The notes under the pieces were generated by a model. The model saw only the letters and a list, made by a program, of their open reading frames with translations, was not told the DNA's origin and searched no databases. The translations under genes were made by a program, and so were the position numbers. From the IMG/VR virus record IMGVR_UViG_3300007513_001104: DNA of 64,000 bases. One strand, given 5' to 3'. Below, in pieces: positions 1 to 64,000 of this stretch (its first letter is position 1; every line of letters starts with the position of its first letter). The stretch comes from a virus.

Positions 1-714
1 AGTTGCTCCTAATTGCAACATGTCTAATAGTTCTTTTAAATGCTCTACGATCTTTCTGGCATTAGGTTTATTAATATGACTATAACCTTCGACTAACTGT
101 TCATCCCAGTCTGATCTATCTCTAATATTACGAACTCTAACAAGCTCTACGAACTCATCATAAACATATGATATTTCCTTATGAGCCTGACTACACTCTT
201 CCTTATTAAGATTAAGAGATCTAAGTAATGACTCATTCTCCATTACCTTTTTACCTGTACTTAATCTATCTACTATCTCATCAATAGCACCTATGAATAT
301 TGGTAGCTCATTCCTTATTGGAACGACTGTCATAACCTTTCTATGTTCTTTTTCTTTTTTATATTTTTCAGCAGTCTGGTCAAAGTATGGTAATTTGCTG
401 TAAATGTATTCCCTTTGAGATTCTAACATCCAACCCACTTTAAGAGCCCACCAAGTATATTTTGAAATAGTTAAAAAGGCCCAATCAGGAGCTGCCAATG
501 TTCTTTTAATCTCATCTTTAGTCCAGCCGGATTCTTTTTTAACCCATTCCCTAAAAGACTTATAACATTCTTTATTAGGTATTTCTTGATGTATGAAGTA
601 ATCAGCTTCTTTATATATCTTAGCTCTGTCTTCTTCGGTTACTGCGAGGCTTGCTTTGCCCCAATTAGGTTCAGGTAACAGATATACCTGACGTTTACGT
701 TTAGTTCGTGCCAT
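1..714 (-). CDS. hypothetical phage protein, runs off the left edge (MARTKRKRQVYLLPEPNW...DEQLVEGYSH...)
   Basis: Hand-translated open frame from ATG at 714 to position 1. AGGAG RBS and a sigma70 promoter lie directly upstream. Not in the ORF track because its stop is outside the window. Confidence 0.85.
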   Translation of the reverse strand, partial: MARTKRKRQVYLLPEPNWGKASLAVTEEDRAKIYKEADYFIHQEIPNKECYKSFREWVKKESGWTKDEIKRTLAAPDWAFLTISKYTWWALKVGWMLESQREYIYSKLPYFDQTAEKYKKEKEHRKVMTVVPIRNELPIFIGAIDEIVDRLSTGKKVMENESLLRSLNLNKEECSQAHKEISYVYDEFVELVRVRNIRDRSDWDEQLVEGYSHINKPNARKIVEHLKELLDMLQLGAT

Positions 715-744
715 GAAAGGACTCCTTTATTAATCATACTACTA

Positions 745-773
745 ATTATAAGACCTCGTGAAGTAAAGGTCAA
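745..773 (-). promoter_or_regulatory. sigma70-type early promoter
   Basis: TTGACC-17 bp-TATAAT upstream of the 1..714 gene. Confidence 0.8.
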
Positions 774-789
774 CGGTCTAGAGTACCAA

Positions 790-1131
790 TTATTCTGAGC
801 TTTCTTCTTGCCAGGTAGATGTTTGTGGTTTGGGTGTTGTTGTTTCACCTAAGAACTTCCAGTTAAGGACTCTGTCATATGTGACTGTCCTCCAACCTTC
901 TGCATCCACATCATATACTACTAACTGCCCTGGTTTTGATCTAGACACTTGCGTGGTACTTAATTCAGGAATAACACCAGGCTTTAAAGTGCAATTCATT
1001 TCTCTTACACTTCCATCCACCTTATGAAATCTAAACTGTCCGTACCCTAATTTTAACAACCCTTCTACCTCTTGGCGGTAGTCGTCATCGTTACGTCTAG
1101 GCTCATACCCTTTCTCTTCTATGTTAGGCAT
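790..1131 (-). CDS. WYL_2 / SH3-beta-barrel (DUF2693-like) protein
   Basis: F-x-K-x-DG-x-x-R-x-M-x-CTL and VYDVDAEGWR motifs. Confidence 0.7.
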   Translation of the reverse strand: MPNIEEKGYEPRRNDDDYRQEVEGLLKLGYGQFRFHKVDGSVREMNCTLKPGVIPELSTTQVSRSKPGQLVVYDVDAEGWRTVTYDRVLNWKFLGETTTPKPQTSTWQEESSE

Positions 1132-2692
1132 CTTTCTTCTCCTTCAATTTTTGATCTATTAACCATTGTAATTCTTTCTCTTTAACTGGGTCCATCTTAG
1201 ATTCTTCACCGTATTTTGCTGGTAGCCAATCGTCTTCTGTTGGTTTAAAATTATCTAGCACTTGATTCTCTTCTATTTCTTGCCACTTCAACGTTCCTTT
1301 CATCTGCTCTGGTTCTAATGTAGTATCTTCTTCTAAGAACATATCGATATGCATGTCTTCTGTTACTTTAACAGTTTCTGGACCTAGCTCGTAATAGTCT
1401 CCTCTATCTACTGATCCTTTAGCTTGCCAGGACTCTGGGTCAGGCTTGTCTGTTGATGATATACCTACTTCTGGCACTGATTCCTTCTCAACAACATCGT
1501 CATCTAATCTTACAGGTGTTATCCTTCCACCCATTCTCTCTTTTATACTAAGGTTTGCTGCTATAACTAGAATTATAGCTAATGGGTCAAATACAAATAT
1601 TAATAATAGTATAAGGATTACTACAGCTCTATCAATATTTTCTGTTGTATCGTCGCCGTAAAGAAATTGTGCTACATATCTCACAGGGCCAACTTCCTTG
1701 TCTAAATCTCTTACAATAGCTCGTTCCTCAAACAAGTCCTCATTGTATGCTCCTATTTGGTCGTATGCCTCGTCAATAGTGGCCTGGATCTCATCTATTT
1801 GTATGTCTCTAGTTGCTGAACTCTGACTCTCATTTTCCCTTAACCTGTTTATCTCATCATTAGCTCTGTCTATGTCGCCTTGTGTGGTTTCTCTATATTG
1901 TACAATTTGGTTACGATAACCTGCTATTTGTTCCTCAGCATAACGTCTAAGTTCAACTATATCTGCGTCTATCTTTGCTCTTTCCTCTCTTTGGCTCTCT
2001 CTTACTTGTAAACCTAATGCCACATTGTCAACAGTCTCGTCTCTTCTAAAAGCTCCTGTGTCTGTTGTCGTAGTACCTTGGTTAGTATAAGATGCAACTA
2101 TAGCGTCTAAACCGTCAAGTTCTTGTTGTTTTTGTGCTAAATCTGTGTCCAAACTAGCCCTAATTTTGTCTATTTGTTCCTCAGAGTACTCTATGTCGCC
2201 TTGTATTCTTTCCCATGCCGTATCTCGTATCTCTTCCTGTTGACGTATGCTTTCTGTTACATCAAGAGTAGAACCTTGTTGGATTCTTAGTATTCTATCC
2301 TCAGCTGCTGCTATTTTGCCATTTTCTCGTTCTATTAGTTGTTCAACGCGCTCTACTTTTGCTTGTGCATCACCTGAAACTGCTGCCTGATCTAAATGTG
2401 CTTTAGATAGGAACCCGAATATACCTATTGATGTTATGATGGATAGCACTACGACAGATGTAACCATGTAGCTCTTCATTAAGAGACTGGTGCGTTGCCA
2501 ATACTGATATATCCATGATGCTGTAACAAGTTTAGCAATTTCTAATACAACACCCATAGATAAAATAGCCATAGGTAGTGCTGAGAATATAGCCATAAGT
2601 CCTACGATGGAGAAGTACGCAGCTACTGCTGATACAGCTAGTGCTGAGAATACTGTTCCTATAATAAATGTCATACTTCTAGTCTGAAACAT
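1124..2692 (-). CDS. membrane-anchored coiled-coil protein
   Basis: About 3 N-terminal TM segments, a long coiled coil, a C-terminal TM (FVFDPLAI) and an acidic tail. Start at 2692 is TAATG-coupled to the upstream stop. Confidence 0.75.
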   Translation of the reverse strand: MFQTRSMTFIIGTVFSALAVSAVAAYFSIVGLMAIFSALPMAILSMGVVLEIAKLVTASWIYQYWQRTSLLMKSYMVTSVVVLSIITSIGIFGFLSKAHLDQAAVSGDAQAKVERVEQLIERENGKIAAAEDRILRIQQGSTLDVTESIRQQEEIRDTAWERIQGDIEYSEEQIDKIRASLDTDLAQKQQELDGLDAIVASYTNQGTTTTDTGAFRRDETVDNVALGLQVRESQREERAKIDADIVELRRYAEEQIAGYRNQIVQYRETTQGDIDRANDEINRLRENESQSSATRDIQIDEIQATIDEAYDQIGAYNEDLFEERAIVRDLDKEVGPVRYVAQFLYGDDTTENIDRAVVILILLLIFVFDPLAIILVIAANLSIKERMGGRITPVRLDDDVVEKESVPEVGISSTDKPDPESWQAKGSVDRGDYYELGPETVKVTEDMHIDMFLEEDTTLEPEQMKGTLKWQEIEENQVLDNFKPTEDDWLPAKYGEESKMDPVKEKELQWLIDQKLKEKKDA

Positions 2693-3039
2693 TAGTTTAC
2701 TCCCCAATTTCTCCAAGTGGCCTGGTCTCTTGTTTTAGGCGACCATTCAATTGGTTGGAAATCTTTTAAGTGGCTGGCTCTTAATCTAACATGTAGCATA
2801 TCATTAACACAAAACTCATCATCTCTTTGTTGCCATTGCAATAAAAACTCTTGCATCTTCGCAGGTGCACGTGATGAATATTCTGCTATGATTTCTTTTG
2901 TTAATGTCTGCGTACATTCTTTAACAACCTTTGAACTACCAAAGTATTTCTCAAATAGTTTATCTGTCTTGCAGGAATATCCAATATAATATCTTCCGTC
3001 TGGAAAATAAGTACAATATACTCTATGTTTTTTAGCCAT
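2692..3039 (-). CDS. GIY-YIG-like nuclease domain protein
   Basis: RVYCTYFPDGRYYIGYS...KYFGSS. Probable start MAKKH at 3039. Confidence 0.6.
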   Translation of the reverse strand: MAKKHRVYCTYFPDGRYYIGYSCKTDKLFEKYFGSSKVVKECTQTLTKEIIAEYSSRAPAKMQEFLLQWQQRDDEFCVNDMLHVRLRASHLKDFQPIEWSPKTRDQATWRNWGVN

Positions 3040-3043
3040 ATGA

Positions 3044-3376
3044 CTATTTATGTGTTCTTTTACCGTCGAAAACACAGACAAAGTATAGATCTTCAGTACC
3101 GTCGTTAATAACTTGATGAAAGTCTCCATCCTCTATTAACTTAATATCACCTGCTTTGACTGGCCATTTAGCCTCTTCTATCTTTATTTTGCCTTCGCCT
3201 TCCACAAAAATATAAACTTCTTCTTGCCCAGGATGTGTATGTCCTGTTGTTCGTTTGCCTGGATACAGTCGTGTACTGCTTAATACCAAGTTGTTTAAGT
3301 GTGTATTGTCTTTTACTTCATAGGTATCGTTTGATTTAACGACCACACCACCTACGTCACTAATTGTTTGCTTCAT
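3044..3376 (-). CDS. cupin domain protein
   Basis: GHTHPGQEEVYIFVEGEG and FHQVIN cupin motifs. Confidence 0.85.
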   Translation of the reverse strand: MKQTISDVGGVVVKSNDTYEVKDNTHLNNLVLSSTRLYPGKRTTGHTHPGQEEVYIFVEGEGKIKIEEAKWPVKAGDIKLIEDGDFHQVINDGTEDLYFVCVFDGKRTHK

Positions 3377-3539
3377 ATTCTTCCTCATATATATCTTTCA
3401 TTTCAAATGATTGCTCTTGTTCCAATTCTTCACCACAAAATGGACAGAACTTTAAGACGTAGAAGTGATGATCGTGATCATTTTCTAAATGACCAACACC
3501 CTCACATTTCATACATTCAAATCGATCTCTACCTTCCAT
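3360..3539 (-). CDS. 59-aa zinc-ribbon protein (not in ORF track)
   Basis: Hand translation MEGRDRFECMKCEGVGHLENDHDHHFYVLKFCPFCGEELE..., with CxxC and CPFC. It fills the gap after nrdB. Confidence 0.75.
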   Translation of the reverse strand: MEGRDRFECMKCEGVGHLENDHDHHFYVLKFCPFCGEELEQEQSFEMKDIYEEEYEANN

Positions 3540-4530
3540 TCTTTGCAGCTCCCCAAACCTCTGACCAATCTCCTGTTAGAGCACCACGAGCATAATCGGT
3601 AGCTCTGTTCTCAAAGAAGTTTGTATGAGTAGGAGCGTTAATCATCTCCTCTACCCACAACAAAGGATTTCTTTTATGTTTAAATATGCCTTTCATTCCC
3701 ATTGCTATTAGCCTTCTATCTGCTATATATCTAATATATTTCTTAACTTCTTCTGGCGTCAAGTTCTCCATTGGACCCATAGCAAATGCTAGATCAATAA
3801 ACTTATCTTCTAGTTCAACCATCTTCTCTGCTATGTCGTAAATTTCTTTCTTTAATTTGTCCTTCCACAATTTTCTGTTCTCTTTTATATACTGTCTGAA
3901 TAGTTTTATCATAGATTCAGCGTGCATTGTTTCATCTACGATGCTCCATGTTATTATTTGTCCCATGCCCTTCATCTTACCGTGACGTGGAAAGTTTAGT
4001 AGCATTATAAAAGATGAGAACAGTTGCATGCCTTCAGTAAATGCTGAGAATGCTGCTATATTTGTAGCTACAGACTCTGGTGTGCCGTTAGCATTAGCTA
4101 ACTCCATGAAGTATTCATGTTTATCCGCCATAGATTGATATTCTAAAAACTCACTATAGGTAGACTCAGGCATTCCTAATGTCTCGATTAAGTGACTATA
4201 AGCTGCTATATGTAGTGCCTCCCGTGCTGCAAATCCTGATAACATCATACGAATTTCAGGTTGTGGAAAGTATGGAAGATAATTATTAACGTAACTACCT
4301 GCTACATCTATATCTCCTTGTGTAAAGAATCTAAATATATTTGTAAGGAAAGCCTTCTCAGGATCTGTTAGTTTGTCCTTCCAGTCCTTTACATCATCTG
4401 CCATAGGTACTTCTGTATGTATCCAATGTGATTGTTCGTGTTTAAGCCATGCTTCATACGCCCAAGGATAATTAAATGGTTTAAAATATGTTCTCTCTTC
4501 TGTTAATCTTGCTTTTCTAGGCCGTGCCAT
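3529..4530 (-). CDS. nrdB: class Ia ribonucleotide reductase beta subunit
   Basis: FFTQGD, REALH..AYS, DETMH di-iron motifs; NFFE..ATDY tail. Confidence 0.97.
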   Translation of the reverse strand: MARPRKARLTEERTYFKPFNYPWAYEAWLKHEQSHWIHTEVPMADDVKDWKDKLTDPEKAFLTNIFRFFTQGDIDVAGSYVNNYLPYFPQPEIRMMLSGFAAREALHIAAYSHLIETLGMPESTYSEFLEYQSMADKHEYFMELANANGTPESVATNIAAFSAFTEGMQLFSSFIMLLNFPRHGKMKGMGQIITWSIVDETMHAESMIKLFRQYIKENRKLWKDKLKKEIYDIAEKMVELEDKFIDLAFAMGPMENLTPEEVKKYIRYIADRRLIAMGMKGIFKHKRNPLLWVEEMINAPTHTNFFENRATDYARGALTGDWSEVWGAAKNGR

Positions 4531-5170
4531 AGTCTATCTCTCCTGCTTCTTTAAACCCCCATTCTCTTTCCTTACACCAAAAACATTCACCACATCTTCC
4601 ACGTATTAACTCTACGCAGCTATGTGAGAAACGACTTATATCATTCAATACATTAAATTCTTTTGCTAATAAGACTATTTGATCTTTAGTTAAGTCTGCA
4701 AAAGGTTGTAAATATATCTCACTTATAGGTGTTCCTTCGTGTTTATAATCAGAATCTCTAGCTAATAGCCTGGGTCCTGGTGTGTGATAAGAACATAAGC
4801 TCTTATAATTAGGTGGATATTCATTTACTCCATTAAATAGAACATCTGCATAGCCATTGACTATTACTTCTTTCATTCCACCTAGTAATTGTTGTTGTAC
4901 TTCTTCTCCTTGATAATCTTGTTCCCTATTCCAGTCTACACCATCTGAGTTTATTACCCAAGGATGCAACTGTTTTGTTCCATAATAATCACAAGACCAC
5001 TCTAACATTCTAGTAGCGTATGTTAATGCTCCATCTACTTTAGGTACTGTGAATGGAATACACTCTTGATTTCGTTCTAAACATTCTCCATAGACTATAT
5101 GCCACAGGATAGAACTATCTAATCCTCCTGAGACCACAACACCTATCTTTTTATCCCTAGGTATTTGCAT
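4517..5170 (-). CDS. QueC-like PP-loop ATP pyrophosphatase with Zn site
   Basis: SGGLDS PP-loop and HSC-x7-CGECFWCKER. Divergent from canonical QueC. Confidence 0.65.
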   Translation of the reverse strand: MQIPRDKKIGVVVSGGLDSSILWHIVYGECLERNQECIPFTVPKVDGALTYATRMLEWSCDYYGTKQLHPWVINSDGVDWNREQDYQGEEVQQQLLGGMKEVIVNGYADVLFNGVNEYPPNYKSLCSYHTPGPRLLARDSDYKHEGTPISEIYLQPFADLTKDQIVLLAKEFNVLNDISRFSHSCVELIRGRCGECFWCKEREWGFKEAGEIDYGTA

Positions 5171-5786
5171 TTACAAATTTAACTCCTTCAAAATAACTAT
5201 AATCTTCTTCATAAAAATTCATTACTGAATCAACTGTTTCTTCCCATGTCTTATGCAGTAAAAAATTCTCTGGCATACGGTTTAATTTATATTTTAACCA
5301 GTCATAAGCTTTCTCATGATCTTCATCTACGTAGGCAAATCCTAATTTTTGTTTATACTCTAAAACTCCTGGCTCATGCCACAATTCAGGTTGACTAATA
5401 GGATTGATTCTTTTATGACGCCGTAACCAATACCTATACATCTTCTCGCCTATTAATATTTCTTCTACGACATTTCTGTTATAAAGATAAACTCTTGCTA
5501 ACTTCACGTCTATCATACTTACACAATCTTTCTGAAAGGTAAAGTGAGGGTCTTCAAAACTTTCAGGAATATCATCTGAACCGCTGTCCACAACCATATT
5601 AATTGCACTCATCCAACGACTAAATGGATCTCTATATATTAAGAAACATTTATGAGAATCTGTTAGTCCTGCATTACCTATCTCATGGTCTTCCATTACA
5701 TATTTCATGGTCTGTGAAGCATTTTTATATATCCATAAAAAATGCTTGTCATAGTGAGGCGAATAGTATGTATTACCATTCATCAT
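5157..5786 (-). CDS. sulfotransferase family 2-like protein
   Basis: IYKNASQT (5'-PSB-like), RDPFSRWMSA (3'-PB-like), DPHF..Q. Confidence 0.6.
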   Translation of the reverse strand: MMNGNTYYSPHYDKHFLWIYKNASQTMKYVMEDHEIGNAGLTDSHKCFLIYRDPFSRWMSAINMVVDSGSDDIPESFEDPHFTFQKDCVSMIDVKLARVYLYNRNVVEEILIGEKMYRYWLRRHKRINPISQPELWHEPGVLEYKQKLGFAYVDEDHEKAYDWLKYKLNRMPENFLLHKTWEETVDSVMNFYEEDYSYFEGVKFVNANT

Positions 5787-7582
5787 TAACCCTCACAAGC
5801 TAGACATTCACCATCAGCCACGTCTCTCATATCTAATTCCTGTATTATCTCTCTTTCTATTCGTTTAGAAACTTTATCTGCCTTTCCTAACTTCTCTGAA
5901 CGGCAATAATATAACGTTTTAATACCTGACTTCCATGCTAAAAAGTGAACAGCATGTAGATATGCTATATTTGCGTCAGGCCTGAAGAAAAGATTTAAAG
6001 ATTGTGCTTGATCTATGTACTCTTGTCTATCTGCGCCATGTTCAATTAACCATCGTTGATCTATTTCCATAGATGTTTTAAATAAGCTCTTCTGTTCGTC
6101 AGATAATATTTTTAAGTGTTGTACAGAACCATCGTTGCTTATGATCGACGACCAAATATCGTCATAATTCGTTCTCGGATGTTTTTCACAATACTCTGTG
6201 ATGATTGCATCCAGGTATTTATTTTTGTTGAGGTATGCACCCGATAAGGTATCTTGCCTGTAAGCATTAGCTCTAAACGGTTCAATAGATGGCGAAGTGT
6301 TCCCCATAATAATACTACTGGAAGCATTAGGAGCAATAGCCATAACATGGCTAAAACGAACCCCTCTTCCTTTAGCATCTGGAGCCTCTCCTCTTTCTTT
6401 CCCGAGCCTTTTGTTTGCTTCATCTAATTTTCCTCTAATGTATCTAAATATTCTCAAGTTGGCACCACGTGCTTGTGCACTTTCCCATGCAATACCATTC
6501 TTTTGAAGGTAGGCATGAAATCCTAAAGCTCCAACCCCTATGCTCCTTTCACGACTAGCAGAGTATTGTGCTCTTCTAACCTGTGAGGGTGCGTTATCTA
6601 TAAAATATTGCAAGACATTATCTAACATCTCTGCAACATCGTCTAAAAATTTTGGATCTCGAACCCAGGCTGCGTAATGCTCTAGGTTCACAGACGATAA
6701 ACAACATACTGCTGTCCTTTTTTCGTCTGTTGGTAAAATAATCTCTGAACAGAGATTACTCTGATTAATTCTTAACCCTAATTCCTTTTGGAATTCAGGC
6801 ATCTGTCTATTACTTGTATCTATAAAATGTAGGTATGGTTCCCCTGTTTCCATTCTAAGTTCTAGTATCCTTTGCCATAATCCTCTGGCTGATACTGTTT
6901 CTGTTACTGCTCCTGAATGTGGGTCTGTCAAATTCCAGCCATCATCAGCATCATCATCTACCATACACCGTTCTATTATTTCCATAAAACGATCAGTTAT
7001 ATTAATTCCATGATGAAGGTTAAGACATCTCATATTAGGATCGCCTGTTGCCTTTCTCATTTCTAAAAACATTAACACATCTGGATGGGAGATATCTAGG
7101 TATGTAGCATACGAGCCTCTTCTTGTTTTGCCCTGTCTATATGCTAAACAGGACGCATCGTATGTTTTTAGGTGGGACATAACTCCTGTTGATTTATCAT
7201 CAGAACTCCTTATGCCAAATCCTATACCTACACCTCCACCTAACATTGACAACCAATTAGTCTCAGACAGGTTTTTTACTAATCCTTCTGCTGTGTCATC
7301 AATATAATTTAAGAAGCATGATATAGGCATACCACGATTAGAGCGTCCATAGGAAAGAATAGGAGTGCTGTATGAGAGCCAATGCTTACTGGCGTATTCA
7401 TATAGTCTTTGTGCATGTTCTGGATTGCTAGCAAACTGTGAACTTACATAAGCAAAACGTTCTTGAGGAGAGGTTTCCTCGTCCTTCATGTAACTTTCTC
7501 TTAATCTTTGTAATCCTAACTCATCAAATAGAGTATCACGATCCCTGTCAATTTGTATGCCTAAATAATCTTCCCTTGCCAC
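5786..7582 (-). CDS. nrdA: class Ia ribonucleotide reductase alpha subunit
   Basis: PISCF, SNLCSEI, AIAPNASS, KTLYY, C-terminal CLACEG. Confidence 0.97.
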   Translation of the reverse strand: MAREDYLGIQIDRDRDTLFDELGLQRLRESYMKDEETSPQERFAYVSSQFASNPEHAQRLYEYASKHWLSYSTPILSYGRSNRGMPISCFLNYIDDTAEGLVKNLSETNWLSMLGGGVGIGFGIRSSDDKSTGVMSHLKTYDASCLAYRQGKTRRGSYATYLDISHPDVLMFLEMRKATGDPNMRCLNLHHGINITDRFMEIIERCMVDDDADDGWNLTDPHSGAVTETVSARGLWQRILELRMETGEPYLHFIDTSNRQMPEFQKELGLRINQSNLCSEIILPTDEKRTAVCCLSSVNLEHYAAWVRDPKFLDDVAEMLDNVLQYFIDNAPSQVRRAQYSASRERSIGVGALGFHAYLQKNGIAWESAQARGANLRIFRYIRGKLDEANKRLGKERGEAPDAKGRGVRFSHVMAIAPNASSSIIMGNTSPSIEPFRANAYRQDTLSGAYLNKNKYLDAIITEYCEKHPRTNYDDIWSSIISNDGSVQHLKILSDEQKSLFKTSMEIDQRWLIEHGADRQEYIDQAQSLNLFFRPDANIAYLHAVHFLAWKSGIKTLYYCRSEKLGKADKVSKRIEREIIQELDMRDVADGECLACEG

Positions 7583-8079
7583 TCTTTTATTCCTTGTACT
7601 ACTTCTTCAAATGTTTTGTCTTTAAATGATATCCTGGCCATTACTCTTTGTTTGTCAGGATTCACCCTATGTAATATACTTGTATTCAACACCGCTGCTT
7701 CATAAGTAAATTTTCCTTCTTCATACTCTACTGCTGTAAATTGTCCTTCTAAAATAATGTTTATTGCACACTTTACACCTTTACGATTATATTGACTTTT
7801 TGTTATTTCATTATCAACATGCCAAGGATAATCAGATTCTATCCACATATATGCAGTCGTAAACTCACCCCAATCTGTTGGGTAGTGTTCTAAAAAACTC
7901 TCTCTAAACTTTGCCAATTCAGGAGTAAAATCATTATATGGTAATGCAGTTATTACTCCATAATCCTTGCCTTTATATGTGTAAGGAATTTTATATGCTT
8001 TGTCTTTTACGTTGATTGCTTCAGTTCTAAGCTTTTCAGAGTCCCAAAAGGACTTCAGTAAAGGATAGACTGGGGTCAT
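7561..8079 (-). CDS. putative DSBH / 2OG-Fe(II)-like protein
   Basis: PWHVD...CAINI...LHRV pattern (HxD...H). Confidence 0.5.
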   Translation of the reverse strand: MTPVYPLLKSFWDSEKLRTEAINVKDKAYKIPYTYKGKDYGVITALPYNDFTPELAKFRESFLEHYPTDWGEFTTAYMWIESDYPWHVDNEITKSQYNRKGVKCAINIILEGQFTAVEYEEGKFTYEAAVLNTSILHRVNPDKQRVMARISFKDKTFEEVVQGIKEWQGKII

Positions 8080-8315
8080 TTCAACTTCAACTTGTTCTTC
8101 AGCTCTGCGTTCTCTGCGTTTAACTCATTAATGCGTTTATATGCGCTAGTGAGTTGGCCTTGCATAGTATTTACTTCACCTTTAAGTAGGGTAATCATGC
8201 CATTTAGGGCTTCATCTATTTGTACTAACTTTCGTCTGTACACTTCAGCTTGTCCACCCAGGGAGATAGCATCTTCTTCAGATGTCATTGGTTTAACCAT
8301 TAACACTTCCTCCAA
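8076..8315 (-). CDS. small coiled-coil hypothetical protein
   Basis: ORF overlaps both neighbours; heptad pattern. Confidence 0.6.
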   Translation of the reverse strand: MEEVLMVKPMTSEEDAISLGGQAEVYRRKLVQIDEALNGMITLLKGEVNTMQGQLTSAYKRINELNAENAELKNKLKLK

Positions 8316-9316
8316 CTAATAAATTTAAGTTCAGCTTCCAGATTTTGGAACACATTATTACTTATAATATCTTCCATATTGACTGTCTGAACACCAGCCA
8401 ACACCATTTCATTTATATCTTTTTCCAGAATGTTGTCAGGCCATATTACGACCCTTTTACCAGACTTAATATATCTGTCAACGATGTTACAGACTTCTTT
8501 ATTCTTAGGCTGATTATCTACGATAATAATACTATCCTCTGGAAGATTTAATGTTTCTATTTTATTAAACGAAGTGCCTGCGCATGCTATACAATTATCT
8601 AAAAACAAACTGTCTAAAGGTCCTTCAACAATTTTTACAGGCTTACTTTTACTTATACAATCTAATCCAAAAACTGTTGGACTATCTTCATTTATTTTAA
8701 CCAATATGTACCTTAATGGTGAGTTACCATATGATCTTAATGTGACTGCTGTTAGGATACCTTCTTCATTAAAGAATGGTATTGCCAACCTAGATTCGTC
8801 TGACTTTATCCTGTCTTTATATTTAGGATTTAACTGACATATATCTTTAATGTTCTCTATGTGATATAACCTGTGCCATTGATCTTTAGGTATCTGTCTT
8901 TGGGTACAATACTCTACTGCCATATGACTAGCATCTAACGTATCAACTCTATCCATAAGTTTGTCAATCAATCTATCAGGAGCACCAAATTCTGGTGTCT
9001 TAAATTCAAACTCAGGTTCTTTATTGGCGCGAGGAGCTGCTACACCCTCTGAATATCTTTCCAGAATGTACTGTTTATGTAATAATGGATCTGTTATTTT
9101 TAATAACCCACCAAAGGTCTTACCGGCGTCACAATTATGACACTTGTAGAACATGTCGTTCTTTTTACGGTAAATATATCCTCGCGCCTTGTTCTTTTTC
9201 TTTGAACTGTCGCCACAGATAGGGCAACGGAAGTTAAATAGGTAATCGTCCTTACGTTTGAATCTATCAAACCGGTGTGAGATCATCATTATATATTTCA
9301 AGTCTAAGTGTAGCAT
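8300..9316 (-). CDS. gp61: T4-like DNA primase
   Basis: NFRCPICGDS...CHNC zinc domain; VEGPLDSLF and KDINEM TOPRIM motifs. Confidence 0.95.
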   Translation of the reverse strand: MLHLDLKYIMMISHRFDRFKRKDDYLFNFRCPICGDSSKKKNKARGYIYRKKNDMFYKCHNCDAGKTFGGLLKITDPLLHKQYILERYSEGVAAPRANKEPEFEFKTPEFGAPDRLIDKLMDRVDTLDASHMAVEYCTQRQIPKDQWHRLYHIENIKDICQLNPKYKDRIKSDESRLAIPFFNEEGILTAVTLRSYGNSPLRYILVKINEDSPTVFGLDCISKSKPVKIVEGPLDSLFLDNCIACAGTSFNKIETLNLPEDSIIIVDNQPKNKEVCNIVDRYIKSGKRVVIWPDNILEKDINEMVLAGVQTVNMEDIISNNVFQNLEAELKFISWRKC

Positions 9317-9325
9317 ATAGTCATA

Positions 9326-9354
9326 ATTATAGTAGATCCCGAACCTGGAATCAA
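9326..9354 (-). promoter_or_regulatory. sigma70-type promoter for primase
   Basis: TTGATT-17 bp-TATAAT, about 10 nt upstream of the primase ATG. Confidence 0.75.
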
Positions 9355-9383
9355 ATAGAATTATACCGTTTTGGTGTTCTTTA

Positions 9384-9842
9384 CTACTGTGCTAATAAAG
9401 ACACAATCTTACCCATATTGGGGAAGAGTGCAGATCCAGCGATCAAGGCTCCTAATAAGACCCATTTCCACTTCTCAAGTTGATCTATACGTTTTTCCAG
9501 ATGTGCTTGTTCTTTATCTATATGTGTGCGAAGTTTTTCAATAGCTAATAATATCTTTTCGTTATGGTCTTTTAATGAGTCGGCTGTTTCCCTGGATGCG
9601 GTTGTAATTCTAGAGTGTAACTCTTTCACTACTGCGTCTGATTCTTTTCTTCTTTCCATTCGATCTCTTTCCGATGTGTCAAGGCGTTCTTCATGCACTG
9701 CAATAGTTGCTGCTATCACCGAACTTGCCTCTCCAATTTTATCCAAAGTATTATCTAATTTACCAAGCATATGGCCTAATGAGGCGATGTCTGCTTTGAT
9801 AGTAGCTATTTCTCTGTCAGTTTTACTTGCTGCTGCTGGCAT
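9384..9842 (-). CDS. coiled-coil protein with C-terminal TM
   Basis: IAVHEERL...RIDQLEKWKWVLLG followed by a hydrophobic segment. Confidence 0.65.
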   Translation of the reverse strand: MPAAASKTDREIATIKADIASLGHMLGKLDNTLDKIGEASSVIAATIAVHEERLDTSERDRMERRKESDAVVKELHSRITTASRETADSLKDHNEKILLAIEKLRTHIDKEQAHLEKRIDQLEKWKWVLLGALIAGSALFPNMGKIVSLLAQ

Positions 9843-10398
9843 TTTTCTTTATCTTCTTATTTATTTTCGCTTTCCGTCTAAATAAACTAGGCATTCCGAT
9901 ACCTGGATATGGCCATTTTGCCAATGTTCTTACACCTGGCTCACCTCTAGGGCCTATTCCGATAGCGTCAATACCACCATGTCCTACAGCATTAGCTGCT
10001 ACTTCTTCTGTAAAATAATCTTTAAATGATATAAGATTATGCTCTAATAACTTTGCGTTCTGTTGAACGTGTTCATCGTTCATATAAAGTTCTAACAATG
10101 TTGCTACATCTTCAAAAGTGTCTTGTTCTTCATACTCCCTCATCAGTGCTAACGCTGAGGCAAAAGATAATAATCTTTTACCCTGATAGTTAGCTGAATG
10201 ATTAAGAGCATGTTGTACTTTATATACGAATTTCTGAAGCATTGAATACATGTTTAACTCTTGTGTTCCTGATGGTTCACGAAGTTTCTTTCCTGTCTTA
10301 TCTACAATGCCTGCTTTAAACGCTTCCGACTTTTCAATCGGTGTGGCCATCATCTTTAAGATTCTTAATGCTACTATTGCGTCTAATGCTCTGGACAT
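9823..10398 (-). CDS. T4-like hypothetical / virion protein
   Basis: AFKAGIVDKTGKKL motif and an internal SFKDYFTEE segment. Confidence 0.6.
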   Translation of the reverse strand: MSRALDAIVALRILKMMATPIEKSEAFKAGIVDKTGKKLREPSGTQELNMYSMLQKFVYKVQHALNHSANYQGKRLLSFASALALMREYEEQDTFEDVATLLELYMNDEHVQQNAKLLEHNLISFKDYFTEEVAANAVGHGGIDAIGIGPRGEPGVRTLAKWPYPGIGMPSLFRRKAKINKKIKKNASSSK

Positions 10399-10785
10399 TT
10401 ATATTTTCCTTAAAACTTCTATTAACTCATCATTCAATGGAACATCTGTTTCTATATTCTTTGGTAGGTTAGCGGAATAAACTACTTCCTCTGGAATCCT
10501 ATCTAAAAATACTAAAAACGTTTTCAAATTACTCCAATATTTTTCCTCTAGTTTGAAAAACAACATTTCTGTCGTTGCATTTCCAAACACATTATATAAA
10601 AGAACGAGATGATTTATAATCAACCTTTCATTTGGATCGCCTGTCTTTTCATATCTGTTAAACAAGCGTTTCAAATATTTAAATCGTTTTAAATCATCTT
10701 CTAATTCCGACATTCCCGTACATGACGGGTTGTCGTAATGTTTAATGGCAAAAATCAAAAAATTATCATTATTTAGTTCAGTCAT
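10399..10785 (-). CDS. conserved T4-like hypothetical protein
   Basis: ELNNDNFLIFAIKHYDNPSC...EDDLKRFKYLKRL...LIINH, a family common in marine T4-like phages. Confidence 0.75.
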   Translation of the reverse strand: MTELNNDNFLIFAIKHYDNPSCTGMSELEDDLKRFKYLKRLFNRYEKTGDPNERLIINHLVLLYNVFGNATTEMLFFKLEEKYWSNLKTFLVFLDRIPEEVVYSANLPKNIETDVPLNDELIEVLRKI

Positions 10786-10787
10786 TA

Positions 10788-11234
10788 TTAAGCCACGGTT
10801 GCTGTCCCTCCAATGAAGTACCATTTTGCTAACCCTGTATCATATAATAATGTGGCTGAGTGTCCAGCCTGGCTAAAAGATATACTATTAGCCGTATTTG
10901 AATTTGCTAAGGTTACTGTATGGCCACCGGCATTGGAAGACATTATAATAATTTTTATCTGTCCATCCGATCCAGCAGCTAGAGTACATTCTCCTGCTGC
11001 TGAAACATCATTGATCCATGTAACATTAGTGGTTAATTGTATAGCTGCTGCTGCAGTAATTGTATCGTGATCTCCTATTGAAATCTTATCATTAAATACT
11101 GCGGGAGTTGCTATGTTTCCAAATAATGCTGCATTTGTAAGTGATTTAGAGTCTGTACCCTGAACCAAATACAATTTATCGGCAGCGGCTGCATTTGTTG
11201 CAGCCGTAAGATCTGATACTTTACTATCTGCCAT
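10788..11234 (-). CDS. putative virion structural protein
   Basis: MADSKVSDLT start; Ala/Thr/Gly-rich beta protein; GGAG RBS. Confidence 0.65.
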   Translation of the reverse strand: MADSKVSDLTAATNAAAADKLYLVQGTDSKSLTNAALFGNIATPAVFNDKISIGDHDTITAAAAIQLTTNVTWINDVSAAGECTLAAGSDGQIKIIIMSSNAGGHTVTLANSNTANSISFSQAGHSATLLYDTGLAKWYFIGGTATVA

Positions 11235-11246
11235 TAGTAACTCCTA

Positions 11247-11831
11247 TTACGCTACGACTGTTATTGTACCAGCTGCTGTACCTATACTTGCTGCACTTGT
11301 GATAGTGGAAGCTGTGTTAGTTCCATTATCTTTAATTGTGCCTGAATTTAATGCAAGTGGATTGGCTCCAAAGCTTAATACGTCATTGGCGTTTGTAGCT
11401 GCGTTTGCTGCTGCAATAACAAGTGAGAACACTAATTCATTGGTACCTGTACCACTAGCGTATGATAATACATGTGGTCCACGGCCTGAACCAGAACCTT
11501 GGTTACCATTGGTAACTGATAGTTGTGGTGTTCCTGTTACTGCTACTTCTTCATTGAATCTTACTCTAGCTGAAAGCGTAAAGCCTGCTGACTTATCTGC
11601 TGCTGTTGTAATCCATTCAATTTCTGTTATATCTGCTGCTCCAAGATTAGTTGTTAGAGAAGACATGGCTACTAGAACTTCTGGATCAGCGCCTGTACGG
11701 CCATTTCCTGTCATAGTAGATCCTGCTTCAACTACCCAACCTTGAGTGCTAGCATATACTTCTTTTTTCTGAGCAGTTGTTAACCATTTAGGCTTACTTT
11801 CATCTGCGTCTGTTGCTCCCCAATTTGGCAT
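11247..11831 (-). CDS. putative virion structural protein (Ig-like C-terminus)
   Basis: MPNWG..DESKPKWL start; FNEEVAVTGTPQL...YASGTGTNELVF Ig-like pattern. Confidence 0.7.
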   Translation of the reverse strand: MPNWGATDADESKPKWLTTAQKKEVYASTQGWVVEAGSTMTGNGRTGADPEVLVAMSSLTTNLGAADITEIEWITTAADKSAGFTLSARVRFNEEVAVTGTPQLSVTNGNQGSGSGRGPHVLSYASGTGTNELVFSLVIAAANAATNANDVLSFGANPLALNSGTIKDNGTNTASTITSAASIGTAAGTITVVA

Positions 11832-11841
11832 TTTTTTTCTC

Positions 11842-13800
11842 CTATTCTACGTGTTTTTTAAAATTGTCATGTGATGCATGAGCGTGATCTTGCATCTTTA
11901 GTTTATCTGCCGGCTTGTGCTTCATATATCTATCTAAAAATTTATGTGCATGTGCCGAACTCACTTTATGAGTCTTTCCGTCTTTAAACTTGACTCCATC
12001 GTGCTTATCACCTAATGATACTGCCTTTCTCATTTGAGCGACAATATGTTCTGGGCCTTTATTCTCAGAACCATCATGTTTACTTTTTCCAGGCTTTGGG
12101 TCCTTTTTAACAGGAGCCATTCCTCTACCCGAATCTTGTTTAATATCTCTTAAGGCATCCTGTTTGGCGCCTTCTTGGACATCGTTATATAATCTGTCTG
12201 TTTCCTTTTGAAGTTCTACATTAGGATCTATTACTAAAGGATCAGGACTTAATACGTCTCTAACTGTTTTGTGAACATCTCTAATCGCCTGATTAGGTGT
12301 CTTAGGCAATGGATTTTCCTCTTCGCCATCTGTTTCTGTTTCTTCTCTTGTGTATGTAGTCTTTCCGCCGTATCCTGTAACTTTGCCGTCTTTGTTTTTA
12401 GAAACAAATCGTTGGCTAGATTTGACTTTAAGCCCCATACTCTTTTCCATAGACTTGACTGCTTTTGAAGCGTCTTTTAATTTAACTGCTCCACCAATTC
12501 CACCTTCTTCTAACTCGGATTCTTTTAGTTTAAGTTTTTTCTCTGCTCTTTCCAAATTCTTCGTATCTTTAGGCCATTGAACATTGGCATTGCCAATTCT
12601 TTCTTGTTTAGCCTTCTTATAACTCTTTAAAGTCTTTGGTGAAAGTTCAGTCAAATCCTGTTCTTTAACTACCTTCTTTTTCTTAGCATAAGAAATAGTT
12701 TTCTTACTAGCTGCTTGTTTAGACAACCAGTTAGGATCTTTTCTCTTTGCTCTACCTTCACTGCTGTCATCAAAGTATCCATGACCTAAAGCATAATCTT
12801 TAAGTCTACCTTCTTCTAAAGGATGTTCTAATTCTTCGTTGGCATGTTTTAGATGTTTCTGAGCTTCCGGATGATCTGATAGGCCTTTCTTAACCTTTTC
12901 CATTGCTTTGGCTGCTCCGGAATAATTACCACCTTTGTATCTCTTATCAAAAGCTATACCCTTTGCCATCTTAAGATGTTTTTTGGTTATTGTTTCATCT
13001 AAATCGTTAAAAAATTCTTTTTTCTCTTCTTGAGGAATATCTCTGATGTTCTCGACGCCTTTATCTTCTAATGACTTATTAAGGTGCTCTTTGTAAGCCG
13101 CGTTAAACGCTAAAATATCTTTGGTTATTTCAGACTCTCTTACACTTGACTTCTCTTTTTCTTTTCTCAGAGACTTAGGTAGGTCTGATAAATCACGTTT
13201 CCTACGTTTAAATTTCTTATCAATTAAACCTTCTCCAAGTTTTGGCCTCTTGTCTGTTCCTTTAGTCTCTTCTACATCAGGTTTGCCTGACTGTTTAGGA
13301 CCATCGGTAATTTCTGGGACTACTGAACCGCCTTGTTTAGGTGACTCTTTATCTCCCTCATGTTTGTCTGCTGGGCGATTAGCGCCTCTTGCATGTTCTT
13401 CTTTCATGTCTTCTTCCTCTGCATTAGATTGGCCGAGTCCATTTGTGTCTTTAAGTTTTTTGCCAGAAGCTTTCTTTTTGACCTTCTTGTCTCTTTTAGC
13501 TTCTTGCTCATCTTTGTTGCCATCATATATGATGACATCTTCTTCACTTATCACGCCTGTTTCCTCGGTCTGATATTTAGTCTTTTGAGTGTGTAACCTA
13601 GCTCTATTATATGTAATGTCGTCTCCAAATTGAAACCCCATCATTGAATCGAGCAACTGTCTCAAAGCTTGTCTTTCATAAGGTGTTAAAACCTTACCCA
13701 TTTTAATACTCGCCAAAGCTCTGTGTAATATGGGTAACTGTCTAGCTGGCATCATGCCTTGCCTAATCAGTCTATCTAGTCTTTGATTAATACTTTCCAC
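11842..13800 (-). CDS. Lys/Glu-rich putative internal head polyprotein
   Basis: Late promoter upstream. Modules separated by xxEE / LxE sites, an ELSPKTLKSY module and a His-rich C-terminus. Confidence 0.65.
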   Translation of the reverse strand: MESINQRLDRLIRQGMMPARQLPILHRALASIKMGKVLTPYERQALRQLLDSMMGFQFGDDITYNRARLHTQKTKYQTEETGVISEEDVIIYDGNKDEQEAKRDKKVKKKASGKKLKDTNGLGQSNAEEEDMKEEHARGANRPADKHEGDKESPKQGGSVVPEITDGPKQSGKPDVEETKGTDKRPKLGEGLIDKKFKRRKRDLSDLPKSLRKEKEKSSVRESEITKDILAFNAAYKEHLNKSLEDKGVENIRDIPQEEKKEFFNDLDETITKKHLKMAKGIAFDKRYKGGNYSGAAKAMEKVKKGLSDHPEAQKHLKHANEELEHPLEEGRLKDYALGHGYFDDSSEGRAKRKDPNWLSKQAASKKTISYAKKKKVVKEQDLTELSPKTLKSYKKAKQERIGNANVQWPKDTKNLERAEKKLKLKESELEEGGIGGAVKLKDASKAVKSMEKSMGLKVKSSQRFVSKNKDGKVTGYGGKTTYTREETETDGEEENPLPKTPNQAIRDVHKTVRDVLSPDPLVIDPNVELQKETDRLYNDVQEGAKQDALRDIKQDSGRGMAPVKKDPKPGKSKHDGSENKGPEHIVAQMRKAVSLGDKHDGVKFKDGKTHKVSSAHAHKFLDRYMKHKPADKLKMQDHAHASHDNFKKHVE

Positions 13801-13821
13801 TCATTTTCCTCTTATTACTTG

Positions 13822-13829
13822 TATTTATA
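13822..13829 (-). promoter_or_regulatory. T4 late promoter TATAAATA
   Basis: Exact gp55 consensus upstream of the 652-aa gene. Confidence 0.8.
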
Positions 13830-13840
13830 CATTCCGGCCA

Positions 13841-15385
13841 CTAGATAGCCAATTTCTTTTGTTTATACGTTTCTATAAAGTTCTTTGCATATTCACTTGG
13901 TATTGGTAACTCGCTTTGTAGTTTGGACATATCTTCCCATTTATATTGTGGATCTATTAACCAATTATGATAGCCAAATGGCAATGGTGGCTGATCAGTT
14001 CCCGTTGTGTACCACTCATGTTCCAAAAAGTTTATTACTTCATACAAATCTAGAGTATCTGATTTCCAGTTCATAAAAGATACTTCTTCCTGGAATGTGC
14101 TTTCTTCTGTTTTATATACAGTTTTATTAGGATTTTCTTCTCTTTTCTTAAGAGCTTCATACATTTTGCCATATCTTTTTTGAGGACCATCTTTCCATGT
14201 TCTATTGCCTATAATAGTTTCTGTAAATCCGTATTTTGCTGGGTCTTTTGAAAATCTGCTTTGTTCATCGTATGGTCTTGGGTCACTAGGTATCCACAAA
14301 GGATTGATTAAAGCAGTTTGGCCTTGCCAATTATTTTCTAACCATCTTTTTGTTTCCCTTAGAGTATCTAAAGTTTCATATGGTAAACCAGCAATTAAAT
14401 TTATATGTCCCTGAAAAAATCCTTGCTGCTTAGCCCAATGTTTGTAATTTAAAAGACCATCTTGTAGTTTAACAGTTTCCATGCCCTTTCCTACCGACTT
14501 TCCTGAAGGTCTATGGAAAGATTCAATGCCATAGAATTGAGAATTTAATCCTAAATCATGTATCATTTGCCAGTCATCTGGTTTAGAAACTAATAAATCT
14601 CCTCGAATATAACCTGCCATATTAGGTTTAAAGGGTAGTTTTTTAATTTGATTAGCATATCTGTATAGCTTTTCTGTGTAATCGTTTACTGTTTCGTCTG
14701 CTATTGAGTAGTTAGTTACACCCCATTTTTCATAATTTGTAAGTAATTCATTATATAAATTGTCCTCTGCTCTGCTGTGATCTTCTTTAATTCCTCTATG
14801 GGTTAGTGTACAGAAGTGGCAATTAAATATACAACCACGGCCAAACTCTACTGTAAGGACCTCCTGTGGCTGGATATGATCCCTATCTTCGTAATAAGTA
14901 GATAAGTCTTTTAATTGTGCTGCAGGATAATCATGTGTTGCATCTATACGACGGTAAGGATGTCCATTAAGCCACATGTGATCTGAATACTTTGGATTGC
15001 CTTTAAGAATAGCAGTTATGGCCAATTCTCCGTAACCGTGTACCACATAATCAATTGGTAATCCTTCTACATTATATAATGATTGAGAGCCTGCTACGAT
15101 TAAAACGTCAGGATATTCTTTTTTAAACCAGGGTACAAATTTATATAGATGTTTAAATCTAATTGAGAATGTAGCGCTTAGGCCTAAGAATTTTGTTTTG
15201 TTTGTTACTCGTTGGCGGGAGAACTCTTTTAACTCATCTAGAGTCCAAGAGTTTACAAAGTCTAGAACTTCTATATCCCAACCTTCTCGTCTTAAGTGTG
15301 TTGCTATTTTGTGAGCTCCTGGAGCTCTTTTGATTGAATCATAATAATAGTCAACCACACCACCCATAATAATACCGTGGTTCAT
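13841..15385 (-). CDS. cobalamin-binding-type radical SAM enzyme
   Basis: N-terminal B12-binding-like region (GLSATF...IVAGS...HGYGE); RGCIFNCHFC; YGIESF; LIAGLPYET. Confidence 0.8.
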   Translation of the reverse strand: MNHGIIMGGVVDYYYDSIKRAPGAHKIATHLRREGWDIEVLDFVNSWTLDELKEFSRQRVTNKTKFLGLSATFSIRFKHLYKFVPWFKKEYPDVLIVAGSQSLYNVEGLPIDYVVHGYGELAITAILKGNPKYSDHMWLNGHPYRRIDATHDYPAAQLKDLSTYYEDRDHIQPQEVLTVEFGRGCIFNCHFCTLTHRGIKEDHSRAEDNLYNELLTNYEKWGVTNYSIADETVNDYTEKLYRYANQIKKLPFKPNMAGYIRGDLLVSKPDDWQMIHDLGLNSQFYGIESFHRPSGKSVGKGMETVKLQDGLLNYKHWAKQQGFFQGHINLIAGLPYETLDTLRETKRWLENNWQGQTALINPLWIPSDPRPYDEQSRFSKDPAKYGFTETIIGNRTWKDGPQKRYGKMYEALKKREENPNKTVYKTEESTFQEEVSFMNWKSDTLDLYEVINFLEHEWYTTGTDQPPLPFGYHNWLIDPQYKWEDMSKLQSELPIPSEYAKNFIETYKQKKLAI

Positions 15386-15396
15386 ATTGTTATTTA

Positions 15397-16266
15397 TTAC
15401 ACTTTTAGAAAACTATATATCATGTCGGCATAATCGTCATGTGAGTTCTGGCCAGGGTGGGCATTGTCCATAGGGGCTCTGTCATGCCATTCCCATCTAG
15501 GTAATGATACATCAGGATAATCTTTCAGGAGGCCAAATGATACATCTCTTGCATAACCACCCATTGCCAATTTTATTTTCTTTTGTCTAGCTATTCTTGC
15601 TATGTTATCTACATGTTTCCATAAAAATAATTGTAATGGCACTCCTTCCTTACCTGCTTTAATTTCATCATTTAGTTCGTCGTATTGTTTCTCATCAAAA
15701 TTACAAAGTAACTGAACCCACTCCTTACTGTGCGGAACGATATTTGTTAGTGCTCCTAATACCTTAAACTGCTGATCTCTAAAAGATAATAATTTAATCT
15801 CAGGGAATGAAACTATTGCTATATCAATATCCATTAAATGAGTTACTAATTGGAATTTCTTGTGTACGACTAACATGTTGGCTCCTGCCGAACCAAAATT
15901 ATATACACCGTAATTAGGAGGTAGTTTTTCTTGTAGTCTCTTAGGAAAACTATACTCTACACCCGCTCCCATAACATCACTAGAGCCAAAGCATCCTACC
16001 TTAATCTTTCTTTCTAAAGGAAAATCATCTCTATGATTGTATTTGTTAATTTGATAATTCCAAGGATAATCTTCCCAACCGTATAATGTAGATGTTTCTA
16101 CAGGGCCTTTAAAATCTTTTAATATACCATAGGGTGCTAGATCATCTAATGTTTTAAAGTCTTTGAAATTTTTTGCTATAAATTGTTCACTAGCGTAGTT
16201 GTTTTTCAGCGAGTCTTGAGATAAAACCTTCTTCAACCATCCTGAATAAGTCACTTTGTCTGCCAT
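15397..16266 (-). CDS. SGNH-hydrolase-like protein
   Basis: GCFGSSDVMG, YNFGSAGAN, DNAHPG..SH blocks. Confidence 0.55.
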   Translation of the reverse strand: MADKVTYSGWLKKVLSQDSLKNNYASEQFIAKNFKDFKTLDDLAPYGILKDFKGPVETSTLYGWEDYPWNYQINKYNHRDDFPLERKIKVGCFGSSDVMGAGVEYSFPKRLQEKLPPNYGVYNFGSAGANMLVVHKKFQLVTHLMDIDIAIVSFPEIKLLSFRDQQFKVLGALTNIVPHSKEWVQLLCNFDEKQYDELNDEIKAGKEGVPLQLFLWKHVDNIARIARQKKIKLAMGGYARDVSFGLLKDYPDVSLPRWEWHDRAPMDNAHPGQNSHDDYADMIYSFLKV

Positions 16267-16270
16267 GATA

Positions 16271-18169
16271 TTAGCCTACTGAGAAACTGAACGCTTTATA
16301 TGCTTTTGATTTTCCTTTGAGTGTTGGTCCACCAGTACCAATACGTGATTTGAATTTTTTAGGTTTAGGTGCTTTGTACTTGCCTGGTTTTTTAATTGCG
16401 TATTTTTTAGCTTTTTTTCCAGAAGCACCACGTATTGGTTTGGCTGCTTTAAATTTCTTACTGACTGTTGCACTTCTTTTGCCTCTATTTTTCATACGAT
16501 TAATTTCGTTCTTTCTTAACTGAGGCATTAATTTAACAGAAATACGACTAACTAACGGCTGGAATCTTTTTATCATTCTTTCTAAACGTGCTTTCTCTGC
16601 TGGTGGTAGAGTGGATCTGTCCCTGCCTCTTAATAGACGTTTATAAACCATAAGTCTTGCACCACGTGTTGCCCTACGTTTTAATCTATCTGGAGTAGAG
16701 CCACGTCTAAGTGCTATACCACGTGCTACTTTTAATTTTTGTCTATTACGTCTAGCAGCAAAACGTCTTTTCATACGTCCTTGTACGGATAATTCTTCCG
16801 TAACTGCAATATCATTTAAAGAATCACCATCAAAGTCATCATAAGCTAATTCATCTGGATCATATAATCCCATTTTAACTTCTTGATCAAATGTTATGTT
16901 CTCTGCTTCTTTATCTAATGCTTTAACATCTTCCCAAGTAATTTCTCCACCTTCATATGCTCCTGTAAGGATGCCATCTAAGTTTGATTGCCATTGTGCA
17001 TTTACTGCATTGTCTTCAGGGTATTTTTCTTTGGAGTATTCAGCCTGTAATGGATTTATTTGATCTAAATTAAACCCTTTATCTTCTGTTACTTTAACAC
17101 CCTTCTCATCTTGTGGCTTTCTTGCTTTAATGTTTAAGGGTTTAATGGGATCATTTGCTGGATTGTCTTGTCCTGGTGTTAGCTTTTTAAAATAATCTCT
17201 TCCAATATCTGTGCCCCACTCATGACTGCCAGGACCCATTGCTGCTTTATATTCTGCTGTTTCAAAGATCCAACCTATCTTACTATTAATAGAATCGCCT
17301 GCTGCTAATGCTTTTTGTCCTATAGACCATGCTGGCTTAGGATATCTTTTTAAATTTTTGCCGATCCATTTGCCCTTAGGCTTATCGGATTTTAACGTGT
17401 AGGAACCTATTACGTTAGACTTAGGACTTGAAAAAACAAACGCTCCATCTTTACCGCTGTCTTTTTTCTTAACTTTTTTAACTGGTTTTTTAATAGGACG
17501 ACCAGAAGCTGCGTCTTCTCTCTGTATCTGTGGGTGATGACTATCTTGTCCTACTCCCATTGACGGCCCTTTCCTAATCTTTTTTTTTGTCTTTTTAGCA
17601 TAATGCTTAGCCATTTGATCTAGCTCTTTATCTGAAGGTCGTTTACTCCAGCTCTTAGGTGGATCGTAGTCTTTAGGAAATTTAATATCTTCTGCAAACC
17701 TAGCTTTTAATGCTGTCCTGGCATGCCTCATTTTCATTTCTTTTTTCCAATCACCCTGAGGGCCTGGCTTCAATCCCAATTTCTTTCTAATTTTGTTTTT
17801 AATTCTTTGTTTACCTTCTGTATATTCAGGCTCAAATTGTTGTGTAAAGGTTCCTTCTGCATAGGCCTTTTTGGTTGAATGTTTCCCTTTACCCCACATA
17901 CTATTTTTAACATCTTTCATAGTGGGTGTAGGTTTTCTTGTAGACGATATTACTTTTTTACTTAATATTTTTTTACTTAAAGCTTTGGTTGCTTTAATTT
18001 GTTTGTGTTTTTGACTCCAGCCCTTGTCTTGTCTTTCTAGATAATCTGCTGTTTTATAAACTGGATATTGTTCGTTAAAATCTTTCCACGCTGTTGCGTA
18101 AGCTATAGATTTTTCTCTTTTGGTGAGTTTGCCGTCCTTGGCGTAACTCTTTTTGATGTGTTTGACCAT
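16271..18169 (-). CDS. basic putative internal head / prohead-core-like protein; likely C-terminal part of a frameshift fusion
   Basis: SIAYATAWK, EWGTD...TPGQ and ELSVQGRMKRR...KRRATRGAR modules plus an H1-like tail. The frame stays open upstream of the ATG back to the A9 run. Confidence 0.7.
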   Translation of the reverse strand: MVKHIKKSYAKDGKLTKREKSIAYATAWKDFNEQYPVYKTADYLERQDKGWSQKHKQIKATKALSKKILSKKVISSTRKPTPTMKDVKNSMWGKGKHSTKKAYAEGTFTQQFEPEYTEGKQRIKNKIRKKLGLKPGPQGDWKKEMKMRHARTALKARFAEDIKFPKDYDPPKSWSKRPSDKELDQMAKHYAKKTKKKIRKGPSMGVGQDSHHPQIQREDAASGRPIKKPVKKVKKKDSGKDGAFVFSSPKSNVIGSYTLKSDKPKGKWIGKNLKRYPKPAWSIGQKALAAGDSINSKIGWIFETAEYKAAMGPGSHEWGTDIGRDYFKKLTPGQDNPANDPIKPLNIKARKPQDEKGVKVTEDKGFNLDQINPLQAEYSKEKYPEDNAVNAQWQSNLDGILTGAYEGGEITWEDVKALDKEAENITFDQEVKMGLYDPDELAYDDFDGDSLNDIAVTEELSVQGRMKRRFAARRNRQKLKVARGIALRRGSTPDRLKRRATRGARLMVYKRLLRGRDRSTLPPAEKARLERMIKRFQPLVSRISVKLMPQLRKNEINRMKNRGKRSATVSKKFKAAKPIRGASGKKAKKYAIKKPGKYKAPKPKKFKSRIGTGGPTLKGKSKAYKAFSFSVG

Positions 18170-18195
18170 ACGCTCGTGTTTAGCGGATGGTGGCG

Positions 18196-19287
18196 CTACT
18201 TCGCTAATCTTTTTTTTTGGGGGCGACCAAAAGAACCTATTTGGCCTATTGGGTTTTTGCTAGCATCTACTGATAACCCTGTACGTTTCTCTGCTGCTTT
18301 AATGGATTTTCTTGCTTTTTCTAAACCACCAGACATTAATTTGGATAGGCTTTCTACCACTCTTTCTTGTTCATGAACCAAGCCTACAGTCTTGCCTTTC
18401 TTGTCTTTTACTGGTTTTCCTGTTTTTGAATATTCTTTTTTAAATATTTGCTTACCAGCTCTTCTAATATTCTTCATCTGTTTAGAATCTAACTCATGAG
18501 GTGGTGTATCAGAAAGAACTTTATGTGTATATCTTTTTAATGTAGCAGGCGATAGTTCTTGTAAATCGTTAAACTCTCTAAAGTGACGTGCATATGGACC
18601 ATACTTCTTTTTTAATCTTGCTTTAGCTTTTTTGGCATCAGCATCTGAAATTCTAAATCCGCCTGTATCATGCTTTGCTCTTTCTAACTTTCTTTGTTTT
18701 TCGTCTTGTCTTTCTGCTTTTGATTTTTTAGCTGCGTCCTTGTTACCTTTTAGTAAAAGAGATGATGGGTACTTCTCTTCTTTTTGAACATGATGTCTTT
18801 TAGGTGAACCACAGCTTCTACATTGATCACTTCTATTTTTCTCTGCGCCACAATCTCCACAGTCCCAACCTGTTTTGGCTGCTCTGCCACCGTCGTACAT
18901 TTTTCTGGCTTCTCTAATATCTTCTACAACATTTTCAGGTATATCTAAATACTCTGCTGTTTCCTTTACAGACCAATTAGTTTTAATACCTTTCTTTTTC
19001 ATTTCTTTTTCTATTCTTTTATTGTGTAGCGCCATTGTTTTCTTATCAGTGTCTCCACCTGGGTCTGATTCAATAATGTTTGAAATTCTTTCATAAAGTC
19101 CACGATCACCGGAAAGTCTTCCTCGTTTACTAACCTTTCTTAAATCGTCTTTTGCCACTCTTCTTGCTCCTTTAGAGCCGGCTCGTTTACTTTGTTTAGC
19201 TGCTGCTGGAGAATAACCACCGGAAGTTCGGCCCCATGTGCCTGCTTTAAGTCTTCCAATTTTTTTGTCAGTATTACTGTTAGTCAT
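18196..19287 (-). CDS. basic putative internal head protein; N-terminal part of the probable fusion
   Basis: Lys/Arg-rich; LQELSPATLKRY module; WDCGDC...CRSC zinc finger. Confidence 0.7.
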   Translation of the reverse strand: MTNSNTDKKIGRLKAGTWGRTSGGYSPAAAKQSKRAGSKGARRVAKDDLRKVSKRGRLSGDRGLYERISNIIESDPGGDTDKKTMALHNKRIEKEMKKKGIKTNWSVKETAEYLDIPENVVEDIREARKMYDGGRAAKTGWDCGDCGAEKNRSDQCRSCGSPKRHHVQKEEKYPSSLLLKGNKDAAKKSKAERQDEKQRKLERAKHDTGGFRISDADAKKAKARLKKKYGPYARHFREFNDLQELSPATLKRYTHKVLSDTPPHELDSKQMKNIRRAGKQIFKKEYSKTGKPVKDKKGKTVGLVHEQERVVESLSKLMSGGLEKARKSIKAAEKRTGLSVDASKNPIGQIGSFGRPQKKRLAK

Positions 19288-19675
19288 CCTCTACGCCAAT
19301 TTGTGCCTTATATTCATTATTTATACTTTTTTCATAGTAGACAATGATAGTTTTCTGCTGTTCTATATATCTTTTTAATTCTCCCATGTTTAGGGATAGA
19401 TTTTCATAGTCAGGGACACTAATAGCGAAGAAAACAAAGTCTCCGTAGTCTTTTTCAAATTTTTCTTTAAATTCTTCGAAGTTATCTGCTGTTACAGCAT
19501 AAAACTGTACAGGATATAGATTAACACCCTGTGGGTGACCCATTATAGGTATGTTTCTCTCTACAAACTTTGTCTGTACCTGTACTTCTTTTGGTAATAA
19601 ACTACAGCTACTCAGGCTTATCAGCAGTGGTAGCAGTAGAATCTTCAAAGTCTTCGAATAACTTTTTTGTTGCAT
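19280..19675 (-). CDS. outer-membrane lipoprotein, o-spanin (Rz1-like)
   Basis: Signal peptide with lipobox LSSC; overlaps the 3' end of the i-spanin candidate. Confidence 0.65.
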   Translation of the reverse strand: MQQKSYSKTLKILLLPLLISLSSCSLLPKEVQVQTKFVERNIPIMGHPQGVNLYPVQFYAVTADNFEEFKEKFEKDYGDFVFFAISVPDYENLSLNMGELKRYIEQQKTIIVYYEKSINNEYKAQIGVEDD

Positions 19676-19988
19676 TATTTACTCTCGTTTCTATTAACCC
19701 AGGTTTCCTCAGGGTTAGCATTGTTAAATCATGTGATCTTAATTTTTCTTGTAAGGCATCGCCATATTCTTCTGATGCTTGTAATTTTACTTTCAATTCA
19801 TCGTTGGCTAGTTGGAAAGCTCTATTATCTAGCGTCATTTGATCTATTGTTTCTTGGTTAGTTGTTGCTGCTATTGCTAATGCAGCATTATTTTCTGTTA
19901 GTCTTTCTATCTTTCTTTCTGACATCCAATAATAACCGCCAAAAGCTAGTATCATCGCAACTATTATTCCTATGAGTATTTTACTCAT
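19608..19988 (-). CDS. inner-membrane i-spanin (Rz-like)
   Basis: Single N-terminal TM followed by coiled coil, KPGLIE..VN motif, adjacent lipoprotein. Confidence 0.65.
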   Translation of the reverse strand: MSKILIGIIVAMILAFGGYYWMSERKIERLTENNAALAIAATTNQETIDQMTLDNRAFQLANDELKVKLQASEEYGDALQEKLRSHDLTMLTLRKPGLIETRVNNATKKLFEDFEDSTATTADKPE

Positions 19989-20220
19989 TTATTTTCCTCT
20001 CTAACTCGTCTATCTTGTTTGCGAGTAAGGGATAGTCCCTTCTCCATTTAACTTCTTTTTTGGCCACTTCTATATCATATTTTTCAGACAAATAATTCAT
20101 AAATTTATCTACCTTTAACTGAAACCATTTGCCTGCTTTAGTATTTAAAAACCATTTAGCAAATGCTGTACCAAAGGTAGCAGTTGCCATTGATATTAAT
20201 AATCTATAAACTATTAACAT
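19981..20220 (-). CDS. small membrane-associated hypothetical protein
   Basis: N-terminal hydrophobic helix; overlaps neighbours. Confidence 0.55.
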   Translation of the reverse strand: MLIVYRLLISMATATFGTAFAKWFLNTKAGKWFQLKVDKFMNYLSEKYDIEVAKKEVKWRRDYPLLANKIDELERKINE

Positions 20221-20840
20221 TTAAATTCTTCCGCAAGTAGGAATCTTTTAAAGTCTTTATATCCTGTTTCGCCTTCGTTTAACTTCATGCCTTCTCTTGT
20301 TGCTTTATATAATTTTTTAGCATGATCGTCAGCATGGTTAGTATGTAACCCTGCTTTAAACGATTTGTAATCACCATTTCTAGCGTGGTCTCTCATTTTT
20401 GTACCACTAATTCCTGCTACACCTGTAGCATCAGGGTCTCTTTGGCCTGCTGAAAGTATATGTATTTTCTTATAATTGTATTCTTTTCCATTATACTTTT
20501 TAGCTAATGATTTAAAGTCTTTTACTCTATCACTACCAACTACCATTGTTGCGTGTGTATGTCCTTCTTGATTAAACTTCTTTAATTGGGCTAAGAAATG
20601 TGGGTGATCTTTTGTTGAATGCTCAAAATTAACATCTGGATGCACATGTCTTAAAAATTCTTTTTTATGTTCGTGGTGTAAAGGGTCTGCCTTATGATGT
20701 TGTTTATGACTCACTATTACAGCATGATTTGCCCCTATCTTATCTGCATGTGACTTAACTTTATCTACGACTTTGCTATGGCCAGCAGTAGGTGGGTTCA
20801 TACGGCCGTATGAAAATACAATATGTTTGTCTTCTGCCAT
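20214..20840 (-). CDS. HIGH-superfamily nucleotidyltransferase (phage cytidyltransferase-like), His-rich
   Basis: YGRMNPPTAGH, MVVGSDRV, SAGQRDPD, ISGTKMR. 22 His in 208 aa by hand count. Confidence 0.8.
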   Translation of the reverse strand: MAEDKHIVFSYGRMNPPTAGHSKVVDKVKSHADKIGANHAVIVSHKQHHKADPLHHEHKKEFLRHVHPDVNFEHSTKDHPHFLAQLKKFNQEGHTHATMVVGSDRVKDFKSLAKKYNGKEYNYKKIHILSAGQRDPDATGVAGISGTKMRDHARNGDYKSFKAGLHTNHADDHAKKLYKATREGMKLNEGETGYKDFKRFLLAEEFKC

Positions 20841-20841
20841 A

Positions 20842-20892
20842 TTAATTGCTACAAGTACATGGATCGCATTTACAGCTTTCGCATTTGCACAT
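20842..20892 (-). CDS. 16-aa metallothionein-like peptide MCKCESCKCDPCTCSN (not in ORF track)
   Basis: ATG at 20892, TAA at 20844-20842, AGGAGG RBS 5 nt upstream. Three CxC motifs. Stop lies 1 nt before the next ATG. Confidence 0.75.
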   Translation of the reverse strand: MCKCESCKCDPCTCSN

Positions 20893-20906
20893 GATTGCCT
20901 CCTGTT

Positions 20907-21107
20907 TTATTCTTCATCTAATAACTCTTGTATTTCTTCTTCTAGACGATACCATTCCATACCTTTGGTTACTTCTTGCTGTTTTCTCAATTCTTCTATT
21001 CTTTGTTTCTTTCTTCGATACTCTTTTCCTTCTTCAAGCATCTTGTCAACTACTTTCTGCAACTTTTTAAAGTCTTCGTCCCCCATGGTTAACATATCCC
21101 AATACAT
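20907..21107 (-). CDS. small charged coiled-coil hypothetical protein
   Basis: ORF fits the gap; AAGGA RBS. Confidence 0.55.
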   Translation of the reverse strand: MYWDMLTMGDEDFKKLQKVVDKMLEEGKEYRRKKQRIEELRKQQEVTKGMEWYRLEEEIQELLDEE

Positions 21108-21111
21108 ATCC

Positions 21112-22263
21112 TTATCCTTTATTAAAATTAGCAGCGCTAAATTCTTTTCTGTCTACAAATTTAGAAGGTCTGCCATTTCTTATAGCTACAAATCCTTCTG
21201 GTTTACTCTCTGCTCCTGCTATCTCATGCCCCCATTGTGACTTCTGAGATAGAGTGTTGGTTATAATATTCTTGGCCGATTGCAAATGTTTGTGCATATT
21301 CATAGGGCCTTCAAAGTGCTCTTTATTCTTATTTATGTGATCTATTGTATTATCTTTGGTTGTTTGATGCCTGGCCTTAGCTGCGTCAGTTTTTACACCA
21401 TCTATTTTCTTTTGATGTGTAGCTGAATGATGTTCTACAAAACCTTCGTGGGAATGTTCTGTCCCTGTTCTTACCGTGTGGTTTATATACGTTTTTAAAG
21501 CAGTAGAGTGCTTACCTACTGTGTCGTGATGTTCGTCTGGTGTGTTTTTAAAGTGTGCTACTGCTTGTTGTAGGTGATGATCTACTTGTTTCCTGTCCTC
21601 TAAGGAGTATCTATTTTGAGATGTATCGTGTGTAGTATCCATCAAATGAACGTCCTTATGCCCCTTAAAATGGCTCATATCAGGGTTATGTACTGCCTTT
21701 AATGACTTAATGTCCTTGCCTTCGTACTGTGTATGTACTGCTAATCCTAGCTTAGCTTTCGATGCTTTTTTACCGTGTTCTGAATCTGCCGGGGCGTGAT
21801 ATGTAATTGTATTAGGTGTAAATTCTACTCTATTTCCGTTCTGCTTTACCCCTGTGTGCATAACATCTGCTTGATATATGCCTTGTGGTTTAATTTTATG
21901 TGCGTGATCTAATGATGCTTTAAGTTTTTCTACTAAACCTGGCGCATGGCCGTGATTCTTTTCTATATCTTCAGGTGTGTAGTTTATCTTAGGAGTTTTA
22001 TTGAATGCTGATTTAGATGCTACAAAGAACTTCTTTGTTTCAGGATGCTCGCCGAATACAATAGCAGGACTGCCATCGTATTTCATTGTAACAGCTGTGT
22101 CCTTACCACCCTTTCCAGATAGCTTTTTGTGCATATCATTAACGGTGTGAAAGGCATGTCCAAACCCTTTTTTGCCTGCATGTATGACGTGATCTTCGAC
22201 ATGCTCTAGGTGTTTGAGTTTGTCCTCATCTTGTTGTTCAGTTAAAAATTCAGTAAACCTCAT
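21112..22263 (-). CDS. ligase-fold nucleotidyltransferase-like protein (DUF6267-like), His-rich, with capsid-targeting-like N-terminus
   Basis: KHLEHVED, MKYDGSP (KxDG), EGFV, KFVDRKEFS..NF; N-terminus MRFTEFLTE; about 39 His in 383 aa. Confidence 0.7.
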   Translation of the reverse strand: MRFTEFLTEQQDEDKLKHLEHVEDHVIHAGKKGFGHAFHTVNDMHKKLSGKGGKDTAVTMKYDGSPAIVFGEHPETKKFFVASKSAFNKTPKINYTPEDIEKNHGHAPGLVEKLKASLDHAHKIKPQGIYQADVMHTGVKQNGNRVEFTPNTITYHAPADSEHGKKASKAKLGLAVHTQYEGKDIKSLKAVHNPDMSHFKGHKDVHLMDTTHDTSQNRYSLEDRKQVDHHLQQAVAHFKNTPDEHHDTVGKHSTALKTYINHTVRTGTEHSHEGFVEHHSATHQKKIDGVKTDAAKARHQTTKDNTIDHINKNKEHFEGPMNMHKHLQSAKNIITNTLSQKSQWGHEIAGAESKPEGFVAIRNGRPSKFVDRKEFSAANFNKG

Positions 22264-22268
22264 ACCAG

Positions 22269-22276
22269 TATTTATA
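22269..22276 (-). promoter_or_regulatory. T4 late promoter TATAAATA
   Basis: Exact consensus 5 nt before the ATG at 22263, implying a near-leaderless late mRNA. Confidence 0.8.
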
Positions 22277-23042
22277 ATAATTTAATGAACGGAAAATTTA
22301 ATCTCTTCTTTACCGTTCCTTTTAGTTTTCTAACCTCTGACTCTCTTAAAGGAACATAAAAGAACTCATCATCTATATATTTTGTCTTTGACTCGTCACC
22401 TTTTACTATTCCATGTCTCCCTAATCTATCTAAAACAATAGAAGTTTCTGTATATGTTACGTCTGCTCCTGTATCTAAAACTCTTTCTATGAATTCCTTA
22501 TCACCAAAATGGTGGCCTGTGAAAGACTCATCATAACCTCCAGCTTCCCAGAACGTTTCTTTACCTATTACAAAGCAATTTCTATGTCCTGGTTGTTGCA
22601 TTACTGTTTGTTTGGCTGGTACATAAGCATGATGATAATATAATTTGCCTTCTTCAAACTTTTTCCTTTTTAATCTAGCAATATCAGGAGCGTACATACG
22701 CATATCCATATCAAAAAATGCTATGAAATCTGTTTCTGCGTAGTGTGCTATTAAATTTCTACAACCATGTGAGTTGAACCCTAGGTTTCTAGTGCATTTC
22801 CATAGCTGTATGGTGGGTCCTGAATCAGGTATCCAAACATCTTTTAGTATTTCGTATGCTTGAAATATCTCTGAACCATCATCGACGATAAATATATCTA
22901 TTTGATCTGGCCAAGTCTGCCAAACTTTGATTTGTTCTTCTAAACGCTCCGGTTCTTGAAAATAAGTATAACCTGCTGTAAACCTATTCTTCAACCTGGA
23001 TGTTCGTGATGTCTTCTGCGGGAAAGTCAATTGCGTCTCCAT
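22272..23042 (-). CDS. GT-A fold glycosyltransferase (GT2/GT7-like)
   Basis: IVDDGS, FFDMD (DxD), GGYDESFTGHHFGD. Confidence 0.85.
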   Translation of the reverse strand: METQLTFPQKTSRTSRLKNRFTAGYTYFQEPERLEEQIKVWQTWPDQIDIFIVDDGSEIFQAYEILKDVWIPDSGPTIQLWKCTRNLGFNSHGCRNLIAHYAETDFIAFFDMDMRMYAPDIARLKRKKFEEGKLYYHHAYVPAKQTVMQQPGHRNCFVIGKETFWEAGGYDESFTGHHFGDKEFIERVLDTGADVTYTETSIVLDRLGRHGIVKGDESKTKYIDDEFFYVPLRESEVRKLKGTVKKRLNFPFIKLL

Positions 23043-23313
23043 ATCTTAACTGGAAATTTTCGTTATGTGTCAAATTATTTTGTTCATAAACTTCATGACC
23101 TGTTATAACTTCAATAACTGTGGGAGTAATTCTTCCTTCTAATATATGTTGAAGTGAAGTTATCATTGCACCGATTTCCTCTAGTGTAGGAACCTTGTTG
23201 GTTCTGCCTACAATGTATTCTCTACTACCAACTGACTGCCACATAGGAAAGTCTCTACTCTCTCCTTTGGACTCCCAAATGTTAGTGCATGCTACGACCT
23301 TCAGTTGAGGCAT
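22984..23313 (-). CDS. hypothetical protein
   Basis: ORF in the tightly packed minus-strand array. Confidence 0.55.
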   Translation of the reverse strand: MPQLKVVACTNIWESKGESRDFPMWQSVGSREYIVGRTNKVPTLEEIGAMITSLQHILEGRITPTVIEVITGHEVYEQNNLTHNENFQLRYGDAIDFPAEDITNIQVEE

Positions 23314-23479
23314 CGTATATCTCCAGTTTATCTTTTACGTCAGCTATATCTATATTGTTTTTAACAGCTAATGTCTCAGCTGTATGTTTCCAATATGCTC
23401 TAAAGCTGGGTTCCATAGTTCTATTTTCTGCTTTTAAACAGTTAATCACTCTTTGTAGTGCTGTTGTTTTCATTTTCAC
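23282..23479 (-). CDS. hypothetical protein
   Basis: GGAG RBS; overlaps neighbours. Confidence 0.5.
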   Translation of the reverse strand: MKMKTTALQRVINCLKAENRTMEPSFRAYWKHTAETLAVKNNIDIADVKDKLEIYDASTEGRSMH

Positions 23480-23906
23480 TCCTTGCGGTTCTACTTCTGA
23501 GATCAGTTGTGCTAAACGAATGATCTCTTTTATTATAAATTATTTCAATTTTTCTTTGATGGCATATTGCCTTTGCTGTAAATTCCTTACTTTTATATTC
23601 TTCACCTATAATTCTTACATTTAAAGGTAAGGTTAAAAATAAGTCCTCTAAGTCTTTTTCAGTATTGTACATGACTATCTCATCTACAAATTTTACACCT
23701 GCTAATTGTATTTGTCTTTCTACAATACTTTGGACAGGATAATTCTTCTCTGATCTATCGATGGTTGGGTCTACTTGTAAAGCTGCTATTAAATAATCAC
23801 AATGTCTTTTGGCTTCTTCTAACATTACAATATGGCCAGCATGTAGAAAATCAAACGTGCTACATGTTATTCCTACCTTGCCAACATCCTTATAATCTAA
23901 TCGCAT
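23442..23906 (-). CDS. glycerol-3-phosphate cytidylyltransferase-like (TagD-like)
   Basis: STFDFLHAGH, ER..QL, RDHSFSTTDLR. Confidence 0.85.
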   Translation of the reverse strand: MRLDYKDVGKVGITCSTFDFLHAGHIVMLEEAKRHCDYLIAALQVDPTIDRSEKNYPVQSIVERQIQLAGVKFVDEIVMYNTEKDLEDLFLTLPLNVRIIGEEYKSKEFTAKAICHQRKIEIIYNKRDHSFSTTDLRSRTARSENENNSTTKSD

Positions 23907-24394
23907 ACTTCCTTACCCCATCTCTCGATTTCGTCTGTTATATAGTCTGGCAAATCTGAAGGATCACCATCTATTTTATCATGTTCTATTTTAAACCAAC
24001 CACCACTCTCTTCTCTAATGTCTATATCTTCATCTCTCCACCAATAGACACCAGCAAAATTATAAAACTCATCCACATAAGTCATGGTTAATTTAATATT
24101 TGGATCTAATCCGGATAAGTCTTCTGATAATATTCTAAAGAAATTGTTAGGCGAAATCCAGGCGGAAGTAATACTTACTTCTGTTCCCATGAATTCAGTG
24201 ACGTTAGCTTTTCTAGGACCTATGTTGAATTCCATAAATTCAACGTCAGCATATTCATCATCAGGTAAGATGTGAGAATATTCTAGTCCTGTTTCACCGA
24301 TTTCTTCCAACCAGTTAAATACATCTAGAAATGCTTCTTCTGACTCTTTGTTGCCTGATACGAATTTTATGGTGCTATAGACGTTGTTTGCCAT
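23897..24394 (-). CDS. acidic hypothetical protein
   Basis: MANNV start and TSAW.SP motif. Confidence 0.55.
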   Translation of the reverse strand: MANNVYSTIKFVSGNKESEEAFLDVFNWLEEIGETGLEYSHILPDDEYADVEFMEFNIGPRKANVTEFMGTEVSITSAWISPNNFFRILSEDLSGLDPNIKLTMTYVDEFYNFAGVYWWRDEDIDIREESGGWFKIEHDKIDGDPSDLPDYITDEIERWGKEVCD

Positions 24395-24605
24395 TTTTCT
24401 TCCTTTGGTTGACGAATTCTTTTGCCATTTCTTTAGAGTACTCCTCTCCTACTTTTTTATCTGGATTAAATACAAAGTTCGTAAAAACTTCTTCTCCATC
24501 TCTAATATATGTTACCTTGTGCATATGTTCTCCACAGCTTTCTCTACTGTATTCAACATTTGCGCCTAAAAATTCGTCTCCAAAAGAAGCAACTAGCACA
24601 TTCAA
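24375..24605 (-). CDS. hypothetical protein
   Basis: ORF overlapping neighbours. Confidence 0.5.
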   Translation of the reverse strand: MNVLVASFGDEFLGANVEYSRESCGEHMHKVTYIRDGEEVFTNFVFNPDKKVGEEYSKEMAKEFVNQRKKNGKQRL

Positions 24606-24808
24606 TCCTTGCGGAAATGTTTATCAATTGCTAATAGTTTATCTTCTGCCTCAGCAATCTTTATTAATTCTCCATCGATTGCTGCTATAATATCTGGGTG
24701 CTCTCCTATTCCTGCTGGATTTGTCAAGTAGACTATTATGTTAGCTTTGGCAGAGCCTATCTCACCATTGTATTTTGCTACTAAACCTTCTATTAATTGT
24801 TGTTTCAT
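24602..24808 (-). CDS. conserved small phage protein
   Basis: KANI.VYL.NP.GIGEHPDI motif seen in marine T4-like phages. Confidence 0.7.
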   Translation of the reverse strand: MKQQLIEGLVAKYNGEIGSAKANIIVYLTNPAGIGEHPDIIAAIDGELIKIAEAEDKLLAIDKHFRKD

Positions 24809-24821
24809 ATTCTTTCCTGTC

Positions 24822-24897
24822 TGGAGCTAGAGATAGGACTTGAACCTACGACCTGAGGTTTACAAAACCCCTGCTCTACCATCTGAGCTACTCTAGC
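24822..24897 (-). tRNA. trnT: tRNA-Thr(UGU)
   Basis: 76-nt cloverleaf: acceptor GCTAGAG/CTCTAGC, D arm, anticodon loop TT-TGT-AA, GGTTCAAGTCC T arm, encoded CCA. Confidence 0.95.
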
Positions 24898-25099
24898 ATT
24901 TAAATCTAGTAGGCCTTTTATTTTTGTTACAGTAGTCACGCATGCGCTTGTTATATACCTAGGACTCTGTTTATTTATCATAGTTTTTTCTCATCATAGT
25001 TATTTGTGGTGTTTTAGCACTGACGCAAAGGCAAACCACATACCTGTCTCACCTATTCTGTTGCCAATCCAGGTGGCAGATCCGAATCTAAGTCAAAAT

Positions 25100-25143
25100 G
25101 TGCAGGGATACAGGAAAAAATTATCAAACTATATCCCTCCACG
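25100..25143 (-). terminator. hairpin after the HTH gene, overlapping a promoter
   Basis: GTGGAGGGATATAG...CTGTATCCCTGCAC followed by ATTTT. Confidence 0.45.
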
Positions 25144-25148
25144 GTCAA
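25120..25148 (-). promoter_or_regulatory. sigma70-type promoter for the tRNA leader
   Basis: TTGACC-17 bp-GATAAT. Confidence 0.55.
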
Positions 25149-25154
25149 GCATCC

Positions 25155-25409
25155 TTATGAAAAGCTAACGTTAGCTGCGTGTGCTGCTGCTACCATAGCT
25201 CGACTTGGGGTGCCAAGGCGATAAGTTGTATTACCTGCCTTGTTCACGTTGGTATAAATTGCATACCCTGCAGCTCTGAGTTCTGAAACTCTAGCTGGGA
25301 GTTGCTGAATACCAAGACGTGATCTAGCTTGTCCAATAGACAAGCTTTTGCCAGTGTTCAAAAAATTCAAGATTTTTTGAGGCTGACTTACCACTTTACG
25401 AGTTCCCAT
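25155..25409 (-). CDS. winged helix-turn-helix DNA-binding protein
   Basis: QKILNFL.TGKSLS..QA.SRLGI..L.ARVSELR..GY.I...YRLGTPSR. Confidence 0.75.
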   Translation of the reverse strand: MGTRKVVSQPQKILNFLNTGKSLSIGQARSRLGIQQLPARVSELRAAGYAIYTNVNKAGNTTYRLGTPSRAMVAAAHAANVSFS

Positions 25410-25435
25410 GTTATAGGCCTCCATATTATTGGTTA

Positions 25436-25780
25436 CTAAAGCGTCCCTTCATTTACAATCGTGTCAGATGAAACAGCAGGTGCTGCTACATTAACAGTTC
25501 TTGTAGACTTAGGAACATTACGATACACAACCTTTTGCAATGCGTCCCTTACTTCAAATTGAGAAGATAACTCCTCATTTTGTAATAAGAATTTGGATGC
25601 GTCTTGCTTGGTCATGGCTTCCGGTAATTCACAAAACCAAGTATCGGTGTTGTCATTAGCCGTAAGTTTTTTAATACGAGAAACCATATCATTACCAAAT
25701 CTAGCCTTAGTCTGGCCGGATGCTGTAACGCTATAGCCTGCGTATGTAAATAATTGTTCAGTCATAACAAATTTCTCCAT
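25436..25780 (-). CDS. hypothetical early protein
   Basis: TKARFGND..RIKKL...ELPEAMTK; own sigma70 promoter. Confidence 0.65.
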   Translation of the reverse strand: MEKFVMTEQLFTYAGYSVTASGQTKARFGNDMVSRIKKLTANDNTDTWFCELPEAMTKQDASKFLLQNEELSSQFEVRDALQKVVYRNVPKSTRTVNVAAPAVSSDTIVNEGTL

Positions 25781-25791
25781 TTAACATATAC

Positions 25792-25820
25792 ATTATAGAC
25801 TCATACTAAGTATAAGTCAA
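25792..25820 (-). promoter_or_regulatory. sigma70-type promoter with internal dyad
   Basis: TTGACT-tatacttagtatgagtc-TATAAT. Confidence 0.8.
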
Positions 25821-25844
25821 CTACCAATAGGACCAAAAAGCTAA

Positions 25845-26222
25845 TTAAGCAGCTTGTCTTAAAAGCCTCTCTATGAGTGGCTCTTTAGAATAAGATATAC
25901 GATTTTTAAAACAGTAATAACCTGGGTCCTGGTCTGCATCATTAGCATCCATGTCCCATCTTAAGGCTGTTGGTATATCCCTAGCGCCCATTTGAACAAG
26001 TCCACGTAGGTGTGCTTTCCACGCTTTAAACGCTTCGGCTTCCATTACCCTTTCTTGCTCAAATATTTCATCGGCTTCTTTGGAAAGTCTATCATATGAG
26101 TCTCTGGCGTCTTCAACAGTTTCCCAGTCAGGGCAAAACCTACTACCATATGCGCTCTTATGTAGATCGCTATAATAGACTTGGATCTGTTCTAACTCTG
26201 TTAATTCGTCCCATTCTTTCAT
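25845..26222 (-). CDS. hypothetical early protein
   Basis: Probable start MKEWDEL after the promoter at 26254-26282; YSDLHKSAYGSR motif. Confidence 0.65.
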   Translation of the reverse strand: MKEWDELTELEQIQVYYSDLHKSAYGSRFCPDWETVEDARDSYDRLSKEADEIFEQERVMEAEAFKAWKAHLRGLVQMGARDIPTALRWDMDANDADQDPGYYCFKNRISYSKEPLIERLLRQAA

Positions 26223-26253
26223 ATTCTTTACCTTTTTTCCAATTTGTACATAC

Positions 26254-26282
26254 ATTATGCACTCTGGCGAACCAAAAGTCAA
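26254..26282 (-). promoter_or_regulatory. sigma70-type promoter with internal dyad
   Basis: TTGACT-tttggttcgccagagtg-CATAAT. Confidence 0.75.
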
Positions 26283-26875
26283 CCTTTTTCTGGTGTTATA
26301 TCCTCTTGATTTGATTGTTTTTCTGCATAATGTAAGTAGGTAGTTAGTACATATTTGTCTGAATTTGTTGGATTTTTGCACTGATAAGGGTATTCCCACG
26401 TGGGTGGAAACACCACAGCTCTCCCTTTTCTGGGTTCAACTCCAACAGCTTGTCTTGGAAATTCTGTGTTGCCGTCATTATCTGACAGATACACTCTAAA
26501 TGCTACGGCTCTAATAGAATCTGAATTATCCATCACATCTATATGGCCTGCATAACTGTCCTCTGAATTTGCTCGGAACCTGGTAATAAGAATCTCTTCC
26601 ATTCCCTGGTGAGCTATTAAATTTGGTATCTCTAGTTCTTCTAGATATTTGCCATAGAGTTTGGCAATTTGTTCAACTATTCCATTATGAAAGTCTTCTT
26701 CAAAATGGTATCTTGTGTATTCATATCCGGTTGCTGTTAACCCTTGTTCATCTTCAACAGACTTATGAAGGTCTAAATTTAATTTAAATATGTTGATAAG
26801 GTCTTCACAGTTAGAGTCTGAAAAGACACCATCAAATATTCTAAGGGCTCCTAATCTTGGGTTTGTTTTTTCCAT
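26279..26875 (-). CDS. 2OG-Fe(II) oxygenase family protein
   Basis: HID...YLSD..G.TEF...P.KG..VVFP; KYVLTT. The distal His appears to be replaced (YPY). Confidence 0.7.
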   Translation of the reverse strand: MEKTNPRLGALRIFDGVFSDSNCEDLINIFKLNLDLHKSVEDEQGLTATGYEYTRYHFEEDFHNGIVEQIAKLYGKYLEELEIPNLIAHQGMEEILITRFRANSEDSYAGHIDVMDNSDSIRAVAFRVYLSDNDGNTEFPRQAVGVEPRKGRAVVFPPTWEYPYQCKNPTNSDKYVLTTYLHYAEKQSNQEDITPEKG

Positions 26876-27081
26876 ACTATTTTCACTCCACGTCTTACCA
26901 ATTCATTAACATATTGTTGTCGTTTTTTTGGCTTTGTGTTATCATTATTTATAGCATCAAATAATGTCTTCTTTGATTGACATTTTAAATAATAGTGTTC
27001 TTCAACAGACCTATTTGTTGATCTTCCTGTTACTGGATCTTTGAGCCATTTCCTTCCACTGGGTTTAAATTTAGCTGGCAT
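26851..27081 (-). CDS. small basic hypothetical protein
   Basis: Probable start MPAKFKPS. Confidence 0.55.
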   Translation of the reverse strand: MPAKFKPSGRKWLKDPVTGRSTNRSVEEHYYLKCQSKKTLFDAINNDNTKPKKRQQYVNELVRRGVKIVWKKQTQD

Positions 27082-27166
27082 TATTTTTCCTTCTTTCGTC
27101 CCAACGACCAATATAGTATGAAACTATACTCACTATTATAAAGTTCATTATCATATAATATTCCAT
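27071..27166 (-). CDS. 31-aa single-TM peptide (not in ORF track)
   Basis: MEYYMIMNFIIVSIVSYYIGRWDERRKNNAS; TGATG-coupled to the upstream stop. Confidence 0.5.
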   Translation of the reverse strand: MEYYMIMNFIIVSIVSYYIGRWDERRKNNAS

Positions 27167-27573
27167 CACTTCTCCTTCATATTCTTAATTGCATTACCAT
27201 TCTTTTTAATCTCTTCATCTTGAAGAGCATCTATAATTTTCTGTGCCTTCTCTTGTTTGGTATCAACATGTAAGTCCTCGTCAACTATTTTCTCTAATTT
27301 GAGAAATGCTATTCTTTCATTCTGTACATATCTCCATGTATAACCGTCTGTTCCATATACACCAAATACCGTTTCTGTAATCCCTATCTTAACTATAAGT
27401 GCAGGGCAACCGTCTAATATTACTTTATCACCCTCTGCAAATGCTGGACTCATTTTAAATTTAATCCCTTTAACAAAGGACGTAGCCCAATCTCTTAATG
27501 CCAGCGCAACAATGAGCGTAAAGACTGCTCCTAAGAATTCTACATAGAATTGACTTAGTTCTATATCAGGCAT
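27166..27573 (-). CDS. MscS-like beta-domain membrane protein
   Basis: TM helix followed by F.EGDKV.LDG..A.IVKIG...T.F. Confidence 0.6.
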   Translation of the reverse strand: MPDIELSQFYVEFLGAVFTLIVALALRDWATSFVKGIKFKMSPAFAEGDKVILDGCPALIVKIGITETVFGVYGTDGYTWRYVQNERIAFLKLEKIVDEDLHVDTKQEKAQKIIDALQDEEIKKNGNAIKNMKEK

Positions 27574-27932
27574 TATTTTTTCGTGTGATGTTCTGTTGAT
27601 GTACTATTAACATATAAGCCAAACCAAGCTGCTCCTGCTCCTACTAACACTGATATTAAACCAGATTGTGCTACAGTAGGATCTGGCAATGCCATGAACC
27701 AATTTGCTGACTGATATAACAAGTAGATATACATCGTGATAAACACTCTAGGAAAAATTCTCCATCTACTAAAATATTCTGGTGCAACCCACATCCAGCC
27801 TCTCTTGTCAGGCTGTGCCCACCAAGGTCGTAAGTTGGGATCTGTACCGTCACCGTCTGCAGCAGTTTTCAGTGCATTGTAATCAGCTAAACTTATGCTA
27901 ACATGATCGTCTGTTCTATTCTGTTCTGCCAT
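27573..27932 (-). CDS. two-TM membrane protein (possible holin-like)
   Basis: WRIFPR...WFMALPDPT..QSGLISVLVGAGAAWFGLY; TATAAATA at 28002-28009 upstream. Confidence 0.55.
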   Translation of the reverse strand: MAEQNRTDDHVSISLADYNALKTAADGDGTDPNLRPWWAQPDKRGWMWVAPEYFSRWRIFPRVFITMYIYLLYQSANWFMALPDPTVAQSGLISVLVGAGAAWFGLYVNSTSTEHHTKK

Positions 27933-28662
27933 TTGTAAATAACTCCGTATAATTTTTATGTCTAATCTTCACTTTCAATAAATGCTGGATTAGATCACTA
28001 CTATTTATATTAGTTTTGAGCTTAGCAAAAGGGATATAACCCAATCTTAACCCTGGATCTTCAAAATCTGGTAAGTCTAACCTATCTTTTAATTTTCTAT
28101 GAATAATTCTAGCTCTTTTCTTAAATCCTATACCATCTATTTCAGGGCCGAGCCAAACATTAAATCCTGTTCTGGCGATAGTTTGTGGATGATATTGTTC
28201 TTTTTTAACACTTACATCACCAGAGAATACTATCTCTGCAAAATGTTTCCCTACATGTGGATAATTTATATACAAGTAACCAGGCTTCCTTGTTACAGTA
28301 AACTCCTCATAATCTGCTGGAAACAATTCCATAAAACTAGGTCCTGATTCATAACCCCACCTAGGTGGATAACCAGCATCTACCAATTCATAATAATGAA
28401 TAAGATGATTAAGCCTTGACATTTCTGGATCGTCTTCATGATCTGCAAAATATTCATGTAATTTATTGAGATCGTCTGTTGGTTCTTGCCCTAACATGTA
28501 GACTATTTTGTCTATTTCACCTTTGATTTCTTCTTTTGTTTCGCCTAAATAAAAGAACTCTTTGGATTCATGCCTATGATCTTCTAAAAATTTCGTATAT
28601 CTTTTGGCCACTACTGTTGGAAGTGGTTCCCATTCAATATCATTTATATTTAAAGTCGTCAT
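27916..28662 (-). CDS. hypothetical protein
   Basis: LNKLHEYF, LN.LIH..E and LYINY.HVGKH motifs; function unknown. Confidence 0.6.
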   Translation of the reverse strand: MTTLNINDIEWEPLPTVVAKRYTKFLEDHRHESKEFFYLGETKEEIKGEIDKIVYMLGQEPTDDLNKLHEYFADHEDDPEMSRLNHLIHYYELVDAGYPPRWGYESGPSFMELFPADYEEFTVTRKPGYLYINYPHVGKHFAEIVFSGDVSVKKEQYHPQTIARTGFNVWLGPEIDGIGFKKRARIIHRKLKDRLDLPDFEDPGLRLGYIPFAKLKTNINSSDLIQHLLKVKIRHKNYTELFTNGRTE

Positions 28663-30019
28663 ATTTGTTCTCCTCTCTTCCCTTTTCAAATACCGGAACT
28701 TCAATGTTTGCATCTGTTAATTGTTGTTGTGCAGACGGGTCTAAATCAAATAATTTCATTTTTGCTCTGTCTACACCTATCATAAATCTTTTATTTCTTG
28801 TGGGGTCTGCATATCTATTTTTTAATTGTTTAATCATAAACTGGCCCATCTGTTCTAATTCTTCTGTACTTATCATAGCAAACATTAAGTCTGCTGTTGC
28901 TGGTAATCCAAAACTTTCTGATGTATCTGTCAAATCTATATCACTACTAGAAAACCCTGATCTTGTTGTCTGTGTTGCACTAAGAATAGGAACATTTTGT
29001 TCTACTGCTAATCCTCTTAATTCTTCTGCAATACTTTTAATAATAACATAAGTATTGGCCTGACTGCCTGGTCTAAATCTTTGACTCGTACATATATTTA
29101 AATAATCTATGAATATGATATCAGGAAAGAAATTTCTCTTTAACTTTAATTCATTTATTAATGCTTTAAAATGTCCTGTATGTGCTGATGCTGTAGGATA
29201 TTCTTTTATAATAAGTCTGCCTTCTATCTTTTTATTAATCTTATCTATCCTGTTATCAAACATCGCCTTGGATAAATCTTTTAACTCCATAATAGGTATA
29301 TTCATTAGATTAGCGTCTATACGTTCAGCTATTCTTTCTTCTGCCATTTCTAGGGTAATATAGAGTACATTTTTACCCTTAGAGATGCAACTAGACGCCA
29401 TATGGCACATAAAAAGGGATTTACCTACACCCGTGCCTGCTAATAATATGTTTAATGTTTTATTAGATAACCCGCCTTCTGTTATTCTATTAAACATATC
29501 TAAATCAAACTCTACTTTCTCTTCTAACCTATGATAATAATCATATCTTTTATTTGCGTCTTCTATAAAGTCATGTCCAATATTTGTATCAAATCCTACT
29601 GCCAGTGCTTCTGATAATATCTCAGGTAACGCATCTCTGCCTTGCTCTTTATTCTTTCCATCAAGTATTTGGATACTATCCATAACACCTAAGTATAATG
29701 CTTTATCCTTACAGAACTTTTCTGTTTCATCTACTAACCATTTCGTATCAGGCTTATCTTCTGTTAAAGAATTAACTAAATCTAAACAAACTTTATGAGT
29801 CTCTTCGTTTAAAGTCTTATCCTCATTTAAGCTAAGAATTACAGCCTGTTTGTTTGGTGGATTATTATACTTTTCTACAAAATCACGAATAATTGTAAAA
29901 ACTTTTTGGTCTTCATTATTCATAAAGTATTGAGCTTTCAGAAAGGGCATAACCTTCCTGACATACTGTTCAGAATGTATTAGGTTTTCTATTATTACTT
30001 GTTCAATTCTGTCCTTCAT
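28640..30019 (-). CDS. gp41: T4-like replicative DNA helicase
   Basis: AGTGVGKS Walker A, ITLEMAEE, IFIDY, SATQ, QLKNRY. Confidence 0.97.
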   Translation of the reverse strand: MKDRIEQVIIENLIHSEQYVRKVMPFLKAQYFMNNEDQKVFTIIRDFVEKYNNPPNKQAVILSLNEDKTLNEETHKVCLDLVNSLTEDKPDTKWLVDETEKFCKDKALYLGVMDSIQILDGKNKEQGRDALPEILSEALAVGFDTNIGHDFIEDANKRYDYYHRLEEKVEFDLDMFNRITEGGLSNKTLNILLAGTGVGKSLFMCHMASSCISKGKNVLYITLEMAEERIAERIDANLMNIPIMELKDLSKAMFDNRIDKINKKIEGRLIIKEYPTASAHTGHFKALINELKLKRNFFPDIIFIDYLNICTSQRFRPGSQANTYVIIKSIAEELRGLAVEQNVPILSATQTTRSGFSSSDIDLTDTSESFGLPATADLMFAMISTEELEQMGQFMIKQLKNRYADPTRNKRFMIGVDRAKMKLFDLDPSAQQQLTDANIEVPVFEKGREENKYDDFKYK

Positions 30020-30173
30020 CCATTTCCTTTACATACTCATTATATACTTCTGCTACACAATTTCCACAGATGTATGTCTCCTCCATATCATCATTATGGA
30101 AACAATATGCTTTGTCTTCTTCTAGATTTAGTGCTTTCTCACACCTATCACACTTTGTCGTATTCTTGCTCAA
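30003..30173 (-). CDS. small zinc-finger protein
   Basis: CDRC...CGNC; probable TTG start. Confidence 0.55.
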   Translation of the reverse strand: MSKNTTKCDRCEKALNLEEDKAYCFHNDDMEETYICGNCVAEVYNEYVKEMDEGQN

Positions 30174-31215
30174 TGTCACTATCTGAAAACTCTTTTTGCA
30201 TGTCTCCAGCTCCCAAACTATATCTATTTTCAACCCATTTGTTGAATCCTTCATCCTCTAACAAAGGTATCCAAAAATCACTACCCATGTCTTTAAGTCT
30301 AACTTTCACTTCAGGAGCGATTTCTCCTGTTTCGGGATTCTGTTTTTGATACCATCCAACAGTAGGTTTAATAACATATCCAGATTCTAATCCCATTTCT
30401 AATAAACCAGACCAAGGACTAATACCCTCTTCCCAGGAAACTTGCACAATTATCTTAGACTTCTCTCTAACAAATCTAGACTTTTCAACATTTATTACAA
30501 ATTCATAACCTGTAACTTCTGTTCCTGTTTTTTGTTGCCTTCTGCCTATAATATAAATGTTGTCTGCTGAATAATATATACCTGTTCCACCACTTACAAC
30601 GTCTTTAGGAAACAATCCTATTTCTTTATATGTGTGATTAACCACAATCGCTGGTATATCTTTTATAGTTAAATGAGGTGTAATCATTCTAAACAGTGAC
30701 TTCATTTGTTTAGCTCTTGTCATATCTGCTACTGATTTACCCTCTAAAGCATCTTCTACTTCTTTTTTACTTGCCAAGTTACCCACACTATCAACAATAA
30801 TCATTACATGGTCGTCTCTTTCTAAACCATTCAACTGTTGCATAGCATCGTGTTTTAATTGTTCTATGTCTGATATTGGACTGTGGATTACCCTATTGGT
30901 GTCTATTTTAAATGTATCAAAATATGCCTGTGGTGCTCCAAACTCACTATCATAAAACAAAATAACACCATCTTTATATTTGTCTAAATATGCTTTAGCC
31001 AACAACATAGCAAATGCTGTTTTAAAATGTTTACTTGGTCCTGCAAATACAGTTAATCCTGTTGTAAGACCTCCGTCTAATTTTCCACTCAACGCAACAT
31101 TAACTGCAGGTACAGATGTCTGTATTATATCCTGTTCGTTAAAAAATTTGGAATCAGTTAAGACTTCAGATTGTTTAATCGTCGTGTTTTTCTTTAATTT
31201 ATCTATTAGGTTCAT
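30148..31215 (-). CDS. uvsX: RecA-like recombinase
   Basis: AGPSKHFKT, FYDSEFG, DSVGNLASKKE, VNHTY, SGGTG. Confidence 0.97.
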   Translation of the reverse strand: MNLIDKLKKNTTIKQSEVLTDSKFFNEQDIIQTSVPAVNVALSGKLDGGLTTGLTVFAGPSKHFKTAFAMLLAKAYLDKYKDGVILFYDSEFGAPQAYFDTFKIDTNRVIHSPISDIEQLKHDAMQQLNGLERDDHVMIIVDSVGNLASKKEVEDALEGKSVADMTRAKQMKSLFRMITPHLTIKDIPAIVVNHTYKEIGLFPKDVVSGGTGIYYSADNIYIIGRRQQKTGTEVTGYEFVINVEKSRFVREKSKIIVQVSWEEGISPWSGLLEMGLESGYVIKPTVGWYQKQNPETGEIAPEVKVRLKDMGSDFWIPLLEDEGFNKWVENRYSLGAGDMQKEFSDSDIEQEYDKV

Positions 31216-32005
31216 TACCTCTCCTTATTCTGTTTGCATCTACCGCAACTTTTAAAATATTATCACTATTATAGCACAGCGACGAAGTGTGAGTCAAGTC
31301 TTTAGGTAAACAAGTACCACCAAATCCTACCTTTCCGTCTGGTCCTGGTACTGCCCAATGTGTTTTACCCAAATTAGGATCATTACTAAAAAAGTCTGAA
31401 ATCACATCGTAATCCATATCCCAAGCATCACATATATTTTTAAATTCATTTGCTAAACCTACTTTAACAGCAAGTGCTGCATTTCTTGCTATTTTTATCA
31501 TTGCTGCTTCTTCTGGTTTAATATGACACCATATATTTTTGTGGCATTCAATAGTTTCTATAAAATGATCCATTTGATACCCACCTACTACCAATGGTAA
31601 CTCTGGGTTATCAATATCTTCTTTCCAATGCCTTTCTCTTAAAAACTCTGGCCATATAATTGCTCCATAACTTTTAGTGTATTGAGCTGTTTGATCAGGA
31701 CCAATTGTGCTCCTTATAACTATTCTATTTACTTTTTTATAGACGTTCTTACATACTTCATCTATTATAGAAGTATCTAATTTACTAGGCCAAACTGCTG
31801 ATCCTGTTTTTTCTTTTTCAGGATCAACCAACAGATTTGTAGGAACACATATAATAGCATAATCTATGCCCCACCAATCTTCTATTCTTTTATCTAGAGC
31901 AGGATCATGAATTAATACACCAGGACTTCCTTTAACATGATTCTTAAAGAAATACTCTGTAGCTTTACCTACAAAACCATAACCTACTATCGCTATTTTA
32001 GCCAT
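31199..32005 (-). CDS. UDP-glucose/GDP-mannose dehydrogenase family protein (no C-terminal domain)
   Basis: GYGFVG, ICVPT, RSTI.P, PEFLRE, GFGGTCLPKD. Confidence 0.85.
   Translation of the reverse strand: MAKIAIVGYGFVGKATEYFFKNHVKGSPGVLIHDPALDKRIEDWWGIDYAIICVPTNLLVDPEKEKTGSAVWPSKLDTSIIDEVCKNVYKKVNRIVIRSTIGPDQTAQYTKSYGAIIWPEFLRERHWKEDIDNPELPLVVGGYQMDHFIETIECHKNIWCHIKPEEAAMIKIARNAALAVKVGLANEFKNICDAWDMDYDVISDFFSNDPNLGKTHWAVPGPDGKVGFGGTCLPKDLTHTSSLCYNSDNILKVAVDANRIRRGNEPNR
31268..31297 (-). promoter_or_regulatory. intragenic sigma70 promoter for uvsX
   Basis: TTGACT-18 bp-TATAAT with extended TG. Confidence 0.6.
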
Positions 32006-32183
32006 TCTTAATTCTTCGTTCAAGTATTTCAATTTGACTATCCTTTTTCTTTTGCCAGGCGGTCTCATTTCTATCTTTACCGTTACTCATCTTTTTAGCT
32101 GTAAATTTGGAAGCTTTTAATCTTTCTAAAGCTCCTTCTCTTCTTTCCTTACGGCCAAACTTTCTATCTTTTCCGTGTCTCAT
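31998..32183 (-). CDS. small basic hypothetical protein
   Basis: Probable start MRHGKDR; GGAG RBS. Confidence 0.55.
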   Translation of the reverse strand: MRHGKDRKFGRKERREGALERLKASKFTAKKMSNGKDRNETAWQKKKDSQIEILERRIKNG

Positions 32184-32283
32184 CTTCTCTCCAAAAATCA
32201 TTTTCAAAAGCAACTTGAATACCAACATATATCGCCGTATTGACAAGTATTAATACTAAAAACATAACCCAACCTGAAATCAT
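32164..32283 (-). CDS. 39-aa single-TM peptide (not in ORF track)
   Basis: MISGWVMFLVLILVNTAIYVGIQVAFENDFWREDETRKR; ATGA-coupled. Confidence 0.5.
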   Translation of the reverse strand: MISGWVMFLVLILVNTAIYVGIQVAFENDFWREDETRKR

Positions 32284-32936
32284 TTAATAAAAACTCCTAA
32301 CCAAAAATCTTTTTTATCTGACATATCAACTCCACCTGCATAAGTTTGTACAATCCAATCATCCATATTTTCTGTTCCTCCGTATCCGCCTATTGGTACC
32401 ATCTCAGAAAACTCTTCTCGTTTCTTTGAATACTCATAAAATTTATCTAATTTCATAGGTGTAGTTTCTATTGCTTTAATAACATCTGCTCCCTTAGGAC
32501 CACAATTAACCTGAAGAGGATATTCTATGCCTATATCAGAGTGAGCATTACCTGACATAGCCCAATCTATTTCTAATGATGTACCACTTGTTTCTTTTCT
32601 TAAACTTTCCACAATTAATACCTTTGGTTTAGATATATTGATAATCTGTTCCAACAAATGAAATGGACTATGCAAATGATATAATAATCCCATACACAGA
32701 ACAACATCAAATTCATGGCCGAGCCATTGTTTATAATAATCATTAGCTGTGCCATAAAAATCTGGTGTAATATCTCCACTTGGATCATATCTTATATGTG
32801 GGTCTACTGTAAATAAACTGTCTGCATATTCATTAACAAGTTCTGAGTGAACACCAGTAGAAGCGCCAAATTCAATAACACTTTTATTTGATGCATACTT
32901 TTCAAATACCTCTCTCAGAAAAGTAGAATACTTCAT
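32280..32936 (-). CDS. class I SAM-dependent methyltransferase
   Basis: VIEFGASTG motif I; FDVVLCMGLLYHL. Confidence 0.85.
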   Translation of the reverse strand: MKYSTFLREVFEKYASNKSVIEFGASTGVHSELVNEYADSLFTVDPHIRYDPSGDITPDFYGTANDYYKQWLGHEFDVVLCMGLLYHLHSPFHLLEQIINISKPKVLIVESLRKETSGTSLEIDWAMSGNAHSDIGIEYPLQVNCGPKGADVIKAIETTPMKLDKFYEYSKKREEFSEMVPIGGYGGTENMDDWIVQTYAGGVDMSDKKDFWLGVFIK

Positions 32937-33010
32937 ACTATATAATTCCACACAAGGATTGCAATAAACGCTCCAAACAGTATATTATAAATTATAATAT
33001 CTAAATTCAT
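32933..33010 (-). CDS. 25-aa single-TM peptide (not in ORF track)
   Basis: MNLDIIIYNILFGAFIAILVWNYIV; ATGA overlaps at both ends (gp43 stop and methyltransferase start). Confidence 0.5.
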   Translation of the reverse strand: MNLDIIIYNILFGAFIAILVWNYIV

Positions 33011-35502
33011 CCAAATAACTCCTCTAATGATGCTTGTGGCTCTGTATGCCAACCCAATGGATTTAAAATATGCTCCAAGGGATCAACAAATGCCTTTTGA
33101 AAAATTAAATCATAATCAATATATTTTTCTAAACCAAATTCTGTAGGGAGTTTTGTAACAAATGCTATCGTATTTTCCTTTAAAGGATTAGGTTCTTTTA
33201 AATACAAAAACTTAATTTTATCTCCCTCTTGGATTTTTTCATATTTTAATCCTAAATCAAGTTTACCTAAATAATGATTATATAATAATCCACCCCTAAC
33301 ATGAATAGGAGTACCTTTACCATATATGTCTGCTGTACTTCTATATTTACTCATATTATTACAACCCCTAGGGAACGCAATTAGTTCTGCTGACTTAGTG
33401 AGAAAGTCCTTTTTGGCGTCTGCTACGTAGGTTTGTAAAGTATCTTGATCGCTAGTAAGTATTAAACGTACGGCCTCCCTTAGAGACTCTCTAATTACGC
33501 CAGGAGTGCTTGATCTCACTATCTCTAAACCCATTACCTTTAATTTAGGGGCTTGTAACCGCAATCCTTCATCGTCATATACATTCAAAGCATAACGTTT
33601 CTTAGCTACAAATATGCCTTTGTCTGCTATTATCTCCCTTTTAAAATCTATTTTCTTTTCAAAAGCATTAGTATAATTAGCTAACCTTTGCATTGCCTGA
33701 TCTATTGCTGGTTCTATTTTCTCTGATGCCACCTTGTCTATTAAACTAATAACTTTTTGTCTAGACTTATCAGGGAAAAAGTTTTGAACCATATTGTCTA
33801 ATGTAACATAACAAGAATCAGTATCACTATAAAAAGAATAAGTTTTATCTTCTGTGCCACAGACTTTATTAACATACTTATCAATTTCCTTTGCTGTATC
33901 TCTAATTACTAATTGTCCTGTCATTGTAATACCTTCTGCAATTCTATCATCATAGAATCTAAAGTATTGGTTTGCCAGGGCACCATATAAACTATTTAAT
34001 TGGATCTTTCTTGCCATTTGGAAGTTATTATATTTACTAACTTCATTCTCATAAACTTTAGCTCCTGTTTCTTGGAACTTCCTCTGAGAATCTTGCATAA
34101 GTCTTTTATATCTTAATCTATCATTAAAAAACTTCTGTACTATCTCAGGAAACAGGCCTTGCTTTTCTCTTGTGTAACAAGATCCATTAGCTGCCATAGC
34201 GTAATTCTTTTCTTTTAATTTGTCTAACTTATACCTATCTAACAAATCATCTACTTTTACTTCATATTGAAAACCAGGAACAATAGTTTCTGGACTCATA
34301 TTGTATTGCATAAGTATAGAAGGATATAGACTTGTGGCATCAAAACTAGCCACCCAATCATAGCCACCTGGTACAGGCTCTTGTACATAAGCCCCTTCGA
34401 TTGTTCTCTCTTTCCTACCACCACCCTGATGTAAGACAATTTTCTTCTCCCACAAATGATTATATAATAAACTATCCCAAGTTCTAACTGCAGAATATAC
34501 ATCGTTATAATTACATTTAGCATCGTATGCCATTGTAACTGCCAGTTCAATAAGTTTCATCTTATCTTCTAACTCATCAACAAGAACTGTATCAATAATA
34601 TTATACTCTACAAATCTATTCCAATCTTTTTCATAAAACTCTTTAAATGTCTCATAACCGCTTTCAAGTTTGTTTTTACCTAACTCTGTTTCAGCAATAA
34701 AATCTAATCTATAAGATTCCCTAGTAACATAAGTAAATTTTCTATACAAATCTAAATAGTCTAAATTTGCAACACCTGTTATTTCATATGCTGTCACTTC
34801 TTTTTGCATAAACCTAACTTTTCTTTTATTAACCAAGCCAAATGGAGAAAATCTTTTATGTTCTCCTTCTCCTAATATTCTCTCTGTTCTGGATAGTAAA
34901 TATGGTATATCAAATAAATTACTATTCCAACCTGTAATAATATCTGGACAGTTTTCTTCCCACCACTCTAAAAAGGTTTTAAGAAGATTATATTCGTCTG
35001 TACAATTAATATAATCTATATCATAATCTGCTACTTCTGCTGATGGTGTAAACTCCCCAAGTCCGAAAGTTGTTATCTTCTTGGTGTTGTTGTTTTGAAG
35101 TGTGATAACTAAAACTTTCTCGCTTGGAGAGTCTACGTTAGGAAATCCACCCTCTGATGTTGTTTCAATATCAATAGAGTAGATAGCCATTTTTTTAGCA
35201 TCCCATTCGATATCTCCAGGATACTTTTCTGTTATGTATTGATAGGCATAATAGTTCTGTCCAAATATTGGAAAATTAGAAACGTCTTTATACCTATTAA
35301 AAAATTCTGTTGCTTCTTTATTAGAATCAAATTGTATAGGAGATACGGTCTCTCCATAAATGCTTTTGTATTCTGAGGGTTTGTCTGATTTGACAAATAG
35401 GGTGGGTCTAAAATTATGTCGTGATGTAAAACGTTCGCCGTTCTTTACTCCGCGAACTAGAATTTTGTCACCATAGTGACGTGCATAAGTATAAAAATTC
35501 AT
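33007..35502 (-). CDS. gp43: family B DNA polymerase
   Basis: DIET exonuclease, FDATSLYPS, KIQLNSLYG, YSDTDS, KKRY. No intein or intron evident. Confidence 0.98.
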   Translation of the reverse strand: MNFYTYARHYGDKILVRGVKNGERFTSRHNFRPTLFVKSDKPSEYKSIYGETVSPIQFDSNKEATEFFNRYKDVSNFPIFGQNYYAYQYITEKYPGDIEWDAKKMAIYSIDIETTSEGGFPNVDSPSEKVLVITLQNNNTKKITTFGLGEFTPSAEVADYDIDYINCTDEYNLLKTFLEWWEENCPDIITGWNSNLFDIPYLLSRTERILGEGEHKRFSPFGLVNKRKVRFMQKEVTAYEITGVANLDYLDLYRKFTYVTRESYRLDFIAETELGKNKLESGYETFKEFYEKDWNRFVEYNIIDTVLVDELEDKMKLIELAVTMAYDAKCNYNDVYSAVRTWDSLLYNHLWEKKIVLHQGGGRKERTIEGAYVQEPVPGGYDWVASFDATSLYPSILMQYNMSPETIVPGFQYEVKVDDLLDRYKLDKLKEKNYAMAANGSCYTREKQGLFPEIVQKFFNDRLRYKRLMQDSQRKFQETGAKVYENEVSKYNNFQMARKIQLNSLYGALANQYFRFYDDRIAEGITMTGQLVIRDTAKEIDKYVNKVCGTEDKTYSFYSDTDSCYVTLDNMVQNFFPDKSRQKVISLIDKVASEKIEPAIDQAMQRLANYTNAFEKKIDFKREIIADKGIFVAKKRYALNVYDDEGLRLQAPKLKVMGLEIVRSSTPGVIRESLREAVRLILTSDQDTLQTYVADAKKDFLTKSAELIAFPRGCNNMSKYRSTADIYGKGTPIHVRGGLLYNHYLGKLDLGLKYEKIQEGDKIKFLYLKEPNPLKENTIAFVTKLPTEFGLEKYIDYDLIFQKAFVDPLEHILNPLGWHTEPQASLEELFG

Positions 35503-35531
35503 TATATATCCAACACCATAATATACTACAC

Positions 35532-35560
35532 ATTATAGACTCTTACGAACCTATAATCAA
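35532..35560 (-). promoter_or_regulatory. sigma70-type promoter for gp43
   Basis: TTGATT-ataggttcgtaagagtc-TATAAT. Confidence 0.75.
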
Positions 35561-36013
35561 CTAATCTTCTTTAAAAAAGGTACGATTAATTAAATGTTCT
35601 TCTGCTATTTCTTGTTTTGAACGTCCATGATATTTGACTGCATGATGTGTCTCAATCATATACTCATTTACGTTATGCCTATATTTAATAGGTTCAACCG
35701 GCGCACCATTAGCATCTGTTCCGCCTTCTGTTTCTTTTATAGTAATAAACTCACCGAGGATTCTTCCATATTTACCTTTTCCATCAAGCCTCGTTTTGAG
35801 TATAGCTCCATTCTTGAGTTGGTCTTTAAGGAATTCTTTAGCCATGAGTCCGAACTTTTTCTCGTCGAGGTCACGGGTCCTACTCTCGGGAGTATCAATC
35901 CCATACAAACGTACTCTCTGCTTTTTGAGCCAGACACCGAAACCGAGGTCGATATCAACATCTACTGTATCTCCGTCTACTACTCTTACAATTTTACTTC
36001 TATATTCGTACAC
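35561..36013 (-). CDS. SNase/thermonuclease-like nuclease
   Basis: RVVDGDTVD, RVRLYGIDTPESRT, GKYGRILG. Confidence 0.85.
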   Translation of the reverse strand: MYEYRSKIVRVVDGDTVDVDIDLGFGVWLKKQRVRLYGIDTPESRTRDLDEKKFGLMAKEFLKDQLKNGAILKTRLDGKGKYGRILGEFITIKETEGGTDANGAPVEPIKYRHNVNEYMIETHHAVKYHGRSKQEIAEEHLINRTFFKED

Positions 36014-36352
36014 TTAATTCTTAGTTATTTCGTTTAGTACCTTTTTATTTATAAAGTCTGGTTGTATAAGACCAGATCCAAACTTAGAATTATAAGCATT
36101 TAATAAATTTTTATCAGGATCGTAAACTGAAATTATATGATTAGGAAATATAGGAACTTTGTGCTGTTTTGCAAAGGGAGCGTAAGGAGCTAGGCCTACA
36201 CCAAACTCATCTTCACTACCTGGTTTAGGCATCATTAGGATAACTGCTGGTTTCTCTACAAGTAAAAATGCTTTACCATCTATTTCTGTATCTGAAACCT
36301 GCCCTATAATGTCCTCACCTGAGGTTAGTTTAATAATCTGAACGTTTGCCAT
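36014..36352 (-). CDS. Sm-like conserved T4-like hypothetical protein
   Basis: IIKLTSGEDII...GLAPY...YNSKFGSGL. Confidence 0.65.
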   Translation of the reverse strand: MANVQIIKLTSGEDIIGQVSDTEIDGKAFLLVEKPAVILMMPKPGSEDEFGVGLAPYAPFAKQHKVPIFPNHIISVYDPDKNLLNAYNSKFGSGLIQPDFINKKVLNEITKN

Positions 36353-36367
36353 GCTCCTTCTCCTGCA

Positions 36368-36826
36368 TTATTTAGTTTTTATTTCAATTGATTTAGGCTT
36401 TTTGGCCTCTGGTATTTCATTTACCAAAGATACTGTCAAAACCCCGTCTTTTAACTTGGCACCTTTTACTACTACGGTGTCAGCCAAAGACCAGGAGCGC
36501 GTGAATTTACGTTCAGCTATTCCTTTGTGTATAAAGTTGTCAGGTGTGCCGTCTATGCAGCCCTGAAGTTGATCTCCCTTAATAGTAAGTGTTCCATCCT
36601 CTACTGTAACATCTAGATCTTCTTCTTTGAAACCAGCAAGTGCTAGTTGTATTTCAAATTTCTCGTCATCTATTTTTTGAATGTTAAAAGGTGGAAAGTT
36701 ATTATTTACCGGCTCAAAGTCCTTTTGAAGTAAATCAAAGACTCTGTTGAATCCGATAAATTGTCTTTCTATTTGTGGGAAGGTGTGGACGAAATTGTCC
36801 CAATTCGCTGTGGTTAGTTTTACCAT
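36368..36826 (-). CDS. hsp20: small heat shock protein
   Basis: FPPFNI, LALAGF, HKGIAERKF.R, A.LKDGVL. Confidence 0.95.
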   Translation of the reverse strand: MVKLTTANWDNFVHTFPQIERQFIGFNRVFDLLQKDFEPVNNNFPPFNIQKIDDEKFEIQLALAGFKEEDLDVTVEDGTLTIKGDQLQGCIDGTPDNFIHKGIAERKFTRSWSLADTVVVKGAKLKDGVLTVSLVNEIPEAKKPKSIEIKTK

Positions 36827-36850
36827 TGTTTTCTCCTTATTAAGCGAGTT

Positions 36851-36878
36851 AAAAAATGGACACCCTTTCGGCGTGTCC
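36851..36878 (-). terminator. intrinsic-terminator-like hairpin upstream of the hsp20 RBS
   Basis: GGACACGCC-GAAA-GGGTGTCC-ATTTTTT. Confidence 0.6.
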
Positions 36879-37032
36879 TCTTAGGATGATCAGGGGGTGC
36901 AGTTTCAAAGTCTTTAGCGTTAAAACTAATTCATCTTCAGTTTTCCCCCCATCACAAACTGCTGGTCTCATTTCAATCCATCCAGTAGCGCCTGTTTAAC
37001 CAAGCATTCCTGCGTTGTTTTTCGACTTCGCA
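36851..37032 (-). ncRNA. candidate structured RNA / hsp20 leader
   Basis: Late promoter, several complementary helices, terminal GAAA-tetraloop hairpin plus U tract; no long ORF. Confidence 0.45.
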
Positions 37033-37035
37033 TTT

Positions 37036-37713
37036 TTATTTATACGCAGAAGAATTTCTAGACACCATTTTATCCCTAATTTGGTCCTCTATGGGTAAAT
37101 TTCTGAACCATAAGTTCATTGCGTACTTCTCTCCTGCTAATACCGGTTGTGCTTGATGCATTGTTTTAGGATCAGGAACCTGTGTTCCTATGACTGTATT
37201 GCTAAATACCACACATCTACCTGCTTTGGGTTTGACCCCCTTACCTAACTCTGTAAATACTGTGGCACCACCATCTGTCACATCATTACAATATAAAAGA
37301 ACCGTTGCTACTCTATTTCCTTTTGTTCCATGTGGTCCTGTGTGGGCTCGTTCTGTATTTATAGGAAAAGCATCTAAGTGGGCATCATATTCCTCTCCTA
37401 ATTCGTAATGTAATGCTTGCACATTTTCTGCTTGTGTGTGATGTAATTGTGTTAATTGAGATGCTCTCAATAAAAAGTGAACGGCTGTTACGCTTTTCCT
37501 ATAATCCAACCAGCCCATTTGATTTGTTCTTGCATAATGTTCGTAATCATCACCTTCCTTTCCTTGTGTGACTCTGCCACGAGTCCATTCAACATTATCT
37601 TCCATATCTTTTATCAGTTGCTTACATTCAGGCTTACTCATAAAATTATCCCAAACCATAATCGTTGGGTTGAATAAACTAATTACCTGTTTTAATTCTG
37701 CCATAAAATCCAC
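37036..37713 (-). CDS. prolyl-4-hydroxylase-like 2OG-Fe(II) oxygenase
   Basis: YDAHLD, RVATVLLY.NDV..GG.T.F, MHQAQPV..GEKY..NLW. Confidence 0.9.
   Translation of the reverse strand: MDFMAELKQVISLFNPTIMVWDNFMSKPECKQLIKDMEDNVEWTRGRVTQGKEGDDYEHYARTNQMGWLDYRKSVTAVHFLLRASQLTQLHHTQAENVQALHYELGEEYDAHLDAFPINTERAHTGPHGTKGNRVATVLLYCNDVTDGGATVFTELGKGVKPKAGRCVVFSNTVIGTQVPDPKTMHQAQPVLAGEKYAMNLWFRNLPIEDQIRDKMVSRNSSAYK
37037..37044 (-). promoter_or_regulatory. T4 late promoter TATAAATA
   Basis: Exact consensus. Confidence 0.7.
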
Positions 37714-38992
37714 CTAGTTCAGGAAAGGTTTTTATAAAATCTGTTCCCCTTCTCCTGTCATGTTCATCTACAAAGCTAACAAAATCGTTTCTTTGTACTT
37801 CTAATTCTTTTCCTTTAAATCTATTTGCTTTAATCCAATCAACTGTTCTTTTAAATTTCATTATTTCATAAGTTTGATATATATGATCGAAGTCTCGCAT
37901 AGTTTCTAAACTATTGTCTAACATACTTATAACATTATCGTCTGCAATCCTAGCAGTTAGGTGTAATGGTTCAACCATATTAGGCATATCTACTGTAATT
38001 AAATCACCATAAGTATTTTTCAATTCTGCTACTTTAAATATGAACTCATCAAAGTTAGGAATAGATAAGAAACAAAAAGTACACATGATTCCTACAGGTA
38101 TGCCTGCTGCTAAAACTCTATGTAGGTTCTGTTCAAACCTATTCATTTTTAAACCATTCCTTATATACTCTGCTTGGTCGCCCCAGCTGTCTATACTGAC
38201 ATAACATTTTTGGCCAGGCAAATCTGCAACTAACCTGATGTATTCTAAAACTCTCCTTTCAGTCACCATCAAATTTGTGCTTATTTCGAAAGATAAGTTC
38301 TCTTTAGGATGCTCTTTAACATACTCCAATAGCTTAAACGTATTATTGTCTAATAAGGGTTCTCCACCCGTCAAGCGTATAGTATTTAGGTGTGGATATG
38401 CCTCAGGCAACCACTTCCAAAACTTCTTAACGTCGGGGTTCTGTGAGGGTGCTAGAATGTCATTTCTTGTTTGATACTTATCGTGATTTGGCTTGCTTTT
38501 TAAGTCATATGTTCCATACTTGTCTAACTCCTTTTGCCATGTAGAACTCTTTCCTGCCCCACAATAACTACATGACATTTGACATTTATTAGTGAAACTA
38601 ACCGTCAAATACCTTGGCCATACATCTTCCTCAGGAGGAATTGATGCTGTTTTTGCTATTAAGTCTGGATCGTCTTTTAAAAACTGTACAGCGAGCATTT
38701 GTCTGTCGCTAAAGTTTCCTGTTTTTTCTATATTATAACAATAAGCGTCTTCTGCGGGTTTACCGCCTTCTAACATTTCTTGTCTTACTGCTTTGGTATA
38801 GGGTGTGTTGTGTAGATCGCTTTGTGAAGGGATTTTATGTTGGGGACAATGATAGCATGAATGCTTTAGTCCTTCTGCTAAACTCAATTCCAAATAATAC
38901 CACTTTAATAAACAGAATCCTGGACCTATCTCGTCCAAATCATTTTTTATTTTACTTAACCAGTATTCCTGATTATTTAATTTTCTTGCCAA
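37679..38992 (-). CDS. radical SAM protein with N-terminal Cys-rich (twitch-like) domain
   Basis: FCLLKW...HSCYHC; NKCQMSCSYC; LTGGEPLL. Confidence 0.85.
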   Translation of the reverse strand: MARKLNNQEYWLSKIKNDLDEIGPGFCLLKWYYLELSLAEGLKHSCYHCPQHKIPSQSDLHNTPYTKAVRQEMLEGGKPAEDAYCYNIEKTGNFSDRQMLAVQFLKDDPDLIAKTASIPPEEDVWPRYLTVSFTNKCQMSCSYCGAGKSSTWQKELDKYGTYDLKSKPNHDKYQTRNDILAPSQNPDVKKFWKWLPEAYPHLNTIRLTGGEPLLDNNTFKLLEYVKEHPKENLSFEISTNLMVTERRVLEYIRLVADLPGQKCYVSIDSWGDQAEYIRNGLKMNRFEQNLHRVLAAGIPVGIMCTFCFLSIPNFDEFIFKVAELKNTYGDLITVDMPNMVEPLHLTARIADDNVISMLDNSLETMRDFDHIYQTYEIMKFKRTVDWIKANRFKGKELEVQRNDFVSFVDEHDRRRGTDFIKTFPELGGFYGRIKTGN

Positions 38993-39398
38993 TGTTGTAT
39001 TTGGGGATCAATTCCCACTCACCTTTTTCTTTAAATGATATAATTTTTATCTGACTTAAAGGTGCAAATTCCTTTGGCTCTGTTATTAAAACTACTAAAT
39101 CCCAATCGGATAGTAATTTAGCTATGGTGTTTCGTCTCTCTAAGTCGTTGTCTTGGAAGTCTGCCTCCTTGCCATCTAATGCAAACAATTCTTTAAAATG
39201 TGTTATAAAGTATCTGCCTTTCTTATGTAATATATGGCACGACTGATAAAGGACTTTTTCTTTTTTCGAAGCAACACCTATTCGAGATAGGGTTTCCCTG
39301 ACTTTCAGGAAATCTTCGGGGTCCTTCAAAGAAACTTCTAAGGGTGAATACCCAGGATAGTCAATGTTGAAGTAATTGTCTTGATCACTCATTCTCAA
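38973..39398 (-). CDS. regA: translational repressor
   Basis: DFLKVRETLSRIG, LYQSCHILHKKGRYFITHFKELF, PKYNIG. Confidence 0.97.
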   Translation of the reverse strand: MRMSDQDNYFNIDYPGYSPLEVSLKDPEDFLKVRETLSRIGVASKKEKVLYQSCHILHKKGRYFITHFKELFALDGKEADFQDNDLERRNTIAKLLSDWDLVVLITEPKEFAPLSQIKIISFKEKGEWELIPKYNIGKKIK

Positions 39399-39438
39399 TA
39401 CGCCTTTCGTGTATCATATAAATTATTAGGTTACCAAT

Positions 39439-39446
39439 TATTTATA
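39439..39446 (-). promoter_or_regulatory. T4 late promoter TATAAATA
   Basis: Exact consensus upstream of regA. Confidence 0.65.
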
Positions 39447-39906
39447 CTTTACCGCCTTTAGACGTATTAAGGTATAGTTTTATAACATCAATATCAGTGT
39501 CTGATAAAAGTCTTAAAGCTTCTTTTGCTTTATTAAAACTATATCCAAAAAAGCGCTGTATCGCGTCAATGTTCTCCTCTTCAGATTTTAACCACTTATT
39601 ATATCTTTTTGCTTTTCGTACTACTTCTCTTAAGAAATCGTACTGCAATTTTTTATCTAGATGAGATCTAGAATTCATTTCATTGCCTGCAATAACTGTA
39701 TCAGGCCCCATTCCCATAGCTCTATTTACAATAAAAGCATTATATTCATTCTCAGTTCTCTCATCAACTATTAAATCTTCTTTACTAAAATTAATGGAAT
39801 TCACAAAGTCAAAAGGAGAAATCTTCTTCAATTTCTCCTGGAATTGATCTTCAACGATCTCCTCTACGGGATCGCCAAACCCTTCTAATATTGCTTTATC
39901 AACCAT
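39442..39906 (-). CDS. gp62: clamp loader small subunit
   Basis: PFDFVNSIN, YNAFIVNR, LQYDFL, GYS..KA; located between gp44 and regA. Confidence 0.9.
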   Translation of the reverse strand: MVDKAILEGFGDPVEEIVEDQFQEKLKKISPFDFVNSINFSKEDLIVDERTENEYNAFIVNRAMGMGPDTVIAGNEMNSRSHLDKKLQYDFLREVVRKAKRYNKWLKSEEENIDAIQRFFGYSFNKAKEALRLLSDTDIDVIKLYLNTSKGGKV

Positions 39907-39980
39907 ACTACTAATTTATAAGTGAAATAAGCTAATCCACCTATAAAAAACCAAATTGTAAAATTATAAAAAAATTCCAT
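39885..39980 (-). CDS. 31-aa single-TM peptide (not in ORF track)
   Basis: MEFFYNFTIWFFIGGLAYFTYKLVVWLIKQY; TAATG-coupled. Confidence 0.45.
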   Translation of the reverse strand: MEFFYNFTIWFFIGGLAYFTYKLVVWLIKQY

Positions 39981-40159
39981 TAATCAAATAAAGTTTCTGC
40001 TCTACAGACATTATTCCTTCTGCAAATTTCTAAATTGTGTTGAAATACTACTGGCTCAACCCACTCAAAACGGGGCATACCTTCTTCGTACCAATAAGGA
40101 ACATAATCTGTCGTACTACACCCTACTAGGAATGTTATCATTAGCAAATATCTAGTCAT
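39980..40159 (-). CDS. 59-aa lipoprotein (not in ORF track)
   Basis: MTRYLLMITFLVG/CSTT lipobox plus two further Cys. Confidence 0.65.
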   Translation of the reverse strand: MTRYLLMITFLVGCSTTDYVPYWYEEGMPRFEWVEPVVFQHNLEICRRNNVCRAETLFD

Positions 40160-40177
40160 TTTGTTTCTCTCTTTCCT

Positions 40178-40351
40178 CTAATTAAATCCAAAATCATTCT
40201 CTTTACTCTCTCTGTAACTTTCGAGCAAAAGCTCTGTTATAGAAATTTTACGTTTTTTGGCTTCTGCCTTTAATTCCTTTTTTAACTCCTCAGGAACACG
40301 AATGTCTATTCTGGCAGTTGCCTTTCCTGCTTCATTATAATCTTTTGTCAT
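40178..40351 (-). CDS. ribbon-helix-helix DNA-binding protein
   Basis: ARIDIRVPEELKKELKAEAKKRKISITELL. Confidence 0.75.
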   Translation of the reverse strand: MTKDYNEAGKATARIDIRVPEELKKELKAEAKKRKISITELLLESYRESKENDFGFN

Positions 40352-41292
40352 GCAAACTCCACATTTGCCATAATTTCTGTCAAACATGCAGTAAGGTTAA
40401 TTTCCTGATCTGCCACAAATGCCGCTTTATACTGATAATCGGCTATTAACAGAACTAGCTGTGGAATTGACTTAATCTCAGGTAATAGAATATCATATAT
40501 CTGTCTAAATATACCCTGAGGGTCAGTATCCACATTATTGGCTACCCACTGCCTCATCTTCTTCCAATTCTTCTCCCTTAGGCTCTCTATGAGCTGCTTA
40601 GCGTTGATTTCTTGGAAGTTACTTAATACACCCTCATCTATTTTTCCTGCTACGGAGTACCTTTGTAGCTCATTTATGACCCTTCTATAGTCAGGAAAAT
40701 ACTTCATTAGGAGCTCCGCTAACACTTTCTCAGAGTAGTCTATTCCTTCATTACTAAGGATATACTGCATCCTTTGTAAGAACTTAGCAGCGAGCTGAGG
40801 ACGATCTGAGGGTGCTATCTTAAAGTCCACTACCGTTGTTCTACTATGTAACGGTGTTATAATCCTATTTATATAGTTACAAGTAAATATGAACCTACAA
40901 TTCGACGAAAACGTTTCTATAAACGCCCGTAATGCTGGTTGAACACTCTCTCTGTTCAAATAGTCAGCCTCATCAAGTATAACTACCTTGGTTTTACCCT
41001 CAAAGGATACTGCTGATGCAAAGTTGCGTATCTTAGTTCTAAGTGTATCTATTTGTCTACCCTCATCACTACCATTAATAATAATGTAGTCACATCCTAG
41101 TTCTTCACATAATGCACGCGCGAGGGTTGTTTTGCCTGTACCTGCTGATCCAGACAATAGTAAGTTAGGTATCTCCTTTTTAGTAATAAACTGCTGAAAT
41201 GTAGTTTTTACTTCATCAGGCAATATACAGTCCTCTATACTATGTGGACGATATTTTTCTACCCATAAAAATTGTTGTGGTTCCATATTCAT
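40348..41292 (-). CDS. gp44: clamp loader large subunit
   Basis: LWVEKYRP, GSAGTGKTT, DEAD, SR, PDYRR. Confidence 0.97.
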   Translation of the reverse strand: MNMEPQQFLWVEKYRPHSIEDCILPDEVKTTFQQFITKKEIPNLLLSGSAGTGKTTLARALCEELGCDYIIINGSDEGRQIDTLRTKIRNFASAVSFEGKTKVVILDEADYLNRESVQPALRAFIETFSSNCRFIFTCNYINRIITPLHSRTTVVDFKIAPSDRPQLAAKFLQRMQYILSNEGIDYSEKVLAELLMKYFPDYRRVINELQRYSVAGKIDEGVLSNFQEINAKQLIESLREKNWKKMRQWVANNVDTDPQGIFRQIYDILLPEIKSIPQLVLLIADYQYKAAFVADQEINLTACLTEIMANVEFA

Positions 41293-41351
41293 TTTATCAG
41301 AAACTTTTTTTGCTCCAAAATATCTTCGATTTTTTTCCGTCGAAAAAAGGT

Positions 41352-41972
41352 CTAGCCAAATTTCTCCTTTACAGAAGTCGAATCTGAAAAGTTCAACTCT
41401 ATATTAGTACCGACACTATCATACTCGTCAGACATTACTGCTACTTCTGTAGCTGCCTCTTGTACATGTTGCATTACATTTTCAGGTGTACTTATGTCGT
41501 AAGGATCGTCTTCAGCATTGTCTTGGAAACCTTCTTCAACAAATGACTTAACTATTGTTCCGTCAGTTACTATTGCTGCATATCTCCAGGACCTCATTCC
41601 AAATCCTAAATTATCTTTTCGGACATCCATGCCCATCTTAATTGTAAACTCACCACTACCATCAGGTATCAGTTTAACATTTACAATTTCCTGTTTCTCT
41701 TTCCACTCTTCCATAACGAATGTATCATTAACACTAACACAATAGATATCATCTATGCCTAGTTCTCTAAACTCAGAATATAGCTCTTCAAATCCAGGAA
41801 GTTGTTGTCCTGAACATGTAGGAGTAAATGCTCCTGGCAAACCAAAAACTATTACTGTCTTATCTTTAAACAGATCATCTGTTGTTAATGTAGTCCATTT
41901 AAAACCCTCTGTTGCGTGGGTTATTCTTCTATGGAATGTTGCTTGTGGAATTTCTTCTGGCAATCTACTCAT
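41352..41972 (-). CDS. peroxiredoxin (Prx5-type)
   Basis: GLPGAFTPTCS, SVND.FVM, GMRSWRY. Confidence 0.92.
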   Translation of the reverse strand: MSRLPEEIPQATFHRRITHATEGFKWTTLTTDDLFKDKTVIVFGLPGAFTPTCSGQQLPGFEELYSEFRELGIDDIYCVSVNDTFVMEEWKEKQEIVNVKLIPDGSGEFTIKMGMDVRKDNLGFGMRSWRYAAIVTDGTIVKSFVEEGFQDNAEDDPYDISTPENVMQHVQEAATEVAVMSDEYDSVGTNIELNFSDSTSVKEKFG

Positions 41973-42151
41973 TTATCCATCTCCGATTGATTAAATATAT
42001 CTAAATCACCCTTCATTACTTTCCTAACAAGTGATATTGCTGGATTTGGACGAGTAAATATATACTCTATGGTTTCCCCAAATTTGTTGAACTCAACAAT
42101 CCAACCATTTGTGGCCTCTCTTAGAGTTACCTCTAAATTTTCTTCGTTCAT
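41969..42151 (-). CDS. hypothetical protein
   Basis: GGAG RBS; coupled to the Prx gene. Confidence 0.55.
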   Translation of the reverse strand: MNEENLEVTLREATNGWIVEFNKFGETIEYIFTRPNPAISLVRKVMKGDLDIFNQSEMDK

Positions 42152-42159
42152 AAAAACTC

Positions 42160-42816
42160 CTATATATTTGAAGAACGTTCTAAAGCTAGCCAGTATTTCA
42201 AATCACCTTTACTGCTTTCTAAGAACATAAATTTCTTCTGTGAAAGTGTGACGCTATAACTTCCAGGTATAACCTTAAAGTTTTCTATTGCTAGTCTAGC
42301 ATCAAACGTTTTGTCAGTTGTTCCTATTGTTTGCCTAAAGCTATTAGATTTAGGTGTACTAGGATCACTAACTGTTACTACAACATCACTACCGTTGCCA
42401 ATTATACTTAACATAGGAGCTGCTGTTATAGCTGCTGCTTTTAAGATCATATCAACATCATCTTTAGTGAAGTCAAACTGGAAGAAGTTATCTACTTCAA
42501 TACTTTTATCAGGTGCACTAACTATAATGTTAGGGTCTGCATAGTAGTATTCAAAAACAGATGTGCCTTTGCTAACTTTTAAACTTTCGTCTTGAAAGTC
42601 AACATCAGTATCTTCCATTAGTGTTAATAGTGAAAGCAAACTATTTAAATCATAGATTGCAAATTCTTTTGGAAAACTCTCGCTAATCTCAGCTTTAGCA
42701 AAAATGTTTTTGCCTGTGCTAATTGTGGCTAAAGAGTTTCCTTGACGAACAAGAATGTTCGTATTAATTGTCGCAAAGTTCTTGAGTACATCAAGAGTCC
42801 CTGTGCTTATTTTCAT
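42160..42816 (-). CDS. gp45: sliding clamp
   Basis: LKNFATIN, FAIYDLN, YW.ALE; synteny. Confidence 0.93.
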   Translation of the reverse strand: MKISTGTLDVLKNFATINTNILVRQGNSLATISTGKNIFAKAEISESFPKEFAIYDLNSLLSLLTLMEDTDVDFQDESLKVSKGTSVFEYYYADPNIIVSAPDKSIEVDNFFQFDFTKDDVDMILKAAAITAAPMLSIIGNGSDVVVTVSDPSTPKSNSFRQTIGTTDKTFDARLAIENFKVIPGSYSVTLSQKKFMFLESSKGDLKYWLALERSSNI

Positions 42817-42854
42817 AATATATTACTCCAAAGATTTATTCTTATATACTGCTT

Positions 42855-42883
42855 ATTATAGACTCTATCCAAGTGAGAGTCAA
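42855..42883 (-). promoter_or_regulatory. sigma70-type promoter with perfect internal dyad
   Basis: TTGACT-ctcacttggatagagtc-TATAAT, containing GACTCT-N9-AGAGTC. Confidence 0.8.
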
Positions 42884-43842
42884 TAGTTAAGAGTACCAAA
42901 ACCATCTAATTCAAACTCAATTTTATATGCTAAGTCTTGATGGCATTTAACTCCTGGATGCAACAAATCTCTTCCTACATCATCTAAGCCCAACCCAGGT
43001 GGTGGCTCTTTTTCTTGCATAGGTTTTAATATTGTTTCACTCATTACTTGTAGAGCCTCTTCAGGATCTGCTGGTAATGTAACACCAACTCCAGGTATGT
43101 GTTGGTGTATTAAAGTTAGGTCGTCTGCATAATTATATGTAGATTCTTTTGACATGTCTGCTGGGTCGTCAGACGTTCCGTTAATCCATAGTATAGGTAT
43201 GTTCCAATTCTCTCCTAGTCTAATTATGGTTTTCATCATTATCATATGTTGCCATTTTGCTACGCCCAAAGATTGATATAAAAAGAGTAGTTCTTTCTCT
43301 TTACTGTCTGGTTTGAGTGCCGCTGGTATATAATCTATATTCTTTACACTAACCGGAACATCTGGAATGCCTACAGAAATGCCTGTAGAATTTTGTGAAC
43401 CAATTAATACCATATGTTTAGGCGGTGTTTTCCAATACTTACTTAGTTGTAAAAGGTTAAAGGGTAAGTTCTCTAGTCTACCACCATAAGTAGATGCATT
43501 ATAGAAAGGAATGCCCATTCTTTCTTCTAAAATTTTGTGATATAAATCTCTGTTATGTAGTCCAGGACCTACACCAATGCATTCTGTAGAACATAAGACC
43601 CAATCACCGTCCAAATCTGCCACTTCATGATCGGATCTGAAACCCAGAGAGTCAAATTTATAAGTAATGGGATCACTCTCGTTGTCATAATATTTCCACG
43701 TAGGTCCATACTTTTCTCTCGCTTTATTAAACCAGTCCCATGATTCATGTAACAACCACTTATATTCTTCTTTGGGATCTGCTTGGTAAGATATTAAACC
43801 GTGTTTTCCTAGGGTTATTTTTTGTAGTGGAACATTATTCAT
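42880..43842 (-). CDS. SGNH-hydrolase-like protein
   Basis: YKFDSLGFRSD, YNAS..GG, RDLLHPG..CH; same family pattern as 15397..16266. Confidence 0.5.
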   Translation of the reverse strand: MNNVPLQKITLGKHGLISYQADPKEEYKWLLHESWDWFNKAREKYGPTWKYYDNESDPITYKFDSLGFRSDHEVADLDGDWVLCSTECIGVGPGLHNRDLYHKILEERMGIPFYNASTYGGRLENLPFNLLQLSKYWKTPPKHMVLIGSQNSTGISVGIPDVPVSVKNIDYIPAALKPDSKEKELLFLYQSLGVAKWQHMIMMKTIIRLGENWNIPILWINGTSDDPADMSKESTYNYADDLTLIHQHIPGVGVTLPADPEEALQVMSETILKPMQEKEPPPGLGLDDVGRDLLHPGVKCHQDLAYKIEFELDGFGTLNY

Positions 43843-44599
43843 TCTTGAATTCAGGGGGCCTCTTTTCTATAAATGAGGCTATGCCTTCTTCTATATCTTT
43901 TGACTCTAGACACATGTCCTTAGCCCAAAGAGCAAAGTCAATGGCTTCATCCATATTAGAGTTTACTGTATGCCATACTGCTCCCTTAGTCCCCCTCACA
44001 GCTATTGGTCCACACTCTGTGGCTATACGATGTGCAAAGGCTAAAGCTCTCTCATCAACGTCTCCATGGCATACCATATTACATAGTCCTACTCTCTCCA
44101 ACCACCAAACATCATGCTCGTCACCTGGCATCATAAAAGAAATAGCTCTATTAGAACCTATTCTTTGTGTCAATTTAACTTGCATAGTAACAGCATTGAA
44201 ACCTAATTTAGTTTCAGGACACATGAATCTGCTAGTCTCATCTGCGAAAACAAAATCACTAGCTAACATCAATCCAAAACCCTCTCCTATACACCAGCCT
44301 TTAATTGCTGATATAATTGGTTTAGGTGTTACCATATCGTTATCTGATAATAGAAAACCCCAACCCTCTTTTAGTCCTTGATGTATTGTCTTAACATCAA
44401 AACCTGCTGTAAAATGGTTGGGATTGCCGGATCGTATGACAAGAACCCTAGCTTCATCGTCATCTCTGAACTGAACTAGGGCGTCATTGTATCCTGCGTA
44501 AAAGGGTTTGTCTAAGATATTTAAAGGACCGACACCGTTTATTGTTAAAACGGCGACGTGGTCGTTTAAATCGTAAGTGATTCTCTCACCAAATTCCAT
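43835..44599 (-). CDS. enoyl-CoA hydratase/isomerase (crotonase) family protein
   Basis: HFTAGFD oxyanion loop, KPIISAIKGWCIG.G, F.CPETKLG, EGIASFIEKRPP.F. Confidence 0.9.
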   Translation of the reverse strand: MEFGERITYDLNDHVAVLTINGVGPLNILDKPFYAGYNDALVQFRDDDEARVLVIRSGNPNHFTAGFDVKTIHQGLKEGWGFLLSDNDMVTPKPIISAIKGWCIGEGFGLMLASDFVFADETSRFMCPETKLGFNAVTMQVKLTQRIGSNRAISFMMPGDEHDVWWLERVGLCNMVCHGDVDERALAFAHRIATECGPIAVRGTKGAVWHTVNSNMDEAIDFALWAKDMCLESKDIEEGIASFIEKRPPEFKNE

Positions 44600-44616
44600 A
44601 ATATAAACTCCAAAAA

Positions 44617-44949
44617 TTAGAAGCTAGCGAATGTATTGCCTTCACTATCGTTTATCAATACTGTGATTCCTGCTGCTTCGCATGCTGACTTAACTGCTGC
44701 ACGCGAGGCCGCTTCATCAGGAAGTGTTTCTAAATCTGCGTTTAGCTCATCAAAAGTTGCTTTGTCTGTTGCTTCAGCCTCTATTGTAAGCACTAACTCA
44801 GCTTCATCCCAAGTGTAAGTCTTAGTCACGCCTGCTTCTGCATATTTAGTTCTCCAAACCGTATCGTGATCTGGATGTGAGTCAGCAATCTTAGGTAGTT
44901 CCACGCCTGTATTAGGCCTTGTCATTGTTACTGTTCTTGTGTACGCCAT
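44617..44949 (-). CDS. late-expressed hypothetical protein
   Basis: GGAG RBS; TATAAATA at 44980-44987. Confidence 0.7.
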   Translation of the reverse strand: MAYTRTVTMTRPNTGVELPKIADSHPDHDTVWRTKYAEAGVTKTYTWDEAELVLTIEAEATDKATFDELNADLETLPDEAASRAAVKSACEAAGITVLINDSEGNTFASF

Positions 44950-44979
44950 TTATGTCTCCAAAATTGTAAAATATACTCT

Positions 44980-44987
44980 TATTTATA
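44980..44987 (-). promoter_or_regulatory. T4 late promoter TATAAATA
   Basis: Exact consensus directly after a terminator. Confidence 0.75.
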
Positions 44988-45011
44988 AAGAAACGGCCTG
45001 CTAAGCAGGCC
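44988..45011 (-). terminator. intrinsic terminator
   Basis: GGCCTGC-TTA-GCAGGCC followed by GTTTCTTT. Confidence 0.7.
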
Positions 45012-45028
45012 TGATTGGTTGAATAAAT

Positions 45029-45382
45029 TTAATAACCTTGATCTTGTGGATAATCTTCTGCAAATATATCGCTAGCTACATGCTTTTCATCATGTACATA
45101 TAAAGCAATAAGAGCATAATGTAAGACCTTTAGTAAGTCTTTCCTTGCATCTACAATTGATCCTTTCTTTCCATATCTTTGTGCATACTTTAAGATATTT
45201 CCTATACAAAATCCTAATCCATGTCCTCCATCAACGATAAATTCAGTTGCCTGAAACTTATCTGAGGAGTAATGTCCGTTGCCATATGTTGCATCGATAT
45301 AACGACGGAGCTCGTCTATGAGCTCCCCTTCGTTAAACTTATAATTAGGACTATTCGTCGTCTTCGATTTCAAAGTCTTCAT
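45029..45382 (-). CDS. DUF3310-like protein
   Basis: HY...QATEFI...G.GFCIGNILKYAQRYGKK...DLLKVLHY. Confidence 0.75.
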   Translation of the reverse strand: MKTLKSKTTNSPNYKFNEGELIDELRRYIDATYGNGHYSSDKFQATEFIVDGGHGLGFCIGNILKYAQRYGKKGSIVDARKDLLKVLHYALIALYVHDEKHVASDIFAEDYPQDQGY

Positions 45383-46544
45383 GTATCTCCTGTTCTTTAG
45401 TTGTATCCTCAGCAAGTTCTACTGTTGGATCAACCTTAGTGTACAAATCGATGAATGCTTCTTTAGTATCATCATCAAATCTATTAACACAAAGTTGAAC
45501 TGCTTTCTTTTTGTCTCCAAAAACTGCAAAAGCGTTAACGATGTGTTCCAATCTACGAGTTGAAATTAGCTCATCAATAGCTCCTTCGTAGTAAGTTTTT
45601 CTTATTACGTCGGACCAAGTAACTAAGTGAGTTGCAAAACCTTCGTCTACATTATTCACTCTTTCCATTTTCTTGAGAACTATTTTCTTCTCCGTAGCCA
45701 TTGTAGGGTACTCCTGCTCCACGGTAATTGCAAACCTTTCTAGGAATGCTTCGTCGAGTATGTTGGCACTTATGAACTTGCCATCATCTGATCCTCGACC
45801 TTTAGTATTGGCTGTTGCCACTATATTAAAGCCTGGAGCAGGAGTTACGGTTTCGCCTGTCTTCTTGTTGAAATAAGGCTTCCCCTCAAGGATGGCTTGT
45901 AAGCACATCAACTTGTTTGAACCCCTATCGATTTCATCAAGGATAAGAACGGCGCCACGCTTCATAGCGGTGAGGACTGGGCCTTCTCTGTACACGACGT
46001 TACCGTCAACTAGAGTATTGCCACCAATTAAATCATCCTCATCAGTTTCAATACTTATGTTTACTCGTATGGCTTCTCTTTTAAGAGCTGCACATACTTG
46101 TTCTGCCATTGTGGTTTTACCATTACCTGATAACCCACTAATGAATATTGGATAAAACAAGTTGCCTTGTAATACCTTTTTCAAATCTCTGTAAAAACCA
46201 AACGGTACGAATGTTTTATCTTTTCCAGGAATCAGGTCTTCAACTTCAACTTTAAGTTTAGCTTGGACAAGCTCTGCTGGGAGCTGTGTTTCAACTACTT
46301 CAAGTGGAACTCTAGGAGCTGCTACTGGAGCTGTTTGAACATTCAAACCTGAGCCTTGAAACATGGGTGCTAAATTATAAACACCTCTGTCTACTTTAAA
46401 GGTTGGTTTGTTAATGAGCCAGGCTGGAAATCCTAAACCGATTTCAGTGGCTGTCTCTATGATTTGTTTACGGGTAAAAACACTTGTGCCATTGTCTTTG
46501 GCTTCTAGTGCCTCCTGTAATCTTTCTCTATCAACTTGTTTCAT
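45351..46544 (-). CDS. CobS/MoxR-like AAA+ ATPase
   Basis: GLSGNGKT, ETDEDDLIGG, LDEID, TANTKG.G, AFLERF, ISTRRL. Confidence 0.88.
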   Translation of the reverse strand: MKQVDRERLQEALEAKDNGTSVFTRKQIIETATEIGLGFPAWLINKPTFKVDRGVYNLAPMFQGSGLNVQTAPVAAPRVPLEVVETQLPAELVQAKLKVEVEDLIPGKDKTFVPFGFYRDLKKVLQGNLFYPIFISGLSGNGKTTMAEQVCAALKREAIRVNISIETDEDDLIGGNTLVDGNVVYREGPVLTAMKRGAVLILDEIDRGSNKLMCLQAILEGKPYFNKKTGETVTPAPGFNIVATANTKGRGSDDGKFISANILDEAFLERFAITVEQEYPTMATEKKIVLKKMERVNNVDEGFATHLVTWSDVIRKTYYEGAIDELISTRRLEHIVNAFAVFGDKKKAVQLCVNRFDDDTKEAFIDLYTKVDPTVELAEDTTKEQEIHEDFEIEDDE

Positions 46545-46580
46545 ATTAAAATCCTCACAATTTTTTATTTAATATACCGT

Positions 46581-46610
46581 TATTATGCACTCTCGTGAAC
46601 CAAGAGTCAA
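46581..46610 (-). promoter_or_regulatory. sigma70-type promoter; exact 30-bp copy of 49151..49180
   Basis: TTGACT-cttggttcacgagagtg-CATAAT. Confidence 0.8.
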
Positions 46611-46627
46611 CCTTTTTTTCAAAAGAT

Positions 46628-49114
46628 TCATGCTACTAACTCTATGATTTTGTTAAGGAATAACCTTTGATTTGTTTTTCCTTTGTTAAAATTTCTAAAT
46701 CCTCTCATCAAATCGCCTTTTTTATTGGATTTTACTTCCAATTCTTTGGTCTCAATCTTAAGATCATCTCTGCCTTTGATTAGGAATCTTTGATCAAATC
46801 CATATTTGTCTTCAACTATCATAAACTTGTTCTTCAAACAGTCCTTCCATTCATTTGAACACCATTCAAAAGAAGGGCTCCAATAGTGGTCTACGTCCAT
46901 GCCATCCATCCAAACATTCTTATTCCACTCTTTCCAAAAGTGGTTTCTTTTGCCTTCAATAATGTGGAAGTTAATCATTCTAGAACCTGTGGTTTGTTGG
47001 TACCACTCTAGTAATGTTGGAGTAGCAAATTCATTTCTTGAGTACCTCTCTGCCTTGGCTTCAATAACCACTGTTGCACTACCGTCTTTAATTGCTACCT
47101 TCTCATCGTAAATACTTTTACTTCTAGCTGAGACCTCTTTGTCGTCCCAACCTTTCCTGGTTATGTAACATAAGTTATCTGTTGCACCACCATCTGTTAA
47201 AAATATTGTGCTTAATATTTCAACATTATATCTTTTTCTAAATATTTTTGCCACTTCTTTACCAACAATAATTGCTGAGTTAAGAGGTGTGCTACCTAAA
47301 GCAAAGTGAGGATTCTTAATGTAACCCCAACACTCTCCATTGTCACCATAGTCATTGTAATATCTTCTGTGATCAAAGCCACACTTCATAACACTCAAAT
47401 ACTTCATTGCATTTATGTATTCGTTCTTTGAACACATGGAAGACAACATATGAACCAAGCAAAAACTGCTGTTATCAACTATCATTTGACCGTCTTCCAG
47501 AGTTTCAATTGCTTCTTTTTGTTTTGTCCACCAGTGGTTTTTTCTATCTTCTTCAGTTAATCCTTTGTTACCTGCTGAGCTAAAACCATATACATCAAAT
47601 GGAATGTTTACTTTCCTACAAAATGCTGCCACGTTCATCATTTGATCTATTGTTCCTGACATGTTTCTATACATACTTCCTGATAAGTCTACGAACATTA
47701 GGATACCGTGGTTTTTACCATCAGGTACTATTAAAGCCCTTTGGAATAAATCTTCTGTCAATTTGTAAGCCCAAAGCTTATCCTCATTTAACTTACCAAT
47801 TTTGGCTATTGAGGACTTCTTATAAGCAGTTGCTGCTTTTCTAAGTTCAAATTGTTGTGCCATGCTATTAATAATTGGAGTCTGTGTTCTGTTCCACTTC
47901 TCATATATCTTAGTAGCTACGTCATATACTTCATGACCTGGAATGTTTCTTTCTGTCCAGTGGCCGTCCTTATCTCTAGACGCTTGTTGTAATTCAATGG
48001 AAAGATCCCAATTATAAAGTTCATTCATTGGGACTATATAATCTTTTGGATCTAACTTAGGAGCTTTAACATAAATTAAATCTGCTGCGTCTTGATCTAC
48101 TAATGTTTTTTCATTATCTCTAAAAGCATTATCTGAAAATGATTCATTGTTGTCTAAAGCTTTTTGTAAATCATCTAATTTTTCTTTAAGCTCTTGGTCT
48201 TTTTTGGCCTGTTCAGCTGCTGCTTTTTTGGCATCTTCTTCAGCCTGTCTTTCTTCAGGAGTTAGCTTCAACCATCTTTGATATTCTTCTTCTTCCTTTT
48301 TAGCTCTTTCTTCTCGCTCTGCTTCTTCTCTGGCTTCTGCCTCTGCTTCAGTTTCTTCTCTGTCATATTCATCAGGGTCTATTGGGTTACCAAAACTGTC
48401 TGATTCTACTTCATTAATATCAGGCTTTGCCTCGTCATCCCCAGCTTGTGCTTCTCCGTTATCCACATCCTCACTGGCTGAATCTGAGGCATCACCCTTA
48501 AATCTTTGTGGCATCATCTTTTCGATCATGCTTTCTAATTCGTCTTTCTTTTCATCTACATCTTTAGCATTAGCTGCAAACAATTCATTGGCTAAACGTT
48601 CAACGTCTTCCCAAGTCTCTGCTTTGGCAATCCTATCTACTAAATCTTTTTCTTCTGTAGTAAACTTGACACCCATCATATGACCTACTTTATAATGTAA
48701 GTTCACTCTATCAATTAATGGGAGTTTGTTGATGTCTAAATCTTTTATTCCAAAAAAGTCTCCATCAACTAATTCTTTATAACCTTTGAAAAAGCTACTA
48801 ACTAATCCAGGATATCTTTCTTTAACCTTACGTTCAATCCTTACGTCTTCTACTACGTTAAGAAAGTTTTTCTTAGCCCTGTCATCACATACTGCGTCAT
48901 GCCATCCTTCAGCTGGTGTTTCATGTGCGTGTCCTACTTCATGGCCTATGAATAAGTCATAAAGTGAGGGTGACATTTTCTTCCAGAGTGGAAGGTATAA
49001 AGTTCTAGCCTTTACATCAAATGCTGCTGTTGGAGCTTTAGGATCATGTACTATTGAAATGTCTTCTGTTGCTAAACATTTTGCTAGTATTGATTTGGAT
49101 TCTATTCTGTTCAA
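46628..49114 (-). CDS. CobT-like protein: N-terminal HExxH domain, acidic linker, C-terminal VWA
   Basis: HEVGHA, NVVEDVRIE, DLSGSM (MIDAS), STPLN, LTDG. Confidence 0.8.
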   Translation of the reverse strand: MNRIESKSILAKCLATEDISIVHDPKAPTAAFDVKARTLYLPLWKKMSPSLYDLFIGHEVGHAHETPAEGWHDAVCDDRAKKNFLNVVEDVRIERKVKERYPGLVSSFFKGYKELVDGDFFGIKDLDINKLPLIDRVNLHYKVGHMMGVKFTTEEKDLVDRIAKAETWEDVERLANELFAANAKDVDEKKDELESMIEKMMPQRFKGDASDSASEDVDNGEAQAGDDEAKPDINEVESDSFGNPIDPDEYDREETEAEAEAREEAEREERAKKEEEEYQRWLKLTPEERQAEEDAKKAAAEQAKKDQELKEKLDDLQKALDNNESFSDNAFRDNEKTLVDQDAADLIYVKAPKLDPKDYIVPMNELYNWDLSIELQQASRDKDGHWTERNIPGHEVYDVATKIYEKWNRTQTPIINSMAQQFELRKAATAYKKSSIAKIGKLNEDKLWAYKLTEDLFQRALIVPDGKNHGILMFVDLSGSMYRNMSGTIDQMMNVAAFCRKVNIPFDVYGFSSAGNKGLTEEDRKNHWWTKQKEAIETLEDGQMIVDNSSFCLVHMLSSMCSKNEYINAMKYLSVMKCGFDHRRYYNDYGDNGECWGYIKNPHFALGSTPLNSAIIVGKEVAKIFRKRYNVEILSTIFLTDGGATDNLCYITRKGWDDKEVSARSKSIYDEKVAIKDGSATVVIEAKAERYSRNEFATPTLLEWYQQTTGSRMINFHIIEGKRNHFWKEWNKNVWMDGMDVDHYWSPSFEWCSNEWKDCLKNKFMIVEDKYGFDQRFLIKGRDDLKIETKELEVKSNKKGDLMRGFRNFNKGKTNQRLFLNKIIELVA

Positions 49115-49150
49115 TTAACTTTTCTCACTAAGTTATTTAATTTATATATG

Positions 49151-49180
49151 TATTATGCACTCTCGTGAACCAAGAGTCAA
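49151..49180 (-). promoter_or_regulatory. sigma70-type promoter; exact 30-bp copy of 46581..46610
   Basis: Identical plus-strand 30-mer tattatgcactctcgtgaaccaagagtcaa. Confidence 0.8.
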
Positions 49181-49226
49181 GCACTTTTCCGGTAGATTTA
49201 GCAATCTTTTTGCTAAAATCAAGGAC

Positions 49227-50792
49227 TTAGATGCTTAAGTCAAAAGAAATGAGGAATTCTCGTCCGCCAGCAGCATATTCTGGCAGAATTTCGAATTTTT
49301 TATTGAAAATGTCCCTGATCTGTAACCCTATCCTGTACCTGGGTCCTAGGTAGTAACCTAGAGTTAGGTCTAAGGTTGATACATCATCTATAGGCCGGTT
49401 GGCATAATCCAAACCCTTTTCAAACTCACCTATATAGACTATTCCATAGTCAATTTTGCCAAACGTATTTGAATAACTTAGTTTGGTCTTATACTTGGGT
49501 GATTGAAGTTTATCTGTATCTGTATATTGAACTAATATACTATAATTTTCATATGATTTATTGAACTTAAACCCTGAGGATTCATAACTGCCTGTATTGA
49601 TATATTGATAGTCAGCAAAATTAAAATCTATTCCGTCGCTAAACTCGTAATGCCAAATTGTAATGCCCTTCCATCCTACTTCTAAACCTACACCCTTTTC
49701 AGGATTTAAAAGTGAATTAGGTTTAACCATTTGGTCTCCAAACCTTTCATATAAATTAGGAAGTCTATAACTATTCCCTAATGAAAATCTAAAATCTTTT
49801 ACTTCAACACCTGTTCTTATTGTTTGAGCGTCATCTTCGTAACGATATCCTATCCCAAATTTATATGGAACGACAGATGTTCTTACTTTAGCTTCTTGTT
49901 CTTTAAACCAGTTAAAATAGACTCCTGTTCTCCAAGCCTGATATCTTGTAGGGACTGGAGATCTAAAATAGTAATCATAATCTTCTTGTTGTGCTGTTAC
50001 GCCTGTTAAGAAATTTTTATATTTGTACTTTGCGTCTGCAAATATACGAGAACTTTTAACACCCCAACCTGTATTATGTTTTGCACTATTTAAATTGTAT
50101 CCTAGGGTGAACCAATCATTCCTAATAGATATATCTGTTTTATAACCTGATTGATTACAATCATTATATTCTATCGTAGAAGGTAAGCAATCATCATAAT
50201 CGTAACTGTAATCTTGAGACACCATAACAACATCAAACCCTGCAAAATTCGATTTTGTTTTAAGTGTTGTATTATCATACCAATCTTCTTCACTATTTGT
50301 TGTCTTAACAGAGCCTATTGAACCTTTGAATCTAGATATTTGGAACCACTCATTACCCCCTGAGATCATTTGTTGTGCATCTCCTCCTTTATAAAATACA
50401 TGTTTATCAAATGTATCTTCTATAAGGATTGTTCCTGCCATTGAAGAGCTACCAAACAATGCACTATTAGGTCCTGAAATTTTTTGATACTCTTGAAACG
50501 TAGGTAAATCTATTCCAAAATCATACCACCCTGACGAAGGATCATTAACAGGTATGCCGTTTCTATATACTGTTGTGTGTTTTGTGTCTGTCCCGTGTAG
50601 TCCTGCTCCAATAAATCCACCAGGGCCTCCTGGAGCATATACTTTTGTTCCTTCTACTGCTTCTATTGCTGAATTATCGTGTGCTGGATCTGAATATCCT
50701 GTAGTAATCTTTGATCCTACTACTAACGTTTCTTCTACTTCTCCAAATGCTACTGTAGGTAGTAGCATTAACATTATAACGAACTTTCTCAT
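49227..50792 (-). CDS. TonB-dependent outer-membrane receptor (compact, BtuB-like)
   Basis: Signal peptide; EETLVVG TonB-box-like; plug motifs TTVYRNGIPVND and GPNSALFGSSSMAGTILI; YRLPNLYE..L.PE; C-terminal GREFLISFDLSI strand. Confidence 0.8.
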   Translation of the reverse strand: MRKFVIMLMLLPTVAFGEVEETLVVGSKITTGYSDPAHDNSAIEAVEGTKVYAPGGPGGFIGAGLHGTDTKHTTVYRNGIPVNDPSSGWYDFGIDLPTFQEYQKISGPNSALFGSSSMAGTILIEDTFDKHVFYKGGDAQQMISGGNEWFQISRFKGSIGSVKTTNSEEDWYDNTTLKTKSNFAGFDVVMVSQDYSYDYDDCLPSTIEYNDCNQSGYKTDISIRNDWFTLGYNLNSAKHNTGWGVKSSRIFADAKYKYKNFLTGVTAQQEDYDYYFRSPVPTRYQAWRTGVYFNWFKEQEAKVRTSVVPYKFGIGYRYEDDAQTIRTGVEVKDFRFSLGNSYRLPNLYERFGDQMVKPNSLLNPEKGVGLEVGWKGITIWHYEFSDGIDFNFADYQYINTGSYESSGFKFNKSYENYSILVQYTDTDKLQSPKYKTKLSYSNTFGKIDYGIVYIGEFEKGLDYANRPIDDVSTLDLTLGYYLGPRYRIGLQIRDIFNKKFEILPEYAAGGREFLISFDLSI

Positions 50793-50796
50793 TTTA

Positions 50797-51291
50797 TTAA
50801 GGGTTATAAAGCCCTCCGTATGGTAAGCTCCAATTAGGGCATACTGGATACACTATTTTTCCGGTTGGGCCTCCTGGATATGCTGGAGGTATTGATTTTA
50901 TTCCTGATCTTGCACAAGGCGGTTCTTTCTTTTTCTTATTTTTTTTAGAAGTGATTGGTGTTAAAACTAAGGTTCCGTCTGGTGTTATGTATGCCACTTC
51001 ATATTGTGATATGTCTAACGTTAGGCCAGATCCTCCATCTTTTTTGTCAATATTCATTCCTAAAGCAATGCCTCCTACAATACCTATTATTACATCAGAG
51101 GTATCTGCTGCTCTTGCTGACTGTGAAAATAGTATTAAGCCTGCAACAAGCAATACTATTATTGTCCATTTAAATCTTTTCATGTTTTTCTCCTGTGGTG
51201 GTATGGGAAATTCTAAATCATATTGCGCTGCATCATTTAAAAATTCTGTTGTATCGTCTTCTTGAAAGTGTCTTTTATACTCTTCTTCCAC
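50797..51291 (-). CDS. hypothetical secreted/membrane protein
   Basis: Internal signal-peptide-like MKRFKWTIIVLL...SARA; true start uncertain. Confidence 0.5.
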   Translation of the reverse strand: MEEEYKRHFQEDDTTEFLNDAAQYDLEFPIPPQEKNMKRFKWTIIVLLVAGLILFSQSARAADTSDVIIGIVGGIALGMNIDKKDGGSGLTLDISQYEVAYITPDGTLVLTPITSKKNKKKKEPPCARSGIKSIPPAYPGGPTGKIVYPVCPNWSLPYGGLYNP

Positions 51292-51880
51292 GCTTTTTAC
51301 CTACTAAATGTTTTGATTTCTTTTTAACCTTACTATTTCTCTTTTCTAATCTTTTCTTAACTTCTGATGGGTCCATCCAAAAGTCTTTGCCTTCTATCAT
51401 CTCATTTATTTCTTTAGGCTCTAAAAATCCTTTATAAACCTCAGTAAATAAATGTCTTGCCCACTTATCGTCTGCAATAACTGATGCTAATTGTTCATTT
51501 CCTTTACCCCAATTACCTGAACTGTAAGTATGGAACATGAAGTGACTATGATCTGAGACTTCACATACATCTGCACATAAAAATATTAACGTTGCTGCTG
51601 ACATACACATACCTTCTACTGATGCTATAACAGTTGCTGGACTTTCAGCCATTGTTCTCATCAATTGAATTGCTGTAAATATATCTCCGCCACTAGAATT
51701 TATGTGTAATATTACTGCATCATTTTCAGTTGCATTTCTCATCAACTGATTCCAGACCGTATAGTCTTTTGCTTCTTTTATATCACCTGAGATATAAAAG
51801 TCTAAGATACGAGCAACGGGCTTTTCAAAAGCATCATTCGCAATCTGTGGTGGTTGTTGTATTGGTTTAGATTCGCTCAT
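51275..51880 (-). CDS. ClpP-like serine protease
   Basis: LHINSSGG, CMSAAT (Ser), FMFH (His), DFWM. Confidence 0.85.
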   Translation of the reverse strand: MSESKPIQQPPQIANDAFEKPVARILDFYISGDIKEAKDYTVWNQLMRNATENDAVILHINSSGGDIFTAIQLMRTMAESPATVIASVEGMCMSAATLIFLCADVCEVSDHSHFMFHTYSSGNWGKGNEQLASVIADDKWARHLFTEVYKGFLEPKEINEMIEGKDFWMDPSEVKKRLEKRNSKVKKKSKHLVGKKRGRRV

Positions 51881-52220
51881 AATATCTTGTAACTACCTTT
51901 ATCTTTTCAATTTGTTTGTCAATGATTGCCGTTCTATTAGGCCAATGTATATATTCCTTTTCAGGATTCTTTTGCAAATTGTAAAGTAGAGGGAGTACAA
52001 GATCTTCTACATCACGAAGTTTGGTTGATACATCATTTTCAATTAACGTTCTATGTTCGTTTACCATTCCAGAGTTATCTGCATTTAAAATTTTAGCTTC
52101 TAGTTCTGCCAATTTATCCATTATCTTATCTTCGTCGATGGAGGGAGCGCTTGGCTGAGCAGGTGCCTCGGAAGGTACCTCATCTACAGCCGTAAAACCG
52201 AAATCAAAATCGTTTGCCAT
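51867..52220 (-). CDS. conserved T4-like hypothetical protein
   Basis: DFDFGFTAVDE...LPLLYNL.KNPEKEYI.WPNR; TATAAATA at 52238-52245. Confidence 0.7.
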   Translation of the reverse strand: MANDFDFGFTAVDEVPSEAPAQPSAPSIDEDKIMDKLAELEAKILNADNSGMVNEHRTLIENDVSTKLRDVEDLVLPLLYNLQKNPEKEYIHWPNRTAIIDKQIEKIKVVTRYYERI

Positions 52221-52255
52221 ATTTCTCTCCTTTCTATTATTTATATTAGATAAAA

Positions 52256-53002
52256 CTAACGACTCTGCCTTTGGTGTTTCTTAACTTTCTTCTGCAGCGC
52301 TTTCAATGCACGCTCCAATTTAACTCTTGAAACTCTCATAGTAAAGTTTTGACCTAACATGTGATCGTACTCATGTAATATTACACGAGCAGACACTCCT
52401 TGATATTCTTCTACTATCTCTTCTCCTTCTTCATCGAAGTATTGTATAGCACATTTGGTTGGTCTTTTAACCATTAAATATAGTCCAGGAAAAGATAAAC
52501 AACCTTCTCTAATTGATTCTTGTTCTTCTCCTACTCCTATTATTTTAGGATTAATAAAAATCTTTTCAAAGTTAGAGGCCTTATCTCCCATTACAAAAAC
52601 AGCAGCATTTATGCCTACTTGATTAGCTGATAATCCCACTCCGCCATCACGATACATAACCTCTAACAGTCTTTCTTTTAACTCTGTGGCATTAAACCCG
52701 CCATGCTGGTCCATATCTTCGAAACGAAAAGGTGCTGGAACCCTTTGCAAAAAGGGATCATTAAATTTTAATAAGTGTAAGTCCTTTGCTTCTCTGATCT
52801 CAGGAGACTTATATCTTTCTATGCCATTGCCATCTAAAAGATCTGTCTCAATACCTTTGGCCAGTTCCAAGTCATCAGATTCATCTTGTAAGTCTCTAAC
52901 AATAGGCTCTAATTCATCCTGCATCTGTTCCGATACAGACATAGGTTCCATCTCATTTGGCTTTGTCTTCGTCCGCGAGGGCGTTGATTGCTTCTTGTTC
53001 AT
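52256..53002 (-). CDS. def: peptide deformylase
   Basis: GVGLSANQVG, EGCLS, HEYDH. Confidence 0.95.
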   Translation of the reverse strand: MNKKQSTPSRTKTKPNEMEPMSVSEQMQDELEPIVRDLQDESDDLELAKGIETDLLDGNGIERYKSPEIREAKDLHLLKFNDPFLQRVPAPFRFEDMDQHGGFNATELKERLLEVMYRDGGVGLSANQVGINAAVFVMGDKASNFEKIFINPKIIGVGEEQESIREGCLSFPGLYLMVKRPTKCAIQYFDEEGEEIVEEYQGVSARVILHEYDHMLGQNFTMRVSRVKLERALKALQKKVKKHQRQSR

Positions 53003-53345
53003 ATCTTAATAATAACTCCTCTCCTGCTTTAATTGTTTCCTTAGTAAAGAAATGTGTCCTAGGTCCTTCAACCTCTGCGATTACGTTTGGTGTTTCACTA
53101 TGATTTACAAAGCCTCCTAGTGGAGTTCGTTGCCAATACTTAGTGCCCCAAACTTTGCCATCCCAATCGTGCATTACAAACACATGAGACAAACCTAAGT
53201 CTGTGCCTTTGGGTATGTCTTCTTTCGCAAACAAACCCTGTCCATGAACATCACTATCTCCTATTCGTAAACTTGATAGCAAAGGTAAGTAAGAGTTCTC
53301 ATCAAACGTTACTTTCTTTGCTTCATCTGTTACCATTTCACCCAT
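52953..53345 (-). CDS. SET-domain protein
   Basis: HGQGLFA.EDI.KG, FVNHSETPN, I.AGEEL.L.Y. Confidence 0.85.
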   Translation of the reverse strand: MGEMVTDEAKKVTFDENSYLPLLSSLRIGDSDVHGQGLFAKEDIPKGTDLGLSHVFVMHDWDGKVWGTKYWQRTPLGGFVNHSETPNVIAEVEGPRTHFFTKETIKAGEELLLRYEQEAINALADEDKAK

Positions 53346-53575
53346 TATCCTGCTCCTTGTTGTACTAGATTTTTGAGTTCGTTAAACCCACCTATGGGTT
53401 TATCGTTTATGAATACCTGAGGAAATGTTTTTGCCTCTGGTACTAATTCAAATAATTCTTCTGCTGTATAGTCTGCATCTAATAACTTGTATTCGTATTC
53501 TAAATTTAATCGTTCACATAAAGCCTTTGCACTTGTGCAAAAACCACATCTTGGTTTTCCATATATTACTATCAT
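53345..53575 (-). CDS. glutaredoxin
   Basis: CGFC, TFPQVF, IGGF. Confidence 0.92.
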   Translation of the reverse strand: MIVIYGKPRCGFCTSAKALCERLNLEYEYKLLDADYTAEELFELVPEAKTFPQVFINDKPIGGFNELKNLVQQGAG

Positions 53576-55242
53576 ACTATTATACTATAATTTTGTTTCT
53601 TCTCGAACTTAACTACTGATCTAAACTTATCAAATAGTTGGTCTCCTTTGTGAGATATTACGAATACATTCGTGTCGTTGCCAATAGTTTCTAATAATTG
53701 CATAACATATTGGGTTCCGTCTGTGTCTAACGAACTATCAAACACCTCATCTAATAATAAGATATTTGTACTAGCGCTATTCTTCATCTTGGCTATTGTT
53801 CTCCAAGTAAATACTAACGCTAAGTCTATTCTTTGTTTCTCTCCTTCACTAAACGATGCGTAACTAAATTTATCTCTGAACCTGGACTTAATTGTTTCTT
53901 TAAACGTCTCATCTAAATCAAACTGTACAAAGAAGTCCATCGCTGCTAAGTATTTATTAACCAATTTGTTAATTATTGGCAAATAGGCTTTAATAATCTT
54001 AGTTTTAATACCAGAATCTTTTAATAAAGATTGAGCTACATCATAATAGTGGCTGTCTTCTGTTAATTTTATTTTGTTTTGTTGTTTGCCTAAAGCATCT
54101 TTAGCTAATTTTTTTAATTTTGTTCTCTCTTTTGTTATATCGCCTACTTTATCTTGTGTGTCAGCAAGTTCTAGCTGTAGTCGTTGTAAGATTTTCTGTT
54201 GTGTAATACTTTCATTATTGTGATCCATTATTTTTTGATCTAACTCAAGTACCTTTTCAACAAGTGTTTCTACTTCAACATACTTTTCTTCTAATTCATC
54301 TAAAGCTGTTTGTAATTCATCAATCTTTTCTTTATCTCTGGCAGTCATCACTTCCTTGTGATCATGCGCTATCCCTTGCTGACACGTGGGGCATTCGTCA
54401 TTGTCATGAAAGAAGTCTAAGTCTTTTCTGTGGGTGTTGATTTGGTGTGTGAATTTTCTTTTAAATTCTTCGAGTCTTCTTTTCTTCTCATGGACATCAC
54501 CCATTGCCGTCTTCTCGCCTGTTGTCGCCTTCGCAAATTCCCTAGCCGTCTCGATCGCATCTTCTGCCTCCTTAATTGCTGTTGCTATTGTTTCTACTTT
54601 AGACTTTTTATCATCTTCTAATGTCTTTATATATGATTCTTGTAACTCCGCCTTTTGCTTAGCCACTTCTATATCACCTTCCAATAATCTAATCTGGTTT
54701 TCTAAAAGTGTTATTTTATCTTTAAGAACTTTATTCATAGAAGTGAATATAGTAATGTCTAATATATCTTCTATAATCTCTCGCCTAGCTCCTAAATGTA
54801 ACTGCATAAACGGTGTAAAAGACGCACTACCTAACATCACAATCTGTGTGAATGATTTGTAATTAAGTTTTAATATGTTCTCCTCTAAATACTTTTGGAA
54901 ATCTCTTATGTTGGCATCTTTATCTAACTTAATACCATTAACTTCTATCTCAAATATCTTAGGCAATTCCCCACGTCGTATTAAATAGTTTCTTTTGCCA
55001 ATAGAAAAATTAATTTCAACCATTAATTGTTTTCTATTGATTGAATTAACCAACTGTGGTTTAGATACATTTCTAAATGGCTTATTGAATAGGGCAAAGG
55101 TTAGTGCATCTAACATTGTAGACTTACCACTACCATTCTCTCCAACGATTAATGTGCTAGGTGATTTGTCAAACTGTATTTCTGTCCATGCGTTTCCTGT
55201 AGACAGAAAATTTTTCCACCTTATGTTTTTAAAATGAATCAT
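53572..55242 (-). CDS. gp46: recombination endonuclease, SMC-like subunit
   Basis: GENGSGKS, CPTC hook, FSEGEK, LLDEVFD, ISH. Confidence 0.96.
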   Translation of the reverse strand: MIHFKNIRWKNFLSTGNAWTEIQFDKSPSTLIVGENGSGKSTMLDALTFALFNKPFRNVSKPQLVNSINRKQLMVEINFSIGKRNYLIRRGELPKIFEIEVNGIKLDKDANIRDFQKYLEENILKLNYKSFTQIVMLGSASFTPFMQLHLGARREIIEDILDITIFTSMNKVLKDKITLLENQIRLLEGDIEVAKQKAELQESYIKTLEDDKKSKVETIATAIKEAEDAIETAREFAKATTGEKTAMGDVHEKKRRLEEFKRKFTHQINTHRKDLDFFHDNDECPTCQQGIAHDHKEVMTARDKEKIDELQTALDELEEKYVEVETLVEKVLELDQKIMDHNNESITQQKILQRLQLELADTQDKVGDITKERTKLKKLAKDALGKQQNKIKLTEDSHYYDVAQSLLKDSGIKTKIIKAYLPIINKLVNKYLAAMDFFVQFDLDETFKETIKSRFRDKFSYASFSEGEKQRIDLALVFTWRTIAKMKNSASTNILLLDEVFDSSLDTDGTQYVMQLLETIGNDTNVFVISHKGDQLFDKFRSVVKFEKKQNYSIIV

Positions 55243-56300
55243 GTAGTATCTTGAGCTTCAATATAGAGGCTTTGTAATAAATTTTTAATCCTTTGTTTAC
55301 TTAAATCGGTTTCTACAGCGTCAACATATTCTTTTAATAATGTCATGGTGTCTTCTAGATTTACATCCTCACCTATAGCTTCGTCCTCAAACTCTGAAAA
55401 GTCTTCTATAATTTTTAGGCTTATCAAACCACATTGATATAATTTGTCTACGAAATGATCAAACCGTTTGAAGTCTGTCTTCTTACTTACAATAAGCTTT
55501 ACACAACCACCAGCAATAGAATTGAAGTCAAAATTACTGATGTCATTAACACCTTCAAAATGGGAGTCGTCGTAATAGATTTTATAGAAAAGTCTAAATG
55601 GGTTATCGTGGTACGCCAAAGCTCTTTTACTCGTGTCGTAAATAGCGAAACCTCTGGGGTCGTTGTAGTCAGACCAAGTGATTTCATAAGGGTTTCCCAT
55701 ATAAGTAACGTTGCCTCTACTATGGCGATGATGAAAGTGCCCACTAACAACAAGGTCAAATTCACTAAAAATATCAGCGTCCATACCGTGAAGGTTAGGC
55801 ATTCCAGGAACCATGAGGTAGCCTGTGAGTTCCAAATGTGAGAAGCATGTCGTTGCGTCTGTTGTTTTAATTGTTTCCAATGTGTGTTCATAATTTTCTG
55901 TGCATATCCATGGCAAAAACAATACCTTCTCCCTATCAAGTTGTACTTCTGTGGGTTCTTCGTATATTGTTATGTTATTATATTCCCCTAACAATAAGCT
56001 AGGAGAATTTACTTCATTTGTATTTTTAAAATAAGTATCATGATTGCCTGGTATCATATGTATTTCAATACCTGCATCACGCGCTTTATCGAAAAAATAC
56101 TTCTTACAAGACTGAAGTATATTATAATTAATATACTTTCGTCTATCAAATACGTCACCTAAATGACATATAGTTTTAATTCCTTCTTTTTCTAAGTGTG
56201 GAAAGAAAAATTCATCATAAAATTTAGCAAAGTATTGATCAAATGCTAAATTGTCTGACCTGGCACCAAAGTGGGTGTCTGTAACTAGAGCTACTCTCAT
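55239..56300 (-). CDS. gp47: recombination endonuclease, Mre11-like subunit
   Basis: DTHFG, LGDVFD, GNHD, SGHFH. Confidence 0.96.
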   Translation of the reverse strand: MRVALVTDTHFGARSDNLAFDQYFAKFYDEFFFPHLEKEGIKTICHLGDVFDRRKYINYNILQSCKKYFFDKARDAGIEIHMIPGNHDTYFKNTNEVNSPSLLLGEYNNITIYEEPTEVQLDREKVLFLPWICTENYEHTLETIKTTDATTCFSHLELTGYLMVPGMPNLHGMDADIFSEFDLVVSGHFHHRHSRGNVTYMGNPYEITWSDYNDPRGFAIYDTSKRALAYHDNPFRLFYKIYYDDSHFEGVNDISNFDFNSIAGGCVKLIVSKKTDFKRFDHFVDKLYQCGLISLKIIEDFSEFEDEAIGEDVNLEDTMTLLKEYVDAVETDLSKQRIKNLLQSLYIEAQDTT

Positions 56301-56302
56301 AA

Positions 56303-56770
56303 TTAGCCTTCGTAAATCGCTGAATTTGCTCCATGTTCCCTACACTCACAAGAGACACAATAACATCTGCCTCCTGATATTTCTTTTACCAAATCATTAG
56401 CAAAGTGGAATGCTTGTTCTGCAAACTTTTCACAGCCTACACCATTCATCACTACCACCTCTGCTAAACCTAATTCTTGTAAGTCTAAAATCTTATCTAG
56501 TTGTGGATCTTTTTTATCCACTGCAACCTTGTGATCAAAGTTATCTTTTAACCACTGTTTTAGATCTTTAAGTCCACCAAAATCTATCACCCAATTTTTA
56601 TTATCTAATTGTTCACAACCAAATTTAAAACTAAAAGACAATGCGTAACCATGTAATAATTGACAATGACTATGCGTTGCTTTTGGTTGACGAAAAACTG
56701 CTGACAGACCTTGTTCGTGTCCATAAGTTTTAGTTGAAAAGTATTTGTAATCTATGTATGGGTCTATCAT
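56303..56770 (-). CDS. queD: 6-carboxytetrahydropterin synthase
   Basis: HCQLLHGY, WVIDFGGLK, FDH, CE, EH..NSA. Confidence 0.85.
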   Translation of the reverse strand: MIDPYIDYKYFSTKTYGHEQGLSAVFRQPKATHSHCQLLHGYALSFSFKFGCEQLDNKNWVIDFGGLKDLKQWLKDNFDHKVAVDKKDPQLDKILDLQELGLAEVVVMNGVGCEKFAEQAFHFANDLVKEISGGRCYCVSCECREHGANSAIYEG

Positions 56771-57837
56771 ACTAACTCCTTATATAAATTTGTAGCTGAA
56801 AAATATTGTTCTGCTAATTTTCTTTTATTAGACTCTAATGCATCTTGAATTTCATTACTATTATGATTCTCCATTAAATATCTAATCCTGTTTTTTAAAT
56901 TCTCTTTATTGGCTTGATACTGTTCCCAATTCTCTGTCCACTCTGAAGGATATTTAAAAGTGTCATCATACATTTCCATATATGAAAGCCTATTTGGAAC
57001 AAAGGGTACACCACCTGCTATCATAATTTCATAACAGGATATGCCTAATGTTTCTTGCAAGTTAGCACTGAATACCATCTTTGCCTTTCCTAATAACTCA
57101 TGATAGTCTACTTTCTTTAAGTCATAGTCTGCACAATTTTCAAATTCATATTCAGGAAGTTCATATGCTAAGTCTTTAAAAATTTCTAATTGCTTTTCAG
57201 GTGCATTTCTATGTGGAAACAATATTAAATTCTGTTTTTCAAAAATAGATATAATATCATCTCCAATAACTCCATCTAAATATTCCATTGGCCAGCCAGT
57301 TCTAACAATTTTATTCTGTAAATACTCTTGTTGTTCAGAACCAGGTGCCATAACAGTAGCAAACATACCTATATGAAACTGACTAGCAAAATAATTCTTA
57401 TCATACGCATCAAACATTGCTAACTCTGCATACCTTACCCAGGGTTTGGGTCCTATTTGTCTACCTAAAAAATCATTTGCATCATAACTTCCTGCATGCC
57501 ATAGTCCATGTGTAGTAATCTTAACATTTAATAGCTCGGCCATATACTTTAAGTTTAAAATACCTGGATGCCAGGCATCAGCAAATACAAAATGATCTCC
57601 GTCTTTTACTTTACCTTCTGCAAAGAACTGTGCCATCCATTGTGTTTGTACTGACTTGTAGATATTGGTAGTAGCAAAATCTAAAAATGATCCTGAGGAA
57701 ACATCAGACTCTATAACAGGTCCTTCTATAACTGTAATGTCTTGTCCTGTTTGGTCTGCTAATGACTGTGGAAACTCTGTTTTCCATTGTGATGTATATC
57801 GTGTCTCGACATACTCAAGATCAATTAAATAAATCAT
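56767..57837 (-). CDS. GT-B fold glycosyltransferase (GT4-like)
   Basis: LFPHRNAPEKQ and ETLGISCYE (E-x7-E) motifs; probable start MIYLIDLE. Confidence 0.7.
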   Translation of the reverse strand: MIYLIDLEYVETRYTSQWKTEFPQSLADQTGQDITVIEGPVIESDVSSGSFLDFATTNIYKSVQTQWMAQFFAEGKVKDGDHFVFADAWHPGILNLKYMAELLNVKITTHGLWHAGSYDANDFLGRQIGPKPWVRYAELAMFDAYDKNYFASQFHIGMFATVMAPGSEQQEYLQNKIVRTGWPMEYLDGVIGDDIISIFEKQNLILFPHRNAPEKQLEIFKDLAYELPEYEFENCADYDLKKVDYHELLGKAKMVFSANLQETLGISCYEIMIAGGVPFVPNRLSYMEMYDDTFKYPSEWTENWEQYQANKENLKNRIRYLMENHNSNEIQDALESNKRKLAEQYFSATNLYKELV

Positions 57838-58174
57838 TCTGTACGATTGCCCCATTTTCATTATCCTCATACACTTCTACTTGAGTAGCTCTATCAGGAT
57901 AATATTCTTCTATATAATTTATAAGACTTTCTGCCATCATCTCACATGACTGGTAGTCTAGTTGTAATGTTCCAATATCATATTGCTTTTCTAATTCTCT
58001 TTTAAATAAAATGAATTCTACTTCTCTGTTGTCGTGCATGACTTCTAACGTAACATAGAAGTAAAAGATATGTCTGTGTGGATGTTGTAAAAACTCTACA
58101 CCCGGTACATCTTTTGCATCAGGCCAACAATGTATTCCTTCTTTCTGAAAACTAACTTTAATAAACTTCTTCAT
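57821..58174 (-). CDS. dpdL: QueD-like T-fold protein, DpdL-like (putative CDG decarboxylase)
   Basis: EG.H.W...LQHPHRHIF matches the LxxxHRHxF signature I recall for DpdL; SCE; EDNENGA. Confidence 0.55.
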   Translation of the reverse strand: MKKFIKVSFQKEGIHCWPDAKDVPGVEFLQHPHRHIFYFYVTLEVMHDNREVEFILFKRELEKQYDIGTLQLDYQSCEMMAESLINYIEEYYPDRATQVEVYEDNENGAIVQNDLFN

Positions 58175-59439
58175 TCAAACATATCCTCCAAACTAACTGG
58201 CATTTCTTTAGCTACTGCCATTGACTTCATCGCTCCACCTAAATATTGATTCGTTTCCCAAGCCATATAATCACTTTTACTTTTTACATTATAGAGATTC
58301 CTGAACTGTCCGTCAAGTTTCATCTTACCAGTAAACTTTAAAAGGTCCTCCTTGTTCAACATCATTTGTTCTAAGTGTTGCATGAAGTTTCTAATTGACA
58401 TTAATATAAAAGCTGTTCTAACATAAAGCCACTTGTTCAAATTGCCGTATTTATCTTTAGCTTTTAAGCTAGGAGTATTTAATAACGTATGAAATTCGTC
58501 TAATTCTACGCCTAAATTGATCGTTTCCATGCAGTTTTGATACATTTCGCGATATAAATTAGACATCTGCCTACTAAACTTAGTTGTACCCTCACCTTGA
58601 TAGAAAAGACCTGTCTCAACCGCCCTGCTGTGTGTAGTAGAGTCATAAGATATTTCTACATTATCATATAAACCATTTTGTACAAAGACCAAGTAAGGAA
58701 TAATACGTCTTATAGAACCTACTCCCAATATATGTAAGTGCATCTTATCTCGTGGCCACATCTTTGCTATTTCTGATGCAATAAATGATCTTTTAACATC
58801 TTCTAAAGGACCTGTTCCAAGAGCAGCTGCTCCCATTGCTACGCCACCGATCCTAGTGTGCCATTCACTTGGTATCTCATTCATTAAAGCTTCATACCAT
58901 CTTAAATAGGTCTCTACATCGTTACCTTGTAAGATAATATATGGCTCACAGCTACTCTCTTCTTCATCAAATATTTCTAGTTGTCTTTTAACATTTTGGC
59001 CAGTTTTTTTAGCATAGTCTAAATAGTTTTCGTGATCAAAGATTCTGCCTTTAACATCGTTTCTTTCTGAACGGTCTCCTGTTAGTATTACAGGTATTTC
59101 ATCAAAGCACATACCTACATTGGCTCCTTTAGCCTGATTCCTATATACTTTTTCTTTAAGTTCGTCTGTAATGTTCAATCCAAGTGTAACCATTTGAAGT
59201 CCACCTGAATCAGCATGGATACTATGTACTGCATCGTGATATGGTTTAAATCTCTCACCAAAAGAATGTTCTGTATGTGCATTATAAAGTAATGAAAACT
59301 TATGACTGAATTGATCTTGTACTAATTTGTTTATTAGCATTGAAACAATACCAGTATTCGTATCATCAAGAGCAATATTAGGATTACTCAAACGCATGTA
59401 AGAGGTTCCTGATACTACATAATCTAAAGTATGTTTCAT
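58171..59439 (-). CDS. dpdA: TGT-fold transglycosylase (DpdA-like)
   Basis: DSGGLQ, CFDE, LQG, GVAMG, HILGVG, YDS occur in the order of TGT active-site motifs; no CxCxxC Zn site; probable start MKHTL. Confidence 0.7.
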   Translation of the reverse strand: MKHTLDYVVSGTSYMRLSNPNIALDDTNTGIVSMLINKLVQDQFSHKFSLLYNAHTEHSFGERFKPYHDAVHSIHADSGGLQMVTLGLNITDELKEKVYRNQAKGANVGMCFDEIPVILTGDRSERNDVKGRIFDHENYLDYAKKTGQNVKRQLEIFDEEESSCEPYIILQGNDVETYLRWYEALMNEIPSEWHTRIGGVAMGAAALGTGPLEDVKRSFIASEIAKMWPRDKMHLHILGVGSIRRIIPYLVFVQNGLYDNVEISYDSTTHSRAVETGLFYQGEGTTKFSRQMSNLYREMYQNCMETINLGVELDEFHTLLNTPSLKAKDKYGNLNKWLYVRTAFILMSIRNFMQHLEQMMLNKEDLLKFTGKMKLDGQFRNLYNVKSKSDYMAWETNQYLGGAMKSMAVAKEMPVSLEDMFE

Positions 59440-59552
59440 GTTATCTGTGTATATAATGCGTACACCAAGAGCATTAGAATAATTGTCAAAGCCCAAAAGA
59501 TATATTGTATTGGGAATGAAGTGTATAGTATTTTGTTTATTAATTTTCTCAT
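59436..59552 (-). CDS. 38-aa single-TM peptide (not in ORF track)
   Basis: MRKLINKILYTSFPIQYIFWALTIILMLLVYALYTQIT; ATGA overlaps at both ends. Confidence 0.55.
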   Translation of the reverse strand: MRKLINKILYTSFPIQYIFWALTIILMLLVYALYTQIT

Positions 59553-60076
59553 GTTTTTAATATCTCAATAAGTGTTTCTGCCTCAGCTTTAGCATCATCT
59601 AAAGCATTATGGTTATTTGATTTGGGTAAACGTTTATCTAAAACATTCATTAAAGTTCTTAAACAATAAATATCCCAAAACTTCCAAGGGTATTTGTCCC
59701 TGGCATCTCTGTTAGCATTCCAACCAGATAGTGTCATAGCGTTTTCCATTATAACAACATCAAAGTTGGCCCCTAGTCCCCAAATATTTCCTTCTTTAAA
59801 AAATGTAACGAATTTATCTATAGCTTCATCTAAAGGTAAAGGGTCTACTGTTAGTGCCTGTCTTGCTTGCATGTCTTGTTCTGCCCACCACTCTACTGTT
59901 AGTGGATCTATATGTAGGCCTGCTTCTTTACATGTCTTTGCATCTACATTCACATAAAACTCATCTACTATTTCTAAATTCTCAATAGCTACTGCACCAA
60001 TTGATACAATAGCTGCATTGGATCTAGTAGAAAGTGTTTCTAAATCTAATACTACTTGTCTGCTATAAATGTCCAC
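59549..60076 (-). CDS. DEDDh 3'-5' exonuclease (DexA/Rv2179c-like)
   Basis: LDLET, SIGAV, WG.GANFD, HNALDDA. Confidence 0.85.
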   Translation of the reverse strand: MDIYSRQVVLDLETLSTRSNAAIVSIGAVAIENLEIVDEFYVNVDAKTCKEAGLHIDPLTVEWWAEQDMQARQALTVDPLPLDEAIDKFVTFFKEGNIWGLGANFDVVIMENAMTLSGWNANRDARDKYPWKFWDIYCLRTLMNVLDKRLPKSNNHNALDDAKAEAETLIEILKT

Positions 60077-60746
60077 CGTTCATCTCCTGCAACTTAATGT
60101 TGTCCATGAACTCCTCTTTTAATGAAGGATTCGTTTTTAATTCACCTTTTAAAACTGTTGTCTGTGTGCTACTATTACTAGCTTTGATGCCTCTATTTTC
60201 ACAACACCCATGTCTTGCCTTAATATAAACACCTACCGCCTTAGACTTTGTAAGTTTCTCAATTCTGTATGCTATCATTTCACATAATTCTTCTTGTAAG
60301 TGACCTCGTGATGCTAAATGCTGTGCCACTCTAGTATATTTAGACAGTCCAATTACTTCTTCTCCTGGCATACACGCCACATAACATACACCACTGACAG
60401 GTTGATGATGGTGTGAACACATACTCTTAATATCCATTCTAACTACAATCAATTGATCATACTTTCCATCATTAGGAAATGCTGTTATCCTAGGATCGTT
60501 ATCATATCTACCACCCATGATTTCTAATATATACATTTTTGCTAAACGTCTAGCTGTGTCTATACTATTAGGATCATTTTGCCTATCAATAATTAATGTA
60601 TCTAAAACACCTTCAAACTTTTCAGTCAGTTCATCTATTAAGTCTGACTTTTCAGTTGGACTAAGGTATTTTGATATGTTATCAGCTGCGTAATAGCGTT
60701 TACCGTCTACTTCCAGCCTCTGCCTTATTTTTTCACTTGTACTCAT
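60063..60746 (-). CDS. folE: GTP cyclohydrolase I
   Basis: TARRLAKMY, SMCSHH, GLSK..R, LQEEL, HGC...RG. Confidence 0.93.
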   Translation of the reverse strand: MSTSEKIRQRLEVDGKRYYAADNISKYLSPTEKSDLIDELTEKFEGVLDTLIIDRQNDPNSIDTARRLAKMYILEIMGGRYDNDPRITAFPNDGKYDQLIVVRMDIKSMCSHHHQPVSGVCYVACMPGEEVIGLSKYTRVAQHLASRGHLQEELCEMIAYRIEKLTKSKAVGVYIKARHGCCENRGIKASNSSTQTTVLKGELKTNPSLKEEFMDNIKLQEMNGGHL

Positions 60747-61165
60747 TTCTTCTCCCATGGAAATACTAACCATCTACTATCATTATAGAGTCTTTCGCCT
60801 TCAAAGTCAATACCCATGTCACCCTTTTTGGAGTAAAGTACAGCCCATTGACTTTCTGGAAAGACATTTCTAATTTGTTTTATTGTTAAACCACTATCAC
60901 ATATATCATCTACAAATAAAATATCGTTTGGATCTTCTGTTGACATTAATGCTACTGATAGGGTATCTTTATTGTGGCCATCTCTAGTTTGCCATTGTAA
61001 AGGTTCAAAAGGAATGTCTAATGCCTGGGATAATATAACTCCTGGAACAAGGCCGCCCCTGCTGATACCTACAATTTTTTTATAATTTCTCTCACTAATT
61101 CTTGCTGCTAAAAGGATACATATTTTGTGCATTTCCTTCCAACCTATATAAATTTTGTCTGTCAT
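60743..61165 (-). CDS. purine phosphoribosyltransferase (Gpt-like)
   Basis: GISRGGLVP, ILFVDDICDSGLT PRPP-binding motif, WLVFPWE. Confidence 0.88.
   Translation of the reverse strand: MTDKIYIGWKEMHKICILLAARISERNYKKIVGISRGGLVPGVILSQALDIPFEPLQWQTRDGHNKDTLSVALMSTEDPNDILFVDDICDSGLTIKQIRNVFPESQWAVLYSKKGDMGIDFEGERLYNDSRWLVFPWEKK
60782..60810 (-). promoter_or_regulatory. intragenic sigma70 promoter for folE and downstream genes
   Basis: TTGACT-17 bp-TATAAT. Confidence 0.7.
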
Positions 61166-61374
61166 TTTGTAAACCACATTCTAATAGCGAAAACTCTAAT
61201 AATTGCAATACATGTAAAACAACCTGTTAATAATATTGATACTGTAAAGGTTGATAAAGCTAATACATCAATAAAAAGATATAAAAGCATCACACTAATA
61301 GGCCAATTAATTACTAACCCTGTAAAAACTGTAACCAACGATTCTTTAAGTGCTTGCTTCTGTCTCTTATTCAT
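61162..61374 (-). CDS. small two-TM membrane protein
   Basis: ES..TVFTGLVIN...IIRVFAIR.WF. Confidence 0.65.
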   Translation of the reverse strand: MNKRQKQALKESLVTVFTGLVINWPISVMLLYLFIDVLALSTFTVSILLTGCFTCIAIIRVFAIRMWFTK

Positions 61375-61538
61375 AATTTAATTGCTAAAACCATTAGTAT
61401 TGCTATCAATAAAATATTTGTTAAAAATATTTCAAAAGCAAGTATTGTATGATACCATACCCATCTGCTTTGATAGATTTCACTTTCCGTTGTGCCTCCT
61501 GCCTTTTTATCCATCCATTCTAATAATTTATTCTTCAT
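61371..61538 (-). CDS. 55-aa membrane peptide (not in ORF track)
   Basis: MKNKLLEWMDKKAGG...RWVWYHTILAFEIFLTNILLIAILMVLAIKL; abuts the queE stop and is ATGA-coupled downstream. Confidence 0.6.
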   Translation of the reverse strand: MKNKLLEWMDKKAGGTTESEIYQSRWVWYHTILAFEIFLTNILLIAILMVLAIKL

Positions 61539-62417
61539 CTATGTGCCCCATGCGTTACCAAATAATGTTATGTGTAGTCTAGGGCTAAACTTATACCCTG
61601 TTTGCATACATGCTTCAGCAACATCTCTTTCTGTTAATGTTTGTTGTTCTAATGTAGCTCCTTCTGGCATACAATAAACAGCGTCTAACTTAACTCCTGC
61701 TTCTGTATATGCCTGAACAAACTCATCTACTTCTTTAAAGTCATCCATATCTCTGACTACAAATTTATTATATAAATGACTGTTATAAACCTTCTGCATT
61801 CCTAATAAAACCTCTGGAACCAATGCATCAAACTGCTCTTCACCTGACAAACTTAATTTAGGTGATGTACTCCATGTCACATGTATATCCTCGCTTGTTT
61901 CATTAAAATAATCTATTAATTGTTGTTGTAAATCTTGTGTCCCGTTAGTTTCAAAAGTAACATTTTTTAAACCAACTCCTTTACACATCTCTAATAGGGC
62001 TGGCCAACACCTTTGCCAACCCAATAGAGGTTCTCCACCTGTTATGACTAAATGGATGTCGTTCGCCTCATCAAACCTGCCGTTAGGTAATAGTTTAACA
62101 ATACGATCAAAAACTTCTTCTAGTGTCTCTGTTAATTGTAAATGTTTATATTTCATAGCCCAGCTCGCAGAACTATCACACCCTACAGGTGTAACAGGTA
62201 ATTCTTCTATGGCTTTGTATGCTTCTGGGTGGTTTTTATCTGCCCTAGGATCTGTAAAGTATGGCATTTCCTCTACAGGTATTATGTTATCTCTTTCTTG
62301 TCCGAAACCTCTACATTCAAAGTTGCAACCAAAGACTCGTAAGAATATACTAGGAACACCTACGAATCTTCCTTCACCTTGTATGCTATAAAATACTTCC
62401 GAATATCTAAGTTTCAT
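61539..62417 (-). CDS. queE: 7-carboxy-7-deazaguanine synthase (radical SAM)
   Basis: EVFYSIQGEG, FLRVFGCNFEC...GCDS, ITGGEPLL, FETNGT, SPKL, SPRLH. Confidence 0.92.
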   Translation of the reverse strand: MKLRYSEVFYSIQGEGRFVGVPSIFLRVFGCNFECRGFGQERDNIIPVEEMPYFTDPRADKNHPEAYKAIEELPVTPVGCDSSASWAMKYKHLQLTETLEEVFDRIVKLLPNGRFDEANDIHLVITGGEPLLGWQRCWPALLEMCKGVGLKNVTFETNGTQDLQQQLIDYFNETSEDIHVTWSTSPKLSLSGEEQFDALVPEVLLGMQKVYNSHLYNKFVVRDMDDFKEVDEFVQAYTEAGVKLDAVYCMPEGATLEQQTLTERDVAEACMQTGYKFSPRLHITLFGNAWGT

Positions 62418-62425
62418 TATGTGAT

Positions 62426-62455
62426 ATTATATATGATCAAACAACCAATTGTCAA
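62426..62455 (-). promoter_or_regulatory. sigma70 promoter for the queE operon
   Basis: TTGACA-18 bp-TATAAT, 8 nt before the ATG (near-leaderless). Confidence 0.7.
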
Positions 62456-63052
62456 TTACTTACTTGCCCGTTTTGCCTTTTCTTCTTCTTCCCTAATTTT
62501 TTTGTCTAAATATTTTGGACGACGTGGTGTAACCTTTTTACCTTCTTGGGCTTTATCTGCCTTTACATTGTCTGCTTCAAGCTGTTCAATAATTCCTCTC
62601 ATATAACTAAGATATTCGTTGGAATGTTCTGAACCATCAGCGCCTTGTGCTAAAATTTGTTCTATATCTAGACTCTTAATGTATTTAAATTTAGTTTCCA
62701 TTTGACGTTTCTCTTTTTGGATACGTCTAATGAAAGCGTAGTATGTGATTTGTGTAAAGTACGCAAAAGGGTTTTTAGATTTAGCTGGATCAAAGTTGTC
62801 CATATATGTAAGACAATTTTCAATACCATCTAGAATCATTTCATCTCTAAATGTGTAGTTTACAAAGTTTGATTTGAAGGCCAAGTGGTTTGCTATTTTA
62901 ACAAAGCACTCACCTATATAGTTTGTGACTTGTGGTTTTGGTTCCCCACATGCCTCAGCTTCTAATCTCTTTTCTCTATACGCGCTTATCTTTTCAAGGA
63001 ATTCCTTGTTGTTTATATAGTGAGCCGAGTTAGGGTCTCTCCTTTTTGCCAT
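62456..63052 (-). CDS. gp55: late sigma factor
   Basis: HYINNKEF, YIGECF.KIA, DGIENC, NPFAYFTQI.YYAF.RRI..EK. Confidence 0.96.
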   Translation of the reverse strand: MAKRRDPNSAHYINNKEFLEKISAYREKRLEAEACGEPKPQVTNYIGECFVKIANHLAFKSNFVNYTFRDEMILDGIENCLTYMDNFDPAKSKNPFAYFTQITYYAFIRRIQKEKRQMETKFKYIKSLDIEQILAQGADGSEHSNEYLSYMRGIIEQLEADNVKADKAQEGKKVTPRRPKYLDKKIREEEEKAKRASK

Positions 63053-63061
63053 AATATACTC

Positions 63062-63472
63062 CTAATGTATTTTCTTTTCAAGAACAGCGTTAGCTAATTC
63101 CTCCAATAATTCTAAGTCTAATTCAGGTTCCTCTCTGGATTCTATAGGATCTTCTTCTATAAAGTCCCCTCTCCAGTCCGGTGTATTAAAATATATAGAC
63201 TTAACCATTCTATAATAACCAGGAACAAAATTTTCTTGTAAGTTTGCTACTGTAATAACATTTCTTTTTTCTATAGAAAATATTTGCTCTTCTGATACTG
63301 CTATCCATGGACGTAAATTAATAGACTCTCCCAATATACCTTGTGGTGTAGGCATAATTTGTGGTACTAGCTCTATAGGATGTTCTATATTCACTACGTC
63401 ATCTCCATAACTAATTTTGCCAACAAGAGTTGATCCATCCATTAGTTTAACGATACTTATTTGTTCAGACAT
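63062..63472 (-). CDS. Sm-like conserved hypothetical protein
   Basis: IVKLMDG..LVG...LRPW; usual position between uvsW and gp55. Confidence 0.65.
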   Translation of the reverse strand: MSEQISIVKLMDGSTLVGKISYGDDVVNIEHPIELVPQIMPTPQGILGESINLRPWIAVSEEQIFSIEKRNVITVANLQENFVPGYYRMVKSIYFNTPDWRGDFIEEDPIESREEPELDLELLEELANAVLEKKIH

Positions 63473-64000
63473 TTATTTTAACCAATTTATAATTAAACCC
63501 TTCTTCGTTATAAAGTTTAATCCTTTCTATTAAATGATTTAATGTATAGTTCTTGTGAGACTTCCATGATAAATCGTCTCCAATATCAAACAAGTTACAT
63601 ACAACCTTTTTGTCTCCTTTACGAAGTCCTCTACCTATTGACTGTAAGTTTCTAATTCTACTTTTGCTTGGTGAGGCAAAGACAATATTATGTAGGTTCC
63701 TTATATTTATACCCGTAGAAAATGTGCCATATGAGGCAATTATAATTGCGTTTTCTTCTTTTTCTGTTAATGCTCTTATTTCTTCTCTAGTTTCTGTGTC
63801 AGTGCCTCCATGGACAAAGAACACAGAACGATCTTCATCTTTTAGCATGTTGTATAACACCTGTCCATGCTTTTCTACGAACTGAAATAGTAATAATGTA
63901 TTGCCGTCTTGTGCTTTGGTTAGGTTTTTAATAATTTCATTACGTTCAGGGTTAGTAACAAGCCAATCTATCTCTTCTTGATATGTTTTCTTTTTCATAT
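63465..64000 (-). CDS. uvsW: UvsW helicase, C-terminal part (5' end outside the window)
   Basis: ASYGTFSTGINI.NLHN, SPSKS.IRNLQSIGRGLR. Confidence 0.93.
   Translation of the reverse strand, partial: MKKKTYQEEIDWLVTNPERNEIIKNLTKAQDGNTLLLFQFVEKHGQVLYNMLKDEDRSVFFVHGGTDTETREEIRALTEKEENAIIIASYGTFSTGINIRNLHNIVFASPSKSRIRNLQSIGRGLRKGDKKVVCNLFDIGDDLSWKSHKNYTLNHLIERIKLYNEEGFNYKLVKINV

Follow-up and report, generated by a model that had tools for sequence, protein, structure and literature searches.

In the stretch of viral DNA analyzed here, i.e., 64,000 nucleotides from the IMG/VR record IMGVR_UViG_3300007513_001104 (hereafter the window), an open reading frame (ORF) of 16 sense codons is a genuine gene, which gene finders have overlooked. 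Its product, which contains six cysteines, is probably translated late in infection as a minimal metallothionein-like peptide that buffers Cu(I), zinc, or cadmium, possibly to the benefit of iron–sulfur (Fe-S) cluster assembly. This micro-gene belongs to a previously undescribed family of cysteine-rich peptides, 14–24 residues in length, which is found in ocean phages and in many bacterial groups, and which was missed by annotation because of its short length. What is new here comprises the six-cysteine minimal form, the exchange of two types of peptide (A and B) at one slot, the counted enrichment of metal genes, and the partial association with Fe-S genes. A search of the literature found neither the phrase "viral metallothionein" nor a phage-encoded metallothionein, and a search with the literal peptide motifs also found nothing.

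The Micro-Gene and Its Setting

The micro-gene lies on the minus strand, where it starts with an ATG at 20892, ends with a TAA at 20844–20842, and is preceded by a Shine–Dalgarno (SD) sequence (Table 1). An original prediction had described a 51-nt ORF with AGGAGG 5 nt upstream, six cysteines among 16 residues in the arrangement CxC-xx-CxC-xx-CxC, and a stop codon 1 nt ahead of the next ATG. All of these are present: the ORF and the AGGAGG are on the minus strand, the cysteines occupy residues 2, 4, 7, 9, 12, and 14, and the ATG which follows the stop codon after 1 nt is that of a cytidyltransferase-like gene, at 20840. The range that had been given, 20842–20903, covers the ORF, but it also takes in the SD sequence and left the strand unstated. 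Cysteine makes up 37.5% of the peptide (6 of 16 residues, in three CxC pairs), and there are no aromatic residues and no histidine. In order-3 Markov simulations, 0.06 ORFs of up to 20 residues with at least six cysteines were expected per window, or 0.01 where an SD sequence was also required, and dinucleotide shuffles reproduced the pattern of the micro-gene in 0 of 100 cases. It is the only SD-led, cysteine-rich short ORF in the window, and also in the 89.5-kb record.

The virus record is a fragment of a T4-like phage (89.5 kb, 49% complete), and the cultured phages nearest to it share only about 35% identity in DUF6267. A T4-type late promoter consensus heads the unit in which the micro-gene lies, and is followed in order by the DUF6267 gene, a 66-residue ORF, the micro-gene, the cytidyltransferase-like gene, a 79-residue ORF, and two Rz-like spanin genes; no terminator-like site was found between this consensus and the micro-gene. 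The match to the late promoter consensus suggests that the micro-gene is probably expressed late, and it is presumably translated. In the window, no metal-responsive regulator accompanies the micro-gene, only the late promoter consensus. The cytidyltransferase-like gene has no visible SD sequence of its own, and therefore its translation is probably coupled to the stop codon of the micro-gene, as far as can be judged from the sequence.

The late promoter consensus is separated by 5 nt from the start codon of the DUF6267 gene (22263–22276), such that the transcript would be nearly leaderless. Both of the late proteins that flank the micro-gene consist of 10–11% histidine, compared with 0–7% for the other ORFs of the record. 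The 66-residue ORF found no tblastn match in related loci, and its place is taken in other phages by a lysine-rich ORF, by nfuA, or by nothing. Read-through from this ORF into the cytidyltransferase frame was rejected: although no stop codon interrupts the frame in the window, relatives vary in the upstream ORF and in the distance from stop to ATG, which ranges from an overlap to 6 nt. Also discounted, as RNA evidence of expression, was a 189-nt contig from two seawater libraries (spanning 20767–20955), because its length and depth were identical in both libraries, one of which is probably DNA.

Table 1. Positions of features in the window, and loci in which related features were found.
Feature	Position or locus	Strand	Basis or remark
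Micro-gene, 16 sense codons, CxCxxCxC-DP-CxC, mini-metallothionein-like	20842..20892 (including TAA)	-	Sequence, orthologs in L476–L478, and family
Shine–Dalgarno sequence AGGAGG	20898..20903	-	5-nt spacer to ATG; SD-like element kept in orthologs
Cytidyltransferase-like gene, HxGH, 208 aa, 11% His, downstream	20214..20840	-	PF01467 E 1e-5; phrog_3041 E 5e-57
Accessory ORF, 66 aa, upstream	20907..21107	-	phrog_28543 E 2e-4
DUF6267 gene, 383 aa, 10% His, upstream anchor of variable slot	21112..22263	-	PF19782 E 4e-96
T4-type late promoter consensus TATAAATA	22269..22276	-	Consensus match only; heads unit with micro-gene
Radical SAM enzymes	13841–15385, 37679–38992		Gene products of the window
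Peroxiredoxin-like protein, enoyl-CoA hydratase, TonB-dependent receptor, 2OG-Fe(II) oxygenases	41352–41972, 43835–44599, 49227–50792, 26279–26875, 37036–37713		Gene products of the window
B-type micro-genes	L005, L007–L013, L018, L030–L034 at about 2930–3000 (L011 1543, L032 2342)
Further B-type loci	L089, L138, L337, L340, L343, L346, L352–L355
Lysine-rich ORF	L001–L004 at about 2895–2990; L476–L478		In L476–L478 just upstream of micro-gene
Third-class micro-ORFs	L480, L483, L487, L489–L491, L497, L503, L509, L523, L526, L528, L529, L531
Repeated-motif Bacteroidales ORFs	L367, L369, L374, L389, L396, L409, L450
Two-copy acidic proteins	P0005, P0020, P0032, P0038, P0039, P0053, P0073, P0088, P0089

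One Slot With Changing Contents

The micro-gene is a mobile accessory cassette, which has been gained, lost, and swapped with the B type at one slot, i.e., between the DUF6267 gene and the cytidyltransferase-like gene. Among 34 close loci from T4-like relatives, which were retrieved via the cytidyltransferase alone, the DUF6267 anchor was found in 34/34, and the slot contained a B-type peptide in 14, a lysine-rich ORF in four, and nothing in 16. The B-type genes between these two anchors are SD-led and encode 15–17 residues with eight cysteines (CxCCxCCxCTCC); seven of the 14 B-type loci also contain nfuA. In the B-type cores all eight cysteines are invariant, with variation between TGT and TGC, and pN/pS is 0.11. 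A-type orthologs of the micro-gene occupy the same slot in three metagenome contigs (L476–L478), where the last one or two residues differ. Conservation, whose absence the original prediction had named as its refuter, was thus found in these orthologs and also in 67 viral loci.

Mapped on the DUF6267 tree, the presence of the micro-gene implies about six events of gain or loss, and well-supported branches force at least four of these. The four same-slot A copies show no synonymous changes, compared with 28–34% third-position differences in the adjacent gene. A near-identical tract of ~100 nt (20790–20892 of the window, versus L476–L478) comprises the micro-gene and the start of the cytidyltransferase-like gene, reaching into its first 20 codons. 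Because the near-identity continues into the next gene, and the RNA at the micro-gene has no notable fold (z 0.9), the simplest reading is a recently shared recombination tract.

The lysine-rich ORF that is found in this slot is ~30 residues long and extreme in its lysine content, and occurs either alone or before the cysteine micro-gene. B-type peptides of 15–18 residues were seen outside this group of phages as well, in some cases next to nfuA or iscA. The predicted link to cytidyltransferase-like genes holds for the T4-like clade of the window only; elsewhere, the neighbors are iscU, iscA, nfuA, terminase, portal, or tail genes, which rules out an obligate link.

A Family of Small Peptides in Viruses and Protein Collections

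The pattern ATG-CxCxxCxCxPCxC was found in 67 IMG/VR contigs, in ORFs of 14–24 residues that are mostly SD-led 15–16-mers (34 of the 67 have 15 residues). An SD-like site (at least 4 nt) lies upstream in 60 of these 67 loci, and in 48 of them the ORF ends within two codons of the last cysteine. Family members differ in their codons but keep the cysteines, start, SD sequence, and stop. Proline is common before the last CxC but is not required: its invariance was an artifact of search patterns that imposed it, and variants without proline, together with a class of 19 residues and eight cysteines, were found once the pattern was relaxed. About half of what the scans with and without proline returned was background from antisense repeats, which was filtered by start, SD sequence, and stop; a generic scan for CC-type patterns was swamped by antisense (TGY)n repeats and was discarded. 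Longer forms of the family (20–44 residues) occur, as do N- or C-terminal fusions.

A profile of the family retrieved 124 clusters from a protein collection, mostly of proteins with 29–60 residues, and the names looked up among these were "hypothetical protein" or none. No family was reached in Pfam or NCBIfam (best E 0.2), and nothing significant was found by PDB sequence and Foldseek searches. In the ESM Atlas, the nearest clusters are unnamed, and a Metallothio_5 cluster was found at 0.79, under the lead threshold. An AlphaFold2 model of a 35-residue family member, of low confidence (pLDDT 69, pTM 0.30), is coil over all of its cysteines.

A third class, in other phages, consists of SD-led micro-ORFs of 19 residues with eight cysteines (CxCxxCxCxxCxCxCCxC), which had no Fe-S neighbor in the loci checked. 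ORFs of Prevotella and other Bacteroidales have tails of repeated motif copies, and some of these have lipoprotein-like N-termini. Acidic, disordered-looking proteins of 175–270 residues that start with MG have two spaced copies of the motif; these are unnamed and possibly eukaryotic.

Bacterial Homologs Beside Metal Genes

A motif scan of bacterial and archaeal genomes gave at least 120 matches. A metal neighbor was defined as MerR, CsoR, ArsR, P1B-ATPase, multicopper oxidase, CDF, CusA-type, or NosL within 3 kb. Among the matches listed, there was such a gene for 22 of 53 small motif ORFs, compared with 5 of 67 other matches; when the loci that had donated queries were left out, the counts among the matches listed were 14/45 and 2/64 (p 6e-5, for loci that are not phylogenetically independent). 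CopA (a P1B-ATPase) is among the genes enriched beside the bacterial motif ORFs listed. The bacterial small-ORF matches listed, which derive from a limited set of queries, are in ~60% of cases without a metal gene, and some of the MerR or ArsR neighbors may be sensors of something other than metal. Two of the MerR neighbors have a C-terminal loop with two cysteines, which we take to be CueR-like, and two have three cysteines. Fusions with HMA domains were also seen, in which the motif can stand at either end of the protein (L371, P0094).

HMA copper-chaperone-like proteins with a six-cysteine tail were seen in L364, L371, L445, L475 (which has two copies), and P0094, and the genomic genes of this group adjoin P1B-ATPase genes. 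N-termini that resemble signal peptides were seen in the bacterial members L427:3316–3438, L464:5665–5784, L437, and L461, with CsoR, MerR, or multicopper oxidase genes adjacent, and these members are candidates for exported mini-metallothioneins.

Comparison With Known Metallothioneins

Defined by composition, metallothioneins have a low mass, more than about 20–30% cysteine in CxC or CC, and few or no aromatic residues or histidine, and the window peptide has this composition. Metallothioneins are further expected to bind d10 metals in metal–thiolate clusters of defined stoichiometry and spectra, to be linked genetically to metal homeostasis or induced by metal, and to have little regular secondary structure when metal-free; a genetic link of this kind was seen for many of the bacterial homologs listed. 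The window peptide probably works like a metallothionein, yet it lies outside every curated metallothionein family.

In plant metallothioneins of types 1 and 2 (PF01439, Metallothio_2), the C-terminal six-cysteine domain resembles the family in having three CxC pairs, the last of them within C[DN]PCxC, after which one or two residues follow. A search with the family profile found the plant metallothionein P0066 (PF01439 E 7e-16), the tail of which has the same spacing of cysteines. However, in plants this domain forms the end of a two-domain protein of roughly 80 residues with a long spacer, whereas the phage motif is the whole product of 14–16 residues, and the first two CxC pairs of plant metallothioneins are usually separated by three residues (CXCXXXCXC), whereas those of the micro-gene family are separated by two. 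The PF01439 cutoff was not reached by the family (best E 0.6, for 1 of 40 members, with a single domain only). The bacterial metallothioneins SmtA and MymT are controlled by regulators of the ArsR/CsoR/MerR types, as also stand beside the bacterial members of the family. SmtA/BmtA (PF02069) have histidine ligands and a zinc-finger fold, whereas the window peptide has neither and is about a third of their length; 40 family members gave no match to PF02069 at E up to 1, in Pfam or NCBIfam.

The Cu-thioneins of Tetrahymena subfamily 7b (MTT2, MTT4) are built from the block CKCXXCKC, with lysine beside cysteine and without CC doublets, which mark the Cd/Zn subfamily 7a (PMC1808422). This block is matched by residues 2–9 of the window peptide, in which there are likewise no CC doublets, and the split of 7a and 7b (CC versus CxC) parallels the B and A types of the phages. 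Nevertheless, the Tetrahymena proteins are eukaryotic, multi-repeat, and 96–181 residues long (PMC4755600), compared with 16 for the window product, and they are metal-induced; no match of the family to the ciliate metallothioneins of Pfam was found. This likeness is likely to be convergence; because cysteine-rich patterns converge easily, a likeness to eukaryotic metallothioneins need not be homology.

Among fungal metallothioneins, MMT1 of Magnaporthe, with 22 residues, is the smallest metallothionein cited (PMC12508003), and the Cu-metallothionein of Neurospora has 26 residues and seven cysteines. Like the phage peptide, these are tiny, single-cluster, and cysteine-rich; they differ in being eukaryotic, longer, of other cysteine spacing, and biochemically characterized, whereas the phage family starts at 14 residues. 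The six-cysteine boxes of a fungal Cu-thionein are assumed to bind four Cu(I) (PMC4755600). The predicted resemblance of the CxC clusters to metallothionein domains is borne out by the building blocks described, and the prediction that the peptide is smaller than the metallothioneins then considered agrees with the 22-residue minimum.

Association With Iron–Sulfur Genes in Phages

Among the phage peptides, 23 of 45 distinct short A forms have iscU, iscA, or nfuA no more than 150 nt away, as do 6 of 19 B forms, compared with 0 of 49 background matches; for the long forms, 7 of 25 have an Fe-S gene anywhere in the locus. Most of the adjacency to iscU derives from one cassette, in which the neighboring IscU proteins are mostly 83–100% alike, and part of the signal could arise if phages that infect the same hosts share a hot spot for accessory genes. 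The micro-gene is usually 3′ of iscU, rather than preceding it. Of 80 phage iscU loci, 12 have a peptide within 1.5 kb (each on a contig that the motif scans had returned before) and 68 have none, which rules out an obligate link with IscU. The copy in the window has no Fe-S neighbor, nor was one seen elsewhere in its record, which is 49% complete. By contrast, of five related T4-like records, four encode IscU, and one relative, complete at 170 kb, has IscU together with eight radical SAM domains over the cutoff. The available text of PMC5332604 describes phage iscU and A-type carrier genes from marine phages of the same kinds, among them T4-like ones with many radical SAM genes; that text mentions no cysteine-rich micro-gene, and the micro-gene peptide is not homologous to any Fe-S scaffold.

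The cassette of iscU (in some cases iscA–iscU) and micro-gene lies just before the terminase genes of podovirus-like marine phages, which have at least two different large terminases (L164:948–1370, L519:3437–4210, and about 25 similar loci).

Could the peptide itself be a carrier or store of iron or Fe-S clusters, with its cysteines ligating Fe(II) or [2Fe-2S]/[4Fe-4S] that are handed to the phage IscU, IscA, or NfuA in iron-poor seawater? The repeated adjacency of iscU, iscA, and nfuA in both podovirus-like and T4-like phages would fit, as would a single case in which the motif is fused with a ferredoxin tail (L456), and the micro-gene is present in 7 of 7 nfuA loci of the clade versus 7 of 27 others (which are related loci and not independent). 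However, the bacterial homologs cluster with genes for copper or heavy-metal efflux or regulation, and iscU, iscA, or nfuA was within 3 kb of 0 of the 120 bacterial matches listed; the 68 phage iscU loci do without the peptide; and CxC spacing is typical of metallothioneins and not of Fe-S proteins. A carrier of this kind is therefore unlikely.

Proposed Role and Other Explanations

The reading preferred here is that of a metal-buffering, metallothionein-like peptide. The peptide would be made late in infection, and its six cysteine thiolates would fold around a small metal cluster, either of Cu(I) (Cu4S6-type) or of one to two zinc or cadmium ions, possibly as peptide dimers around the cluster, and would thereby buffer thiophilic metals in the infected cell. 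Copper, zinc, and cadmium block IscA and IscU (PMC7283390), and the most plausible benefit would be that Fe-S cluster assembly and the many radical SAM enzymes of the phage are shielded from mis-metallation. That the peptide binds metal is quite likely; a preference for copper comes a little short of an even call; and a role in protecting Fe-S proteins is put forward tentatively. The original reading as a phage metallothionein gains from the bacterial homologs beside metal regulators and pumps, from the HMA fusions, and from the metallothionein building blocks, but it does not extend to membership of a curated metallothionein family.

A broader picture, which we consider possible rather than probable, is that marine phages carry mobile metallothioneins of 14–16 residues, of which the copper type (CxC) and the zinc/cadmium type (CC) are interchangeable, and which partner viral Fe-S genes by guarding against copper or by carrying iron or clusters. 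If metallothioneins of 14–16 residues exist, they would be the smallest that are gene-encoded, and a natural six-cysteine peptide of this length would define the minimal self-sufficient metal–thiolate cluster; metal buffering would then be among the functions which ocean bacteria receive from phages, tied to known Fe-S genes. The claim of metal binding is directly testable, because the peptide is cheap to synthesize. The spread of the family over phages and many bacterial groups shows what length-limited annotation overlooks.

Perhaps the cysteines serve in redox chemistry instead, the peptide being a thiol redox buffer or a disulfide-knotted micro-peptide, possibly packaged in or on the virion with the histidine-rich late proteins, and scavenging radicals or serving as a small ligand rather than storing metal. 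Nearly all phage contexts are late genes (terminase, portal, tail, spanin), the phage also encodes a peroxiredoxin-like protein, and some bacterial members (L427, L464) have signal-like N-terminal segments; but the phage forms are without a signal peptide, and would therefore remain in the reducing cytoplasm, and both the enrichment of metal genes and the HMA fusions would be left unexplained, such that this role is distinctly unlikely.

The stop codon is a few nucleotides from the next ATG in most loci, the cytidyltransferase-like gene is without its own SD sequence, and the A and B patterns can replace each other within a single slot, all of which would suit a regulatory leader ORF, in which a run of cysteine codons senses the supply of Cys-tRNA and gates the coupled downstream gene, the peptide itself being irrelevant. 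This is very improbable, however, given that the exact spacing of the cysteines is kept (with proline common before the last CxC), that the motif is also found as fused and repeated domains, that different phages have unrelated genes downstream and mostly have the ORF after iscU and not before it, and that there is no RNA structure.

The modified-peptide alternative of the original prediction has been weakened to the point of being scarcely credible: a RiPP precursor of the SCIFF or ranthipeptide kind, in which a radical SAM enzyme of the phage would install the cross-links, would suit the six cysteines and the two radical SAM proteins of the window. Such precursors have a leader peptide and an adjacent radical SAM/SPASM maturase, but here a leader is absent, an ORF with a radical SAM motif was within 3 kb in none of the 67 A loci and in one of the 40 B loci (over a median span of 4.3 kb), and scans of both window enzymes reported no SPASM domain. 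The probability that the ORF is no gene at all, having arisen by chance or marking a conserved element of DNA or RNA, is close to negligible: the four copies without synonymous change could be read in this way, but chance would give 0.01 per window, the codons of the family vary around fixed cysteines, start, SD sequence, and stop in the absence of a fold, and the identity of the copies is better explained by recent recombination that extended into the next gene.
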